A DNA stretch of 64,000 nucleotides from Chloroflexota bacterium (GTDB lineage: Bacteria > Chloroflexota > UBA11872 > VXOZ01). The notes beneath the pieces are model-generated. The model was not told the origin of the DNA, made no database searches, and saw only the letters and a list, made by a program, of their open reading frames with translations. This document shows, piece after piece, positions 1-64,000 of this stretch. Each line of letters begins with the position of its first letter. The first letter of the stretch is position 1. The translations under genes were made by a program, and so were the position numbers. The stretch covers positions 448,001 through 512,000 of the forward strand of contig OZ244922.1 of assembly GCA_965221905.1 (NCBI GenBank). The letters run 5' to 3'.

Positions 1-1181
1 TCTGAGCAAGTCGGGATATGCATCGGTTTATGGGTATGTGCGGGATTGTGGGGTGGTTTGAGGTGTGTCTTGGCATGTGGGAGGGGCTGTTTTGGCTTTG
101 ATGCGGTCCCGTTGGAAGCGCAATACGCTCCTGGCCGTGTTTTGGGCGCACTGCTCCCGTGTCATGTTGCCAACTGGCGTGCGGCCGTCATCACATTGGT
201 CAGCCCCAGCAGCAACGCCAGCCGTTGCCTGTTCTTGGACAGACCCCGGTAGCGCACCGTGGCGTAGCCGAAGTGCCGCTTCACCCACAGGAACGGATGC
301 TCTACTTTGGCCCTAACCGATGCTTTGCGCTGCTCTGCCAGCGCCGCCGCGCTCTCAGGCGCCAGTTTCCGCCGCAGCCCCGGCTTGAGCGCCACCTGCC
401 ACGCTACGGCGCGCCCCTGATGCTCCGGTCGCTTCTGCACCCCCACGTACCCGGCGTCTCCCCACACCTGCTGCTCTGCGCCGTGCAGCAACGCCGCCGC
501 TTGCGTTACGTCGTGCACGTTGGCCGATGTGGTGGTGAAGCTATGCACGAGCCCCGTCTGTGCGTCGACGCCGATGTGCAGCTTCATCCCAAAGTAATAC
601 TGGTTCCCCTTCTTCACCTGCCGCATCGCCGGGTCTCGCTCCCCCTCTCGGTTCTTCGTCGATGTCGGCGCCGCGATGATGGTCGCGTCCACTACCGTCC
701 CCGCTCGCAGCCGCAAGCCCCGACCTGCCAAATGCGCGTTGATCTCCGCCAACAACCCCTCTCCTAACCGGTGCTTCTCCAGCAAATGCCGAAAGTGCAG
801 AATAGTCGTCTCGTCCGGCAGCGCCTCTGACAGCCGCAGCCCCACGAACCGCCGCACCGGTTCTACCTCGTACAGCATGTCCTCCATCCCAGGATCGCTC
901 AGGTTGTAGAACAACTGCACGCAGTGTATCCGCAGCATTACCGACAAGGGATACGGCCGCCGCCCCCGCCCTGGCTTGGGATAGTACGGCGCAATGCGCG
1001 CCTCCATCTCCGCCCACGGGAGCAGCGCGTCCATCCGCTCCAAGAACTTCTCCCGGCGCGTCTTGCGCTTCTTCTGCGCGTACTCCAAGTCGGCAAACGT
1101 CGGTTGCTCCATTACCCAGCTCCTCACCGTATCCTGCTTTCTTGCTATGATACTATGCCAGGGACTTGTTCAGAGTTTTCC
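1..1181 (-). mobile_element. IS5-family insertion sequence (distal IR cut by window edge)
   Basis: IR near 1163-1181 (reverse complement GGAAAACTCTGAACAAGTC) matches window start TCTGAGCAAGTC at 11/12; followed by CTAG (1181-1184), the YTAR-type IS5 target; encloses the transposase. Confidence 0.9.
162..1112 (-). CDS. IS5 family DDE transposase
   Basis: MEQPTFADLEY..KTRREKFL, PDETTILHFRHLLE, VDATII, GMKLHIGVD, GDAGY, RAKVEHPF, VRYRGL motifs; ATG at 1112 preferred over ORF start 1127. Confidence 0.95.
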   Translation of the reverse strand: MEQPTFADLEYAQKKRKTRREKFLERMDALLPWAEMEARIAPYYPKPGRGRRPYPLSVMLRIHCVQLFYNLSDPGMEDMLYEVEPVRRFVGLRLSEALPDETTILHFRHLLEKHRLGEGLLAEINAHLAGRGLRLRAGTVVDATIIAAPTSTKNREGERDPAMRQVKKGNQYYFGMKLHIGVDAQTGLVHSFTTTSANVHDVTQAAALLHGAEQQVWGDAGYVGVQKRPEHQGRAVAWQVALKPGLRRKLAPESAAALAEQRKASVRAKVEHPFLWVKRHFGYATVRYRGLSKNRQRLALLLGLTNVMTAARQLAT

Positions 1182-1972
1182 TAGATAAAGCTCGAGAAGA
1201 GCGAAATGCAAACCTGTCAGCAGCAAGAGACCTGCTGGCTGGCATTGACGGTTTTCTTCTAGGTGCGCTTAACATTGACTCACCGCCCAAAGACTCACGC
1301 CGAGTCTTTGCGGTTCGTCATGAACAATCGCGTGACCAAGGGCGGCTTGACCCGGATTACTATCACCCGGAGCGAATGCTGACCTTAGATCGACTCAGCG
1401 CGGACTTTACGAAGATGACAGTCCTCTCCCTGGCAGAGGTAGCCAGTTTCGAGCGCAACCAAATCAGGACACCCATAGATAACTACCTTGGCCTTGCAAG
1501 CATTCAGAGCGACACAGGAGAAATCACTGATTCCATAGAAACCGCACGAGGTGCCTGTTTTATCTTTCGGCCAGATGATGTTCTATTTGCCCGTTTACGG
1601 CCGTATCTCAACAAAGTATATTGCGCAGAGGAGGATGGTTGTTGCTCGACTGAATTCCATGTCCTTAGGGTAAAGGACTTCAATTTGCTGCTTCCAGAAT
1701 ACTTGGCGGTTATCTTGCGTAGTCGACTTGTCCTCGCGCAGACCACTCACATGGTGACTGGTAACACACATCCTCGCCTTGCAAGCGAGGATGTGGCGAA
1801 TCTCAGAATTCCGGTTCCAAGCAGGGAAGTCCAAGCCTCAATCATTACAGAAGTCCGTCAACGCCGTGATTTGGCACGTCATAAAAGGGGTCAAGCTGAA
1901 GCAAGTTGGATGAATGCCAAATTGCAGTTCCAAGAGCAACTGTTAGATCCGGACATCTCTGCTGATGTCTAA
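1181..1972 (+). pseudogene. 3' fragment of restriction-modification specificity (HsdS-like) gene interrupted by IS5
   Basis: RLDPDYY, DVLFARLRPYLNKV, CSTEFHVL, GNTHPRL..NLRIPVP..Q motifs typical of TRD-containing S subunits; the reading frame begins inside the IS IR; lower GC. Confidence 0.8.
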
Positions 1973-2192
1973 ATTTCCACACTTCCTCACGGCTACACTT
2001 GAGACATTCTACGATCCGATTCTCCTGATCTGATTCCTGCACATTTCGTTGTTTGCCAAATAACGTATGGGCCTGATTTTGCTACTGTCCGGTTCAGTGG
2101 CAGCTAGTCTTGGATCCTTCCATAGTGTCAAAGTGCCCCAACCAAACTCTCTTCTTGCCCGCAGAGCGCCTCACATATAGGATAGTCCAGCA

Positions 2193-4385
2193 ATGACTCG
2201 AATCTTGGGGCCGGCGTTTCTTGTCGGCATCGTACTGGGGACTCTCTTGCCGCCGTTTCCGTTGGTGGTGCTTGCGCTCTTGCTGGTGAGCGGCCTCGGT
2301 TTGGCAGTCGCCGGTACCCGCACCATTGCGCTGGGCGCTCTGATCCTCGTTGCCGCTGCGCTGGGCATGAGTCGCTACCATGGCACGGCGACTGCAACTG
2401 CTGCCAATCCGTTGGAACCCTATCTCGAACAGACTGTCACCATCCGCGGCTGGGTGGCATCCGAGCCGCTGCGCTCAGACCGCAGCACCCGGGTGAAGTT
2501 TCGCGCGGAGGCCCTGCGGATAGGCGACACCTGGCAGCCGGTGTCCGGCCGGGTTTGGGTGACGCTATCTCCCAGGTTCCCGGCGCGCTACGGCATGGCG
2601 TGGGAGGTAGCCGGGCGGCTGGAAGCAGTGGAGAGCGTCAATAGTCCTGGGTACCAGCGCTACTTGGAGCGGTTGGGCATTCAGGCATTGCTGGCATTTC
2701 CGCGGGTGGAGTTTGTGCCGGGCGAACGCGGCCAGCCGATCTTGCGCGCGCTCTACGGGGTGAAGGAGTGGCTTCTCGCCACTATGGAAGAGATCCTGCC
2801 GCGTCCCCACGCGCCGTTGCTCCAGGGGATTCTGCTCGGCGCACGCGCGGGCATACCCGCCACGCTGCGGCAGGCGTTCGATCTCTCCGGCACAACGCAT
2901 CTCATCGCCATTTCCGGTTTCAACATGACCATCGTCGCCATCATGCTAGAGAGCATTACGCGCCGTCTCCTTGGCAGACGGGCACTCTGGCTGAGCATGG
3001 GCGGTGTAGTGCTCTATACGATCTTGGTCGGCGCGAACCCGGCGGTAGTGCGCGCCGCGATCATGGCAATTCTGCTGCTCTTCGCCGCCACATTGGGACG
3101 CGACCGCGACCCCTGGTCGGCGCTTTCTCTGGCAGCGGTAGCCATGACTGCCTGGGACCCAAGTATCCTGTGGGACGTGGGCTTTCAGCTTTCAGTGGCT
3201 GCAACAGCCGGGCTGCTCGTGCTATCGGAGCCGCTGCATAGTCGGCTGCGCTGGCTCCCGTCGCCGCTAGCGGCGATTGTCGCGCCCACGCTTGCCGCGC
3301 AGCTCTTTGTTCTTCCCTTGTTAATATACGTATTCGGTCGGGTGTCGCCGTTCTTTCTCGTGAGCAACATCCTGGCCCTGCCGCTCATTCCGTGGATCAT
3401 GCTCAGTGGCGCTGTGGCAACGGCAGTGGGCCTTGTCCACACCGCTACCGGTCAGGTCTTGGCATGGAGCGCCTACCTGCCTATGGAGGCCTTTATTCGC
3501 ATCGCGACGGAGGTCAGCCGCTGGCCGTCGTTTACTATTGCCGCAGGCGGGTTGCTTCCGGCCCTGCTCGCCACGGTGCTGACGGTGCTGATAGTGGTCT
3601 GGACGAGCCGCAGGGTGCAGCGACCCGCTGGGCCCCGCCGCATCGGGAGTGTTCCTATTTCCTGGACCACAATCTTCAGTCTCGGCACGGTTGGCAGCAT
3701 CCTGCTCGTAATGTGGGGCAGCATGGCGGCGGAGCTGGGCCGTCAACCCAGCGTGACATTGCTCGAACGTTCCCTGGGCAGCGCCGTCCTCATCGAGACC
3801 CCGCACCGTCAGCCGCTGCTCATCGGCTATCGTGAGCCGCCCAGCCGCTATGACTTGGACCGCTTGCTGCCCATCTGGCAGCGCAACCGCGCGCTCTGGA
3901 TCGGCGGTAGCGGGACGTTGCCGCCTCGGGATACCATCTCGAGCGCCTTGCTGCATGAAGGGGAACAGTGGGTATTGCAATCACCGGCCGCGAAAGACCG
4001 TTTGCCTTTTGGAGATCAGTATCGCATCGCGCTAAGCACTACAGACGATGTTCAAATCAATGCCGGAAGCGCACCGGAGACGAAGCTTGTCCGATTTGGC
4101 AGCCAGCAACTTGCTATCATACAAGCAAATGCAACCGTACAGCATATGCAGCCGGTTGAAGTGCTCATCGTGCAAGGCGCAATCACGCCGGCCCGGCTGG
4201 CGCACTTCATAGCAACGTTGCAGCCGCGCTTGCTATTGTTGGATGAACCGTGGCTGGATGAAAGTGACGCCCAGTGGAGGGCACGGGGAATTAAGGTTGT
4301 CCGGCCTCCAACTCGCGGCTACGTGACGCTCCGATGGGATGGCGTGACGTGGCTGATAGAACCGTCTGAAAGGGAAGAGCTATGA
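2193..4385 (+). CDS. comEC: ComEC/Rec2 family DNA uptake membrane protein
   Basis: OB-like N-domain, GTTHLIAISGFN, VVRAAIMA, DVGFQLSVAAT competence-domain motifs; many TM helices. Confidence 0.9.
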   Translation: MTRILGPAFLVGIVLGTLLPPFPLVVLALLLVSGLGLAVAGTRTIALGALILVAAALGMSRYHGTATATAANPLEPYLEQTVTIRGWVASEPLRSDRSTRVKFRAEALRIGDTWQPVSGRVWVTLSPRFPARYGMAWEVAGRLEAVESVNSPGYQRYLERLGIQALLAFPRVEFVPGERGQPILRALYGVKEWLLATMEEILPRPHAPLLQGILLGARAGIPATLRQAFDLSGTTHLIAISGFNMTIVAIMLESITRRLLGRRALWLSMGGVVLYTILVGANPAVVRAAIMAILLLFAATLGRDRDPWSALSLAAVAMTAWDPSILWDVGFQLSVAATAGLLVLSEPLHSRLRWLPSPLAAIVAPTLAAQLFVLPLLIYVFGRVSPFFLVSNILALPLIPWIMLSGAVATAVGLVHTATGQVLAWSAYLPMEAFIRIATEVSRWPSFTIAAGGLLPALLATVLTVLIVVWTSRRVQRPAGPRRIGSVPISWTTIFSLGTVGSILLVMWGSMAAELGRQPSVTLLERSLGSAVLIETPHRQPLLIGYREPPSRYDLDRLLPIWQRNRALWIGGSGTLPPRDTISSALLHEGEQWVLQSPAAKDRLPFGDQYRIALSTTDDVQINAGSAPETKLVRFGSQQLAIIQANATVQHMQPVEVLIVQGAITPARLAHFIATLQPRLLLLDEPWLDESDAQWRARGIKVVRPPTRGYVTLRWDGVTWLIEPSEREEL

Positions 4386-5206
4386 TTCGAAAGCTAGCAG
4401 TCGTCGGTGGCGGGGCGATGGGCGAGGCGCTCTTGGCTGCCGCAATCGCCCAAGACGTGTGCCGTGCGGACGCGATTGCGGTCGGTGAGCCCATGGCGAG
4501 TCGCCGCGCGCATCTCGCAGAAACACACGGCGTCAACGTGGACGAAGATAATGCCGCGGTAGTGGCGGGAGCCGATGTCGCCATTCTCGCCGTGAAACCG
4601 CAGCAGATCAAGGAAGCGCTGCCACCGCTGCGGGATGCGCTATCGCAGGATGCGCTCGCGGTCTCCATTATGGCGGGCGTTCCACTGGACACGATCACGT
4701 CGCTCTTGGAACACCGGCGCAGCGTGCGCGCCATGCCCAGCATTCTGGCGACGATTGGGGAAGCCGCAACGGTGTGGACGGCTACTGCCGACACAACACC
4801 GGAGCAACATGCCCAAGCGCAGGCGCTCTTTCGAGCTGCGGGTCTGGAGCTGTTCGTACCGGACGAGCATTATCTGGACATGGCGACCGCCGTAAACGGT
4901 AGCGGCCCGGGATTCGTCTTTCTGCTAATCGAAGCCCTCATTGACGGCGCAGTGCGTGTCGGCCTACCCAGGGAAACGGCTGCGGCGCTCATCGTGCAGA
5001 CGGTAAAAGGGTCAGCGCTGATGGCGCAGAACGAAGAGAGACACCTTGCCGAACTCCGCAATCTGGTCACTTCTCCGGGTGGCACCACGGCTGAGGGCCT
5101 GCAGGCTTTGGAGCAAGGCGGCGTGCGCGCGGCGTTGCAAGATGCAGTCATGGCGGCGTACCGCCGCTCCCAGGAACTCGCCGCGCCGGATTCAGACAAG
5201 CACTGA
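4382..5206 (+). CDS. proC: Pyrroline-5-carboxylate reductase
   Basis: GGGAMG, LAVKPQ, RAMP, GSGPGF, VTSPGGTT. Confidence 0.97.
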   Translation: MIRKLAVVGGGAMGEALLAAAIAQDVCRADAIAVGEPMASRRAHLAETHGVNVDEDNAAVVAGADVAILAVKPQQIKEALPPLRDALSQDALAVSIMAGVPLDTITSLLEHRRSVRAMPSILATIGEAATVWTATADTTPEQHAQAQALFRAAGLELFVPDEHYLDMATAVNGSGPGFVFLLIEALIDGAVRVGLPRETAAALIVQTVKGSALMAQNEERHLAELRNLVTSPGGTTAEGLQALEQGGVRAALQDAVMAAYRRSQELAAPDSDKH

Positions 5207-5235
5207 GCGGTTTGGACAACGCCTCAACTCTTCTT

Positions 5236-5338
5236 CATTGGGAAAGCAGGAGACGGTGCCCCACTGAGAAAGCATGGGCAGCACCCCACTGGGAAAGCAC
5301 GGGACGGCGCCCCACTGGGAAAGCACGGGACGGTGCCG
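5236..5338. repeat. Four tandem 25-26 bp repeats (consensus CACTGGGAAAGCACGGGACGGYGCCC)
   Basis: Units start at 5236, 5262, 5287 and 5313, with no spacers. Confidence 0.9.
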
Positions 5339-5341
5339 CAA

Positions 5342-5374
5342 CCGTTCGTGCTGAGCCTGTCGAAGTACCAACGG
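5342..5374 (-). repeat. REP-like hairpin family A (33 bp)
   Basis: CCGTTCGTGCTGAGCCTGTCGAAGTACCAACGG; same family as the copies flanking the GIY-YIG gene. Confidence 0.9.
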
Positions 5375-5444
5375 TTGACGCAAGGCGCGTTCGGCAGAGA
5401 AGAGTCACAAAACCATTCCAGTCTTCCTGTCGTGCCCGCATTTC

Positions 5445-6500
5445 CTACAGCCAGCGCCTTAGCCAGTCCACCGCCAGCGTACCGTGCCACTGGTGTTCGC
5501 CTTCAAAGACGTCAAGCGCCAGCCGATCCCGCGCATCGAGCAGCGCGTAGACCTTCGCGAGCTTCTCATGCGCATCGTGCACACCGGGGAGCGGGAAGAT
5601 CGGGTCTTCCGTGCCCGCTTCGATGAGCAGCGGACGGGGGGCGATGAGCGCACCGACGTCGGCCATCTCCGCGTGCTGCAGAATGCCTGGGATGTAGTTG
5701 TCCTCGCAGTGGCGCATCGCCATGATCGACCACTGCCACGTGCAGAAGTAACCGCTTATGACCGCCGTTGTGATGCGGGCATCCATCGCCGTGGCGAAGG
5801 TCGTTACCGTGCCGCCGCCGGAAAGGCCCACGCATGCCAGCGTTTCGAGGTTGGCAAGACCGGTTTGGCCGGTATATTGCTCCGCATAGTCGATTACGCG
5901 CATGACGTCCCACACGCGCATGCCAACCATGGTGCGGCCGAGCATTAGCGCATTCATGCTCGCCTGGCGGCATGAGGATTGGCCCGGCGACTGCGCCACG
6001 TCCTCCATTTCGCGGCGTTCGCCGAACGCGCGCTGCTCCGGCGCAAGCACGAGAAAGCCCTGCTGGGCAAGCTGGCGGCCGTAGTCATGGTTGCAGTTTC
6101 TGATGTGCGCCGCTACGTGCTCGTCCTGCGGCTCGCCGATGACCTCCTGCACGCCGGACCCGTGACCGTGCAGCGCAATCACGGCGGGATAGGGTGCTTG
6201 CCCCGTTTGCGGCGTTAGCACATAGAAAGGCAGGCGGACGCCGGGCTCACTCGTTATTTCGACCTTCTGCTGGAGGTAGCCATCTTTCTCAACAGTAGCG
6301 AGCACCTGCGGCGCGAGATCACCCCGCGGCCAGTTGAAGCCGCCAAGCAGTGTCGCCACCTTGGCTCGTAGCGCAGCTTGCCATTGCGTGAAACCCGCCT
6401 GCCCAATGGCAGCGTAGTCGTGTGTGGGAACGGTTTGGTCGTATACTTGGCGCACGTGCGTTAGAGGCGCATACTGTGCGGGTGTGGTCGATTCGGACAT
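5445..6500 (-). CDS. Alpha/beta hydrolase (dienelactone hydrolase / acetylxylan-esterase-like)
   Basis: ALHGHG, GLSGGG nucleophile elbow, APRPLLIEAGTEDPIF, C-terminal GEH; ATG at 6500 (MSESTT) preferred. Confidence 0.85.
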   Translation of the reverse strand: MSESTTPAQYAPLTHVRQVYDQTVPTHDYAAIGQAGFTQWQAALRAKVATLLGGFNWPRGDLAPQVLATVEKDGYLQQKVEITSEPGVRLPFYVLTPQTGQAPYPAVIALHGHGSGVQEVIGEPQDEHVAAHIRNCNHDYGRQLAQQGFLVLAPEQRAFGERREMEDVAQSPGQSSCRQASMNALMLGRTMVGMRVWDVMRVIDYAEQYTGQTGLANLETLACVGLSGGGTVTTFATAMDARITTAVISGYFCTWQWSIMAMRHCEDNYIPGILQHAEMADVGALIAPRPLLIEAGTEDPIFPLPGVHDAHEKLAKVYALLDARDRLALDVFEGEHQWHGTLAVDWLRRWL

Positions 6501-6702
6501 GCCGTTGTCTCCAGATAGCTTCTTCGCGATTGTGTTTGGGTTGGCAGCAGTATTTCGCAGTATTATACTTGAACAATGGTGATTGATATTATTGTAGCTC
6601 GTGATGGCAATAGTTGTAGTCACGAGAAAAGAGCGTAAAGATCACGAGTTCGGGAAAATGTAACAACGATTCGCTACCAATTCACGCTAGGTAGTCTTCC
6701 TG

Positions 6703-7863
6703 ATGAGCGACCTGATCTATCTCGACCATGCCGCCACCACGCCGGTTGACCCGGCAGCACTGGACGCTATGCTGCCGTTTCTCACCGAGCAGTGGGGCAA
6801 TCCGTCCGGCATCTACAGTATCGCGCGCCGTGCCAAGCAGGCGTTGGAAGAGGCGCGGGAGGATATTGCCGACGTTTTCTTATGCAGTCCTAACGAGATC
6901 GTCTTCACGGGCAGCGGCAGCGAGGGGGCAAACCTCGCCCTGAAAGGCGCGGCGTATGCCCGGCGCGATGAAGGCATGCACATCATCACTACCCAGATCG
7001 AACACCATGCGGTGTTGCACACGTGCCATCGGCTTGAGCAGGAAGGGTTCGAGGTCACGTATCTGCCGGTAGACGAATTCGGTAGCGTAGACTTGGATGC
7101 CCTGCGCGCTGCGGTTCGTCCGGACACTATCCTGCTCAGTATTATGCTTGCCAACAACGAGGTCGGCACAGTTCAACCGCTGCAAGAAGCCGTGGCTCTG
7201 GCCCGGGAACAGAATGCGGACATCATAGTACACACCGACGCGGTGCAAGCCGCCGGATGCATGGAATTGGACGTGGAAGAGCTGGACATAGACCTCATGT
7301 CTATTGCCGCACATAAGTTCTATGGGCCCAAAGGCATTGGCGCGCTCTACATGCGCCGCGGCACACCGCTCATCCCCTTGGTCCAGGGCGGCGGACAGGA
7401 GCGCAACCGGCGCTCCGGCACGGAGAACGTGCCCTACGTCATCGGCATGGCGAAAGCACTCACGCTGTCCCAAACGGACCGCGACGAACGGAGCGCACAT
7501 TGCCAAGCGTTGCGCGACCGCTTAACTGACGGCATCTGCGAGCGGATCGAGATTGCCGAACGCACCGGTCATCCGACCCAGCGGCTGCCGCATGTCGCCA
7601 GCGTCACGTTTGCCAACATTGAAGGCGAGAGCATTCTTCTCAACCTCGATTTACATGACATATGCGCCTCCGCCGGTTCAGCCTGCTCCGCCACCTCGCT
7701 GGAGCCCTCGCACGTGCTGCAAGCAATGGGCATTCCGCCGCACCGGGCCCGGGGCGCGTTGCGCCTGAGCGTCGGTTACGGAAACACGGCGGAAGAGATC
7801 GAGCGCGTGCTGGAGCTATTGCCCGGCATTGTCAACCAATTCCGTGCCTTGGCCGCCGTCTAG
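6703..7863 (+). CDS. iscS: Cysteine desulfurase IscS/NifS type
   Basis: IYLDHAATTP, HTDAVQ, AHKFYGPKG, SAGSAC. Confidence 0.93.
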   Translation: MSDLIYLDHAATTPVDPAALDAMLPFLTEQWGNPSGIYSIARRAKQALEEAREDIADVFLCSPNEIVFTGSGSEGANLALKGAAYARRDEGMHIITTQIEHHAVLHTCHRLEQEGFEVTYLPVDEFGSVDLDALRAAVRPDTILLSIMLANNEVGTVQPLQEAVALAREQNADIIVHTDAVQAAGCMELDVEELDIDLMSIAAHKFYGPKGIGALYMRRGTPLIPLVQGGGQERNRRSGTENVPYVIGMAKALTLSQTDRDERSAHCQALRDRLTDGICERIEIAERTGHPTQRLPHVASVTFANIEGESILLNLDLHDICASAGSACSATSLEPSHVLQAMGIPPHRARGALRLSVGYGNTAEEIERVLELLPGIVNQFRALAAV

Positions 7864-8202
7864 GCCCTCGGCAGCCTTTCCGGCTGCGCATACACGCAGT
7901 CGCCCGTGGTTTAGGGTGGCGCGTCCCAAATTGTGTTCAACATTGGTTCTATCTCTACGCGCAGTCAAGTGTGTCGGCCACTCCACCAAAGACCTTCGCC
8001 GCCATCCAGCTAGCTTCCAGCCCGCATACCTTTGCGCTACTGGCACACCGGTCTTTGCCTTGACCCCTTCAACCGCGGTGCCGTATCATTGCTTCGCTCA
8101 CAAAGCTTTAGCTTTTGTGAACATTTCTACCATGGCGAGAGTCCTGCGCGGAAATCACAGTCAGACTTCGATGAGTAGCACGCAGCGAAAGAGCGGTTAG
8201 GC

Positions 8203-10596
8203 GTGAACCGGATTCTGCCTGCATATCGCATAGCCGCCGCCGTAGTGGCGTGGATTGTGCTGTTTACCGCGTTGCCCGGTCAGGTTGCGGCGGCAACTCC
8301 CGCCCAGAGTTCCGAAACGAAAACCTGGCAGTGGGCAGACTGCAAGGCACCGTTGAACCCAGCAAGCGTCGCGGATGAGAGCTTCGGTGTGAACGAGTCA
8401 TTCCGCGCTACTGAGATTGCCAAAAACCTCGGTGCAAAGTGGTCGCGCTTTGTTTTCGAGTGGAGCCAGGTTGAGGAAGAAGAGGGCAACTATCAGAAGC
8501 TCACGCATCAATTCTATCTTGGCCCCGGCACCCTAGACCGCGAACTTGCTAACGGCCTCAACATTTACGGTCTTCTAAAGAATACGCCTCCGTTTGCCCA
8601 ACTCAATCCCGCTGACGGTGTGCGCAGCAAGCCGGACCTTGCAAAGTGGGGACACTTCGTTAGGGTAATCGTCGGCCACTACAAAGACAAGATCGATCAT
8701 TGGGCAATCTGGAATGAGGTCGAGATTTCGCCCGGGGGCGCGAACGCTATCTACAATACGTTTGTAGGCACTGCGGCCGAATACAAGGAAGTGCTAAAGG
8801 TAGCCTACCAGGTAGCCAAATTCGCTAATCCCAATGCCAAGATCATTCTCGCGCCCTATAGTTACCATCACGACTTGCATGAGGGCGGCGAACAGTCTCT
8901 CCCATGGTTAGAAGAGCTTTTTGCTGCCCTCGCCGCCGATCCGGAAGCAGCGGCGAACAACTACTACTTCGACATCTTTGCTATGAATATCTACCGCAAT
9001 CCGCATGATCTCTACGATAGATACGCCGGCAACATTCCGTGGTCGGTGCGTCCGCCTGATCGAACAAGCGTAAGGGACAAGCTCGCTGCCGCGGGCATTG
9101 ACCCCAATCGCTTCGAATGGTGGATAACGGAAACAGCCTGCGTGTCATACGATGACACGCAGGCTGTTGGATGGGATGCCGCGGCCAGGAACGATGGTTT
9201 CCGGATCACGATGCAAGAGCAGGCGGCGGCCTTGGTTCAAGCGTATGCGCTTGCGTTTGCCGCGGGCTGGGATACGGTCTTCTGGCACGCCATGAGCGAT
9301 GACCCGCCCCCACCCCCCGATGAGCTTTGGGGATTGGCGCGCTTTCACAATGATCTCGTCAATGCGGACACAGGCCGCCTGCGGCCCGCTGCTTGCGCCT
9401 ATCGCATGGCGGCACGATACATGTCCCACGCTTCAAATATTCGGCTGCACACGCTAGACCGTCCCAATCAGACGATTGATCCGGACGGCACCTTTAATCC
9501 GAATCCCCGCCAATATGCTCCACGCTTCGAGTGGCACGTGCAGCAGGTGACTTTCGATCGCGGTATCGAACGCACCTTTGTGCTGTGGAATTCCGGTTCT
9601 GATGACGTTTGGGTTGCAGTGCAGCGTAGCGCGGGGACCGCTCGGTTACTTGACATGTATGGTAACGAGCTCACCTTGCAGCAGACCGGCAATGACTGGC
9701 TGCTAAACTTGGGGAAAGCCAGCCGTCACTTTTCGCTTTTCGGTGGAGATCCGGCCGACTATTTCTTTGTGGGTGGCTCACCGGTATTCTTGATTGAGTA
9801 CAACCCAACGAGCGCTGAACCGGTCGCCCCAAGGCTGGCTGTCGACACCGGCATTGCCGTAGCCGTCTCTGCCCCGGCCTCGGAAGCTGACATCATCGGT
9901 CAAGTTGAAGACTACGGGATTGCCGGCGGCCACTTCTATACACAGGCGCGCGGTGATCGCCCTATATCCTTTGGATACTCTATCGTGGATGACACGCTGT
10001 GCCCGTGCTATACGCAATTCATTGCGTTGGGCGGCGTGGCGGCGCTGGGCTACCCCGCTTCGCAACCATACCAGGAAGGTCCGTTCGTCTACCAAGCGAC
10101 CCAGGGCGTCTTGTTGCAATGGGATCCCGCCGCAGGCCGCATGAATATTGCCAATGTCTTTGACATCCTTTCGGCAAACGGCTTTGATGATCATTTGGAG
10201 GTAAAGAAGCAGATCCCGCCCAGCTTTGACTGGTCGAGCGATGACGGCAGGCCGTTCGAGGGATCCGGCGGCATCGTTGAGAACCACTTCAACGTAGTCT
10301 TCAATGCGCAGTCTGACGATAGTGAGGCTATGAGCGCCGCCCGCCAGGCATTGCGCACAACCTACCTGACGAATCCAAATTGGCTCCTGCACTATGGCTT
10401 GCCGATGGGTATCAAGGAATTTGGCAACGTGGTTGTTGTCCGCGGGCAGCGGGCCGCTTTCCAGTACTGGAAAGAAGACGTGCCGTGGGCCTCCGAGGGT
10501 CAAGTGACCAAGGTGCTTGGCGGTGACGTTTATAAAGAATCCGGTCTCATTCCGGATTCTGCTGTGGTTCCGATAACTGCGCCTGAGTCTCCGTAG
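8203..10596 (+). CDS. Secreted clan GH-A-like glycoside hydrolase with C-terminal Chloroflexi-type accessory module
   Basis: Signal peptide; WAIWNE (acid/base) and WWITE (nucleophile) motifs; C-terminal LGGVAALGYP..LQWDP and YGLP..QRAAFQYW..VPWA segments. Confidence 0.7.
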   Translation: MNRILPAYRIAAAVVAWIVLFTALPGQVAAATPAQSSETKTWQWADCKAPLNPASVADESFGVNESFRATEIAKNLGAKWSRFVFEWSQVEEEEGNYQKLTHQFYLGPGTLDRELANGLNIYGLLKNTPPFAQLNPADGVRSKPDLAKWGHFVRVIVGHYKDKIDHWAIWNEVEISPGGANAIYNTFVGTAAEYKEVLKVAYQVAKFANPNAKIILAPYSYHHDLHEGGEQSLPWLEELFAALAADPEAAANNYYFDIFAMNIYRNPHDLYDRYAGNIPWSVRPPDRTSVRDKLAAAGIDPNRFEWWITETACVSYDDTQAVGWDAAARNDGFRITMQEQAAALVQAYALAFAAGWDTVFWHAMSDDPPPPPDELWGLARFHNDLVNADTGRLRPAACAYRMAARYMSHASNIRLHTLDRPNQTIDPDGTFNPNPRQYAPRFEWHVQQVTFDRGIERTFVLWNSGSDDVWVAVQRSAGTARLLDMYGNELTLQQTGNDWLLNLGKASRHFSLFGGDPADYFFVGGSPVFLIEYNPTSAEPVAPRLAVDTGIAVAVSAPASEADIIGQVEDYGIAGGHFYTQARGDRPISFGYSIVDDTLCPCYTQFIALGGVAALGYPASQPYQEGPFVYQATQGVLLQWDPAAGRMNIANVFDILSANGFDDHLEVKKQIPPSFDWSSDDGRPFEGSGGIVENHFNVVFNAQSDDSEAMSAARQALRTTYLTNPNWLLHYGLPMGIKEFGNVVVVRGQRAAFQYWKEDVPWASEGQVTKVLGGDVYKESGLIPDSAVVPITAPESP

Positions 10597-10605
10597 TCTT
10601 CCATC

Positions 10606-11712
10606 ATGTCTACACGCTACATGACACGGGCACTCAAGTTGGCAGACCGGGCGCAGGGACGCACGTCGCCTAACCCGGCGGTCGGCGCTATTGTCGTGCG
10701 GGACGGCGTTGTGGTCGGCGAGGGCGCCACGCAGCCGCCCGGCCAAGCACATGCCGAAGTGGTGGCACTCAGCCAAGCCGGTGCTGCCGCCAAGGGCGCC
10801 GAACTCTACGTGACCCTTGAGCCCTGCGCCTTTCAGGGCCGCACGCCACCCTGTACGGATGCCATCATTGCCGCCGGCATTCTGCACGTGAGCATTGGCG
10901 TTCTCGACCCCCATCCGCGGGTCAATGGACGGGGTGTGGAGCGTCTGCGGGACGCCGGTATCGGGGTGAGCGTTGGCATCAGTGAGCCGCAGGCCCGGTG
11001 CTGCCACGAGGCGTATCTCCACAGCGTCCAAACCGGCTTGCCATTCGTCACCTTGAAGATGGCTATGAGCCTTGACGGCAAGGTGGCGACGGGCGACAGT
11101 GAATCAATCTACTTGACCGGTGAAGCGGCGCGCACCCATGTACACGAACTGCGCGATCGCAGCGATGCCATAGTCGTCGGCGTGAATACGGTCATTGCCG
11201 ACGATCCGCGCTTGACGACGCGTCTCGCGCGCTCGGACGTCCGCCACCCTCGGCGCTATATTCTCGATAGCCGGGGCAGAACGCCGCTGAGTGCTCGGAT
11301 TCTTGACCCGGATCTCCCCGGCCGGACTACGATAGTTACGACAGACGCGGTAGCGGCTGATCGGCTGGGGGAGTATAGCGCCCGTGGCGCAACCGTTTGG
11401 TTGCTGCCGCCCAAAGAAGGGCGTGTGGACCTGCCGGAGTTCTTGCGGAAGCTTGGGGCAGAAGGCGTCCGCTCAGTGCTGCTGGAGGGGGGCCCAACTT
11501 TGGCCGGCTCATTCCTAATTGCTGATTGTGTGCAAAAACTGCTCGTGTTTGTGGCGCCACTCCTGGTTGGCAGTGATGATGTACCGTCACTGCTCGCCGG
11601 CCGAGACGGTAGCGTCCTAGGCAAAGCGCGGCGGTTCCACTTTTCATCTGTCAGACGGATTGGCCCCGATGTGCTCTTGACGGCCTATCTCAGAGGTGCT
11701 GATCTCGACTAG
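10606..11712 (+). CDS. ribD: Riboflavin biosynthesis deaminase/reductase
   Basis: PNPAVG, HAE, TLEPC..PPC, SLDGK, EGG. Confidence 0.97.
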   Translation: MSTRYMTRALKLADRAQGRTSPNPAVGAIVVRDGVVVGEGATQPPGQAHAEVVALSQAGAAAKGAELYVTLEPCAFQGRTPPCTDAIIAAGILHVSIGVLDPHPRVNGRGVERLRDAGIGVSVGISEPQARCCHEAYLHSVQTGLPFVTLKMAMSLDGKVATGDSESIYLTGEAARTHVHELRDRSDAIVVGVNTVIADDPRLTTRLARSDVRHPRRYILDSRGRTPLSARILDPDLPGRTTIVTTDAVAADRLGEYSARGATVWLLPPKEGRVDLPEFLRKLGAEGVRSVLLEGGPTLAGSFLIADCVQKLLVFVAPLLVGSDDVPSLLAGRDGSVLGKARRFHFSSVRRIGPDVLLTAYLRGADLD

Positions 11713-11773
11713 CGGATCGCGCTCAGTGTCGCCGCATGCCGGTATAATCAAATAAAGTGCACAGGGGGCCAGC

Positions 11774-12370
11774 ATGTTTACCGGCATTATCAAAGCGCTT
11801 GGCACAGTCAATAATGTGGAAGTGACGCCTGATGGCGCACGATTGGAGATTGCGGCCCGGGGGATCGCGGATACCCTCAGCCATGGTGAGAGTGTTGCCG
11901 TAAATGGTACCTGTCTCACGGTCGCGACGCTCCGGCCGCCCGCATTTGCCTTCCAACTCACGCCGGAGACCCTTTCACGCACGTCCCTGGGCGAACTCTC
12001 TGCCGGTGACAAAGTAAACCTAGAGCCCGCGTTACGCGTGGGCGACAGCCTGGGAGGTCACGTGGTGCAAGGACACGTTGACGCCACCGGCACAATTCTG
12101 GAACACGCCCCAGTGGGTGATTCGGTTGTAATGCGCTTCAGCGCGCCACCGGAGGTGCTCCGCTACGTGGTCGTGAAGGGCTCGATTGCGGTGGATGGTG
12201 TTAGTCTTACCGTTACTGCGCTAGAATCGCAGGCATTTGCCGTCTCCCTGGTACAATATACAAAGGAGCACACAAATCTAACCCGCAAGCCGCTTGGCGC
12301 CCGTGTAAATCTGGAAGTTGACCTGTTTGCGAAGTACGTTGAGCGCTTACTGCAACTGAATCAGGATTAG
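11774..12370 (+). CDS. ribE: Riboflavin synthase
   Basis: MFTGII, NGTCLTV, GGHVVQGHVD, GVSLTV. Confidence 0.97.
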   Translation: MFTGIIKALGTVNNVEVTPDGARLEIAARGIADTLSHGESVAVNGTCLTVATLRPPAFAFQLTPETLSRTSLGELSAGDKVNLEPALRVGDSLGGHVVQGHVDATGTILEHAPVGDSVVMRFSAPPEVLRYVVVKGSIAVDGVSLTVTALESQAFAVSLVQYTKEHTNLTRKPLGARVNLEVDLFAKYVERLLQLNQD

Positions 12371-12407
12371 CAGTGATTTGGGCAAGCTATGCGGGGGAGC
12401 AGATCTG

Positions 12408-12641
12408 ATGGCAGTTTTCGACACCCACAAGGCGTTTGAAACCCCTATTGCCGCGGGCTTCACGGAGCGCCAAGCCAAAGCCTTGTTGAAAGTGGGCAGC
12501 GAAGGGTACGGCGCGCCGGCAACGAAGACCGATCTGCGAGAGCTGGGGCTGCGCCTAAAGCATGAACTGACGCTGCGGATGGGTGGCCTTGGAGCGGCGG
12601 GCATGGCGATAATCGCTATGCCGGAACTGATACCGCGATAG
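12408..12641 (+). CDS. Small DUF1640/CCDC90-like coiled-coil protein with C-terminal TM helix
   Basis: FDTHKAF..AGFTERQAKAL..TKTDL..LTLRMGG pattern; SD-like GGGGGAG upstream. Confidence 0.65.
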   Translation: MAVFDTHKAFETPIAAGFTERQAKALLKVGSEGYGAPATKTDLRELGLRLKHELTLRMGGLGAAGMAIIAMPELIPR

Positions 12642-12796
12642 GTACCGTAGGGTGAGAGCAACACGCTTGCCCTAATTGCTGCGGAAATTGACGCCTTAGC
12701 GTGACGCGGCGCACGAGTCGAGGATACTTAACAGCGGCTAAGACAGTCCGACCGCGCTGTAACACTTCAAGCACTGGATGAATTAGCAGAGAGGCC

Positions 12797-14020
12797 ATGC
12801 GCATGCCACTGGCAACGATTGAAGAGGCCGTCGAGGAGTTTCGCCGCGGGAATTTCGTCATCATCATCGATGATAAAGACCGCGAGAATGAAGGCGATCT
12901 TTGCGTTCCGGCGGAGAGGATCACGCCCGAGAAGGTCAACTTCATGGCGAAGTATGGGCGCGGCCTCATTTGCACGCCCCTCACCGGCCAGCGCCTGGAT
13001 GAACTGCGCATCCCACTCATGGTGTCGAATAATAACACCATGTACGGCACGGCGTTCACTGTTTCTGTGGAGTCGCGGCATGGCGTAGCCAGCGGCATCT
13101 CCGCCTCAGACCGCGCTAAGACCGTCAAGGCGTTGGTGGACCCCAATACCACACCCAGCGACCTCATAATGCCTGGCCACACATTTCCCTTGCGCGCTTG
13201 CGATGGCGGCGTGCTGGTGCGCGCCGGCCACACTGAGGCGAGCATTGACCTGGCCAAGCTTGCCGACCTCTATCCAGGAGCAGTAGTCTGCGAGATTATG
13301 GACGAAGACGGCAAGATGATGCGGCTGCCGCAACTAGAAGAGTTCGCAGCCAGACACGGCATTAAGATCATCAGCATTGCCAGCCTCATCGAGTACCGCT
13401 ACCGCACAGAAACGATTGCACGCCGCGTGGCCCGCAGCCGTATTCCCACGGACTATGGGGAGTTTACGGCACTGGCCTACGAGAGCACCGCGGATTGGCA
13501 AGAAGGGATCGCGCTCGTGGTGGGCACGATCACGCCCGAAGAACCGGTGCTGGTGCGCGTCCATTCGCAATGCGCCACAGGCGACGCGCTCGGATCCTTA
13601 CGCTGCGATTGCGGTATGCAACTGCGCCTCGCCATGAAGATGGTGCAGGAAGAAGGCACGGGCGTAATCCTCTACCTGAATCAGGAGGGTCGCGGCATCG
13701 GGCTGATGAACAAGATGCGCGCATACGAATTGCAGGATGGCGGTTTGGATACCGTAGAGGCGAATCATCGCCTCGGCCTGGGCGCGGACCAGCGCAACTA
13801 CGGCTTCGGTTGCCAGGTGCTCAAAGACCTCGGCGCATTCAAGGTGCGCTTGCTCACGAACAGTCCTATCAAAGCGGCGGCGCTGAGCATCTACGGCCTG
13901 GAAATGGTCGAGCGCGTGCCCCTCAGCGTGCAACCAAATAGCGAAAACCTACGCTATCTGCAAACAAAACGTGATAGACTGGGACACGATCTTTCGTTTG
14001 CTACGCAAGACACGGAGTGA
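12797..14020 (+). CDS. ribBA: Bifunctional DHBP synthase / GTP cyclohydrolase II
   Basis: DRENEGD, RAGHTEA, VRVHSQCATGD..RCDCG, QEGRGIGL. Confidence 0.97.
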   Translation: MRMPLATIEEAVEEFRRGNFVIIIDDKDRENEGDLCVPAERITPEKVNFMAKYGRGLICTPLTGQRLDELRIPLMVSNNNTMYGTAFTVSVESRHGVASGISASDRAKTVKALVDPNTTPSDLIMPGHTFPLRACDGGVLVRAGHTEASIDLAKLADLYPGAVVCEIMDEDGKMMRLPQLEEFAARHGIKIISIASLIEYRYRTETIARRVARSRIPTDYGEFTALAYESTADWQEGIALVVGTITPEEPVLVRVHSQCATGDALGSLRCDCGMQLRLAMKMVQEEGTGVILYLNQEGRGIGLMNKMRAYELQDGGLDTVEANHRLGLGADQRNYGFGCQVLKDLGAFKVRLLTNSPIKAAALSIYGLEMVERVPLSVQPNSENLRYLQTKRDRLGHDLSFATQDTE

Positions 14021-14493
14021 ATGCGCCTGTGGCACGTACGATAGAAGGCACGCTCGAGGGTGGAGACCACCGCTTCGCAATCGTGGCGGCGCGCTTCAAC
14101 GAGTTATTCGTAGACCGGCTTGTCCAAGGCGCCGTGGACGGCCTGACCCGCCATGGCGTGAAGGAAGACGCCATTGACGTCGCGCGCGTGCCCGGCTCGC
14201 TGGAGATCCCGATTACGGCCCAGCGTCTGGCCGCGAAGGGCAGCTACAGCGCCATCATTTGCTTAGGCGTCGTTATTCGCGGCGCGACCCTGCACTTCGA
14301 GCACGTCGCTGGCGGCGCGGCCGGCGGCATCGCCCACGTTGCACTTGCCGCCGATATCCCCATTATCAACGGCCTGATCGTGGCGGAATCCCTCGAACAA
14401 GCCATGGAGCGCGCGGGCACCAAGCTTGGCAACAAAGGTTTCGACGCCGCCATGGCCGCAATCGAAATGGCGAATCTGCTCAAGCAGCTGTAG
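14017..14493 (+). CDS. ribH: 6,7-dimethyl-8-ribityllumazine synthase
   Basis: ARFN, VPGSLEIP, GVVIRGATLHF, GNKG. Confidence 0.97.
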   Translation: MNAPVARTIEGTLEGGDHRFAIVAARFNELFVDRLVQGAVDGLTRHGVKEDAIDVARVPGSLEIPITAQRLAAKGSYSAIICLGVVIRGATLHFEHVAGGAAGGIAHVALAADIPIINGLIVAESLEQAMERAGTKLGNKGFDAAMAAIEMANLLKQL

Positions 14494-14574
14494 TTGCGGC
14501 GTTCAGGCGCACGTTTGGGTCCATGGGACCTCTTCATTCCCTCTACTAGTCCCTACTGATGGATAAAGCTGTAC

Positions 14575-15201
14575 ATGCTTGATATACATAAACTTATGGC
14601 GTCCCTTTCCGCGTATCGCCCAGTCTTTCATTCGGAAGCAGATTTTCAGCACGCCCTCGCATGGCATATTCACGAAGTGATGCCTGAATGCCGAATTCGC
14701 TTGGAGCATCCGGTACGAATTGAAGGACAGAAGCCGATGTATCTCGATATCTGGCTGCCAAACGAGCAAGTAGCTATCGAACTAAAGTACTTTAGCACAA
14801 TGCTGGAACTGAAATATGACGGTGAGGATTTTCGCCTGAAAGAGCATGCAGCGACAGACGTTGTGCGGAATCGCTTCACCCTAGACGTGGAAAGACTCGA
14901 ATGTTTGGTGCAGGACGATGATCACCCAGCTAGAGGCGGTGTTGCCATACTGCTAACTAACTGCCCACTCCTATGGGATGCAAACCGTGGAAGGAAAAAG
15001 ACAAATGACATAAACTTTCGAATTCACGAAGGTAGAAAGCTAACAGGCACACTTGAGTGGCTAAAGAATGGCCTCCCCATTGAGGGTGAAGCGAAAGTGG
15101 ATCTGGGCGGCACTTATGAAATGCACTGGAAAGACTTCTGGAACTTCACTCAGGAACAGTACGGAAAATTCCGGTACCTCGCGGTTTCGGTTGAGCCCTG
15201 A
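14575..15201 (+). CDS. Hypothetical protein, probable PD-(D/E)XK nuclease fold
   Basis: FHSEADFQHALAW..LE..LDIW..AIELKY (E..D..ExK spacing); AT-richer than neighbours. Confidence 0.6.
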   Translation: MLDIHKLMASLSAYRPVFHSEADFQHALAWHIHEVMPECRIRLEHPVRIEGQKPMYLDIWLPNEQVAIELKYFSTMLELKYDGEDFRLKEHAATDVVRNRFTLDVERLECLVQDDDHPARGGVAILLTNCPLLWDANRGRKKTNDINFRIHEGRKLTGTLEWLKNGLPIEGEAKVDLGGTYEMHWKDFWNFTQEQYGKFRYLAVSVEP

Positions 15202-15282
15202 ACAGGTGGAGCATGCAGGTCTCCGATTAAACGGTGCCAGCACAATCGCAAGGGTACCTCCCTCATTACATGAATATGTTCG

Positions 15283-15305
15283 GTAGCACAGGTTTGAAAC
15301 CTGTG
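15283..15305 (+). repeat. GTAG-type REP family C (GTAGCRCAGGTTTGNAACCTGYG)
   Basis: Copies at 15283-15305, 23111-23134, 31698-31720, 35156-35179(-), 50578-50601(-), 57991-58014 and 58060-58083(-). Confidence 0.85.
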
Positions 15306-15534
15306 TCTTCGTCGCCACTATGATTCAGCTAACTCAACCGTGGGTTGAGTCTGTAGGCATCGTTTACTCCAACTTGACCAATAGCCTTGTATGACGGAAA
15401 TAACCCTTTTTCCTGTCTGCTGTTGACCATTCCGTCTACGCTCCTCGATTTTCCAGATGGCTATGTTCTTCTCTGATGCAAGAGTTGCGGTACAGTGGGA
15501 TTAAAGAGACTCGCGCAGCAGAGGCAGGAACTCA

Positions 15535-16707
15535 ATGACCCAAGGGGCACTGACGCTCTTTCGATTGGCGGGCATTTCGGTGCGCGTGCATTACACGTGG
15601 TTCTTTGCGTTCTTTCTCATCGCATGGTCGCTGCCGCGCACTCTGTTTCCGGTCGGATATCCCGGCTGGACCGATTTGACGTATTGGGTAGTGGGAAGCT
15701 CGGCCGCGCTGCTGATTTTCGGTTCGGTGCTCTTTCACGAGTTTGCCCACTCTTTCATGGCGCTCGCTCGCGGCATGAAGGTAGACAGTATCACGCTCTT
15801 CATCTTTGGCGGCGCCGCCGTGCTCAAGTCCGAGCCGCGACGGCCCAGTGACGAGTTTTTCATCGCCGTGGTGGGGCCCGCGAGCAGCCTGCTCCTCGCC
15901 ATCATCTTTTTGGTCTTGAGCTTCATCTTGCCGCTCGACGTGCCCGCACAATTCCTCATCACGCAACTGGCCTTCATAAACGGCGGACTAGCCGTATTCA
16001 ACTTGCTCCCCGGCTTTCCCCTCGACGGCGGCAGAGTATTCCGCTCCATCGTTTGGGCTATTACCGGCAGCATGCGCAAAGGCACGACGGTCGCCACAAT
16101 CGTCGGGCAGGTCTTCGCATTTGGGCTAATCGCTTTTGGCCTTTTCTTCCTCTTTCGTGGTAGCTTCTTTGCCGGTATTTGGTTTATTTTCATCGGCTGG
16201 TTTTTGAACGGCGCCGCGGCGGCGAACCGCCGTCAAGTGACGCTGGACGAGGCTCTGCGCGATGTTCACGTTTCCAGCCTTATGCGCGCCGATCCTGCCG
16301 TTGTTCGTCCCGACGAGACCATGGACCGCGTCGTGCTCACTATGCTCCTGAGCGACGGCGATCGCGCTCTGCCGGTCGTAGAGGATGGCCGCGTGGTCGG
16401 AATCGTTACCATCAACGACGCGAGAAACGTACCGCAAGGAGCGTGGACCGAGACAACCGTGCGCCACGCCATGACCCCGTGTCCGCTGATTACGGTGGGG
16501 CCAAACGAGCCGATACTCAACGTCCTGGAATTGCTAGACGAGCATGCCGTCGGGCACGTGCTCGTAATGGAAGGGAGCGCCCTGTTGGGTGTGCTGAGCC
16601 GTGCCGATCTTGTGCGCTTCCTCGAACTTTCCCGCGAGTTGGGAGTCAACGCGACGCTCGCCCGGCGTGATAGCGTGCTCAGACCCGACGACAGCGCTGC
16701 AGATTGA
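15535..16707 (+). CDS. Site-2 protease (M50) with tandem CBS domains
   Basis: HEFAH, FIFGG, FNLLPGFPLDGGR; CBS pair at the C-terminus. Confidence 0.95.
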   Translation: MTQGALTLFRLAGISVRVHYTWFFAFFLIAWSLPRTLFPVGYPGWTDLTYWVVGSSAALLIFGSVLFHEFAHSFMALARGMKVDSITLFIFGGAAVLKSEPRRPSDEFFIAVVGPASSLLLAIIFLVLSFILPLDVPAQFLITQLAFINGGLAVFNLLPGFPLDGGRVFRSIVWAITGSMRKGTTVATIVGQVFAFGLIAFGLFFLFRGSFFAGIWFIFIGWFLNGAAAANRRQVTLDEALRDVHVSSLMRADPAVVRPDETMDRVVLTMLLSDGDRALPVVEDGRVVGIVTINDARNVPQGAWTETTVRHAMTPCPLITVGPNEPILNVLELLDEHAVGHVLVMEGSALLGVLSRADLVRFLELSRELGVNATLARRDSVLRPDDSAAD

Positions 16708-17043
16708 AGTAGCAGCGCAACGTGCGAAGGATGTTGCACCGCACCGCGCCGTCGATAGCCTCATTGGGGTGTTAGTCGAGACCGGAGACAGTGGCGGATT
16801 ACCCGGCAGTCTTTAGGGTAAGTGAGATTTCTAATTGCGCCGGAACCTGCAACAGCCTAGAATGCACGTAAACGTCCACGTCAATAAAGGCATCTCGCGT
16901 GGAGGGGAACGTCCAGCTTGGCTCCGGCAGCAGCCAGCGAACTGTCCCTTCCTCGATATTTATCGCGCCCAGCGATACTGGCACTGCGTGGCAAGACGTT
17001 CTCTACATAGAACTGAAGACATTTCCAGAAAGGACTTGCCCCG

Positions 17044-18399
17044 TTGAGCGCCAAAACGTCAGCGCCTGAACCGGAAAGTTCCAGTGCGGTAGAGCCGGAG
17101 GGCACCCGCGGCAGCTCATGGCCGGGTGCGCAGTTTTTCAATCGCACCTTCGAGGCGCTATCGGTTCCTGCCTACCGCGACATGTGGTTGGGTATGGTGG
17201 TCTCCTTTGGCGGCCTGCAGGTTGCGATGGTTTCTCGCGGGTACCTGGCATACGACCTCAGCGGATCCGCCGGCATGCTTGGGCTGGTCGGTTTGGCGAC
17301 GGGACTGCCTATGCTCTTCTTTTCACCTTTTGCCGGCGTGCTGGCTGACCGCGTCGACAAGCGCCGTCTCCTCATAGGCTCGCAAGTTTTCATGTTAACG
17401 GTTGCCTGCCTGCTGGCGCTCCTCATTCACACGGGTTTGATTGCCGTCTGGCATCTCATAGTATTTGGATTTCTGCAAGGGATTGCGTTTTCGCTCGGCA
17501 TGCCCACGCGATCGTCGCTGATTCCCGCGTTGGTGGGGCGCGAGCGGCTCGGCAACGCCATCGCCTTAAGTAACTCCGGCCGGAACATGATGACAATTGT
17601 CGGGCCTGCCATCGCGGGGATCATCATCGTCACGCCGGGGTTAGGCACGGCCGGGGCTTTCGATATCACGGCGCTGTGTTACGGCGTGGCGACGCTCTTC
17701 ATACTGCGGCTGCCCAAGGGAGCGGGCAGCGACAAAAAAGCGGAGCCCGGCAAGTTCTCCTCGCAGATGTTCGCCGGCTTCAATTACGTGTTCACCGAGC
17801 GTACGCTGCTGCTGCTCTTGGTCCTGGCCTTCGTGCCTATTCTGCTTGGCCGACCCTACCAGATGCTGCTCCCCGTCTTCCAGGCTGACGTATTGGGCGT
17901 TGACGCGCGCTGGCTCGGTTTCCTGAACGCCGCCTCCGGCGCGGGCGGTCTGCTGGGTTCACTGCTCGTGGCCTATTTTTCGGCAAGCCAGCACGCAAAG
18001 TTGCTGCAGACCGTCTTCGGCGGGTTATTTGGTATCTCGCTGTTGCTCTTTGCCAACACCTCTTGGCTACCCTTGAGCCTTGTGCTGGTCGGGTTCGTCG
18101 GTCTTACGGCAAATGCCTACTTTTCCCTGAACAACACGTTGGTGATGCTGCATACCGACCAGGCCTACTATGGTCGGGTGATGAGCATCTACATGATGAC
18201 GTTTTCGCTCATGATGTTCGCCGGATTTCCCATGGGCTTGCTCGTTGACCGCTGGGGCGCGCCTCAGGTGGTCGGTATCGCCGGCGCCATCATCATGCTC
18301 TTCATCCTGGCGATCTCGCTGGCGGTGCCCTCCATGCGCAGACGGGACGAAGGCACACCGCAGACTGCTCCGCCGAGAAGTGGGCCCGCCCCGCTGTGA
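17044..18399 (+). CDS. MFS transporter
   Basis: GVLADRVDKRRLL motif A; about 12 TM segments; GRVMSIY. Confidence 0.92.
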   Translation: MSAKTSAPEPESSSAVEPEGTRGSSWPGAQFFNRTFEALSVPAYRDMWLGMVVSFGGLQVAMVSRGYLAYDLSGSAGMLGLVGLATGLPMLFFSPFAGVLADRVDKRRLLIGSQVFMLTVACLLALLIHTGLIAVWHLIVFGFLQGIAFSLGMPTRSSLIPALVGRERLGNAIALSNSGRNMMTIVGPAIAGIIIVTPGLGTAGAFDITALCYGVATLFILRLPKGAGSDKKAEPGKFSSQMFAGFNYVFTERTLLLLLVLAFVPILLGRPYQMLLPVFQADVLGVDARWLGFLNAASGAGGLLGSLLVAYFSASQHAKLLQTVFGGLFGISLLLFANTSWLPLSLVLVGFVGLTANAYFSLNNTLVMLHTDQAYYGRVMSIYMMTFSLMMFAGFPMGLLVDRWGAPQVVGIAGAIIMLFILAISLAVPSMRRRDEGTPQTAPPRSGPAPL

Positions 18400-18516
18400 G
18401 TTGAGTGCTTGTCTTGCTATGCATACCTGGATACACTGAATGCTCGCTCCTAGGCGTCGAAGTGCAGCTTTGCACATAGGGCGCGGCAGGATGGCTCGGT
18501 CGGATGGAGCAGTGTA

Positions 18517-19350
18517 ATGGGTCAAGCGCGCTCGCATAGGCACTTCTCTAAGCGGTTTGTGCTCATCGGGATTGTCTTCTCAATTCTGATTTGCATTGCT
18601 GCGGGTCTCGTCCTTTGGCGCGCGATTCACCGGGATGCAGATTCGGACCGGATGCAGTCTGTTGACATACACTGGGGTTACGCAGAGGACATTGGTCCAG
18701 CGCGGTGGGGCGACTTGTCACCTGCATTTAAGGAGTGCAAACAGGGATTAGAACAGTCGCCTATCGATCTGACCGGTGATGCTGAAGCGAGACCGTACGT
18801 ACTTGAGTTCCGCTATCTGTCCTCGTCGCTAGAGATCGTCAATAACGGGCACACAATTCAGGTGAACTACGTGCCCGGCAGCATGCTCATCGTTGGTGAT
18901 AGAGAGTATGCGTTGTTGCAGTTTCACTTTCACCGCCTAAGCGAGCATACGGTCAGAGGACAGCCCGCTGACATGGAAGTGCACCTGGTGCACCGTGACG
19001 CCGCCGGAAATCTCGCTGTTGTGGGTGTTTTCCTGACGGTTGGGCGGCACAACGAGGCGTTGCAACAGGTGTGGGCCAACATGCCGGCAGAGAAAGGCGA
19101 GAAGCGGCTGGTGGATGGGGTCTCGGTCAACGCCGCAGACCTGCTGCCTGCGGATGAATCCTACTATAGCTACACCGGATCGCTCACGACGCCGCCATGC
19201 AGTGAAGGCGTGCGCTGGTTCGTCCTCAGTAGACCGGTGGAGGTCTCCCCGGAGCAGCTTGCCCGGTTTGCAGCGCTCTTTCCGGACATTGCCCGACCGG
19301 CACAACCGCTAAATGACCGGACGGTATTTTACAGCCAGCCAGCCGACTAG
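18517..19350 (+). CDS. Alpha-class carbonic anhydrase, membrane-anchored/exported
   Basis: QSPID, NNGHT, QFHFH..SEH, EVHLVH, GSLTTPPCSEGV. Confidence 0.95.
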   Translation: MGQARSHRHFSKRFVLIGIVFSILICIAAGLVLWRAIHRDADSDRMQSVDIHWGYAEDIGPARWGDLSPAFKECKQGLEQSPIDLTGDAEARPYVLEFRYLSSSLEIVNNGHTIQVNYVPGSMLIVGDREYALLQFHFHRLSEHTVRGQPADMEVHLVHRDAAGNLAVVGVFLTVGRHNEALQQVWANMPAEKGEKRLVDGVSVNAADLLPADESYYSYTGSLTTPPCSEGVRWFVLSRPVEVSPEQLARFAALFPDIARPAQPLNDRTVFYSQPAD

Positions 19351-19382
19351 CCGGGTCTCAGGGCGCAATGTTGCTGAAACGC

Positions 19383-20702
19383 TCAGGCTGTAGCCGAAGT
19401 ATCTTCATCGAGAAGCGTGACTTCATGCTCGGCGGTTGGGACAGGGCGCTTGCTCTCGGACGCCACCAACTTCGGCTGCTCGCGTTTGGCAATGACGTCA
19501 GCGGTAACGATGACTTCTCGCACGTCATTGCGGGAGGGCAAGTCGTACATCACTTCCAGCAGCGCCTCTTCCATGATCGTCTGCAGTGCGCGCGCGCCGG
19601 TCTTAAGACTCTGCGCCATCTGCGCTGCTTCCTCCAGGGCATCGTCCTGAAATGTGAGTTCGATATCGTCAATCGAGAACAAGTGCTGATACTGACGGAC
19701 GGGAGCATCGCGCGGCTCGGTAAGCACCTGGATCAACTCATCATGCGTGAGCGCATCCAGGGCGACCGTCACCGGCAGGCGACCGACGAACTCTGGAATG
19801 AGGCCGTACTTCAGGAGATCGTCCGGTGAGATCTGACGGAGGAGGTTCTTTTCCTCTTCGGCCCGCTCGGCGGCATTCATGGCGCCGAACCCAATGCGGT
19901 TGTGACTGCCAATGCGCTTCGCAATGACTTCGTCTAGACCCTCGAATGCGCCGCCGCAGACAAAGAGAATGTTGGTGGTGTCGATCTGTATGAACTCTTG
20001 GTGCGGGTGCTTGCGGCCGCCCTGCGGGGGTACGTTTGCCACCGTGCCCTCGATGATCTTGAGCAACGCTTGCTGCACGCCCTCGCCGGAAACATCACGC
20101 GTAATCGATGGATTGTCCGCCTTGCGGGCAATCTTATCGATCTCGTCGATGAATACGATCCCGCGTTCGGCAGCGGCGGTATCGTATTCCGCGGCCTGAA
20201 TGAGACGCAGAAGGATGTTCTCCACATCCTCACCCACATAGCCGGCTTCCGTCAGGGACGTGGCGTCGGCAATGCAGAAGGGAACCCCGAGGATACGCGC
20301 GAGCGTGCGCGCCAGCAGCGTCTTGCCGCACCCCGTCGGCCCGATGAGAAGCACATTGCTCTTGCTCAGCTCCACGTTTTCATTCTTTTCACCACTGGCC
20401 ATGCGCTTATAGTGGTTGTAGACCGCAACCGCCAGCACCTTCTTCGCGTGCTCTTGGCCGACCACATACTCGTTCAGGAACTCGTGGATTTCTCTGGGGC
20501 TTAGCAGTCGGCTCGGCCCGGCGCTATCCTTCCGTTGGCCTGCCGGGGACTGCTCCTCATGAATCAGCTCACGACAGAGGTCAACACACTCATCGCAAAT
20601 GTATACCCCGTTTTGCCCGGAGATCAGCCGGCGCACATCTTCTTGCGCCTTACCGCAGAACGAGCATCGATACTGGCCCCGAGTTTCGCGACGACTTGGC
20701 AA
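19383..20702 (-). CDS. clpX: ATP-dependent Clp protease ATP-binding subunit
   Basis: CSFCGK..CDEC zinc domain, [25 protein letters not shown] loop. Confidence 0.98.
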
Positions 20703-20741
20703 CGCTAATCTCCTTCGTGTTGAGGCGCTGGATTGGTCATA

Positions 20742-21362
20742 CTATCTGCCGGCTACTCCGTCTGTCTCAGGTGTCTTGACACTGGACGGCAAGACATCAT
20801 CGATAAGACCGTACTCTTTGGCTTCTATGGGGTCCATCCAGAAGTCTCGCTCGCTATCACGCTCGATCTTCGAGAGGTCCTGGCCCGTGTGTTGCGCAAT
20901 AATCGAGTTCACCTGGTTACGGGTGCGCAAGATTTCGCGCGCCTCGATCTCGAGATCGGAGGCCTGCAAAGGCCGTGAGGCTTGCGTCCATGGTTGATGG
21001 ATCAGCATGCGCGAATTGGGAAGAGAAAACCGCTTGCCCGACGCGCCACCGGCGAGTAGTAAGGCGGCAATGCTGGCTGAAAGACCCATGCAGTAGGTCG
21101 CCACGTCATTCTTGATGTACTGCATGGCGTCGTAAATCGCCAGACCCGAATGCACGCTGCCCCCCGGCGAATTAATGTAGAGACCGATGTCAGCGTCGCC
21201 ATCTTCACTCGAAAGCAAGAGCATCTGGGCGATGATGATGTTCGCCACGTTATCATCAACCGGTGTGCCGAGGAAGATGATCCGATCGCGCAAGAGACGC
21301 GAAAATATGTCCATGCCGCGTTCGCCGCGGTTCGTCGTCTCAATGACGTACGGAATGAGCAT
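20742..21362 (-). CDS. clpP: ATP-dependent Clp protease proteolytic subunit
   Basis: [32 protein letters not shown]. Confidence 0.98.
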
Positions 21363-21762
21363 TCATTTCTCCTTATTTCCACTTGGTCTTTAGAATGTAA
21401 GTGCTGTTGTCACGTGCTTGTCACTCAGGGCGGTGCCTTGGGCACGGAAGCCTGCTCTCTCGTTTCACGCTAACTATACCCTGGCTGACAGCCAATCTGG
21501 AACTAGGTTTCGTATTCGCACACTACCTCTGCATCAATTTAGTTTCTAGACACGCTCCGGTTGTTGCTCGAACTCGCGGCTTAGCGCGGCAATCACTGTC
21601 TCATTCAAACCGGCTTGGGTCACTGCGCCCGCAGTTGGTCTTTACCATTATAGACCGCTCTCCGCCCCTCGGTCACTTTGCTTGGACGAGATGTCCGCAG
21701 CCACGAACCGGCCGCTCGCCGAGAGAGGGTATCCTTTCTCCTGGTGTCTACATGCAGCGGCA

Positions 21763-22737
21763 TTAGGCAGAAACTTCCGTTGCCGCCGTCTCCGGTCGCG
21801 CCACGGTAGCGTACAGGTCTTCCAAGTAGTGCGTGGCGGCCACTGCTGCCGTGGTCGCATCGCCGACTGCGGTAGTAATCTGCTTGGTCAACTGCGTCCG
21901 CACGTCACCGGCAATGAAGAGTCCCGGCACATCGGTTTCCATGTGCGATCCGGCAATCAAGTAGCCGATTTCATCGCGTTCCACCGCTTCTTTGATGAAT
22001 TCGGTGTTGGGATCAAAGCCAATGAAGATGAATACGCCGTCGGTCTCGTGGACCCATTCCTCGCCTGTCTTGACGTTGCGCAGGCGCATGCCGGTGACCG
22101 CGCCGTCATCCCCGACTATGTCATCAGCCACCGTGTCCCAGATGATCTCGGTATTAGGATTGGCCATGAAGCGGTCTTGGATAATCTGCTGGGCGCGCAG
22201 TTTGTCGCGCCGGTGCACCAGATAGAGCTTGCTAGCGAAGCGGGTAAGGAAGAGGCCCTCTTCCACCGCCGAATCTCCGCCGCCGACGACCGTAATCACA
22301 CGGTCGCGGAAAAAGGCGCCGTCGCAAACGGCGCAGTACGAGACGCCGCGCCCAGCGTATTCGAACTCGCCAGGGATGTTCAACGGAGTCGGTGTTCCAC
22401 CGGACGAGATGATCACGGCGCCTGCGCGGTATTCATCACCGTCTGCCGTGCGGACAACCTTCTGCCAGTCGTCCGAATAGACTTCCGTAACCTCAGCAGT
22501 GAGTATCTGTGCGCCGAACGCCTGGGTGTGGGAAACCATCTTCTCGATGAGGTCGGCGGCGTCGATGGACTCGAACCCTGGGTAGTCTTCAATCAACGAG
22601 GTATTGATGAGTTGCCCACCGGGCGCCATCTTTTCAAGTATTACGGTATCGAGCCGTGCCCGCGCGGTATAGAGCCCCGCGCACAATCCAGCCGGGCCGG
22701 CACCGATTACGATAACATCGTGGTAGGAAGTTGCCAT
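21763..22737 (-). CDS. trxB: Thioredoxin-disulfide reductase
   Basis: GAGPAG, GVSYCAVCDG, GGGDSA, HRRD, AGDV; ATG at 22737 preferred. Confidence 0.96.
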   Translation of the reverse strand: MATSYHDVIVIGAGPAGLCAGLYTARARLDTVILEKMAPGGQLINTSLIEDYPGFESIDAADLIEKMVSHTQAFGAQILTAEVTEVYSDDWQKVVRTADGDEYRAGAVIISSGGTPTPLNIPGEFEYAGRGVSYCAVCDGAFFRDRVITVVGGGDSAVEEGLFLTRFASKLYLVHRRDKLRAQQIIQDRFMANPNTEIIWDTVADDIVGDDGAVTGMRLRNVKTGEEWVHETDGVFIFIGFDPNTEFIKEAVERDEIGYLIAGSHMETDVPGLFIAGDVRTQLTKQITTAVGDATTAAVAATHYLEDLYATVARPETAATEVSA

Positions 22738-23110
22738 TCGCCTCATTCGTCCTTTCAATCACACATTGGGCCCAGGGCACCAGCACACTGCGCAGACTCT
22801 GCCTGTCGGCAGAATTCGAGTCACTCCGATATGGGACTAAAATTCGCCGCTTTGCGGGCCCTCCTCTTTCAGAGTACCAAACCCGTGAACCCGCTGCTAC
22901 ATTCTGTACCGATTCGCTCTCCGAGTCGCGCTGCGGACTACGGTAGCTGCCCAGCCGGTACGCTCCACCAATCTCAAGCGCTTTCGTGGTATCTTACTTC
23001 TTGCGGTACGTGGCAAGCGTGCGGAGCGTGGCGCGAGGGCACAGGCCCAATGCTGTTGCCTTTTCGCCACTGCAGTAGGAAACGTGGCGCCACGTGATCT
23101 ACCTTTCACG

Positions 23111-23134
23111 GTAGCGTAGGTTTGCAACCTGCGC
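23111..23134 (+). repeat. GTAG-type REP family C
   Basis: GTAGCGTAGGTTTGCAACCTGCGC. Confidence 0.85.
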
Positions 23135-23472
23135 CTATCGGATGTAGTCGTGTGTCCTTCTCAGTGGCGTGACCCCTGAGATGCGAGAGAACAACCACGG
23201 CAACCGGCGGCCCTGAGTGACATTTATCCATTGCGCTAAGGTTTCCGGCCATATGCATCGGAGACGCCTCCTTAGAACAACCGCTTGCTGCAATTCAAAG
23301 ACATCTTCATCCAAACTTTTGTATTAGGATTTACGCACTTGAAAGCAATTTCGTATCTGTAACTACGCGCTATTCAGCGAGAAAACTTTCAACTGCGAGA
23401 ATCCTATGTATAATTGGTTTCGATGAAACACACCTGGGCTGACCATCAGGCAACTGGCTAAAGAGAAGCAAA

Positions 23473-24423
23473 ATGCCACAAATAAATGCACTGGAACCCG
23501 TGAGCTTGCGGGATGTATTCCCCGACGAGGCGAGGGACTTCACCCCGTGGCTGGCGAACCATCTGCAATTGTTGGGGTCCAAGCTAAACCTTGCCCTGCA
23601 ATTGGTAGCGGTGGAAGCCACTTTGCCAGAGGCCGGGCGAGTCGACATCATTGCGGAACAGGTCAGCACCGAGGCCAAGGTGGTGATTGAAAACCAGTTG
23701 GGGGTTTCCGACGATTCCCACTGCCTGCGCCTCTTGGGATACGCGGCGAATGCTGAAGCCAACATCCTGGTGTGGGTGGCGCAAGACTTCACCGACTACC
23801 ACCGCAGCATCCTGTCGTGGCTCAACGAAAGCGACAACATCGCAGTGTACGCCGTGGCGGTGAGGACATACCGAGTGGCGGACGCCATAGCCGCCGACTT
23901 CCAGTTAGTCGTCGAACCACCGCAATCCCAATCAGGAGCAACCTCCACTTCCACCAGAATGACCACGAACACCTACTACGCCGACTTCTATCGCCCGGTG
24001 GTAGCGCAACTGCGGCGATCGGGATTGCCTCCGGTAAGCCGGGGTGGATGGAGAGGCAGGTGGCGGTCATTCCAATCGGGACACTCGAAAGTGGTTTACG
24101 CCGCAGGGCTGAGCGAGGAAAAGGCGTGGGCCTTCCTGGCCGTGAACGGGGACGACAGTCAACGTATCTATCACGCGCTGAGCCAACACCGAGCCGAGAT
24201 AGATGCAAAGTTGAACGACGGCGCCGAGTGGGATTTGGGAATGGATTCTGCCTGGATGGGGCTGCGAAAAGAGGCAGTGCTCAGCGATCCAGATGTAAAC
24301 CTTGAAGCCGTAGGAGACTGGATCGCTGAAAACCTTTTGAGGCTACGGGACGTAGTGAAACCGCACTTGGATGAGGTGATGAACAACGCAGCCAACTCGG
24401 AAGCCAACAAGGACGCCGGATGA
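23473..24423 (+). CDS. Endonuclease-like protein with DUF4268-type C-terminal domain
   Basis: LRDVFPDEARDFTPWL..VDIIA..VVIENQLGVSDDSH..YA pattern of this family. Confidence 0.7.
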   Translation: MPQINALEPVSLRDVFPDEARDFTPWLANHLQLLGSKLNLALQLVAVEATLPEAGRVDIIAEQVSTEAKVVIENQLGVSDDSHCLRLLGYAANAEANILVWVAQDFTDYHRSILSWLNESDNIAVYAVAVRTYRVADAIAADFQLVVEPPQSQSGATSTSTRMTTNTYYADFYRPVVAQLRRSGLPPVSRGGWRGRWRSFQSGHSKVVYAAGLSEEKAWAFLAVNGDDSQRIYHALSQHRAEIDAKLNDGAEWDLGMDSAWMGLRKEAVLSDPDVNLEAVGDWIAENLLRLRDVVKPHLDEVMNNAANSEANKDAG

Positions 24424-24560
24424 AGCTGACAGATCTGATTGCCGCCGCGCCGTGGCGTGAGGCAGTCACTTGCCGAGATACGAGACCCCACGAGTATGTG
24501 TTGCCCCAGTGGGACGGGCAGCGGACCTTGGTCGAGGCCGTGTGTCGCCGGGACGCGAAA
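24420..24560 (+). pseudogene. Truncated N-terminal fragment of a conserved hypothetical gene (APWREAVT..PHEY)
   Basis: ATGA overlap with the upstream gene; protein-like for about 45 codons, then runs into the next gene's upstream region; end point approximate. Confidence 0.45.
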
Positions 24561-24603
24561 GTCCCGCGCTCCGTATCAATAGCGCAGCCGAAGGAGCAAC
24601 GAG

Positions 24604-25947
24604 ATGAGTGAGCAACTACGCGCAGGCGCGGCTACGGCGAACATTACGCCCTGGCTGGGCATCGCCATGCGCGGCGCCTTTCGCGACGTGACCCACGCTG
24701 ATACCGTGCATGACGACCTCCTCGCCAAGGCGCTGGTGCTCGACGACGGCGCGCGGCAGATCGCGTTCGTGCTCTGCGACCTGACCATGATGCCGCGCTC
24801 CATGATGGATGCGGTGAAAGAGCGCATTGCGGTCCGTGCCGACATCCCGGCAGACCACGTGCTCATTGCCTCGACCCATACCCACTCTGCGCCCGCCACT
24901 GTAACAATCGGGTTCATGGAGGAGCAGACCGAATACACAGCCTGGGCCACGCGCAAGATTGCCGACGCCGTGGAAGTGGCCGTGCGGCGTTTACAGCCGG
25001 CCCGCATCGGCTTTGCCAGCGTTTCGGAGCCGCGCATCGCCTTCAACCGCCGCTACCACATGCGAAACGGACAGGTGCACTTCAATCCCGGCGTCGGCAA
25101 CCCGGATGTAATCAGGCCCGCCGGCACTACGGACCCGGAGTTCACGCTCTGCTACGTTGAGAGCAATGACGGTCAACCGCTCGCCGTGCTGGGGAACTAC
25201 GCGCTGCACTACGTGGGCACGGATACCGGTGCGGAGATATCCGCCGACTACTTTGGACACTTCTTCCGCGCCATCCAACACCTGCTCGGCCCGCAAACGG
25301 TGGGACTGCTCTTCAACGGCGCTTCCGGCAATATCAATAACGTTAACGCGTTCAAGTCCTGGCCCCATAGAGGCCACGCGCAGGCGGCGCGCATGGCGCG
25401 CGTGCTGGCAGGCCACGTGCTGACCGAAATCCAGTTAATGGAGATGCACGACCACGTGGCGTTGGGCGCGGCGGTTGACGAGTTCGATTTCGCCCGCAAG
25501 AAGACCACCGACGAGGACGTGGCAATTGCAGACAAGGTGCTAAGCGGCGAATACACTTATTCCGAGGGGCCGTTCTCAGCGGTAACCGGCCAGCCCATCT
25601 ATCCGCATTGGGCACCGGCCTATGCTCGCGAAGTCAAGGTGTTGCATACGTTACCGCAGACCCTTACTTCGACGATTCAGGCGCTGCGTGTGGGTCCCGC
25701 CGGCTTTGCCGCGCTGCCCGGTGAGATATTCGTGGAGATCGGCCTGGCCGTCAAGGAGGGCTCTCCGTTTGCGCCGCAGTTCGTCATGAGCCTTGCTAAC
25801 GACTACCTTGGTTACGTTGCAACCGACGAGCAGCTTGCACTGGGCGCGTATGAAACCTGGCCTTCTCGCTCGGCAATCGGCGGCCCCGGCATCGGCCAGG
25901 CTATGGAGACCACGGCGCTGGCATTGCTCAATTCGTTGGCATTCTAA
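24604..25947 (+). CDS. Neutral/alkaline ceramidase-like amidohydrolase family protein
   Basis: HDDLLAKALVL, STHTHSAP, FNRR, NYALH, SADY, GASGNIN, LPGEIF, NDYLGY. Confidence 0.8.
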   Translation: MSEQLRAGAATANITPWLGIAMRGAFRDVTHADTVHDDLLAKALVLDDGARQIAFVLCDLTMMPRSMMDAVKERIAVRADIPADHVLIASTHTHSAPATVTIGFMEEQTEYTAWATRKIADAVEVAVRRLQPARIGFASVSEPRIAFNRRYHMRNGQVHFNPGVGNPDVIRPAGTTDPEFTLCYVESNDGQPLAVLGNYALHYVGTDTGAEISADYFGHFFRAIQHLLGPQTVGLLFNGASGNINNVNAFKSWPHRGHAQAARMARVLAGHVLTEIQLMEMHDHVALGAAVDEFDFARKKTTDEDVAIADKVLSGEYTYSEGPFSAVTGQPIYPHWAPAYAREVKVLHTLPQTLTSTIQALRVGPAGFAALPGEIFVEIGLAVKEGSPFAPQFVMSLANDYLGYVATDEQLALGAYETWPSRSAIGGPGIGQAMETTALALLNSLAF

Positions 25948-26049
25948 CGGGTTGTGAGGTAACTGACCCGTGGGTGGAGTCTTGTAAAGGGAGAAGTGCA
26001 CTTCGGTAAGTCCCTGGTGTCCGCACGAGGAACGATACGGCTTCATTAG

Positions 26050-26168
26050 CGTCACTCCCGCGAAAGCGGGAGTCTAGGGGTATTGAGAAAGTGGATTCCG
26101 CGGTCGTGAAACGGGGTGGAAGTCTACTTGTATTGAGAAGATGGATTCCCGCTTTCGCGGGAATGACG
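26050..26168. repeat. CGTC-type REP family B inverted doublet (GTCAYTCCCGCGAAAGCGGGARTCYA)
   Basis: Copies at 26050-26076(+) and 26142-26168(-), with a degenerate internal copy; others at 33814-33840, 35064-35089, 53045-53070, 63169-63194 and 63210-63236. Confidence 0.9.
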
Positions 26169-26250
26169 GGCCGTTGTTTCTCTATTCCCACTCTTCAAGG
26201 GGTTGTTTAGACACTAAGACTCGCATACGAAAGAGGAGAGTCCAATAGCC

Positions 26251-27306
26251 ATGTTCGACGGATTGCAAACGGGCCTGCACAATATTGCGCTGCTCTCGGA
26301 TGCCGAGACGCGCTCGATTTCGGCGGAGAATCCAAACGGCGAGCGGGGAGGAGGCGCAAAAGCGATACCTGCGGATGGCAGCGCGGCTTCGCTGCTCGGT
26401 CCGGGCTGGAAAGTGCGGCCCTCCATCAAATTGCCGCCGCAGAGCACGACGACGCTCGCTGAGATCACAGGGCCAGGCACCATCCAGCACATTTGGCTCA
26501 CCGTGCGGCCCCAAGCGTATCGCAGCACGGTCTTGCGCTGCTACTGGGACGGTGAGAAAACTCCCTCCATCGAGGTGCCGCTGGGCGACTTCTTCTGCAA
26601 CGGCCACGCCTTGCGCTACGACGTTAACTCCCTGCCGATTGCGGTGAATCCTACCGGCGGCTTCAATTCCTATTGGCCCATGCCCTTCCGCCGCAGCGCG
26701 CGCATAACCATCGAGAACGAATACTGGGAAGAGATCCCGGGCTTCTACTATCAGATTACGTACGCCTTGGCTCCGGTGCCGGAGAACGCTGCGTACTTCC
26801 ATGCCCAGTGGCGACGATCTATGACGACCCGCGAGTATCCCGAACACGTGCTCCTGGATGGCGTATCGGGACAGGGGCAGTACGTGGGCACGTTTATCGC
26901 GTGGTCGCAGTTCTCCAACGGCTGGTGGGGCGAGGGCGAGGTCAAGTTCTATATGGACGGCGACACCGATCATCCCACGATCTGTGGCACGGGTACGGAG
27001 GACTATTTCGGCGGGGCATGGAATTTCGGTGACCGGACGTTCTCAACGCCCTTCCTCGGCTATCCGCTCTACCGCCAAGACCCGGTTGAGGTGCCGCTTC
27101 ACGGCATGTACCGCTGGCACATCATGGACCCCATCCGCTTCAAGCAGGACCTAAAAGTGACCGTGCAGGCGCTCGGCTGGTGGCTCAACCGCAAGTTCGA
27201 GCCGCTTACGGACGACATAGCGTCCGTTGCATACTGGTACCAAACGTCGCCCCACGCGCCGTTTCCCACTTTGCCGACGCTCGCCGCACGCTGGCCGCGC
27301 ACGTAG
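26251..27306 (+). CDS. Glycoside hydrolase family 172 (DUF2961)
   Basis: SISAENPNG, GTIQHIW, PLGDFF, WWGEGE, GTGTEDYFGGAW, SVAYWYQ. Confidence 0.9.
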   Translation: MFDGLQTGLHNIALLSDAETRSISAENPNGERGGGAKAIPADGSAASLLGPGWKVRPSIKLPPQSTTTLAEITGPGTIQHIWLTVRPQAYRSTVLRCYWDGEKTPSIEVPLGDFFCNGHALRYDVNSLPIAVNPTGGFNSYWPMPFRRSARITIENEYWEEIPGFYYQITYALAPVPENAAYFHAQWRRSMTTREYPEHVLLDGVSGQGQYVGTFIAWSQFSNGWWGEGEVKFYMDGDTDHPTICGTGTEDYFGGAWNFGDRTFSTPFLGYPLYRQDPVEVPLHGMYRWHIMDPIRFKQDLKVTVQALGWWLNRKFEPLTDDIASVAYWYQTSPHAPFPTLPTLAARWPRT

Positions 27307-27506
27307 ACCTATAGTTGGGACAGGCCTCCACTGCACAGAGCCCTTTGCCAAGTGCCTCGGGCGCTGATTACGGCGATTGCTGCCCGCACATCTAAGGGCT
27401 GCCTGTCCAATGCCTACGGTAGTTTCTGCCGTAACTGCGTCTTTGCGCAAGTCGGTTTTGTCCGGCCATTATCGGCGAGGATTCCCGTCAATTGAAAAGG
27501 GAGTGG

Positions 27507-27535
27507 TTGACAGTCTCAAGGTTGCGCAATACTAT
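27507..27535 (+). promoter_or_regulatory. Putative sigma70-type promoter of the solute-binding protein gene
   Basis: TTGACA-17 bp-TACTAT; palindrome TTGCGCAA in the spacer. Confidence 0.6.
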
Positions 27536-27772
27536 TACCATAGTCTCGTGGTTTGGCAACACCTTGTGCATGACCGACGTTCTACCGGAAGACATGCGAC
27601 TCTTTGCGGCACCGCAAAGAGTGGAAGTGGTCTTGCCATAAAGGTGTCGTCATAGAGTTGAGGAAAGGAGGTCGGGTATCGAAGGCAGGCATCCGGTGGG
27701 GTATCGAGATGTCTCGAACGCGCAAACACCCCGTACAGAGATGACACTTACATTAAGGGAGAAATCTGTATC

Positions 27773-29200
27773 GTGGATACAATTGATCGTTCCGTTCGGT
27801 TTCAACCGACACGCCGCCAGTTCCTTGCGGGCGGCGGCACTGCACTAACCGCAATGTTGCTCGTCGCCTGCGGACAAGCAGACACGGCAATGCCGGCCGA
27901 TGATGCACCCGCCGAGCAGGAAGCAGCCAAACCCGCCGCGGAGCCTCAGGCCGAGGCTGCCGAAATCAATGTTTGGGTTTGGTGGCCGGACCCAGTGGCT
28001 TCGGTCGAGCAGATGGGCGCGAACTACGAAGCCTCCAACCCCAACGTCAGCACGACCGTGGAAGCGGTCTCCGGCTATTGGGATAAGTTGCAGGCTTCCT
28101 ACGTGGGCGGCGCGGGCCCGGACATCTACTTGATGAATAGCGTGAACTATTTCGCGTGGTCGAACAAAGAGATACCGGCCGACATTACCGCGCAGTTCAA
28201 TGCCGATCCCATCGCGCAGGACTTTGCCGCAAACGCCTGGAAGACCGGCATCGACTTTTACACCTACAAAGGTGAAAAGATGTTCGGTGTGCCCGGCATG
28301 ATGACGAGCATCATCACGCTCTTCAATGAGGACGCCGTCAATGAGGGCGGCTTTGCGATACCGTCCGAGCTTGGCACGGACTGGAATTGGGACTTGCTCC
28401 AGGAGTATGCGATAAAGCTCACGGAGCGAGAGGGAGATAACATCACGCGCTACGGCATGTTCGCGGCTGACGCCCTCGAGCAAGGTTGGCTGAACTACGT
28501 GCGCGCCAACGGCGGCGACTTTCTGAGCGACGATTTGCGCTGCATCATCGATGAGCCCGAATCGGTTGAGGCGTGGAACTTCTGCGTGGACTTGGCGCTA
28601 AAACACCGGGTGTCCCCGTCGCGCGACCAGATCGCGGACTTGAGCCAAGGCATGGCAGGTCGTGGCGGCCACTTTGCGCTCTTTGGCAGCGGCCAGGTCA
28701 TCTTGTGGACGGCGGCCTCCAATAACGTCAAGTTCCTGAACGAGGCGTGGCCCGGCTCCGGTTTCACCTGGGACTACGGCTACGTGGCCGCTTCGCCCAA
28801 TACGGGCAATCCGGGCGGCACCACCAACATCGTTGGCTGGTGCGTGAACAGCAACACCAAGACGCCCGACCAGACGTGGGGCGTCTTTGCCAACATGATG
28901 ACCAAAGATTCCCAGGATATCCTGGCGCAGGCGGACGTGCTGCGACCGGCGCGCGATGACTCGGCCCAACTCTATTACGATCCGGAGGTCACGGACGGGC
29001 CCGCGAACCGCATCGCCGCGTTCGAGATGTTCCAGTGGACTACCAACTTGCCGACGCACGACGTCGTCTCCTGGGGCGAGATGCTTGGCCCGATGGGAGT
29101 CTGGGCGCCTCAGATCTTTGAAGGCGCCGTTGGCGTGGAGGAAGGTTTGAAGAACATGGCGGACGAGACAAACGCGCTCTTCGACGCCGCTATGTCATAG
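27773..29200 (+). CDS. Carbohydrate ABC transporter solute-binding lipoprotein (Tat-type signal)
   Basis: TRRQFL..LLVACG, Ala/Pro/Glu linker, GPDI, FNEDA, WNWD. Confidence 0.85.
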   Translation: MDTIDRSVRFQPTRRQFLAGGGTALTAMLLVACGQADTAMPADDAPAEQEAAKPAAEPQAEAAEINVWVWWPDPVASVEQMGANYEASNPNVSTTVEAVSGYWDKLQASYVGGAGPDIYLMNSVNYFAWSNKEIPADITAQFNADPIAQDFAANAWKTGIDFYTYKGEKMFGVPGMMTSIITLFNEDAVNEGGFAIPSELGTDWNWDLLQEYAIKLTEREGDNITRYGMFAADALEQGWLNYVRANGGDFLSDDLRCIIDEPESVEAWNFCVDLALKHRVSPSRDQIADLSQGMAGRGGHFALFGSGQVILWTAASNNVKFLNEAWPGSGFTWDYGYVAASPNTGNPGGTTNIVGWCVNSNTKTPDQTWGVFANMMTKDSQDILAQADVLRPARDDSAQLYYDPEVTDGPANRIAAFEMFQWTTNLPTHDVVSWGEMLGPMGVWAPQIFEGAVGVEEGLKNMADETNALFDAAMS

Positions 29201-29263
29201 TCCAATTGCTATTGTCCAATCAAGGGGCTGTTGCCCAACAATAGGTCTGGACACAGGCGCGAT

Positions 29264-29297
29264 TCTAAGGCTCCGGCGGTCTTGCCGGAGCCTTAGA
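29264..29297 (+). terminator. 14-bp-stem hairpin downstream of the SBP gene (terminator or mRNA stabiliser)
   Basis: TCTAAGGCTCCGGC / GCCGGAGCCTTAGA; no U-tract. Confidence 0.55.
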
Positions 29298-29524
29298 TGC
29301 TGATGCGTGCGTGTGGCGAACTGGGCCGACGGGGTCCATCTGATTTGGAGATGACCTTGTTAGAAACGCGAGCCGCGTGCTTGGGGATGTCTGCGGGCGC
29401 TCGCCCCGTATATCGTTGACGTGCATGGGTTTTCCCACTTAGGTATGCGCAAGTTGCGCTGAGTGACGGATTATTGATTGCGCGATTGCTCCGGCTTCAT
29501 TGACTCGAAAGTAACGGCAGGGAG

Positions 29525-30457
29525 ATGGCTATGCTGGACTACCGCTCGGAGGAAAAAGTCTACGCGTTCGACACGGCAGAGATACGCGGCACATTGCGCC
29601 CGGGCAACGAGTTTCCTCACCACGGCCTGACGCATTTGGTGCACAAGGCCACCGGCGTTGAGTTCGTACATCCGCTCTACGCAATTCTCAATCTCTACCG
29701 CTTCATGCACCGCGATCCGGCGGGCGGAGGCGCCACCGGCATGGACAGCGACCTCGGCAATCCGCGCCAGGGCGAGCGCCACGTCGAGGCGGACGACAGC
29801 AGCGTGACATTGCGTTGGGCATTGCAAGACCCATCTCATCCTGAAATGGCTATCCGCTACGAGATATTGGAACCGGCGACGATTGACATGACCGTCACTG
29901 TCACGCCGAATGCAGACGCACACGACTTCGAAGCTTTGCTGGCGTGCTACTTCGATCCGGCGCACGTGCCCCACGTCTACCTGGCGCGCGATAGATTCGA
30001 GTTGGAGGATGAGCCGGGCCGCTTTGGCGACGAGCCGGAGCTTGCGCCCGTGAACGTTAATCCAGTGTTTCGCGGCGGCGTGCTGGCCTATCCCCGTGAT
30101 GAAGACGCCGTCGGCATCAGCGTGGACGGGCGGTGGCGGGATATTGCCCGCTTCTCGCCGGTGCGACGGTACAAGATGCCGGTGTGCTTCCAGGCCGACC
30201 GCCAGCAGCGCGTGGCCGCCGTGCTAATGTCCCGGCCCGATGACTGCTTCGCCGTATCCAGTGGTTACGACAGTCCGGACGCGCGGGACCGCTTCCACAA
30301 GCACAATCCGCTCTACCTCTCGCTCTTTGGCGGCACGCTGGAACCGGGCGTCGTGCGCACGGCGCGGGCGCGGCTGGTCGTTACTGAGCTTGATGAGGAG
30401 TTGTCGCAACCGCTTCAGCACTATGCGGACTTCCTGGAAGAGGCAGGCAGCGCATGA
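29525..30457 (+). CDS. Hypothetical protein (beta-rich, possibly mutarotase-like)
   Basis: Long ORF with host-like codon usage, SD GGGAG, ATGA coupling to the next gene; fold is a guess. Confidence 0.7.
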   Translation: MAMLDYRSEEKVYAFDTAEIRGTLRPGNEFPHHGLTHLVHKATGVEFVHPLYAILNLYRFMHRDPAGGGATGMDSDLGNPRQGERHVEADDSSVTLRWALQDPSHPEMAIRYEILEPATIDMTVTVTPNADAHDFEALLACYFDPAHVPHVYLARDRFELEDEPGRFGDEPELAPVNVNPVFRGGVLAYPRDEDAVGISVDGRWRDIARFSPVRRYKMPVCFQADRQQRVAAVLMSRPDDCFAVSSGYDSPDARDRFHKHNPLYLSLFGGTLEPGVVRTARARLVVTELDEELSQPLQHYADFLEEAGSA

Positions 30458-31674
30458 CGATGCGCAAGCTTCACATTGCCGTGATCGGCGTCGGCGCGGA
30501 CCCCGGCTCGCGGGCGCGGCAATTTCTGGCGACGATTGCGCGGCTCACAGACCACTACGAGCTTGCCGCCATCTGCGACCGCAGTCCTGACGTATTGGCT
30601 CAGGTCGGCGCGCAATACGGCGTGCCGGGACAGTATGCCGACGTGCGCGCGCTCTATGCCGACATGCAGCCGGACGTGGTGCTCAGCCTGGCGCCGAAAG
30701 ACTCCCACATCGTCATGGCGCTCACAGCCGCCCGCCGCGGCTGCCACATAATTACGGAAATTCCGGTCGCCCTGACGCGCCGCCACGCCGCAGCTATCGC
30801 CGAGACCTGCCGGGAAAACGGCGTACTCTGGGAAGTGGCGGAGCAAGTCTGGCTCTGGCCCAAAGAGCGGCTGAAGCGGCAGATCATCGACGCCGGCCTG
30901 CTGGGCGACGTCACCCACGCTCGGCTCTGGTACCAAACAGGCCAATATCACGGCTTTAGCGGGATTCGGGCGCTGGTCGGCGCGCCGGCCGCGCGCGTGC
31001 TGGGTTATTGCGGCGAGGTCGCAACCGAACCCTACACTGCCTACGGCGGAGAGCCCGAAAACTCGTTGAAATGGGATTCGGGCGTTATCGAATTTGCCAA
31101 CGGCGTGGCGTGCCTATTTGAAAAGCCGCCGCGCGTCTTTCCATCCTCACACCGTACGTTCCCGAACGGCTGGGAGATCGAAGGCACGAAAGGCTACCTC
31201 AACCGGGACGTATTCGTGCAATACACAGCGGGTCCGTCTCTATCCTTCCCAATTCAGGAGCACTATGCAGAACAGTCAGGCGAAAAGGTGCTCGAATCTC
31301 TCTCCGTCGCCACCGATCCGCCGGTCATTTGGCGCAATCCCTATGTGGAATACGGCATCGGCTCGCCCGACGACGTGTCCAAGGCGGATATCTTAACTAG
31401 CTTCCACACAGCGATCGCAGAGGGGACACCGCCCCATTACGGCGTCGCAGGGGGTGTGCGGGACTACGAGCTTTGCCTGGCGGTGCGAGAGAGTGCCGAT
31501 CGTGGCAACACATGGGTCAATCTGCCTTTGGCCGCGCCGACGGCGGCGGAAGAGCAGATCGAGGCGGAGTTTCTGCGGCGCTACGGCCACGATCCAATCG
31601 AGGAGACCGAGGCTCTGCTCGATGCCACGTTTACACGGTCGGCCACCCTATGGCCGGTAGCCCATTGGCTGTAA
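30454..31674 (+). CDS. Gfo/Idh/MocA family oxidoreductase
   Basis: IAVIGVG Rossmann fold, H..TEIPVA (EKP-equivalent). Confidence 0.8.
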   Translation: MTMRKLHIAVIGVGADPGSRARQFLATIARLTDHYELAAICDRSPDVLAQVGAQYGVPGQYADVRALYADMQPDVVLSLAPKDSHIVMALTAARRGCHIITEIPVALTRRHAAAIAETCRENGVLWEVAEQVWLWPKERLKRQIIDAGLLGDVTHARLWYQTGQYHGFSGIRALVGAPAARVLGYCGEVATEPYTAYGGEPENSLKWDSGVIEFANGVACLFEKPPRVFPSSHRTFPNGWEIEGTKGYLNRDVFVQYTAGPSLSFPIQEHYAEQSGEKVLESLSVATDPPVIWRNPYVEYGIGSPDDVSKADILTSFHTAIAEGTPPHYGVAGGVRDYELCLAVRESADRGNTWVNLPLAAPTAAEEQIEAEFLRRYGHDPIEETEALLDATFTRSATLWPVAHWL

Positions 31675-31697
31675 GCCAAGCCGAAACCTGCCGACCG

Positions 31698-31720
31698 GTA
31701 GCGCAGGTTTGCAACCTGCG
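31698..31720 (+). repeat. GTAG-type REP family C
   Basis: GTAGCGCAGGTTTGCAACCTGCG. Confidence 0.85.
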
Positions 31721-31836
31721 TCGCGGCAGCGAAAAGTGCGCATCGACCACAGGAAAGACTGCACAAGCCGCACTCGTCAGCACAATCGCAAACTGCATCG
31801 CGGTAGCATACTACGTGACTGGAGAAGAACGAGGGG

Positions 31837-32628
31837 ATGATGGCGCTGGACGGAACCGTTGCCTTAGTTACCGGCGCTTCCAAGGGGATCGGTCAAGCAA
31901 TCGCAATCGCGCTTGCAACCGCTGGAGCAGACGTGGGTGTCAACTACCACACCGACCGGGCGGGCGCGGAGGCCACCTGCGCGAAGATCGAGACGGCGGG
32001 ACACAGAGCGTTGCCGCTCCACGCCGACGTGAGCGACCGGGCCGCCGTGGAAGGCATGGTCCAGGAATTGCAGGCACACTTCGGCAGACTGGATATTCTG
32101 GTCAACAACGCCGCCGTCGGCATCGGCCACCAGGGATCCTTCGCCGACTATCCCCTCGAAGCTTGGCGACGGGTCTTTGCGGTGAATCTGGATGGCGTCG
32201 TACACTGCACACAGGCAGCCTTGAAGATCATGCTTGTGCAGCAGCCGGAAGGCCGTATGCAGCAGATGGGAGGCCGCATCGTAAACATAAGCTCATCACA
32301 CAGCTTGGTTTTTCAGCGCCGCACGACCGCCTACACCGTGGCGAAAGGCGCAGTCAATACGTTGACGCAAGCGCTGGCGGTTGAGTTCGGCCCGCAAGGG
32401 ATCACGGTAAATTGCATTGCCGCGGGCGCGGTCTCAACACCGGGGTGGCCTGCCTCGCCGCAGGGCGAGGAGGCGTGGATTCGCCGCGCGCCCCGCGCGC
32501 GCATGGGACTGGCGGCGGATATTGCCGATGCCGTCGTATTCCTCGCCTCGCCGCAGGCTGACTACATTACCGGACAGATTCTCTGCGTGGACGGCGGCTA
32601 CGTGCACAGCGTGACACCCATGCCATGA
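31837..32628 (+). CDS. SDR family oxidoreductase
   Basis: TGASKGIG, NNAA, NISS, YTVAK, VDGG. Confidence 0.93.
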   Translation: MMALDGTVALVTGASKGIGQAIAIALATAGADVGVNYHTDRAGAEATCAKIETAGHRALPLHADVSDRAAVEGMVQELQAHFGRLDILVNNAAVGIGHQGSFADYPLEAWRRVFAVNLDGVVHCTQAALKIMLVQQPEGRMQQMGGRIVNISSSHSLVFQRRTTAYTVAKGAVNTLTQALAVEFGPQGITVNCIAAGAVSTPGWPASPQGEEAWIRRAPRARMGLAADIADAVVFLASPQADYITGQILCVDGGYVHSVTPMP

Positions 32629-32650
32629 TCGGAATCCTAAGGATAGCGCC

Positions 32651-33733
32651 ATGACCCCTGCACCTGAGCCGCTTGACTACTTGCCCCATCTCCCGCCCAA
32701 GCGCGATTACGGAATCGGCGTGGTAGGAGCGGGCAGCATCGCGCGCGCCGGACACCTGCCAGCGTACCGCAGTGCCGGTTTTAATGTAGTGGGTATCCAT
32801 GATGAGGATGCGGCCAAGGCGGAAGCGCTGGCGTCTGACTTCAATACGACGGCCTTTCCTTCCCTGGAAGCGCTCTTGGAGTCACCGGATGTAACCGTAG
32901 TGGATATTGCTACGCCGACCGTCAGCCATCCGCCGCTCGTGCAGGCAGCGATTGCCGCCGGTAAGCACGTCCTCTGCCAAAAGCCCCTTACCTATGATAT
33001 TGCTAAGGCGGAAGACATGGTGCGCGCCGCCGCTAGTGCGGACGTGCGCTTGGCGGTGAACCAGAACGGACGCTGGGATCAGGCTTTCCGGTCCGTCTAC
33101 GCCCTCAAGCAGCGGGGCGACCTTGGCGACCTAACCTACTTACAGATCGATCGCGTCGGTCCTTTGCGCTGGGAGTTGTGGCCGTGGCTGTGGAATCGCC
33201 CGCGTGTGCTGATCGTCGAAGACGCCATTCACTTCCTGGACGTCACGCGCTTCATCCTGGGCGAGCCGGAGTGGATTTTCGCTGCCGGTTTTCATGCAGG
33301 CGACGAGCGCATCAAAGGCGAGACCTCGGCAGTGATTACGCTGGCTTGGCCCGGTGGCGCGCACGGCCTGCTGCTGAATCACGCCGGTATCTGGGACGAC
33401 GATACCCACGCTACCTATCGCTTCGAAGGGACGGCTGGCGTCGCTAAGGGGACGCTAGGGGTTTTCTACAATTTCCCCTATGGCCGTGAGGACACGCTCT
33501 CCTACCGCAGCGAGCGGTACGGTGATGCGTGGATCGAACCGGAGTTGCAGGGCAAGTGGATACCGGACGCGATGGTGGGCCCAATGGCCGAGCTTTTCGC
33601 AGCTATTCAAGAAGACCGTGAGCCGATGAATAGCGGCGCCGACAATCTGCGCACGCTCTATCTCGTAGAAGCGGCGTATGAGTCGATTGCAGAGGGACGG
33701 GCGATTTGCCCGCGCACGCCGCCGACACCGTAG
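32651..33733 (+). CDS. Gfo/Idh/MocA family oxidoreductase
   Basis: VGAGSIA, HVLCQKP, NQNGR, IHFLD. Confidence 0.92.
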   Translation: MTPAPEPLDYLPHLPPKRDYGIGVVGAGSIARAGHLPAYRSAGFNVVGIHDEDAAKAEALASDFNTTAFPSLEALLESPDVTVVDIATPTVSHPPLVQAAIAAGKHVLCQKPLTYDIAKAEDMVRAAASADVRLAVNQNGRWDQAFRSVYALKQRGDLGDLTYLQIDRVGPLRWELWPWLWNRPRVLIVEDAIHFLDVTRFILGEPEWIFAAGFHAGDERIKGETSAVITLAWPGGAHGLLLNHAGIWDDDTHATYRFEGTAGVAKGTLGVFYNFPYGREDTLSYRSERYGDAWIEPELQGKWIPDAMVGPMAELFAAIQEDREPMNSGADNLRTLYLVEAAYESIAEGRAICPRTPPTP

Positions 33734-33813
33734 TTGCCGCGGATTAGTCGATCCCATGAGAGCGAGGGAATTGAACGAGTGGGAAGGGCGATTAGGGCCA
33801 ACTGGAGAGAAGA

Positions 33814-33891
33814 TGGATTCCCGCTTGCGCGGGAATGACGGATTGACAAGCCCACTTCTTAGTAGCGCGGGGGCTTGTCCCCCGCTCTTGG
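33814..33891. repeat. Family B REP (33814-33840) plus GTAG-type family D REP (33862-33891)
   Basis: GTAGCGCGGGGGCTTGTCCCCCGCTCTTGG is identical in inverse orientation at 37182-37211; related copy at 61012-61036. Confidence 0.88.
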
Positions 33892-33931
33892 GTGCATCTT
33901 TCAATCAACGCAATATACATGGAGATAAGAA

Positions 33932-34921
33932 ATGCAACTGCGCTTTGCCGCTATTGGCATTCATATACATGGTCCTGGGTCAATTCAGGAGATCCTGGCC
34001 GCGGGAGACACGGAGCTTGTCGGCATCGCCGAGAGCGACCCGGCGCGTCGGGACGAAGTTTCCCAACAGTACAGCGTGCCGATTTACGCCGACCATGTGG
34101 AGATGCTGGACGCGCTGCGGCCGGACCTCGCCACGATCTGCAATGCGCACCACGAAAAGGCGGAAGCGATTTTGTCCTGCCTGGAACGGAATGTTCACGT
34201 GCTGGTGGACAAGCCGATGGTCATCGAGCTTGAGGACTTGGCGCGCGTTGAGGAAGCCTTAAAGTCGAGCACGTCCGAATTGCAGATGATGGTTACCGAG
34301 CGGTTCGCCCCCCCGTTTGTGCGTCTTAAGGAGTTGGTAGAATCGGGCTTCCTTGGCGAGATTGCCGGGTGCGTCGCCACCCGGCCGCATGAGTTTGCCT
34401 TGGCAGAGCGCGAGCCCTGGATGGTGGAGGAAAGCAAAGAAGGCGGGCCAATCCTCGACCTTATGATTCATGACATCGATCTGATGCGCTGGTATTCCGG
34501 CGCTTCAGTGCAATCGGTGACCGCCCATCACGCGCAGCGCCGCTGGAAAGAATATCCGGGCTTCAACGACGTAGCGCACGCCATGTTCGCCATGGATTCC
34601 GGCATTGTCGCCTCAATGGAGGCGGACTGGCTGACGCCCCGCACTACCCCCTGGGACTGCCGCTTCTTCCTCACGGGCACCGAGGGCGCCGCCGAAGTGC
34701 GCAGCCTGCACTTCAGCGACCTGCTCTACTGGCGTCACGAGGAACCGCGCGTGCACGTACAGTTTGGACGAAATCGCCCGGATTCGAGCGGCCAAGACCT
34801 CGTGCGCCGCATCCGCGGCCAATCACCAGTTATCGCAACCGCGCAGGACGCAATCGACTCCACCCGCGCGGTGCTCATCGCCAGAGAAGCCGCGCGCAGA
34901 GGGCGGACGCTTTCGCTCTAG
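33932..34921 (+). CDS. Gfo/Idh/MocA family oxidoreductase
   Basis: HVLVDKP, GGPILDLMIHDID, GTEG. Confidence 0.9.
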   Translation: MQLRFAAIGIHIHGPGSIQEILAAGDTELVGIAESDPARRDEVSQQYSVPIYADHVEMLDALRPDLATICNAHHEKAEAILSCLERNVHVLVDKPMVIELEDLARVEEALKSSTSELQMMVTERFAPPFVRLKELVESGFLGEIAGCVATRPHEFALAEREPWMVEESKEGGPILDLMIHDIDLMRWYSGASVQSVTAHHAQRRWKEYPGFNDVAHAMFAMDSGIVASMEADWLTPRTTPWDCRFFLTGTEGAAEVRSLHFSDLLYWRHEEPRVHVQFGRNRPDSSGQDLVRRIRGQSPVIATAQDAIDSTRAVLIAREAARRGRTLSL

Positions 34922-35264
34922 GTGCGGAAAGGCATCGATGAGAGGGCAGTTCGTATGCTGCTATGGAGATCCTGCGCCGGGCAGCAATCGAATTACGCAC
35001 GGGTTTTCTTCGATTCCTGACCGGGCAGAAGTTGGCACTACGATTGGCAGCCGGACCCCAACGATCATTCCGGCGCAGGCCGAAGTCTAGTTCCGGCAAT
35101 GTGCGGAGACTACGGATAGCGCGTTGGTGTTTCCTGTACGCAAGACTTGAATTGTGCGCAGGTTGCAAACCTGCGCTACTGGAGTGAGAGCTGCCAAAAT
35201 AGCTCGGCGATGCCTGCATGACGAGATAGGGTCGGCAGTTCAACCGCCCGTATTTTGCTAGCCG

Positions 35265-35621
35265 TTATTCCTGGGCCCGACCGGGCCCCGCGCCGTCCTC
35301 CCCATCTCTCTGCTTGAAGCGGCCGCGGGAGCGCGGAAACTCACCTACCTTGGGTCGCGGTTCGCCCGGCACCCAGTGGCAACTTAGCGAGATGGTTATC
35401 ACCGCGTCCGGCCCCCAGGCGTCGAAGACCGGCTCCAGGCTGCTCATATCGAACGAGATGTCGCATGAAGGGCACAGATGCAGCAATTTGGGGTTGTTAC
35501 TGCGGTAGTCCGCCACCGTCTGCGTGTAGATGTGGGACTTTTCGGAAGGAGGAGGCAGACGCACAGGCTTGCCCTGGAACTCATCAGGAATGCGTTCCAC
35601 GATGATCTCATGCCTAGGCAT
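35265..35621 (-). CDS. Hypothetical CxxC protein (paralogue 2)
   Basis: ATG overlaps the stop of the upstream paralogue; GKPVRL, CPSC, WGPDAVITISLS. Confidence 0.6.
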   Translation of the reverse strand: MPRHEIIVERIPDEFQGKPVRLPPPSEKSHIYTQTVADYRSNNPKLLHLCPSCDISFDMSSLEPVFDAWGPDAVITISLSCHWVPGEPRPKVGEFPRSRGRFKQRDGEDGAGPGRAQE

Positions 35622-36099
35622 CTTCAAACTCCTCGGCGGCGCGGAATACGCCGGTGGGATTCCAGATTTCACGGTACACGCGCTCCGGCGAGCGTGCGTC
35701 GCGAAACACGATGCCGTAGAGCCACTCATAGCGTCCGTCGTCGTTGAGGACGTACTCCTCTCGTACACCATCGGAGTATAGTACCGGGCATTGCCCCAGT
35801 GTTTGGCCCTCTCCGAAAGGCGGTGAGTCCTGGGCATAGAGATTATCCGGAAAGTAGTCGTGCGAGAGCGCAAATGTCATGACCGTCTCCGGCCCCCACC
35901 TCTCCTCGGTTATTTCAAAGCTGCGCTGATAGTCCAGTACTTCACCGCAACTCCCGCAATTGAGTTTCCCTGAAGGATATGCCCGGCGCAGCGCAGCCAC
36001 CGTGTATGCGGGGATGTGGAGATGCACCGGCTTTCCGTCATGTTCAGCGACAGCGAGGCCCGTGACAGTTCGATGTATTACCGGTCGTTGTCTTGGCAT
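35614..36099 (-). CDS. Hypothetical CxxC protein (paralogue 1)
   Basis: MPRQ.., GKPVHL, CGSC, WGPETVMTFALS; the start could be 36144. Confidence 0.6.
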   Translation of the reverse strand: MPRQRPVIHRTVTGLAVAEHDGKPVHLHIPAYTVAALRRAYPSGKLNCGSCGEVLDYQRSFEITEERWGPETVMTFALSHDYFPDNLYAQDSPPFGEGQTLGQCPVLYSDGVREEYVLNDDGRYEWLYGIVFRDARSPERVYREIWNPTGVFRAAEEFEDA

Positions 36100-36443
36100 G
36101 TTGCATTCTGCATCGAGGCGACGCCACAGACTAGGGTCTTTCAATTGTTAATGTAAGCCATCTCTTATTAGAGTCAATAGGCAGGAACACTTAAAGTCGT
36201 TTTCTGACAGTCGGCGCACTGATAGTGTTCTGGCCGCTGCCGGGCCGATGCGACGGTCTTTCATGACTTTACGTGGTGTGCCAGCTCGTCCTTGCCTGCA
36301 TCTTCACACGAATGAATGTCAGTCTTGGAACGACCGGACAGTTGAGTTCAAGGAAAGGCTACTCAGGCCACGTTAGGAATCTCGGCAAGTTATGATAATC
36401 AAGAGACTCCGCACCTATTTTACTTGGAAAGGAACACTGCAAA

Positions 36444-37115
36444 ATGCCGGCCTCTTCAACGCAAGACTCTTACCTCGAGCGCCTTAAGCACGTCTATGTG
36501 GCCGTGATTTCGGACGCGCTCGACGCGCTCGACTTGCGACACCAGGTGATGGCGGCGCGCGTACGGCCGCTCTATGCTGAGGCGCGGATCGTGGGCCGCG
36601 CTCATCCCATCCACTTCCGACCGGCCGAGCGGATTCCCTCGCAGGAGGAATACCACTACATGGAGATCGAGGCCATGGATAGCTTGCTGCCGGGTGAGGT
36701 GTATTTAGGTGCGCTTGGTGACGCGCCGTCGTGCGCGCTGTGGGGCGAGCTCTTTTCCACGTGCGCCCAGGCACGCGGCGCGACTGGCGCGGTGATCGAC
36801 GGCCCGGTACGGGATACCGACAAGATTATGGGGATGCCATATCCCGTTTTTGCCACGGCATTCTGTGCCGCCGATGCCGCCGGACGCGCCGAGGCTATCG
36901 CCCACAACGTGCCGATCATGTGCGGCGGCGTGCTGGTGCATCCCGGCGACTACATCCTGGCCGACTACGACGGCGTAGTGGTCATCCCCCAGCAGCACAT
37001 CGAGGCAGCTCTGCAACCTGCTGAGGAGAAAGTACAGGGGGAAAACACCGTACGCGCCGAACTTGCCGCAGGCGAACGCATGCGCGCCGTCTTCGAGCGC
37101 CACGGGATTCTATGA
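36444..37115 (+). CDS. RraA family / HMG aldolase-like protein
   Basis: SDALD, ALWGEL, GAVIDGPVRD, PGDYILADYDGVVVIP. Confidence 0.9.
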   Translation: MPASSTQDSYLERLKHVYVAVISDALDALDLRHQVMAARVRPLYAEARIVGRAHPIHFRPAERIPSQEEYHYMEIEAMDSLLPGEVYLGALGDAPSCALWGELFSTCAQARGATGAVIDGPVRDTDKIMGMPYPVFATAFCAADAAGRAEAIAHNVPIMCGGVLVHPGDYILADYDGVVVIPQQHIEAALQPAEEKVQGENTVRAELAAGERMRAVFERHGIL

Positions 37116-37288
37116 AGTGCGAGGCTACATGGCCAATCATCATGAGAATCCAGTTCGCGCCAGGTAGATTCAATTTAGACTCCAAGAGCGGGGGACAAGC
37201 CCCCGCGCTACCGGGGAATTTCCACATATAATCCTTGTAAAATCCGCGCGAAAGTCCCAAGATTCACCCTCACCCCAGCCCTCTCCCT

Positions 37289-37575
37289 TGTATAGACCGG
37301 GTACATGGGTTACACATGTTCGGGCACATAGGTTACACCATGAGACATAGAGTTTTTGTAGAAGAGAATGACCATGCCATGGAAGATTAATACAGTCAAT
37401 GTCGTTGTGCAAAAAGGTTGTGGCCCCGGCACAAGCAAACGGGTTGAACACGAGCGCATTGTGTCGTCTTGAACGTTTTCTTCTCGGACCAACCTATAAC
37501 ATCCATATATCTCAGGGAGCAAAATGTGTAACCCATGTCCCCGAACAACTGTTACCTATGTCCCCAGTCTGTACA
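37289..37575 (+). mobile_element. 287-bp non-autonomous IS481-family derivative (MITE)
   Basis: TGT..ACA ends; ~50-bp imperfect IRs with internal GGNCATRGGT(T)ACA repeats; 6-bp TSD CTCCCT (37283-37288 and 37576-37581); frameshifted transposase 5' remnant MPWK..MSLCKK..NTSALCR. Confidence 0.88.
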
Positions 37576-37674
37576 CTCCCTCGAGGAGAGGGAGTAATCC
37601 ACCGCTAGCCAGGCACGAATCGCTCAAGAGAAGGGGAAAATGCGCGGTCAATTCGTTGGGAGACCCTATAGACC

Positions 37675-38715
37675 CTAGAGCGGCAGGTCAATTGCCTGAC
37701 CGGTCTGCATGCTGCGGGTGACTGCCTCGGTGAACTCCATGTACTTCACACCGGACAAGGGCGTGGTGTGCGTGATCTTCTCCTGGCCGCGAATGGCATT
37801 GATGAACTCTTCCTCCACGCGCCAGCCGCCGGCTTCCTCTGCCGGGATGGGGATCTCTTGCAGACCGGCGTCGCCGCGCTTGCCGCGCTTGCCGCCGTAA
37901 AGCGTATCGGCAGCGACACGCAGGGTCCCCTCGCTTCCGAAGAGAAAGGCTTCAGGCGCGCCGGCTAGTCCGGTAACGCTGGAAACCTGCATGTGCAGTT
38001 GCGCGCCGCAGGCCATGTCGGCCACCACGTCAACGTGCTCGGGCACGCGCACGGCGCGCAGCGCACCGCTGTCATCCGTACGCATCGGCGTAAAGGTCTT
38101 TCCCATCGCCTGCACGCGTGTGGCCTCGCCCACCCAGCGCAAGAGCGCTTCGTACCAGATGCCCATGCTCATGATATTGAAGCCGCTCAGATCGAAGTCC
38201 TGCCGCCAGTGGAGGGGGGCGGCAGCATCCAGGAAGTCACCGCCTACGCGGACCTCAATGGCAAGCAGATCGCCAAGGTAGCCGCTGGCGATAAGGCGCT
38301 GCAGGGTAGCGTCCACCCGCAGTGTCATTGGAGACGGCACGATCTGCACCACGAGGTGCGGGTTAGCCTGAGCCGCGTCGTACATCTCCCAGGCTTCCGT
38401 GGCATTCATGGCCATCCGCGCTTCGCACAGCACGTGCTTCCCGGCTGCTAGCGCCGCGAGCGTTGCCTGGCAGTGAAGGTACGGCCAGGTGCCGATGACG
38501 ATGGCGTTGGTATCCGGCGCTTCGACGAGCTCGTTCCAATGCGCATACGTGGTCGGTATACCAAACTGCTCCGCCGCGCGGTCACTGGATTCCGCGCTGC
38601 GATTGCAGACGCTGACAATCTCTACACCATCGATCGCCTGCAAGCCCGGGATGTGGCGGTCGCGGGTATTCGCGCCCGCCCCGACAATACCGACACGAAT
38701 CGGTTCTGATCTCAT
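37675..38715 (-). CDS. Gfo/Idh/MocA family oxidoreductase
   Basis: VGIVGAG, GKHVLCEARMA. Confidence 0.92.
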   Translation of the reverse strand: MRSEPIRVGIVGAGANTRDRHIPGLQAIDGVEIVSVCNRSAESSDRAAEQFGIPTTYAHWNELVEAPDTNAIVIGTWPYLHCQATLAALAAGKHVLCEARMAMNATEAWEMYDAAQANPHLVVQIVPSPMTLRVDATLQRLIASGYLGDLLAIEVRVGGDFLDAAAPLHWRQDFDLSGFNIMSMGIWYEALLRWVGEATRVQAMGKTFTPMRTDDSGALRAVRVPEHVDVVADMACGAQLHMQVSSVTGLAGAPEAFLFGSEGTLRVAADTLYGGKRGKRGDAGLQEIPIPAEEAGGWRVEEEFINAIRGQEKITHTTPLSGVKYMEFTEAVTRSMQTGQAIDLPL

Positions 38716-38792
38716 CGTCTTTCGCCTCTTTGTATTGCACGTGTTTAGAACAGCGCCGCAACGCTTTAGCCCGTTCTTCGCGCTGGATTCCT

Positions 38793-39527
38793 TCAGCCTT
38801 CAATATCGCAACCGAGGAAGACTCGATTGCGCTGCTGGCAGGCTTCCAGCACGGAGAAGCTGCCCGCTGCCGGGTCTATCACCACATCACCCGGATTAGT
38901 GACCGCCGCCAGGAGCGCCCCTTGCAGCTCTACCGGCTTGCGGTGGGTCACTGCATCACGCGGCACCGTCTCATCCCACACGTCGGGGATATTGTGTATC
39001 TTCCATACCCCCTTGGCGCGGCGCGGCGTCTTTTGCAAGACAACCACATATTCGCTTTTTCGTCGGGTGCGGTAGCCCATGCCGATGCGGCCCTTATCCC
39101 AGGTAACGAGGTCTACCACCGCAAGTTTCGTATCCGCGAGCCAATGGGTAAAGCCCGTGCAAAGGTGGAATTTATCCATCCACAGGAACAAGTGGCCGCT
39201 CGGCATGAGGGCGCGGTCGATACCCTGGATGAACGAGGCGATTTTCTCGTCGTCCATCTGCATGAGCGAGGATCGTCCCTTGTTTCTGCTGCGCCCCTCG
39301 TTGCCGTAGGACATCTTGTCCAGCAAGCCGCGGTATTGCGGATCGAGAAAGGCTACCGGAACCTTAGCGGGTGGTAGGAGCGCGAGGAACTCCGATCCTT
39401 CCAGCTTCAACCGAGTGTTGAAGGCAAAGTCATCAGGAAGCTCCAGCGCGGGCATGATCAGGTTACGAACCGGAGAAAAGACTGAGTCCGCTACGGTTTC
39501 GGATTCATCTGCTGGTGTTTCGACCAT
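38793..39527 (-). CDS. Orphan N6/N4 DNA methyltransferase (beta-class motif order)
   Basis: FLDPQY (motif IV) precedes HRKP and DPAAGS (motif I), then GCDI; start uncertain. Confidence 0.85.
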   Translation of the reverse strand: MVETPADESETVADSVFSPVRNLIMPALELPDDFAFNTRLKLEGSEFLALLPPAKVPVAFLDPQYRGLLDKMSYGNEGRSRNKGRSSLMQMDDEKIASFIQGIDRALMPSGHLFLWMDKFHLCTGFTHWLADTKLAVVDLVTWDKGRIGMGYRTRRKSEYVVVLQKTPRRAKGVWKIHNIPDVWDETVPRDAVTHRKPVELQGALLAAVTNPGDVVIDPAAGSFSVLEACQQRNRVFLGCDIEG

Positions 39528-39755
39528 GGAGCGTTCCCTTACGCAGTCGGCGCCTTGCGCGTCCCAATTGTCCGGCGCTTGTCCGACCGCCGTTGAAACC
39601 GTCTGCAAAACGCGGAGGTTACCATCATTCTACGCTGCATGAATCTCCGCAACAACTCAAGCAAAAGGGCGTAACAGGACTTTGCGCAGTCTGCGCATGA
39701 GGTGCGAAGCGCCTAAGTCTCTTCCAGCCGGCCCGGGTGGCCGTACGTACTTCGG

Positions 39756-39781
39756 CCCTTCGTCAAGCTCAGCACGAACGG
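39756..39781 (+). repeat. Degenerate family A hairpin
   Basis: CCCTTCGTCAAGCTCAGCACGAACGG. Confidence 0.7.
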
Positions 39782-39807
39782 CTACTGATTCTCAAAACGT
39801 CGTCCGC

Positions 39808-41007
39808 TTAGCCGGAAACCGGAAACCAGACTGGGCTCGACCACGCCGTACGGCCGTCCTCCTGCACGGCGCGCACGTAGTAGTAGACCCAGTTCTCGCC
39901 GTTGCCGTTGCTGGCGCTTGGCGAAAGGCGGAGCAGCACGTCCAGCGGGTCGGAATCCTCGAAAACACCCTCGTGGTAGTAGTCGTCGGCATGAAATCGC
40001 TTAACGTCTACGCCGTTACGGACTAAGGTGACGCTCTGAATGCGCTCGCTGCCGGAGACGACATAAGAGACTGTGCGCGGGTTATCGTCGAGCGCAGGCC
40101 CTTCCGCGCCCATCGGCAGGCCGTTGGTCTCCGTCCAGAGCGCGATTTTGCGACCTGAAGCCGCAACGCAGCGCCGGGCGCGCAGCGCCTCGAAGATACC
40201 CTCCCGCGTGAATTCCGTGACATACAGTCCGCCGATACCCGTGCCCAGGGCGTTCATGCGGAATCGGCTTAGTCGGTTGAGGCGCTGGGAGTTCGTCACA
40301 TTTGGCTGCTGCGTGTTGAAGTAGTGACCTCCGGCATGACCGGTGTGGTTGTCCCCGCCGCCGATGACACCTACTCGGTTCGCCTTGGCGAGGCCGTCCT
40401 GCAGGAAGCTGCCGGTTGCGCTCGGCGACCAGTTTGGATCGCACTCGTGCGGGTTACCCTGGTACTCATAGTTGCCCCAGAGCGAGGTGATTTCCACCAC
40501 CGGCTCCCAGTCCGCGCTGTGCTGCGACCAATCGTATGGGGTAGCGTCGCGGGCGAGGTGGTGCGGGATACTGAGGGAGGCGTACGGCAGCTCCGCTAGC
40601 TGCTGCCAGAGTTGGGAAAGGTCTGTTACTTCCGAGCCGCTGCGCAGGATTGGCGGCTCGTCATGGTTGAATAATGTGTTGCGGTGGCCCCACTGCCGGT
40701 CTTTGGGCGCATTCCACTCATATGCGGGGATCGATACAAAACGGTCCGGTTCGTGGTATTGGCGGTTGGCATCCAGTATCTCCGCCCACTCGTCCTCCAC
40801 CAGCATCCTGCCGTTGCCCGACCACGTATGATCGGTCACCGCGCCGAAGTCCATCCCCGCCACGTCGCGGGCGTAGCGATAGCAGTCGGCGGGCGAGCCG
40901 TCGAAGCCATCGGGAAGCGTCTCCTCGCCCCAGTAACACGAGGAAAAGTACGAATGAATATGCAGGTCTCCCCAAACTAGGCGATAGTCTGCCGGTAGTC
41001 TTGCCAT
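39808..41007 (-). CDS. PHP-like metallohydrolase (DUF3604 / CehA-McbA-like)
   Basis: WGDLHIHS, TDH, YEW, GHRN, PHH, GGDNH, YYYVR..AWSSP. Confidence 0.82.
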   Translation of the reverse strand: MARLPADYRLVWGDLHIHSYFSSCYWGEETLPDGFDGSPADCYRYARDVAGMDFGAVTDHTWSGNGRMLVEDEWAEILDANRQYHEPDRFVSIPAYEWNAPKDRQWGHRNTLFNHDEPPILRSGSEVTDLSQLWQQLAELPYASLSIPHHLARDATPYDWSQHSADWEPVVEITSLWGNYEYQGNPHECDPNWSPSATGSFLQDGLAKANRVGVIGGGDNHTGHAGGHYFNTQQPNVTNSQRLNRLSRFRMNALGTGIGGLYVTEFTREGIFEALRARRCVAASGRKIALWTETNGLPMGAEGPALDDNPRTVSYVVSGSERIQSVTLVRNGVDVKRFHADDYYHEGVFEDSDPLDVLLRLSPSASNGNGENWVYYYVRAVQEDGRTAWSSPVWFPVSG

Positions 41008-41276
41008 AGATTTTTGCTCCCGTGCTACTCTCGCTATCTGCGAACTATTGTACGTCTTCTATCAGCAACATGCAGGAGCACAAATTCACAGAAAGCGGAG
41101 GCGTGTGGGTATGGTTTCACGAACGGGGCTGGAGTACACTATGGAGAATGAATAGTCGCACCCACGGCTCGAATTGGCGCAAGAGGAGCCGCAGCACTCA
41201 CTATTCCAGATAGGCACGACGTACGGAACAGAATCCGCACAACGCAGGATCTATCGAAAACGGAAGGAACACGGCA

Positions 41277-42104
41277 ATGTTCGATCAAGCATTCAAGGAT
41301 TCCTTTGAGCAGAGCGGGTATACGGTAGCGCGGGGATTGTTCTCACCGGAAGAGGTTGCAGCGCTCACCGATCACTATATGTACTTGCGGCAAAACGGCA
41401 CGTACAAAGGGGACGCTGCCGGCGTGGATGTGCCGAATGGCGACCCAGCGGCCGATCCCTTGAGGAAGTTCCCTCGCATGATCCACATGCATCGCTGGGA
41501 CGACCTTAGTCTGAAATGGATGTTGGACCCGCGCTTTCGCGAGGGCCTGGCGGCGCTCTTGGGAGGAGACCCGTACGCCGTACAGAGCATGATCTACTTC
41601 AAGCCGCCGGGCGCGCGGGGACAGGCTCTGCACCAGGACCAGTTCTACTTGCAGGTGCAACCCGGCACCTGCATGGCCGCCTGGCTCGCGCTCGACGACT
41701 GCGACGAAGAGAATGGCTGTTTGCAGGTGGTGCCGGGCAGCCACATGTTGCCGGAGCTTTGCACAGAGGAGGCGGACACGGCCCAGAGCTTCACGGACGT
41801 CACCGTGCCTCTGCCGGAGCAAGTGCAGACCGCGCCGGTACTCATGGATGCCGGCGACGTGCTTTTCTTCAACGGCCAGTTGATCCACGGCAGCTTTCCA
41901 AACGCGACCGCCGACCGCTTTCGCCGCTCGCTCATCGGCCACTACATCATGGGCAGCGCCGAAAAGGTATCGAAATACTACCATCCGGTGCTGCGCATGG
42001 ATGGTAGCGTTGTAGGCCTTGGCACCAGCGAGCGGGGCGGCCCCTGCGGCGTGTGGGTGGAGGAAGACGGCCGGGCGGTAGTAGAAATGGCCGTCGGCGA
42101 GTAG
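41277..42104 (+). CDS. Phytanoyl-CoA dioxygenase (PhyH) family protein
   Basis: HQD, WLALDD..ENGCL..VPGSH, HGS..N..R. Confidence 0.93.
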   Translation: MFDQAFKDSFEQSGYTVARGLFSPEEVAALTDHYMYLRQNGTYKGDAAGVDVPNGDPAADPLRKFPRMIHMHRWDDLSLKWMLDPRFREGLAALLGGDPYAVQSMIYFKPPGARGQALHQDQFYLQVQPGTCMAAWLALDDCDEENGCLQVVPGSHMLPELCTEEADTAQSFTDVTVPLPEQVQTAPVLMDAGDVLFFNGQLIHGSFPNATADRFRRSLIGHYIMGSAEKVSKYYHPVLRMDGSVVGLGTSERGGPCGVWVEEDGRAVVEMAVGE

Positions 42105-42262
42105 GCGAGGCGCGTTCTATTGGCTGGGCCGTCTGGTATGGGCGAAGTGAGTGCGGCAACTCACTTCGGCCCAATATTGGCGTGACGGAAAACGGTTTAG
42201 AGCGCGATTGGCTCTCTCGTATGGCGGGTGGCAGCAAAAAAGAGTTCATTCCAGCGAATCTC

Positions 42263-42530
42263 CCGCTCACCCTTCGACAGGCTCAGGGCGAACGGCTTCG
42301 TATCTATTCCGATTTTTGGATTGCTTTTCTATTAAAAGCCAGTCTCTATCATTGGCTAGTTTAGAGAAAAGGGCGAAGTACACCTTCATCTAACTGCTAG
42401 TCTGGAGAAAAGGGCGAAATACACCTTGGTCAATTGTCTTGCCCTAATTGTTACGTGGGAGTATTCGTCCGGCATTTGCACTTGGGAGACAGCCTAACCG
42501 TTCGTGCTGAGCCTGTCGAAGCATGAACGG
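42263..42530. repeat. Family A inverted doublet downstream of the GIY-YIG gene, enclosing a 32-bp direct repeat
   Basis: Hairpins at 42263-42295(+) and 42498-42530(-); direct repeat at 42355-42386 and 42396-42427 (29/32 identical). Confidence 0.88.
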
Positions 42531-42555
42531 AAACGTGAGCGACCCTGGTGCTACA

Positions 42556-42861
42556 CTAATCGGACTCTTGTTCCGGGGAAGAACCGCGACTTCTCGCCAA
42601 CCGCGAAATCTCCTCCCAATCCCCTTGGCACAGTGCCTCTTTCTTCTTGCGTGACCAGCCTTTAATCTGTCTCTCTAGGGTAATTGCTTCCTCACGGCTA
42701 GGGAATTCCGCGGCGTAGACCAGTTGAACTGGTCGCCTTGTGGTCGTGTAGGAATCACCTGATCCAGAAACATGCTGGGCAAGGCGGGCCTCTAGGTCAA
42801 CCGAATGACCGACGTAGTAAGAATCATCAGCGCACTTGAGCATGTAGAGCCAGAAAGCCAT
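42556..42861 (-). CDS. Small stand-alone GIY-YIG nuclease
   Basis: WLYMLKCADDSYYVG..RLAQH..YT..RRPV.LVY..A..LE.QIKGWSRKKKEAL. Confidence 0.92.
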   Translation of the reverse strand: MAFWLYMLKCADDSYYVGHSVDLEARLAQHVSGSGDSYTTTRRPVQLVYAAEFPSREEAITLERQIKGWSRKKKEALCQGDWEEISRLARSRGSSPEQESD

Positions 42862-42913
42862 TACTACTCACTTTAAATAGAATCCCGGTAGTGATCTCAA
42901 GCTTCCAAGAACG

Positions 42914-43098
42914 CCGTTTACCCTTCGACAGGCTCAGGGCGAACGGCTTGTCTGGTTCCAGCCATTCATTCTCTGGTTCCAGCTATTCTTTCTAACTGTA
43001 ATACGAGAGAGAAAAAAACAAGATTCGGTGTCTCTCCCAAGGCAGGAGTCCATGCCGTTCTGAGGTGGCTACGCAATGTTCCTGCGAAGCATGAACGG
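42914..43098. repeat. Family A inverted doublet upstream of the GIY-YIG gene
   Basis: Hairpin at 42914-42946(+) and degenerate copy at 43055-43098(-); 21-bp tandem duplication at 42951-42992. Confidence 0.8.
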
Positions 43099-43130
43099 AT
43101 CACCAATGATGCCTACATTGCGCCTGCGCC

Positions 43131-44039
43131 CTACTGTGATCCCAGTTGCAGGCTGGCCCAAATTAGGGCCACGTAGAACATGAACGGACCGGTGAAGAGC
43201 AAGCTATCGATGCGGTCCAGGATGCCGCCGTGGCCGGGGATGAGGGTGCCGGATTCCTTAGTGCCCGCCCCGCGCTTGAGGAGCGATTCCACAAGATCGC
43301 CGAGTTGCGCTACTACCGCAACGCCAAGACCGACGAGGCCGGCAAGAATCGGGCTAAGCGGGAATGGGGTGAATTGTGCGTAGAGCGCCGCGACCATGAC
43401 CGCGATGAACGCGCCGCCAAGCGTGCCTTCCAGGGTCTTGCCCGTACTGAGATGTTGGAAGATGCGGCGGCGGCCGATGCTCTTCCCTACAAGATACGCT
43501 CCCGTATCGTAGGCCCAAGTGACGACAAGGGCGAAAATCAGCCACAGTTCTCCCCGCACATAGATGTAGTCGCGGAGGGCGACTGTGTGTCCTAGCAGCC
43601 AGCCGATGTACATCGCACCGGCGACCGCCATCGCCCAGCCCGTAAATGTTTGGGCATGATTGCTCGACCGGGGCAGCAGCAGTACCCAAAGCGTGCAGAG
43701 CACGATCACCGTAAAGAGGAGTGGCGGCAGTACAACCAGTTCCGCGTAACCCGCCCAGATTAAGCTGTAGGGCCATAGGAAGAAGCCGAGCGCTAGCGCA
43801 CCGGCAGTGATGCGGTGTACGGCAAGCCCCATGCTGCGTACGAGGTGGATATACTCCCACAGGGCAAGGCCGCCGAACGCCAGCATGCCGAACAGCAGCC
43901 AGGGATTGCCAAAATATGCTAACGCAATCAAGAGGGGCGCGTAGACAACCGAGGAAAGAGCGCGAGTCGCAAATTCCTGCCAGGGAGCACGTTGTGATAC
44001 GCGGCTTGATTCGCCGCGCTTACTGTTTTGCTTTGCCAT
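43131..44039 (-). CDS. cdsA: Phosphatidate cytidylyltransferase
   Basis: DTGAY..G, KTLEG, GDLVESLLKR..K.SG..IPGHGGILDRIDS; ATG at 44039 preferred. Confidence 0.95.
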   Translation of the reverse strand: MAKQNSKRGESSRVSQRAPWQEFATRALSSVVYAPLLIALAYFGNPWLLFGMLAFGGLALWEYIHLVRSMGLAVHRITAGALALGFFLWPYSLIWAGYAELVVLPPLLFTVIVLCTLWVLLLPRSSNHAQTFTGWAMAVAGAMYIGWLLGHTVALRDYIYVRGELWLIFALVVTWAYDTGAYLVGKSIGRRRIFQHLSTGKTLEGTLGGAFIAVMVAALYAQFTPFPLSPILAGLVGLGVAVVAQLGDLVESLLKRGAGTKESGTLIPGHGGILDRIDSLLFTGPFMFYVALIWASLQLGSQ

Positions 44040-44856
44040 TCTGGCTGTTAGTGAGGCCGTCGCTTCCAGCGAGACCGTCGCTGGGAGCGAGGCCGCCGCT
44101 AGGAGCGAGGCCGCCGAACTTGCGTTCGCGGCGGCTGTAATTCGCGAGAGCGGCGTAGAACTCTTTGCGCCCAAAGTCGGGCCAGAAGACCTGCGCGGCG
44201 TAGTATTCGGCGTACGCAGCTTGCCAGAGCAGGAAGTTGGATAGCCGCATCTCGCCGGCCGTGCGGATCACGAGATCAGGGTCGGGAAGATTACGAGTGT
44301 AGAGGTGCTGCGCGATTGTTTCTTCCGAAATGAGGGAAGCAGGCACCCCTTTTGCAACGATCTCCCGGACGGCATCGACGATTTCACCGCGACCGCCGTA
44401 GTTGAAGCCGAAGTTGATTGTTAGGCGATCATTGTCGCGCGTCGCCTCCTGAAGCTGATCAATGGCAACCTGCAACGATGAAGGTACGGCGTCACGCCGT
44501 CCGATGGAGCGGACCTGAATCTGGTTTTCGACGATCGCACCTTGTTCACGCTCGATTGTTTCTTCGAGCAGTGTCATGAGTCCGGTGACTTCCTCTTCGG
44601 GACGCGCCCAATTCTCCGTCGAAAAGGCATAGAGCGTGAGGATCTCGACACCGAAGTCAATTGCTGCCTCAGCCACCTCGCGCACGCAGCGCGCACCGGC
44701 GCGGTGGCCCTCCAAGCGCGGGAGGCCGCGTTGCGCAGCCCAACGCCCATTGCCATCCATCACGATGCCAACGTGAACGGGCGTAATGGGCAGAGGCGGG
44801 AAAGTCTCTGCTTCTTCGGGAGCTCTCTCCAGCGATTTAGGTGGGATTGGCTCCAT
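44020..44856 (-). CDS. uppS: Undecaprenyl diphosphate synthase
   Basis: MDGNGRWA, FSTENW, RTAGEMRLSNFLLWQ. Confidence 0.97.
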   Translation of the reverse strand: MEPIPPKSLERAPEEAETFPPLPITPVHVGIVMDGNGRWAAQRGLPRLEGHRAGARCVREVAEAAIDFGVEILTLYAFSTENWARPEEEVTGLMTLLEETIEREQGAIVENQIQVRSIGRRDAVPSSLQVAIDQLQEATRDNDRLTINFGFNYGGRGEIVDAVREIVAKGVPASLISEETIAQHLYTRNLPDPDLVIRTAGEMRLSNFLLWQAAYAEYYAAQVFWPDFGRKEFYAALANYSRRERKFGGLAPSGGLAPSDGLAGSDGLTNSQNGKAKQ

Positions 44857-44858
44857 GG

Positions 44859-45416
44859 TTAGATGGTCAAAATCTCCTGCTCTTTCTCGGCGAGCGCTGC
44901 GTCAACCCGCTCGATCTCAGAGTCGGTGAGCTTCTGCAAGTCGCCCTGCGCCCGGCGGATGTCATCCTCAGAGACACTGCTACTCTTCTGTTGCTTGCGT
45001 AATGCGTCTTGTGCGGTGCGACGGCTATTACGGATGGCAACACGGGCTTCTTCGGCACGCTGACGGACCAGCTTGGCCAGCTCCTGGCGCCTTTCTGCCG
45101 TCGGTTGGGGCAAAGCAATGCGGATGACCGTGCCGTCGTTTGAAGGGGTGATGCCGAGTTCCGACTTGAGGATTGCTCGCTCGATCGCGGGGATAGATGC
45201 CTTGTCCCACGGTTGAATGACAATGAGCCGGGCCTCCGGCACTATGATGGTGGCTACTTGGTTAAGGGGCAATTCCGTGCCGTAGCATTCGACGGGGATA
45301 TCCTCAACAAGTGCCGTAGTTGCCCTACCGGTACGGATGCGGGCAATGTCGCGCTGCAATGCCTCCGTGGCAAGACCCATCGCGATTTCCGTGTCATCAA
45401 GAATTGGCTCCAGCAT
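44859..45416 (-). CDS. frr: Ribosome recycling factor
   Basis: [25 protein letters not shown]. Confidence 0.97.
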
Positions 45417-46143
45417 CGTCCCTCTCTCCTATCTGGGTTCCTACTGGTTCCCCTTGCAGCAACTTCTCCAATGCACCGGGATGTTCCAGCTTGAACACCG
45501 CAATCGGGAGGCTATTCTCCATGCAGAGTGAGATTGCCGTGCTATCCATCACCCTCAGACCCATGTTGAGGGCATCGAGGTAGGTAAGGTAATCGAATTT
45601 CTTGGCTTGGGGATTATCAATTGGATCGCTATCGTACGCGCCGTCGACCTTGGTGGCCTTAATCAGCACTTCCGCGTTGATCTCCATGGCGCGCAAGGCG
45701 CCCGCGGTGTCGGTTGTAAAGAAGGGGTTCCCAGTGCCTGCGCTGAAGACGACGACTCGATTGTTTTCCAGATGGTCGATTGCGCGCGCGCGGACGTATG
45801 GTTCGGCTACTTCTCGCATCTCGATGGCCGTTTGGACCCGGGCATCCAGGCCTTCCCTCGAGAGGGCGTCCTGGAGCGCCAAGGCGTTTATGACGGTAGC
45901 CAGCATGCCCATGTAGTCGGCGGTCGCGCGGTCCATTCCCTGGTCTGCTGCCAACTCACCGCGCCAGATATTACCGCCACCGATTACGACCCCGATCTGC
46001 GTTCCAAGACGTCGGGCAGAGGCGATCTGCTTGGCGATGTTGCGAGCAATACCGAGATCTATGCCATACTCGCCTTTTCCCTTTCCCATAAGCGCTTCGC
46101 CGCCGATCTTGAGCAGCACGCGCCTATAGCGGAGCTTAGCCAT
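45397..46143 (-). CDS. pyrH: UMP kinase
   Basis: [29 protein letters not shown]; ATG at 46143. Confidence 0.97.
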
Positions 46144-46215
46144 GGGTCCTCTCTGCTCGTGCAACGCTGGGTCTCCAGCGAGAATGGAAGAAGCCACGCT
46201 CTTGCCGCGTGCTTC

Positions 46216-46722
46216 CTACAGGCCTCGCTCGTAGCGACAGAAGCGCCGGACGACAACATTCTCGCCGGTCTTTACAATAGTCTGCTTAATGAGGTCCGCA
46301 ACAGTAATCGATGGATCGCGCACGAACGGCTGGGCCAGCAGCACCGTCTCTTCAGAGTTGCCCTCATAACCTTCCGGCAGATCTTCTTCGCTTATAAACT
46401 CCGGGCTCATGCCGGCAATGTGCAGCGTGATCTCATGTACGAGGTGCTGAAACTCATCTGTGCGGGCCACAAAGTCCGACTCGCAATTCACCTCAACGAG
46501 CACACCGACGCGTCCGTTGCCATGGATGTAGGAGTGCACCAAGCCCTGCGATGCCTCCCTGCCGGCGCGTTTCTCCGCCTTCGCCAGGCCCTGCTCGTCG
46601 AGAATCTTCTTAGCACCCTTGTGGTCGCCATCTGCTTCCTCAAGTGCTCGCTTACAGTCCATAATCCCTGCGCCGGTTTCCTCGCGCAGCGACTTAATGT
46701 CCGCGATCGTCACCGTTGCCAT
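46216..46722 (-). CDS. tsf: Elongation factor Ts (short form)
   Basis: LREETGAGIMDCK, EVNCESDFVA, GEN..VRRF. Confidence 0.96.
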   Translation of the reverse strand: MATVTIADIKSLREETGAGIMDCKRALEEADGDHKGAKKILDEQGLAKAEKRAGREASQGLVHSYIHGNGRVGVLVEVNCESDFVARTDEFQHLVHEITLHIAGMSPEFISEEDLPEGYEGNSEETVLLAQPFVRDPSITVADLIKQTIVKTGENVVVRRFCRYERGL

Positions 46723-46785
46723 TGCTTCGTATCTAACTCCCTCTAAAAAGTCGCATCAATTAGCAAAGTCGGTCTCGTTTGCATC

Positions 46786-47574
46786 TTATTCAGCGGTGTC
46801 CTCATCAGCCTGGTCGCCGACCTCGGCGTCAGGATCGGCAGCCACTGCCTCAATTGCTTCCTCGGCTTCTCGCTCAGAACTCTTGGCTGTGCGCAGTTGA
46901 GTACCGCTATGAACTGCATCAGCTATCAGACGCGTGATGAGACGAATAGACTTGATTGCATCATCGTTACCTGGAATTGAGAATTCCACCTGATCGGGAT
47001 CGCAATTCGTATCGAGCAAAGCGATAACGGGAATGCCAAGTTTCTGCGCTTCTGCTACTGCAATGTGCTCGCGCACGGTGTCTACGACGTAAAGAGCAGC
47101 GGGAATGCGGTGCATGTCCCGAATGCCATTTAAGAAACGCTGCAGTTTCGCCAAACGGTCTTGGAGGCGTCCGACCTCTTTCTTCGAAAAACTCCGCCAG
47201 GCGTCGTTTGCCTGTTCGGACTCCATCTCTTTCATTTTCGACAGGCGCTGGCTGATCGTAGCGTAATTCGTCAGCATGCCTCCCAGCCAGCGTTGGTTAA
47301 CAAACGGCATACCCACACGGGAGGCTTCTTGTTCGACAATGTCCTGGGCCTGCTTCTTCGTGCCGACAAACAAGATTTCGCGGTTATGCAGCGCAAGGTC
47401 GCGGGCAAAATCGCAAGCTTCCTCGAGTCCGCTTGCGCTCTGTTCAAGGTCGATGATGTGAATCTTGCTGCGCGCCATGTAGATAAAGGGCTTCATTTTG
47501 GGATTCCACCGATTGGTCGGATGCCCAAAATGCACGCCTGCGTCAAACAAATCTTTCAGACTCGCCACGGCCAT
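46786..47574 (-). CDS. rpsB: 30S ribosomal protein S2
   Basis: GVHFGH..WNPKM, RWLGGMLTN, DTNCDP, PGNDD. Confidence 0.98.
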   Translation of the reverse strand: MAVASLKDLFDAGVHFGHPTNRWNPKMKPFIYMARSKIHIIDLEQSASGLEEACDFARDLALHNREILFVGTKKQAQDIVEQEASRVGMPFVNQRWLGGMLTNYATISQRLSKMKEMESEQANDAWRSFSKKEVGRLQDRLAKLQRFLNGIRDMHRIPAALYVVDTVREHIAVAEAQKLGIPVIALLDTNCDPDQVEFSIPGNDDAIKSIRLITRLIADAVHSGTQLRTAKSSEREAEEAIEAVAADPDAEVGDQADEDTAE

Positions 47575-47692
47575 ACGATCACGACCCCTTCTGCACTCCT
47601 GTACCCATTAGCGGCCAGGTACACTGCTACTACACAAGTTCTTTCGGCCTACCACGCACTTTAACAAGGTAGGCTAAACTGCTACTCAAACT

Positions 47693-47722
47693 AGTATACC
47701 GCTTTCCCAACTTTCGCGGCAA
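47693..47722 (-). promoter_or_regulatory. Putative rpsB-tsf promoter
   Basis: TTGCCG-18 bp-TATACT on the minus strand, about 120 bp upstream of rpsB. Confidence 0.45.
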
Positions 47723-47862
47723 CGTGGATGTGATTGGTGCGGATGCTGTTTCCATCAGTTGTCCATATGGCTAAAGCCGGATGCGTGGAGAAACCTCTCG
47801 GAAATTTCGGCGGCAGCGCTACTTGACTGCGCCCGGCGCCGTCTATCTGCACCTCCTGTAAT

Positions 47863-49083
47863 TCATGTGCTTGGTTCCAGCCACTCTGCCGCCATGTCCG
47901 CCACAGACTCTCCAATGCGAAGCGAGGCTGTCGCTGCCGGAGAGGGCGCATTGAGGACGTGGATCATGCGCGGTTGCTGCACAATGTGGAAGTCTTCTAT
48001 AAGCCTTCCTTGCCGGTCTAGCGCCTGCGCGCGTACGCCCGCTCCGGCCCGCACCAAGTCTTGGCCCGTGACGGCGGGCACGAGCTTCTGCAACTCTTTC
48101 ACCATGGCATCTTTGTGCAGCGAACGGTACATTTCCCCAATGCCGGTGCGCCAGTAGCGCGCCGCCATGCGCCAGAAACCCGCGTAGCCCAAGATGTCGA
48201 GCGTGTCGCGGATACTGATGTCGCGCCAACGATAGCCCTGGCGCTTTAGGGCGAACACCGCGTTTGGCCCGACTTCGATGGCGCCGTTTATGCGCCGCGT
48301 GAAGTGAACGCCGAGAAAGGGGAACGCGGGATTTGATACGGGGTAGATGAGATTGCGTACCAAGAATCGCTTGTCCGGCACGAGTTCATAGTACTCGCCG
48401 CGAAAGGGCGCGGTCTTGAGCGGCGGTTTCAGACCGGCGGATATGCTGACGCGGTCTGCGAACAAGCCGCCGCAGGCGATGACGTGCCTACTCCGCACGT
48501 CACCGTGCGCCGTTTCCAATCGCAGCGCGTTCGGTTCTTCTACAATGGCGAAGACTTCACCGCCGGTGCGCACCTGGCCGCCGGCTTGTTCGAATAGCTT
48601 GCGGTACATCTGCGCTACAAGGCTATAGTTGACGATACCGGCACTCGGCACGTGGAGCGCTTGTATGCCCGTGGCATGCGGCTCGAGTTCCGCCAGTTCA
48701 TCGGAGCCAATCATGCGCACGTCCGGCACGCCATTGGCGTCGCCGCGGCGCGCGAGCTCTTCCAAGGCCGGGATCTGCGATTTCGCCGTAGCCACGATCA
48801 CTTTGCCGCAGCGGTCGAAGGGAATGCCGTGCTCCGTGCAGAAGGACATCATGCGCTTGGATCCTTCCACGGCCATCCGCGCACGGAGCGAGCCGGGACG
48901 GTAGTAGATACCGGAGTGGATTACGCCGCTGTTGTGGCCGGTCTGGTGCTGGGCAACGTCCAATTCTTTTTCGAAGACGGCGATGCCCAAACCGCTGTAG
49001 CGCTCGGCAAGGGTACGCGCCGTGGATAGGCCGACGATGCCGCCGCCGACAATAGCAATGTCAAGAATTGAATTTGCGCTCAT
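47863..49083 (-). CDS. lhgO: L-2-hydroxyglutarate oxidase
   Basis: GGGIVG, HQTGHNSGVIHSG.YY.PGS, FRGEY, PFLGVH, NAPSPAAT. Confidence 0.93.
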   Translation of the reverse strand: MSANSILDIAIVGGGIVGLSTARTLAERYSGLGIAVFEKELDVAQHQTGHNSGVIHSGIYYRPGSLRARMAVEGSKRMMSFCTEHGIPFDRCGKVIVATAKSQIPALEELARRGDANGVPDVRMIGSDELAELEPHATGIQALHVPSAGIVNYSLVAQMYRKLFEQAGGQVRTGGEVFAIVEEPNALRLETAHGDVRSRHVIACGGLFADRVSISAGLKPPLKTAPFRGEYYELVPDKRFLVRNLIYPVSNPAFPFLGVHFTRRINGAIEVGPNAVFALKRQGYRWRDISIRDTLDILGYAGFWRMAARYWRTGIGEMYRSLHKDAMVKELQKLVPAVTGQDLVRAGAGVRAQALDRQGRLIEDFHIVQQPRMIHVLNAPSPAATASLRIGESVADMAAEWLEPST

Positions 49084-49333
49084 CGTCGTATTGGGCTTCC
49101 TGCCAAATGTGCTGCGTGCCGCTGCATCAGATTATACTGTGCCCGCCCAAGGTAAGGGAGCCGGCGATAGAGAACCCGGCACAAGCATAGTTAGGGTATA
49201 GCAGTGCACTTCCAGGGGAATGGCGCTGAGGTTACAATTATGCCGCATTTGGGCATTGAACGTGATTGTGGCGGCTGGTAGTTACGCAGTGTGCTATACT
49301 TGCCGCATACGCTCTATAGGAGAAAAGTCTAGA

Positions 49334-50296
49334 ATGACTCTGCGAGACCTTTACGAAACTTCAATACAGCTCGGCATTGAGCTTGACGTGCGGGGCGAAG
49401 CCGCGCTCCAACGGCAGATGGCGCAGCGGCGCGTGGAGCATGAGGCCCTGCCCGCCTGGCAGCAGCCCTACTACGACCAGGAACGCTTTCGCAATCCCTT
49501 TGGCGACGTGCGCATCGTCAACGGGCCGGACGACGTGGAGCTGGAGACGATCCTGCTGGGCATCAACATCGGCATAGACGAACTGCTGCTCGCGGACCGC
49601 TTGCGCAGCAAGGGCACTAAGATCGATGCCGTGATCGCCCACCACACTACCGGGATCGGCGTTGCGATCTCTCTGGTCCATGACTTCATGCCGGTAGCTA
49701 TTGATTTCTTGGCCGGCGAAGGAGTGCCCCGCGCCGAGGCTGAAGAGTGCATCAACCGGAATATCGAGGGCAAATTGCAGGACCTCGAAGATACGGCGCG
49801 CATGGGCCCCGATACGGCGAAGCTGCTCGGATTCCCGCTGGCCTGCATTCACACTCCGGCGGACTACTATATCGGTGAGGGCGTGCGTCCTGTAATGGAA
49901 GCAGCGCAACCCCAGACCGTGGGCGAGGTGGTGCAGGCGCTGATGCACATTCCTGAGGTGCAGAGCGCCGCGCGCATCGGCGCCGAGCCGCGCGTGATGA
50001 GCGGCGAAGAGTCGTGGCCCGCCGGGCGCATGCTGCTCAAATTTGGCGGCGGCTACATTCTGCCCCCGGATGCTTACACGCTGCTCGGCAAAGCGGGTGT
50101 GAACACCGTGCTGCAGATCGGCTGCGCACCGGCGCACGCTCATGCGGCCCAAGCAGCAGGCGTGGCAATTGTGCGCATCGCCCACGCGGCGTGTGACAAC
50201 ATTGGGATCAACTTACTGCTGGATGAGGTTGAGCGCCGCATGGGGCCGCTTAATGTCATTCCCTGTAACTACTTCGAGCGAATCAAGCGCAACTAG
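49334..50296 (+). CDS. NIF3-like dinuclear metal-centre protein, paralogue 1
   Basis: NPFGD, AHH, CIHTPAD, HAACDNIG.NLLLD; ATG at 49334 by comparison with the paralogues. Confidence 0.8.
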   Translation: MTLRDLYETSIQLGIELDVRGEAALQRQMAQRRVEHEALPAWQQPYYDQERFRNPFGDVRIVNGPDDVELETILLGINIGIDELLLADRLRSKGTKIDAVIAHHTTGIGVAISLVHDFMPVAIDFLAGEGVPRAEAEECINRNIEGKLQDLEDTARMGPDTAKLLGFPLACIHTPADYYIGEGVRPVMEAAQPQTVGEVVQALMHIPEVQSAARIGAEPRVMSGEESWPAGRMLLKFGGGYILPPDAYTLLGKAGVNTVLQIGCAPAHAHAAQAAGVAIVRIAHAACDNIGINLLLDEVERRMGPLNVIPCNYFERIKRN

Positions 50297-50333
50297 AATT
50301 CGTCACAGAGACATATTGTTCTGTGCAAACCTG

Positions 50334-50455
50334 CCCTTCGACAGGCTCAGGGCGAACGGAAAAGGAAGAGACGCAAACGGAACAGCTAGGAATGTGAATG
50401 GAAGGGGAAAGTATCCGTTCGTGCTGAGTGCTGCGCGAAGCCCTTGTCGAAGCAC
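50334..50455. repeat. Family A inverted doublet with three degenerate 21-bp units in between
   Basis: 50334-50359(+) and interrupted copy at 50415-50455(-); units at 50352, 50373 and 50394. Confidence 0.8.
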
Positions 50456-50706
50456 ATGTCGGCATGTCGAGTTGCACTATTAGATAGCTTCTAGCATGAA
50501 TAGACACCTAGAATTTCGACGGTTTCGTATTGAGGGATAATTTAGCGAGACGTAATGGCTCTACATTACGGGGGCTGGCGCAGGTTGCAAACCTGCGCTA
50601 CCGTCGCCCTTATGCATTGAGACAGGTGTGTTGGGCTGCCAGAACCCTCTCATGGAAACTATCTGGGGAGGCAATGCAATTTCAGTCGTAGCGTGGGAAT
50701 TAGAAC

Positions 50707-51678
50707 ATGACACTGCGCGAACTCTATGAGACAGCCATCGAAATCGGCCGTGAAGTAGACCCACGAGGGCGGGAAGTCCTCGACCGCCAGCTTGAACAGC
50801 GGCGGCAGGAATTTGCAGCGCTGCCGGATTGGCGCAAGCCGTACTACGACCAAGAGCGCTTCAACAATCCCTACGGCGACGTGCGCATCGTGAACGGGCC
50901 GGAGGACACCGAACTCAATACCATCCTCATGGGCGTAAACATCGGCACGCAGGAGCTCCTGCTGGCGGATAATCTGCGGGGCAGCGGCACGCGGATCGAC
51001 GCTGTCATCTCCCACCATACCAACGGCATCGGGGTACCGGCGGATACACTCATCTATGACACGGTGCCCTATCTCATTGACCTGCTCGAAGGGGCGGGCG
51101 TTGCCCGGGCCGACGCCGAGCCCCACATCACGGATATGATGACCGATCGCTGGAACTACGCCGAGGACTTCAACCGCAACGGCATCGACATGGCGAAACT
51201 GCTGGAGTTTCCGCTGGCGTGCATCCATACGCCCGCGGACTTTCATCACGGCCAGGGTGTGCGGGGCGCAATTGAGAACGCCAATGGAGAAACCGTTGGT
51301 GATGTGGTGGAGGCGCTGCTGGCCCTGCCGGAGTTCCAGGGCGCGGCGCGCATCGGGGCGATACCGCGCATTATGGCAGGTGACGCTAATCAACCCGCGG
51401 GCCGCACCTTCCACCAGGACGGCGGCGGCTGGCTCTTTCCGGTAGAGGTGATGCCCTTGCTGAAAGAGGCCGGTGTCGGCACGTTCGTCACCATCGGCTG
51501 CACATCGGCCCACCAGCGTAAGGCGCAAGAGCTTGGCATGGGCTGGGTACGCATGCCCCACGGCGCTTGCGACAATGTCGGCCTCAATCTTCTGCTCGAT
51601 AAGGTCGAGCAGCGTCTCGGGCCGCTCAACGTCATACCCTGTAACTACTTCGAGCGCATTAAGCGCGCTGGCAACTGA
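50707..51678 (+). CDS. NIF3-like protein, paralogue 2
   Basis: SHH, CIHTPAD, HGACDNVG; colinear with paralogue 1. Confidence 0.8.
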   Translation: MTLRELYETAIEIGREVDPRGREVLDRQLEQRRQEFAALPDWRKPYYDQERFNNPYGDVRIVNGPEDTELNTILMGVNIGTQELLLADNLRGSGTRIDAVISHHTNGIGVPADTLIYDTVPYLIDLLEGAGVARADAEPHITDMMTDRWNYAEDFNRNGIDMAKLLEFPLACIHTPADFHHGQGVRGAIENANGETVGDVVEALLALPEFQGAARIGAIPRIMAGDANQPAGRTFHQDGGGWLFPVEVMPLLKEAGVGTFVTIGCTSAHQRKAQELGMGWVRMPHGACDNVGLNLLLDKVEQRLGPLNVIPCNYFERIKRAGN

Positions 51679-51844
51679 AGTGGGGCGAGGCGTTACAGGC
51701 CGGCGACCTTCTTGCTGCGGCTGCCCTCGCCGGTGGAGTGGATGCCGTTAGGCGGCCTCCGCGGTGGTGAGGTTACCGCGGCGGCTAATGGTGGTCTCCA
51801 CGCCGTCTCCGCTGCGGCGGCTGAGTTGCGGGTGCGACAGCGCG

Positions 51845-52567
51845 TCAGGCGGGTATTTCACGCCTCTGCTCGGCGATGACGAATTTCAGCTTCTTGCTCA
51901 GACTCAACGTCGGAATCGGGTTGATCTTGAGTTTGGAGTTCGCGGGAGACATTTCTAACGTAAAGTAATGCGCGAGCATAAGTAGGTTGACAGTCAGTTG
52001 CAGTTCCACCCACCGGAATCCGAGACAGGTGTGCGTGCCCAGCCCGTACGGGGCATAACCGGGACTGCGATGCTCATTACGCGGAGACTGATAGCGGTCG
52101 ATATCGAAAGAGAACGGATCGGGAAAGACCTTCTCCATGTAATGTGAGGCGGTCTGTGCGATGTAGATGCGAGACCCTTCCGGTATTGCGAAGCCCTCGA
52201 CCGAAAACGAATTCATCACATGACGTACCGACATAGGAATAGTCGGGTAAAGACGCATGACCTCCATTAAGACGCTGTGTGTGACGTCAATAGAGTCTGT
52301 GGTAAAGTCCTTGGGACCCGGGTCGCCGTTCGCAAACAGCGCCTCGGCCTCACCCCGGATTCTGTCGTAGAGTTCAGGGTGGGAAATCAAGGAGTAGAGC
52401 GCGAAGCTAAGCGCATCGCTCACGTACATGCTGGTAATCAGCGGCGCCGCAAGATGAAAACGCAGGTTCGCCTCCGGGAAGAACTGCGGGTCGCTTTCAT
52501 ACAAACTAAGCATGTCATCTGGGAGATCGCGAGGACAACCGGCTCGTTGGGCGGGTGTATGGACACT
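51845..52567 (-). pseudogene. Cytochrome P450, C-terminal half only
   Basis: EVMR (ExxR), GLGTHTCLG heme motif; frame closed upstream by TGA at 52571-52573. Confidence 0.85.
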
Positions 52568-53034
52568 ATCTCAACAGCCGCTTCGACTTCAAGACCACAC
52601 GGTCGATCGCGAAAGTCGCGACCCTCACCCTTGATCTTTCTGCCAACACCCATGTTCATGGGCTGGGCTAGTCGTTCGTGGAGATTCGCGAGCGCTCGAT
52701 CGGCATGGACATGCGTCTGTGGATACTGGCGACACCTATTGATGGCACACTCATTGACGTGTCGCTGGTCGCGCAGGTACAGGAGCTACGTAAACCGAAA
52801 CGGTGGCTTGCGGGCCTGGGGTTTCTCCCGGTGGGGATGCGCGCCCCCTTCATGAGCAAGTTCACCGTGTCTCAACAAAAGCGAGAGGTTTTGCAGGATG
52901 AGGTCATCTGGAGCCGTAAACGGTACCAGTCCCGCCCGCGACTCTGCCGCTCCGACGGGGAGATCATGGCATTTCGACGCTACTGCGCCCAATTCTATCC
53001 CGATTCGAGCGAAAACGGCCGCTCGTCTGCCTGA
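52559..53034 (+). pseudogene. Rieske oxygenase (KshA-like) C-terminal fragment with internal stop
   Basis: GLG*SFVE (TAG at 52669-52671), TPID, QDEVIW..K.Y..RPRLC..DG.I..FRRY..QFY; no Rieske CxH cluster domain. Confidence 0.7.
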
Positions 53035-53256
53035 TTTCGTAGACCCGGATTAGCACCAATCCGGAATGACAGCCACAGCAAAGTCACTTATTGCGGTACA
53101 CTTGTATCGTTCGATAGAGCGATCAGCGTCGCGCAGTGGCGTTTTGCCCGGCCAAGCGCCTGGGCTCTAAGGGTAGCGAGCGGAGGAGAAAACCCCGCAG
53201 GGCGGATTGCGACTGCCGGTCAGCGCCATGCAGAACAGTGAATAAGGAATTGGCCC

Positions 53257-54276
53257 ATGGTAACCTTACGCGACTTGTATGAGACTTCCATCGAAATTGG
53301 GCGAGAGCTCGATCCCAGAGGCCAAGACGCAATCGAGCGCCAACTACAACAGCGTCGCGACGAGTACGCTGCGCTGCCTGCTTGGGAGCAAGCGATCTAC
53401 GACCAAGAGCGCTTCCGCAATCCCTACGGCGACGTGCGCATATCCAACGGCCCGGATGATACCCCCATCCGCACCGCGCTGGTCGGCATCAACATGCACG
53501 TGAAGGAGATGCTGCTTGGGGTGCAACTGGCAGCGGGAGGGAGGCCGTTCGACGCGTACATTTCCCACCATACGAACAGTGTTGGCATTTCCGCCTCCCT
53601 CGTCGCCGACTTCATGGAGGTCAACGTTGACTACCTCGTCTGGGAAGGGGTGCCGGAAGATGAGGCGCACGCCTGCATCTTCGACTTCATGGCGGCACGG
53701 CTGCAAGAACACGAAGACATGCACCGCATCGGGCCCGATACGGCGAAGCTGCTAGGGTATCCGCTGGCCTGCATTCACACGCCGGTTGACTATGCGCATC
53801 GGCAATACATCAACGCGCTCTTTGCCCGCGAAAAGCCGGAGACGGTCGGCGACGTCGTAGAGCTCATGCTGACGATACCGGAGATGCAGGAAGCCGCGCG
53901 CATCGGCGCACTGCCCCGTATCATGACCGGCGATCCGGCGCAGCCCGCCGGACGTATCCACGCGAAGTTTGCCGGTGGCTACGCGTATCCGCCCAGCGCC
54001 TTCCCGCTGCTGGCAAAAGCGGGCGTGAACACCGTGGTGCAGGTTTCGGCGCACCCGGCAACGGTCGCTGCCTGCCGCGAGCACGGCATTGCCGTCGTGC
54101 GCCTGCCCCACTACGCTACCGATAACATCGGCGAGAACCTCCTCCTCGATGAACTTATGCGCCGCCTGGAGCCGTTCGAAGTCATTCCCTGCAACTATTT
54201 CGGCCGGGTCGACCGGGCGGGGGAACTTGCTGAGATGATGGCCGCAGGCCCCATTATCAGGGCACAGGGCAACTGA
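53257..54276 (+). CDS. NIF3-like protein, paralogue 3
   Basis: SHH, CIHTPVD, HYATDNIG; colinear with the other two. Confidence 0.8.
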   Translation: MVTLRDLYETSIEIGRELDPRGQDAIERQLQQRRDEYAALPAWEQAIYDQERFRNPYGDVRISNGPDDTPIRTALVGINMHVKEMLLGVQLAAGGRPFDAYISHHTNSVGISASLVADFMEVNVDYLVWEGVPEDEAHACIFDFMAARLQEHEDMHRIGPDTAKLLGYPLACIHTPVDYAHRQYINALFAREKPETVGDVVELMLTIPEMQEAARIGALPRIMTGDPAQPAGRIHAKFAGGYAYPPSAFPLLAKAGVNTVVQVSAHPATVAACREHGIAVVRLPHYATDNIGENLLLDELMRRLEPFEVIPCNYFGRVDRAGELAEMMAAGPIIRAQGN

Positions 54277-54305
54277 CCTTCAGCCTTTGAGGCAAAAGAT
54301 GAGAG

Positions 54306-54328
54306 AGACCCGCTGTCAGGCGGGTCTT
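54306..54328. terminator. Hairpin between convergent genes, likely terminator
   Basis: AGACCCGC-TGTCAG-GCGGGTCT followed by TCCCTTT. Confidence 0.55.
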
Positions 54329-54372
54329 CCCTTTATGTACTAGTGTGTACAGGGTGTGGAACGTTCGCAGTC

Positions 54373-55878
54373 CTACGGGTTTACGTCGTCGAACACCTCC
54401 GTAATCTCGGCGGGCGGCGGGGGTGTCAGAAGAGTGACAACCACGGCGATGGGGATGGCGATAATGAAGCCCGGGGTGGCCGGTTCAATGTCCATCATTC
54501 CGCCGGGACCACCGGAGAAGTAGCCCCAAATGGAAGCAACCACGGTGCCGGAGATCATCGACGCCATCGCTCCCCAGAAGTTGAAGCGCCGCCAATAGAG
54601 TGCCAGCAGGATAAGGGGGCCGAAGGCAGCGCCCATGCCGCCCCAAGCATAGGAGACAAGGTTGAGCACGGAATCAGGATTGAATATCGAGAGGGCGGCG
54701 GCGACGATGCCAACAACGACCAGCAAGAAGCGACCCAGCCACACCCGCGCAAAAGCGCCGAGCACAAAGATGTACCGTTTGGCGTACGCGTAGCGTCGGA
54801 TCAGTGGTAGGTCGTCAGTTGCCACCGCGGAGGCCAGCAGCAGTTGCGAGTCTGCTGTGCTCATGACGGCGGCTATTACGGCCGACAGCAGGATACCCGC
54901 TAAGATTGGCGGGAAGAAAACAGTAGCGGTAACAAGATAGAGGCGCTCCGGATCAGCGACTACATCATTGAGCCTGCCAACCTCGCCCAGGGCCGGTAAG
55001 GCGACCAGTCCCAGCATGAGGCCAAACGAAAAAATGAGCGCAGCCCAAAGCGTGCCAATGTTGCGGCTGGGCCGAATCCGCTCTTCGCTCTCCACCGCCA
55101 TGAAGCGCTGCAAAACACGCAGCGAGCCAAAGCTGCCCAAGCCCCAGCCGACAGTAGAGAGCAAGAACGTTACGGTGATGCCCTCGCCCGCGGCGTCCGT
55201 AAACGGATTCCAAAATCCGGCTGCCGTACCTTCCAGCCCCTTAAACGGATCGGATGTAAGGAACAGCAATGTAACGGGCAAGATGATGAAACCGGCCAGC
55301 ATGATCGAGGCCTGAAAGACGTCAGTGCGCGATACGGCGAGAAAGCCGCCAATGAAAGTGTAGGAAGCGACAGCGACGAGTGTCACCAGAATGCCCACAA
55401 TGCCTTCGAGGCCGAACACGGTGTTCAGTAGCTTAGAACCGGCGATCAAGCCGGAACTAATGTAGAAGATGATGAAAAAGAGGGCAATTACAGCGGAGAG
55501 CGTTCGCAGCACGCCCCATTTGTCTCCGAAACGCCTTTCAAAGAATTCCGGAAACGTGAGGGAGTTCTCCGCGGCAATAGTATACCGGCGCAACCGCTTG
55601 GCATAGATCGTCCAGGTCAACCAGAAACCCATGACGAGGCTAAATACCGTCCAGAGCTCTATGGCGCCGTTCATGAATGCCAGGGCCGGGAAGACCAGCA
55701 TCGTCCAGCCACTAGTGGAGGACGAGCCGGAACTCAACGCCGAGGTGATGCTGCCCACGCGCCGACCGCCGAGCACATAGTCCGACATCTCCTGCATCTG
55801 GCGGCTGCGAAAGACCGCGATGCCGATGAGCGCCGCAAAATACGCCAAGAAGACGATGAGTACCCATGTGGTCAACAT
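54373..55878 (-). CDS. putP: Sodium:proline symporter (SSS family)
   Basis: DYVLGGR, SGW, GGFLAVSRTD, RFMA, AAVMSTADSQLL, YAWGGMGAAFGP. Confidence 0.88.
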   Translation of the reverse strand: MLTTWVLIVFLAYFAALIGIAVFRSRQMQEMSDYVLGGRRVGSITSALSSGSSSTSGWTMLVFPALAFMNGAIELWTVFSLVMGFWLTWTIYAKRLRRYTIAAENSLTFPEFFERRFGDKWGVLRTLSAVIALFFIIFYISSGLIAGSKLLNTVFGLEGIVGILVTLVAVASYTFIGGFLAVSRTDVFQASIMLAGFIILPVTLLFLTSDPFKGLEGTAAGFWNPFTDAAGEGITVTFLLSTVGWGLGSFGSLRVLQRFMAVESEERIRPSRNIGTLWAALIFSFGLMLGLVALPALGEVGRLNDVVADPERLYLVTATVFFPPILAGILLSAVIAAVMSTADSQLLLASAVATDDLPLIRRYAYAKRYIFVLGAFARVWLGRFLLVVVGIVAAALSIFNPDSVLNLVSYAWGGMGAAFGPLILLALYWRRFNFWGAMASMISGTVVASIWGYFSGGPGGMMDIEPATPGFIIAIPIAVVVTLLTPPPPAEITEVFDDVNP

Positions 55879-56186
55879 GCGCTAGATATCCCTCTCGTGT
55901 TCTCAATTCCGCAGCGTACAGAATACTGTCTACATGAGGGTGTGTCTACCCTCTTGACGCTAAATACCTAGACAGACTAGGAGGAGGTTAATCGCGAGGG
56001 CATTTGGGCTGCACCGCGAAGCCACTTCCATGCGCTCTTTCGTCTTTAACTGTCTGCGGACAGCAAGCCCGGTAATGCAGGGTCTGTAGACGAGACCATC
56101 GTTCCAAGACCATGGACAAGCAACTTGCATACTCCTCTGGTAAACTCAGAAAAACTGCATATCCGTCACCCAGGAGGTAGTCCAAT

Positions 56187-57932
56187 ATGGGCATGCTCAT
56201 TCTCACCCAACCAGGTAGCCGCGCGAATACGTATGGACCGTATACGACTGCGGTACTGAAGGCGGAAGGTTTTGCGGACCTCGACGTGCAGCCAATCGGC
56301 CAGGAGTCTCTGGGGCAGCTCGACTCCTACGACGCGGTGATTCTTACACCCTGTTTGCCAAGGCGTGTCTACGTGGAGCGGCTCGTGTCCTATGTGAAGT
56401 CAGGTGGACGCCTGATCGCGCTGCGGCCTTCGCGGCTGCTGGCGTTGGAATTGGGTCTTGTGCCAACGGAGACCGTTTCCTATCCGGCGTACGTGCGGCC
56501 GCTGCCGGGCAATTCGATAAGCGCCGGCGTGCCGCATGAGTCCGTTCAGACCCATATGCCTTCCAACAACTACGAGCCGCTGCAACTGCCGGAAGGCACG
56601 CGGGAGATCGCCCGAATCTATGTCGATGCCGAAGTCGAAACATCCTATTCCGCTATCCTCCACTTCCCTTTAGGTCAAGGGCAAGTGGTGGTGTTCGGTT
56701 ACGATCTGGCGCAGGCGGTAGCCCTGATTCGCCAGGGCAACCCGGTCCACTACGGCTGGCGCACCCTTGGGTTCGGCGGGCCCTACCGGCCTAACGAGTT
56801 CTTTACCAACCACCTGGATAATCGCCGCATGCACCTGCCGCAGGCCGACATCCACGCCATGCTGCTCGGCAACGCCATCAATGCCATTGCCAGGAACCCG
56901 CAGCCGCGCTTATGGTACTACGCCACACCCGAGACCAAGAGCATGGTAGTGTTGGATTCCGACGACGACTACTCGCCGTTGGAAGCGTTCGAAGCGCTCA
57001 TGAATGCGGCGGAAGCACACGGCGGCCACGTCACTATCTATCTCATGCTCGGCCCTTCGAAGTACACCATCGCGACGCCGGAACGGGTGGAAGGCTGGCG
57101 CGCCCGCGGCCACTCCTTCGGCATCCATCACAACGCGTTCGACCCGCAGTACGTCAATGAAGAACAGGACGCCGTGATGGAAGAGATCGTGCGGCGCGAC
57201 ACCGATTACTTCCGGGAGCACTACGGCGGCGAGACGGTCATCGCCAATCGCAATCACTGCCTCGGCTGGAAGGGGTACGTGGACTTGCCGCGCATTTACG
57301 AGGACGTGGGCGTGGTGCTGGATACCAACGTGCTCAGCATCCACAATCAGTGGCTCCAGTATACAAATGGCTCCGGTCACCCCGGCAAATTTGTTGATAC
57401 CGATGGATCGGTTATCGAGGTCTTCCAGCAACTCACGCAGGCCTATGACGACGCGTCGGTCAAGCCCAAGCTTTCATCGGACCCCATGGGTGAAGCCAAG
57501 CAGACACGCCAGGTGATGGTGGACAAGAAAGAGCGCTACTTCAGTCCGCTCACCATGCTCTCGCATCCCGTTTCGTTCTACACCTATAGCAGCGCCTATC
57601 AGAATCAATGCTGGGACTACGCGAATGAACTGGGACTGCCCATCTGGAGCGCGTTTGAATGGGCGGCATTCGTGCGGGCGCGCGACCGGGCGCAGGTTTC
57701 TCATAGTGCCTGGGATAATGGAAGCTTCTCCTGTAGGGTTTCCGGCAGCTCACCGAATGGCAGCTTTACGCTGATGGTTCCGGTGCAATGTGGCGAGACG
57801 CCGCGTGCATCAGTGGAGGGCAAGGACGTTGACGTAACCTTGCAGGACGCCTACGGCTGGACGTATGCCTTGGTGCCGGTGCCCATCAGTAGCAATGGTG
57901 CGGAGTCGCGGCACGTGGTACTGCAAACATGA
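56187..57932 (+). CDS. Hypothetical protein: GATase-like N-domain plus polysaccharide-deacetylase-like barrel
   Basis: YVKSGGRLI; DSDDD, GHSFGIH, NRNH, LSHP motifs; SD AGGAGG. Confidence 0.65.
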   Translation: MGMLILTQPGSRANTYGPYTTAVLKAEGFADLDVQPIGQESLGQLDSYDAVILTPCLPRRVYVERLVSYVKSGGRLIALRPSRLLALELGLVPTETVSYPAYVRPLPGNSISAGVPHESVQTHMPSNNYEPLQLPEGTREIARIYVDAEVETSYSAILHFPLGQGQVVVFGYDLAQAVALIRQGNPVHYGWRTLGFGGPYRPNEFFTNHLDNRRMHLPQADIHAMLLGNAINAIARNPQPRLWYYATPETKSMVVLDSDDDYSPLEAFEALMNAAEAHGGHVTIYLMLGPSKYTIATPERVEGWRARGHSFGIHHNAFDPQYVNEEQDAVMEEIVRRDTDYFREHYGGETVIANRNHCLGWKGYVDLPRIYEDVGVVLDTNVLSIHNQWLQYTNGSGHPGKFVDTDGSVIEVFQQLTQAYDDASVKPKLSSDPMGEAKQTRQVMVDKKERYFSPLTMLSHPVSFYTYSSAYQNQCWDYANELGLPIWSAFEWAAFVRARDRAQVSHSAWDNGSFSCRVSGSSPNGSFTLMVPVQCGETPRASVEGKDVDVTLQDAYGWTYALVPVPISSNGAESRHVVLQT

Positions 57933-57990
57933 TAGACTCGTCAATGCAGACTAGTAGTTGAACACATTTGTATTGATGAATGGGGTAACG

Positions 57991-58083
57991 GTAGCACAGG
58001 TTTGTAACCTGTGCCCAACCCCTCGGATTGGCGTGATTGCTCCATGTCACGGGAAGATGGCGCAGGTTACAAACCTACGCTAC
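57991..58083. repeat. Family C GTAG REP inverted doublet (REPIN-like)
   Basis: 57991-58014(+) and 58060-58083(-), GTAG outermost. Confidence 0.88.
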
Positions 58084-58165
58084 CCATCAATGCAATCATG
58101 TTGGACTACTCGGCTGCGTAAGTACGTTTATACGCCGAACAGCACACAGTAGCGAGGAGTCTTTA

Positions 58166-59383
58166 ATGGATTTGACGAGAGAAGAACAAGACCTGCTGCA
58201 GAACGCCAAGCGCCAGTTTCCGTTCCCAACACTTGGCGGCTGGTATACCGAAGCGGAAGTGGACGCCCTCAACGCCAGCTTGCGCGAGAGCATGGACTGG
58301 AGAATAGGGTTTCACGGTCCGGAGGTTACGCAATTCGAGCAAGAGTTCGCGGAGTACTGCGACGTTAAGCATGCGCTTGCCGTGAATTCCTGCGGCACCG
58401 GCTTGGACGCGGCTATACATGCCCTCAAACTCGGCCCTGAAGATGAAGTAATCGTGCCCGGTATCACGTTCAAGGCTACGTCGCTCTGCGTCATGGGCGT
58501 GGGCGCCAAAGTGGTGCTGGCGGAGATCGATCCGGCCACGTTCAACATCGATCCGAACGACATCGAACGCTGCATGACGCCCAATACCCGCGCGATCCTG
58601 GCCGTGCACAACAACGGTCTTTCCGCCGATGTGGATGCGTTGGAAGACATCGCCCAGCGGCACCCGCATCCCGTCCACGGCCCGGTGCCCGTTCTCTGCG
58701 ACGCGGCGCGCGCAGTCGGCGCAGGGTACAAGGGTACTAAGGTCGGCAAGGCAGGCGCCATGAACATCTTTAGCTTCCAGACCAGCAAGAACATGACGAC
58801 CCTGGGCGAGGGCGGCATGGTCACGACGGACGATGACGACTATGCCGCGTTCGTGAGCAGTATGCGCTCGTTTGGCAGCACGTTGGACAATTGGGGCACG
58901 AACTTCCGCATGACCAAGCTGCAAGCGGTGGCGGGTTCGGTCCAACTCACGCGCCTGGACGAGATGAACGAGGCGCGGCGGCAGCGCGTGGCCGATTTTG
59001 TCGAGTTGATCGAGGACATCCCCGGCCTGACCCTGCCTATCGAGCCCGAGGGCTACGACCATGTATGGTACGGCTATACGCTGCTGCTCGATGAGGAGTG
59101 GGTCGGCGACCCGCGCGACAAGATGGCCGACCGCCTCATCGGCGAGCACGGCGTGGGCACCTGGATCATGAACGCATCGCTGCCGGACTACCACGGCTTT
59201 ATGGTGAAAATCGGGCACAGGCCGGAAGACGTGCCGGTCTCTACCGACACTGGACGCCGCCTCTTCTGCCCGGCAATCCACCCGCTTATGAGCGATGAAG
59301 ACTTGCGCTATGTGGCGGCGGCTATCAAGGAGAGCATGAACACAGTGGCTGCGGACATGCGCCTGCCGGTTGCAGTGGGCTAA
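58166..59383 (+). CDS. DegT/DnrJ/EryC1/StrS PLP-dependent aminotransferase
   Basis: FEQEFA, NSCGT, DAA, FSFQTSKNMTTLGEGGM, NFRM; ATG at 58166 after GAGGAG. Confidence 0.93.
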   Translation: MDLTREEQDLLQNAKRQFPFPTLGGWYTEAEVDALNASLRESMDWRIGFHGPEVTQFEQEFAEYCDVKHALAVNSCGTGLDAAIHALKLGPEDEVIVPGITFKATSLCVMGVGAKVVLAEIDPATFNIDPNDIERCMTPNTRAILAVHNNGLSADVDALEDIAQRHPHPVHGPVPVLCDAARAVGAGYKGTKVGKAGAMNIFSFQTSKNMTTLGEGGMVTTDDDDYAAFVSSMRSFGSTLDNWGTNFRMTKLQAVAGSVQLTRLDEMNEARRQRVADFVELIEDIPGLTLPIEPEGYDHVWYGYTLLLDEEWVGDPRDKMADRLIGEHGVGTWIMNASLPDYHGFMVKIGHRPEDVPVSTDTGRRLFCPAIHPLMSDEDLRYVAAAIKESMNTVAADMRLPVAVG

Positions 59384-59555
59384 CTGGACTACGGCAGGGC
59401 TCATGGTCAAGATTCTGACGCACTGCGGTGGAGTTTGATGTCTCTTAGGTTTTTTAGGGACCTATCAGAACGATATGCGGCGAGTCCGTTGTCGCAGCTA
59501 AGTTGGCATGTTCGGCGGGTCGCGTGGCGACATGCGTCCGAAACAGACATAGAAA

Positions 59556-59750
59556 GTGAGAGTGCCGCCTGTGTCTACCGATAGTGATCCAGAGCTTGGC
59601 GCTTTGTGTGCCGAAATCAGGGATGACTTCGCTGGCTTGCGCGCTGATTTGTGGGCCATGGAGCGGCGCATGACTCTGCGGCTGGGCGGGCTCTATGTGG
59701 TGGGTGTAGTATTGCTCGCCGTACTAAAACTCATAGATCGAGTGGGCTAG
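59556..59750 (+). CDS. Small DUF1640-like coiled-coil/TM protein (short or partial)
   Basis: LRADL..MERRMTLRLGG plus hydrophobic tail, similar to 12408-12641. Confidence 0.5.
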   Translation: MRVPPVSTDSDPELGALCAEIRDDFAGLRADLWAMERRMTLRLGGLYVVGVVLLAVLKLIDRVG

Positions 59751-59836
59751 AAGATCATGCGTGGAGCTTGCGCCTCATGGCCTGAAACACGCATGTGATC
59801 TAGAACCGGAGCACTAATAGAGGAAGCATTCTACTA

Positions 59837-60949
59837 ATGAAGAAAACGATCGTTCACCCGCTGCGGTTTGTCGTGGGACCGGGTGTGGTTGGAGATGTCG
59901 GAGCGCATGCCGCGGCGCTGGGCACCAAAGCGTTCATTGTCGGCGGCGGTAGAGCTGTTGCGGCCATTAAGGACACCGTTACCGGCGCGCTCGACGAACA
60001 CGGCATTCCGTATCACATCGAGCACGGTAAGCACGTCGATAAGAAGCGCCCGGAAGTGGATGCGCTGGTGGCGAAGGGCAGGGCGCAAGGCGCGGATGTT
60101 GTCATCGCGGCGGGCGGCGGGCGTGTGGTAGACGCGGCCAAGGCCATAGCACACGAGATGGGCGCGTGGCTCATCAGCGTACCGACCGTCGCATCCACCA
60201 ATGCGACGGCAACCTTTAGTGCTAGTATCGAAGGCGATGCCGATCGCAACGTGTGGTACGTCGGGCCGCACACGGTGATTGCCGACACCCGCATCATTGC
60301 CCAAGGCGGGGGCCGCTGGCTGGCGGCCGGCATGGCCGATGCGCTACCGACGTGGACGGGCGGTCGCATCGGGCGCGAACTTCGCCTACGCAGCGGTACT
60401 GAACGCATTCTCGGCTTCGATAATGTCTTCCCCACCGGCGCGGCCGTCGCAATTGCGGAATGGACCTACGACACGATTCTGGGTTACGGCGAATCGGCGT
60501 ACCATGCGTGCGAGCGGGGTGCTGCGACTGAAGCGGTTGACAAGGTTGTTGAAGCGATAGTCTACGGCGGCGGTGTGGCCGGCCCGGCGTGCGGCGGGGT
60601 GGGCGGTGAGCACGGTGTGCATCCCGGGAAATCGAAACACGCCACCATCGAGAGGGTGCACGGCGAAGAGGTGGCATTCGGTGTTCTGGTTGCGGTGGCG
60701 CTCATGCAGCAGGGCGAGGCTGAGGTGCGCAAGCTGATACGTTTCAATCAGTCCGTCAAACTGCCCTCTACATTCGCCGACTTTGGCGTGCAGAACGCGT
60801 CGCGTAGCCTTGTGCGTGAGATTGCGGAAGAAATCCTCGGTCCGGGCGGCAAGAGTACCTTTGGCCTCTGGTACGACGTGGACGTAGACTTGCTCACCGA
60901 CGTGATGGTGGACGTTGACCGCATGGCGCAAGAGGAGCAGGGCCGATAG
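59837..60949 (+). CDS. Glycerol dehydrogenase-like (Fe/Zn-ADH, DHQ-synthase fold) oxidoreductase
   Basis: GGGRVVDAAK, VPTVAST, AGMADAL, HGVH, HGEEVA. Confidence 0.85.
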   Translation: MKKTIVHPLRFVVGPGVVGDVGAHAAALGTKAFIVGGGRAVAAIKDTVTGALDEHGIPYHIEHGKHVDKKRPEVDALVAKGRAQGADVVIAAGGGRVVDAAKAIAHEMGAWLISVPTVASTNATATFSASIEGDADRNVWYVGPHTVIADTRIIAQGGGRWLAAGMADALPTWTGGRIGRELRLRSGTERILGFDNVFPTGAAVAIAEWTYDTILGYGESAYHACERGAATEAVDKVVEAIVYGGGVAGPACGGVGGEHGVHPGKSKHATIERVHGEEVAFGVLVAVALMQQGEAEVRKLIRFNQSVKLPSTFADFGVQNASRSLVREIAEEILGPGGKSTFGLWYDVDVDLLTDVMVDVDRMAQEEQGR

Positions 60950-61136
60950 CTAGTGTCCTCGGCTACCTCGTAGCGGTGGCATTTCAAGAACCCGAACGCC
61001 GATTCGTAAGGGTAGGGTGGGGCCTTGTGCCCCACCATTTCAGGGAAGCGACGAACAGACACCGGTGCTGTGCTTTGCACTGGAATCCTATGAGAGAGAA
61101 TAGTCAGTCGCAGCAGGACGTAAAGGAACGAGATTC

Positions 61137-62021
61137 ATGGCCGGTAAACCCCTCTATGTGATCTTCACGCAGGACTGCGAGCAACTCATGGACGACTCCA
61201 TTCACGGTGGGCCTACGGAATGGAGCGTCAGCGAACGGTCGGTCACGGGCTTTGCGGACACCTTGGAGGATTACGGCTTGAGCGCGACGTTCTTCATCGT
61301 GGCGCAGACGGCAGCGGCACAGCCTGCGCTGTACCGGGACTTGGAAAAGCGCGGTTTCGAAATCGGCTTGCACATACACCCGCAGGACACCGGTCTTGGG
61401 TACACTGACTATCTCGGCGGGTACACGTTCGACGAACAGGTGAGCCTCTTTGAAAGAGTAACGGACCAGTGGGCAAATGCCATTGGCAAACGACCGACCA
61501 CCTTCCGGGGCGGCAATTTTTCCGCTAACGATCACACGTATCCCGCGCTCGCCGCCACGGGCTTTACACATGGCAGTGTCTCTTCACCGGGCCGGCAGTA
61601 CAACGATGCCAAGGCCGTCTGGCAGGGCGCCGTCTCCTACGCGCATTACGCCCACAAAGCGAACCGTCTCTTTCCCGGCGACCTTGACTTCTACGAGATA
61701 CCCCTCACCTGCGACCAGGTGCGGCGGCGCGCGCCGCATCTGCCGATGGAATTGCGCATCGAGGGCGGCGATCCGGCATCACATCGGCAGACCATCCGCC
61801 AAGCCTGGGCGGACATGGCGGAGTATGATGACGAAATGCCCAAGATCATCATGCCCTTCACCCACAACACGCACTTTTACGCCGACACCAACGGTGAGAA
61901 ACGGTTGGCGCTCGATGCTATCGTGGATGAAATCAACACGATTGCTGAGGAAGAAGGCTGCGAGGTCGTCGGCGGTACCATTGGCAGCGTCTACGCGGCG
62001 GTGGAAGGGATACGCAATTAG
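61137..62021 (+). CDS. Polysaccharide deacetylase family protein
   Basis: FTQDCE, ATFF, EIGLHIHP, FRGG. Confidence 0.8.
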   Translation: MAGKPLYVIFTQDCEQLMDDSIHGGPTEWSVSERSVTGFADTLEDYGLSATFFIVAQTAAAQPALYRDLEKRGFEIGLHIHPQDTGLGYTDYLGGYTFDEQVSLFERVTDQWANAIGKRPTTFRGGNFSANDHTYPALAATGFTHGSVSSPGRQYNDAKAVWQGAVSYAHYAHKANRLFPGDLDFYEIPLTCDQVRRRAPHLPMELRIEGGDPASHRQTIRQAWADMAEYDDEMPKIIMPFTHNTHFYADTNGEKRLALDAIVDEINTIAEEEGCEVVGGTIGSVYAAVEGIRN

Positions 62022-62078
62022 CCCGATGGGCTAGGTAGGTCGACGACGGAAAGCTGTAGCAAACAGGAGGATATTCCC

Positions 62079-63116
62079 ATGCGGCAAGTGGTACAGTCAG
62101 GAACGCCCAATGAAATGGGTCTCCAGCATGGCGCAGCATTTGCGGACATAATTCCCCTGGCGGTGAAACGGTTCGCGCTGGACCGGGGCTGGAATACGGC
62201 GCACGGGAGGCGGGTGCTGCGGCAGGTGGAGCGCAACCTAGACAGAGTGTTCCCTGAGTCTCTGGAGGAACTTCACGCCATTGCGGACGCCGCCAATGTG
62301 AACTTCGACGATCTCCTTGCCTACAATGCTTGCCAGGAAATCGGACGCTCCCGCGAAGAATGCACAAATGTCGCGCTGGCGGGTACACCCAACGGCACCA
62401 TCCATTTCAAGTCGAATGACGTGAGCGCCGATATGAAGCAATACCATGTCTTGCAAGAGACTCATCCCGACCGCGGACTCGCCTTCATCGGGGTGAACTA
62501 CGTCGGTACCACGTGGCTAAATGCGGGCGTAAACGAAGCCGGTCTCACCTATGGCGGCAGCAGCATTCCCAACAATGATAGCGATTGGGATGGTATCCCA
62601 TCGAATACGCTTCTACGTTATCTATTGCAGTATTCTGACACCGTTGACGCGGTGGCCGACATGGTGGCGCGCACGCCTATTATGAACCACGGCCTCAACC
62701 TCATGTTCACCGATCCGAGCGGCGCTGCTATCGTCGTGGAACGCTCGCCCACCCGCACGGCCGTGCGGCGCATGGATAGCCACACCATCTGGAATACGAA
62801 CCACTACTTGGGCGACGAGATGCAGGCGGTGCTGAAAAACGACGGCGGGGCGGCAGCCGCCAATAGTCGCGACCGCTTTACGGTGCTCGAGCGACTGACC
62901 GCGGAGCAGCCCCACTCGCTGGAGCAACTCGTGCGGATTGCGCGCACCCATACCGAGCCCGCGGACATCTGTCGGCACGGCCCCCTGGCACACAGCATCA
63001 TGGGCTACATTATGATTGCGCAGGAACGCAGCCTGCTGGTGAGCGCTGGCTACCCGTGCGAGAATGAGTTCGAGGCATTTACGTTCTCAAAGGCGCCCGC
63101 AGCCGCAGCGTCTTGA
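62079..63116 (+). CDS. C45 family autoproteolytic acyltransferase/hydrolase (Ntn)
   Basis: GLQHG, E/CT nucleophile, GVNEAGL, TNHY, SRDR. Confidence 0.85.
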   Translation: MRQVVQSGTPNEMGLQHGAAFADIIPLAVKRFALDRGWNTAHGRRVLRQVERNLDRVFPESLEELHAIADAANVNFDDLLAYNACQEIGRSREECTNVALAGTPNGTIHFKSNDVSADMKQYHVLQETHPDRGLAFIGVNYVGTTWLNAGVNEAGLTYGGSSIPNNDSDWDGIPSNTLLRYLLQYSDTVDAVADMVARTPIMNHGLNLMFTDPSGAAIVVERSPTRTAVRRMDSHTIWNTNHYLGDEMQAVLKNDGGAAAANSRDRFTVLERLTAEQPHSLEQLVRIARTHTEPADICRHGPLAHSIMGYIMIAQERSLLVSAGYPCENEFEAFTFSKAPAAAAS

Positions 63117-63168
63117 CGATGGGATAACGCAGCGAGTCGTTACCGATAGTGCCCGGCTCTCGTTGCCT

Positions 63169-63236
63169 GTCACTCCGGCGAAAGCCGGAGTCTAGGAAAA
63201 TTGCGCAGATGGATTCCCGCAGTCGCTGGAATGACG
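63169..63236. repeat. Family B CGTC-type REP inverted doublet
   Basis: GTCACTCCGGCGAAAGCCGGAGTCTA and TGGATTCCCGCAGTCGCTGGAATGACG. Confidence 0.85.
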
Positions 63237-63419
63237 ATTCGGTCACGCTCAAGTTTTCTCGGCAATTGGGGGAGAGTGGAGTTTGTCAATTGGTTAAACA
63301 TCAATTACAAGAATGACAAGAAGCGCCACCCATCGCAGGGGCAGCGACTAAGTATGCTGATTTCGTTGATGGTTGAATCTGGCGAACTTATATGACTATT
63401 GCGTAATAGCAGTAACCCA

Positions 63420-64000
63420 ATGAAGATCACCCTTGACGATTACCGGTTCATCGGCGCCGAACTGGCGCGGTACATTGCGGCGCACGTACCCGGTCTCGAT
63501 GCGGCCGTGTACTGCAAGCATCATCTCGGCACGCTCACGCCGGGATTCAGCGACCACGATCTGCGAACCGTTGCTGCAGCGCCCGATGCTGATTCCTGGC
63601 TGGCGCTGAGCCGGGCGGGCGGTGAATCGTACGTGGAACTGCTTGAACAGGCGCCCCACTACGCCCGCATCTTGGAGCATCCCCCCGGCTTCATTTGCTC
63701 GCCGGACGAGGCGCAGCAGCTCTTGCCGCTCATGGGCGAGGTCCGCGATTGGCAGCGGATCGGCGGCGTGGCGAATGCGCTGGATGAGGTGCTGGCAAAT
63801 CAGCCTCCTCAGCTTACTCCGGCCCAGCAGCTTGAGGCGTGCGGAAAGTACAAGATGTTCCTGGTACCGCGACCGGAACAGTTCGACCCGCCCATCAATC
63901 TGCTGCCGGAATACTTGCCATATTATCCAGTCTACGGCGCGCTGTCGCACTGGTTCTTGCCGGCGGCAAAGTTGGCGTGCGGCCTGCTGCGCGGTGCGTG
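63420..64000 (+). CDS. Hypothetical protein, possible nucleotidyltransferase-fold N-domain (runs off window)
   Basis: Not in the ORF track; translated by hand as MKITLDDYRF..TPGFSDHDLR..RILEHPPG, with GC3-rich codons. Confidence 0.65.
   Translation, partial: MKITLDDYRFIGAELARYIAAHVPGLDAAVYCKHHLGTLTPGFSDHDLRTVAAAPDADSWLALSRAGGESYVELLEQAPHYARILEHPPGFICSPDEAQQLLPLMGEVRDWQRIGGVANALDEVLANQPPQLTPAQQLEACGKYKMFLVPRPEQFDPPINLLPEYLPYYPVYGALSHWFLPAAKLACGLLRGA

Follow-up and report, generated by a model that had tools for sequence, protein, structure and literature searches.

We describe a miniature GIY-YIG nuclease gene of a Chloroflexota genome (the source genome, G000) that lies in a cassette bounded by hairpins and that, in the reading we consider probable, inserts together with them as a unit, the nuclease presumably binding or nicking the hairpins in the manner of Ssn nucleases and their NTS repeats. 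The window, a 64,000-nt stretch of this genome, holds the stand-alone 101-aa gene and four hairpin copies forming two doublets around it, all located as given in a preliminary description made from the sequence alone (Table 1). The further copies that it placed near 5342, 39756, and 50334/50415 are present as well, some of them degenerate, halved, or interrupted. A 24-nt version of the hairpin, allowing up to three mismatches, matches the window five times and none of 100 shuffled versions.

Table 1. Nuclease gene, hairpins, and spacers in the window
Feature	Position	Strand	Remarks
GIY-YIG nuclease gene, single-domain, 101 aa	42556..42861	-	Pfam match, invariant residues, dN/dS
Inner hairpin, 33 bp	42498..42530	+	25 bp past the gene's stop; TGTC strand CCGTTCGTGC TGAGCCTGTCGAA GCATGAACGG is the + strand
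Inner hairpin, inverted copy	42914..42946	-	52 bp before the gene's ATG; TGTC strand is the coding (-) strand
Outer hairpin	42263..42295	-	TGTC strand on -; doublet partner of 42498-42530
Outer interrupted hairpin	43055..43098	+	CCGTTC...GAACGG arms, additional loop bases
Left doublet spacer	42296..42497		Two copies of a 32-bp direct repeat (42355-42386, 42396-42427); unique in genome
Right doublet spacer	42947..43054		21-bp tandem pair (42948-42989); unique in genome
Entire PhyH-cdsA spacer	42105..43130		1026 bp; 51.6% GC vs 61-62% in flanking genes
Solo hairpin	5342..5374	+	Kept at same site in G005
Degenerate solo hairpin	39749..39781	-	Just beyond DUF3604 gene stop; kept in G004 and G005
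Half hairpin (50327-50359) and loop-interrupted copy (50415-50459)	50327..50459		Found in G004

The outer hairpin on the left matches the inner copy at 42914 with 94% identity over 36 nt, and its arms are 85% complementary to those of its doublet partner. The interrupted hairpin on the right is orthologous to the sole hairpin at the PhyH-cdsA site in the related genomes G004 and G005; because it stands alone at this site in G004, it predates the cassette block. No second copy of either spacer or of the 158-bp left part of the block occurs in the genome, so no larger repeated unit was found. Rfam gave no match at E≤1 in 42000-43300, and a scan of 42200-43150 found neither promoters nor terminators.

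Residues 3-74 of the protein match the Pfam GIY-YIG domain (PF01541; E 4e-19), with no second Pfam domain. Residues Y6, Y16, R26, H30, and E63, which are of the catalytic type, are unchanged across 30 homologues, and the gene is under purifying selection, with a dN/dS of 0.10-0.20 against its congeners. The Pfam assignment is limited to the general PF01541 family; an NCBIfam search with the protein returned no family, and a protein atlas search returned generic GIY-YIG clusters only. Among solved structures, the nearest to the family profile are two UPF0213 proteins of the same size and domain, BH0048 (PDB 1zg2; E 3.7e-22, 81.7 bits, positions 1-90) and EF2693 (PDB 1ywl; E 9.1e-18), which a comparison profile of SsnA-like proteins scores at 30.8 and 20.3 bits, respectively. 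Together with the cassette explanation, we think it probable that the nuclease represents a small, catalytically intact, UPF0213-like branch of the GIY-YIG proteins. The fold is taken from the Pfam match and the sequence similarity to 1zg2. Our literature search turned up nothing on hairpin repeats near UPF0213 genes.

On the strand that carries TGTC, the hairpin consensus reads 5'-CCGTTCG-(3-4 covarying bp)-TGAGCYTGTCGAA-(3-4 bp)-YGAACGG, that is, a CCGTTCG tag and a short covarying stem that closes a conserved 13-nt loop. Among 101 distinct copies flanking the gene, stem positions changed on both sides in 111 cells, compared to 29 in shuffled data, and none of 500 shuffles reached 111. The inner stem pairs alternate between U-A and C-G (48/44), while the 5' CCGTTCG is at least 90% conserved, even without its 3' partner. 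G-T pairs, found in 42 of the 101 copies at one position, are compatible with the TGTC strand only, which is also the better-folding strand (-10.2 versus -7.9 kcal/mol as DNA for the hairpin at 42498-42530). On both strands, the hairpin faces the gene and the tag lies outermost in the cassette.

The association between gene and hairpin is real and holds across phyla. We collected 80 homologous loci (53-66% protein identity) from at least nine phyla, counted as phylum labels in the protein tree. A hairpin core in '-' orientation lies within 150 bp upstream of the gene in 48 of these loci and a '+' core at +260 to +450 from the start, at the 3' end, in 53; 41 loci have cores on both sides. Core density near the gene is 2.97/kb against 0.18/kb across the rest of the ±3 kb, a 16-fold enrichment of the kind that the preliminary description had proposed to look for. 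Nineteen loci lack the core near the gene, and in all of them inspection by eye revealed a variant of the loop (CCGTTCG..TGAG..TCGAA) on one side or both. The genome of Thauera terpenica contains exactly two exact cores, which bracket the gene, and that of Thiocapsa imhoffii exactly two, both just downstream of it. Since the sole exact cores of these genomes adjoin the gene, the hairpins are part of the cassette. Resolution of the protein tree is poor, with 49 of 84 inner branches open, and the phylum labels in it cluster in part, which suggests horizontal transfer of the gene between phyla.

A clean insertion of the cassette is seen in Thauera, where a 353-bp hairpin-gene-hairpin unit occupies a position at which three relatives, in four sites with 85-92% identical flanks, have 9-18 bp. 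The insert is delimited by the outer edges of its two hairpins and lies precisely where a stop and a start codon overlap (ATGA), recreating an overlap on both sides. No target-site duplication is visible at the junction of this one event, and the empty sites are without a hairpin. Empty sites between PhyH and cdsA were also sought in relatives of the source genome, and the spacer measures only 7-16 bp in seven congeners; in four others it is 85-102 bp long with one hairpin, and in another four 754-1048 bp with the gene. These clean insertion and empty-site pairs fit the earlier idea that gene and hairpins form a minimal mobile unit.

Within the genus, the orthologue occurs in 6 of 17 genomes and in three genomic contexts. 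In G013 the cassette gene lies in the opposite orientation with its flanks unchanged, and in G001 it carries a TAA nonsense codon at an invariant tyrosine; the site in the source genome that is orthologous to the G001 cassette holds a gene-less '-'/'+' hairpin doublet. Internal stops are found repeatedly in gene copies from the phylum. A comparison of the window with syntenic DNA of G004 and G005 revealed no clean solo-hairpin insertion with readable boundaries; spacers that differ have been replaced wholesale, as at 50327-50459, where G005 has a different sequence. Two additional 'cores' detected in G005 at up to three mismatches are chance matches within genes. In contigs of the metagenomes X5 and X7 (contigs only, likeness 88), 42105 is joined to 43061/43063 as in the empty allele of G004, a weak match with sides shorter than 30 nt. 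Joints such as 42525->42922 and 42295->42498, considered as excision products, are explained by hairpin pairs elsewhere. Thus, the contig joints across the cassette, being weak or caused by repeats, provide no excision product that could be claimed.

The 15-nt hairpin core is abundant in the 3.52-Mb source genome, with 126 exact copies, 246 at up to one mismatch, and 319 at up to two. Between replichores, its orientation is modestly biased (R +70/-51, L +43/-68; Fisher p 0.004). The clustering of hairpins at the nuclease gene, which had first drawn attention to the locus, is present but not special: 14 further clusters in the genome have at least four cores inside 900 bp, and about 10 ordinary genes (220-440 aa) are likewise bracketed by inverted copies. 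The local cluster is therefore unremarkable for this genome, and its significance depends on the cross-genome data rather than on the window alone. An IS110-family element that targets this hairpin is also present in the source genome.

The preliminary description had further proposed that the gene drives the spread of the repeat. Exact cores number 45-189 (mean 139) in the 11 congeners where the gene was not found and 62-268 (mean 186) in the six with it, and elsewhere in the phylum there are hairpin-rich genomes without the gene (for example, with 226, 152, and 141 copies). Hairpins are thus about as abundant without the gene, and its role as the driver of their spread is not borne out.

In the explanation that we favor, the gene would travel as a 0.35-0.45 kb cassette of the form [tag-hairpin]-gene-[hairpin-tag], which inserts as one unit, hairpins included, and which some lineages have probably lost and others inverted or inactivated; in the genus, the number of solo hairpins and doublets would have risen to a few hundred. 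Judging from Ssn and NTS, the nuclease most likely binds the TGTC-strand hairpin in single-stranded DNA and would place its nick beside the CCGTTCG tag, which lies outermost in the cassette on either strand, and it may contribute to the copying of the cassette or of solo hairpins. We know of no strand-joining activity in GIY-YIG nucleases by which the cassette would be pasted. Also counting against the cassette explanation are the lack of a visible target-site duplication in Thauera, the single copy of the gene in the source genome, the independence of hairpin number from the gene, the poorly resolved protein tree, and the weak or repeat-caused contig joints. A more far-reaching version, which we put forward tentatively, is an autonomous mobile element of an undescribed class: a ~100-aa GIY-YIG nickase would recognize its own terminal hairpins in single-stranded DNA and mobilize both the cassette and gene-less solo hairpins (MITE/REPIN-like), with joining provided by host replication or repair, and the element would slip into operon stop/start overlaps without breaking them.

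The closest known systems are the Ssn nucleases with their NTS/SRM hairpins, such as SsnA of Neisseria meningitidis (Chenal et al, 2025, Nat Commun 16:2388; PMC11893778). Their publication in 2025 makes outdated the earlier remark that no characterized GIY-YIG/REP pair exists; it was also the only relevant paper, via UPF0213/YhbQ/Ssn, in a literature search on GIY-YIG proteins with palindromic or REP-type repeats that otherwise gave organelle and phage papers. As described there for SsnA and three homologues, the nuclease binds the hairpin repeats at its flanks in single-stranded form and cuts them upstream of the hairpin, and the IS-like layout and the analogy to RAYT/REP have already been drawn (PMC11893778). 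Both systems consist of a ~95-100-aa single-domain GIY-YIG gene between inverted hairpins that are also dispersed in the genome, with an oriented, non-palindromic tag outside each hairpin, a wide phylum spread, and an IS-like layout; a bona fide NTS-ssnA-NTS unit has the same architecture, tag distal and hairpin proximal on both sides. However, NTS combines a CGTC tag with a long stem and a small loop, in contrast to the CCGTTCG tag, short covarying stem, and 13-nt loop found here. By sequence comparison, the cassette thus appears to be a sister of the Ssn systems, with a different protein branch and hairpin.

One could instead regard the nuclease as nothing more than an additional, divergent member of the published Ssn family (CDD cd10448) whose SRM has diverged as well, which we consider rather unlikely. 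In its favor, beyond the shared architecture, the 101-aa protein lies within the Ssn size and domain range (single-domain GIY-YIG, ~90-150 aa), a profile-profile comparison with NTS-flanked SsnA-like proteins gives a probability of 99.4%, and Supplementary Data 4 of PMC11893778 lists Thauera terpenica as YES for cd10448 by psiblast at E<1e-10, albeit as NO at score >100. Yet Thiocapsa imhoffii, whose sole small GIY-YIG gene is a member of the cassette nuclease family, is listed there as NO in all four 'ssnA homolog' columns and as NO/NO for cd10448. Moreover, with the NTS-flanked SsnA-like protein L124 as proxy for N. meningitidis SsnA, identity is 29% over 69 of 97 aa at a pairwise E of 7e-8, short of the published homology threshold (blastp/tblastn E<1e-10, 75% cover; PMC11893778). 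In the tree, the two protein groups lie at opposite ends of a long branch with full support, and the preference for 1zg2 noted above is far stronger with the family profile than with the SsnA-like one. Besides the cassette nuclease and its hairpin, the source genome has an SsnA-like paralogue and a canonical SRM family, each distinct from them: its 155 hits to the published SRM pattern (HGTCWYN(0-2)YYVSBRHN(0-5)WNVSBRGN(0-2)RNCYNB; PMC11893778) include none that overlaps the 319 cores and none within 1.5 kb of the GIY-YIG gene.

We also hold it unlikely that the nuclease has been domesticated by the host, as proposed for Neisseria SsnA, to restrict or modulate recombination of hairpin-bearing single-stranded DNA, the hairpins multiplying otherwise and the cassette being immobile here. 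The single-copy gene under purifying selection, the independence of hairpin abundance from it, and the bracketing of ordinary genes, seen also with NTS in Neisseria (PMC11893778), would agree with such a role. Its patchy presence in three contexts, once inverted and once as a pseudogene, the recurrence of copies with internal stops in the phylum, the low-GC block, and the clean Thauera insertion argue against it.

Free-standing GIY-YIG homing endonucleases, such as the phage Seg proteins and I-TevI, form selfish-looking insertions between conserved genes and leave empty alleles. The cassette shares their catalytic domain, its position between conserved genes, and empty alleles, but its nuclease lacks a separate DNA-binding domain and the cassette has its own terminal hairpins, which occur also as gene-less copies. 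The gene could be a homing-type parasite that cuts doublets of independent REP-like hairpins and is copied in by repair, with the hairpins as homology arms. The gene-less doublet of the source genome opposite the G001 cassette, the confinement of the cassette to hairpin clusters in the genus, the persistence of hairpins without the gene, and the G013 inversion, which fits recombination between inverted hairpins, speak for this scenario; we nevertheless judge it improbable, as the Thauera and Thiocapsa genomes have no other exact copy that could be seen as a pre-existing target and the Thauera empty sites are without a hairpin. Finally, chance juxtaposition of an unrelated small gene and an intergenic repeat, however abundant and clustered the latter is in the source genome, has a negligible probability, being refuted by the enrichment at fixed orientation and spacing across many phyla and by genomes with only two, gene-adjacent copies.

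Returning to the hairpin-bounded cassette, its single-copy nuclease gene flanked by an inverted hairpin with hundreds of solo and doublet copies also resembles RAYT/REP systems. The enzyme, however, is a GIY-YIG and not an HUH Y1 protein (PF01797), the cassette has no GTAG tag, and its gene is patchy among congeners and apparently moves between sites and phyla, whereas RAYTs are stably inherited. HUH/Y1 enzymes form a covalent intermediate that rejoins DNA, which the GIY-YIG fold cannot do. The source genome has three PF01797 hits, none at the GIY-YIG gene; two carry their own distinct GTAG-type REPs and the third has no flanking REP, so the same hairpin was not found beside a RAYT. With IS elements and MITEs, the cassette shares terminal inverted repeats inside the inserted segment, as in Thauera, but differs in the absence of a target-site duplication in that one event and of a transposase of a known class, GIY-YIG being its only domain.

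A second mini GIY-YIG branch, nearest to the functionally unknown UPF0213 proteins, thus shares the packaging of Ssn with an unrelated-looking hairpin, which is conserved almost base for base over many phyla. This provides a concrete candidate substrate (the 13-nt loop and the CCGTTCG tag, on one strand only) for a family of unknown function and could bring a new specificity to the toolbox of enzymes that cut single-stranded DNA. The presence of four nuclease/repeat systems in one genome (GIY-YIG/hairpin, canonical Ssn/SRM, and two RAYT/REP) offers a useful natural comparison. The cassette shows clean insertion and empty-site pairs; for Ssn, mobility is raised in the published account as a hypothesis only (PMC11893778). 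These pairs make any movement of DNA by a nuclease without joining activity directly testable.

The 101-aa GIY-YIG nuclease is encoded between two convergent genes, for a PhyH-family dioxygenase and for a cytidylyltransferase that the preliminary description called cdsA, and Pfam places no domain in the protein beyond PF01541. The described arrangement of this gene within paired copies of a 33-bp hairpin was recovered with every part in its place (see table), and a 24-nt version of the hairpin gave five matches in the window compared with none in each of 100 shuffles.

Coordinates of the cassette and of other repeat-related features (window positions unless marked G000, the genome that contains the window at G000:C1:448001-512000)
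Feature	Position	Strand	Details
GIY-YIG nuclease ORF	42556-42861	minus	101 aa; PF01541 E 4e-19, residues 3-74
PhyH-family dioxygenase gene	41277-42104	+	one side of GIY-YIG gene
CTP_transf_1 (PF01148) cytidylyltransferase gene	43131-44174	-	other side
Inner hairpin, 33 bp	42498-42530		25 bp past GIY-YIG stop
Inner hairpin, inverted copy	42914-42946		52 bp ahead of GIY-YIG ATG
Outer hairpin copy	42263-42295
Loop-interrupted hairpin copy	43055-43098
SRM copies	26050-26077, 26141-26168, 33813-33840, 63168-63195
REP_A copies	33862, 37195
REP_B copies	23114, 31701, 35156, 50578, 58060
RAYT	G000 3327899-3328216		REP GTAGCGCGGGGGCTTGTCCCCCG
RAYT	G000 1522544-1522732		REP GGTAGCGCAGGTTGCAAACCTGCG
SsnA-like paralogue	G000 1200977-1201213
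IS110 elements	G000:C1 217762-218930, 637184-, 1011500-, 1301709-, 2344700-2345861, 2938480-		outside window
Nested-palindrome examples	G000 102267, 670674, 813638, 1024335, 1691853, 3000705
Half-hairpin tandem array	G000 2566069-2566447		15 units, 26-bp period (CCCTTCGACAAGCTCAGGGCGAACGG)
Thauera terpenica cassette	L086 2612-2964

By itself, the window is little proof of an association between gene and hairpin. The 15-nt conserved core of the hairpin (CTTCGACAGGCTCAG) occurs 126 times exactly in the single 3.52-Mb contig of this genome (246 times at up to one mismatch, 319 at up to two), 14 clusters of at least four cores per 900 bp exist besides the GIY-YIG locus, and inverted hairpin copies also bracket about ten ordinary genes. 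According to a crude frame-based proxy, 51% of the cores fall outside long open frames, which occupy 87% of the genome. Hairpin orientation shows a modest replichore bias (+70/-51 on the right, +43/-68 on the left; Fisher p 0.004), and cumulative GC skew is lowest at ~70 kb and highest at ~2.02 Mb. The hairpin is also the target of an IS110-family element, six identical ~1.17-kb copies of which (DEDD_Tnp_IS110, PF01548, 78 bits each) sit in hairpin loops, each exactly after ...GGCTCAG. Another small palindrome, AGCCTGCCCCGTACTCGATACGGGGGCGAACGG or longer forms of it, is nested within the hairpin at the loop position used by the IS110 elements, and half-hairpins form a tandem array elsewhere in the genome. 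The spacer at 50297-50702 of the window is common to the congener G004 and is wholly replaced in another, G005, by a 204-bp sequence with an SRM-like repeat, indicating block-wise turnover of the spacers that separate conserved genes.

Homologues of the nuclease are very numerous (1089 of 1093 scored candidate proteins at E<=1e-3), and we compared 80 of their loci from public genomes, at 53-66% identity and under nine phylum labels. A core in '-' orientation lies within 150 bp upstream of the gene at 48 loci, a '+' core at +260 to +450 from its start at 53, and both at 41; 15 loci have no core within 3 kb on either side. Core density reaches 2.97/kb near the gene versus 0.18/kb elsewhere in the flanks, which bears out the enrichment that the preliminary description had proposed to look for. 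Where no core lies near the gene (19 loci), a variant of the element with an altered loop was in every case recognized by eye on at least one side (for example CCTGAGGTATCGAAGG, and also loops with a nested insert). Three of the loci (L072, L079, and L103) have one loop variant in common and form a clade at 96% SH-aLRT. That loop variants track nuclease clades is expected, since linkage predicts it, and hence does not constitute independent functional evidence. The C-terminal ending PSTSSG(RT), found in 8 of 30 aligned homologues, is translated hairpin, so the hairpin adjoins the 3' end of the gene in distant organisms.

Among 17 same-genus genomes, six carry an orthologue (at least 66% identity), and in each of these both inner hairpins are retained at unchanged distances. 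The PhyH-cdsA context is common to G005 and G003; G013 has the same flanks but an inverted cassette, its limits set by the inner hairpins (window ~42495-42973), and in G001 and G009 the cassette lies between other genes. At the G000 counterpart of the G001 site there is a '-'/'+' hairpin doublet but no nuclease gene, which, like the G013 inversion, fits recombination between hairpins. Empty sites of the kind that the preliminary description proposed to look for do exist: the PhyH-cdsA spacer measures 7-16 bp without a hairpin in seven genomes, 85-102 bp with one hairpin in four, and 754-1048 bp with the GIY-YIG gene in four. The cassette block has a GC content of 51.6% versus 61-62% in its neighbours. 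Against congeners, dN/dS of the nuclease is 0.10-0.20, indicating purifying selection; the G001 copy has a TAA at the invariant Tyr38 codon, and several more copies within the phylum contain internal stops.

Thauera terpenica and Thiocapsa imhoffii each have two exact cores per genome. Both bracket the nuclease gene in the former; in the latter, the gene is closely followed by both and preceded by a 2-mismatch copy. The T. terpenica locus comprises 353 bp, delimited by the outer edges of the two hairpins, versus 9, 9, 12 or 18 bp at four sites in three relatives with flanks 85-92% identical; a fourth relative has 123 bp at the corresponding site. The hairpins are thus part of what inserts, which fits the minimal mobile unit of gene plus hairpins that the preliminary description offered as one of its two readings. 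Where the site is empty, two genes overlap in an ATGA stop/start. At the occupied site, the upstream frame crosses the hairpin (..VRPEPVEG..) to a TGA overlapping the nuclease ATG, which gives the upstream protein a hairpin-encoded C-terminal tail; the nuclease frame in turn crosses the second hairpin, and its TGA overlaps the recreated ATG of the downstream gene, whose N-terminus (..ISQQELESYLWGAAVLLRG) may resemble that of a type I methylase subunit. The Thauera insertion junction shows no target-site duplication.

The further suggestion that the nuclease drives the spread of the repeat found no support in copy numbers. Exact cores number 214, 194, 206, 62, 172, and 268 in the six genus genomes with the gene (mean 186) and 45, 158, 172, 165, 189, 153, 152, 140, 100, 136, and 123 in the 11 without it (mean 139), a comparison given without a test statistic because relatives are not independent. 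A strong nuclease match (E<=1e-28) is present in 18 of 301 phylum genomes. All 18 have at least four cores, as do 40 of the remaining 283 (counted from tables), with copy numbers that include 226, 152, and 141. Thus, the gene implies hairpins, and hairpins persist without the gene.

On the strand designated TGTC, the element reads 5'-CCGTTCG-NNN-T GAGCYTGTCGA A-NNN-YGAACGG. Across 101 distinct gene-flanking copies, the inner pairs covary (U-A 48/C-G 44; C-G 79/G-C 18; C-G 89/G-C 10), with two-sided changes in 111 cells versus 29 in shuffles, none of 500 reaching 111, and a shift of the partner by one to three columns lowers pairing from 81% to 36-49%. Depending on which pair is considered, 22-47 copies lack pairing in the outer 3' arm; the 5' CCGTTCG is nonetheless at least 90% conserved and thus behaves like an orienting tag. 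A G-T at one position in 42 copies can pair on the TGTC strand only, and folding with DNA parameters of three good copies beside the GIY-YIG gene yielded -8.3 to -10.2 kcal/mol for this strand versus -4.0 to -7.9 kcal/mol for its complement. Since the TGTC strand coincides with the coding strand in the upstream hairpin and with the non-coding strand in the downstream one, the tag is outermost at both cassette ends. In ssDNA, the nuclease probably recognizes the TGTC strand of the hairpin, and it is predicted to nick by the tag. Such a nick would lie at the outer cassette boundary on each strand. The cassette probably is, or once was, mobile as a unit; solo hairpins would represent gene-less derivatives or independent copies outlasting gene loss. 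To our knowledge, religation is not known for GIY-YIG enzymes, and a natural guess is that DNA joining would proceed via repair- or replication-dependent copying.

The preliminary description knew of no characterized GIY-YIG/REP pair. SsnA of N. meningitidis, a 94-aa single-domain GIY-YIG protein (CDD cd10448), binds the hairpin repeat NTS in single-stranded form only and cleaves the DNA upstream of the repeat, and three homologues behave likewise on their own repeats (Chenal et al, 2025; PMC11893778); such a pair has therefore already been characterized. SsnA homologues there have at least one SRM nearby in 71% of cases and on both sides in 42%, and the authors likened NTS-ssnA-NTS to IS and to RAYT/REP (PMC11893778). 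The bona fide NTS-flanked SsnA-like loci L124 and L125, which agree with peptides encoded by the mutagenesis primers of PMC11893778, show the same tag-distal architecture as the window cassette. Identity between L124 and the window protein is 29% over 69 aa, and alignment of the two family profiles (hhalign) gave 99.4% probability at 28% identity. The UPF0213 entries 1zg2 and 1ywl score 81.7 and 67.6 bits against the window family's profile versus 30.8 and 20.3 bits against the SsnA-like one, a long, fully supported branch parts the two groups in the protein tree, and none of 155 G000 matches to the Ssn SRM pattern overlaps the core of the studied hairpin. For Thiocapsa imhoffii, whose sole small GIY-YIG gene belongs to the window protein's family, each of the four 'ssnA homolog' columns in Supplementary Data 4 reads NO, and the SRM count given there is not enriched (52 vs 54); for Thauera terpenica, the columns read NO, NO, YES (psiblast cd10448), and NO (PMC11893778). 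The terms UPF0213, cd10456, YhbQ, and COG2827 are absent from the text of PMC11893778. We have filed the window family as a sister branch, putatively Ssn-like in action, rather than as an established member of Ssn.

The genome contains a single other small GIY-YIG gene, an SsnA-like paralogue with no core within 1.5 kb. A distance of 8.4 kb separates this paralogue from the closest SRM, and the two are thus physically unlinked here. The SRM family itself is canonical and NTS-like (155 pattern matches vs ~26 in shuffles; CGTCATTCCGGCGAAAGCCGGAATCCAT is the commonest form) and nearly identical to Neisseria NTS. Of three Y1-transposase matches in G000, none has the studied hairpin beside it, so the RAYT flanking that the preliminary description named as a refutation does not occur in this genome; two are classical RAYTs with GTAG-type REPs, each flanked by an array of its own REP (117 and 150 copies at up to two mismatches). 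With these two RAYT/REP pairs counted in, four nuclease/repeat systems are present in one 3.5-Mb genome.
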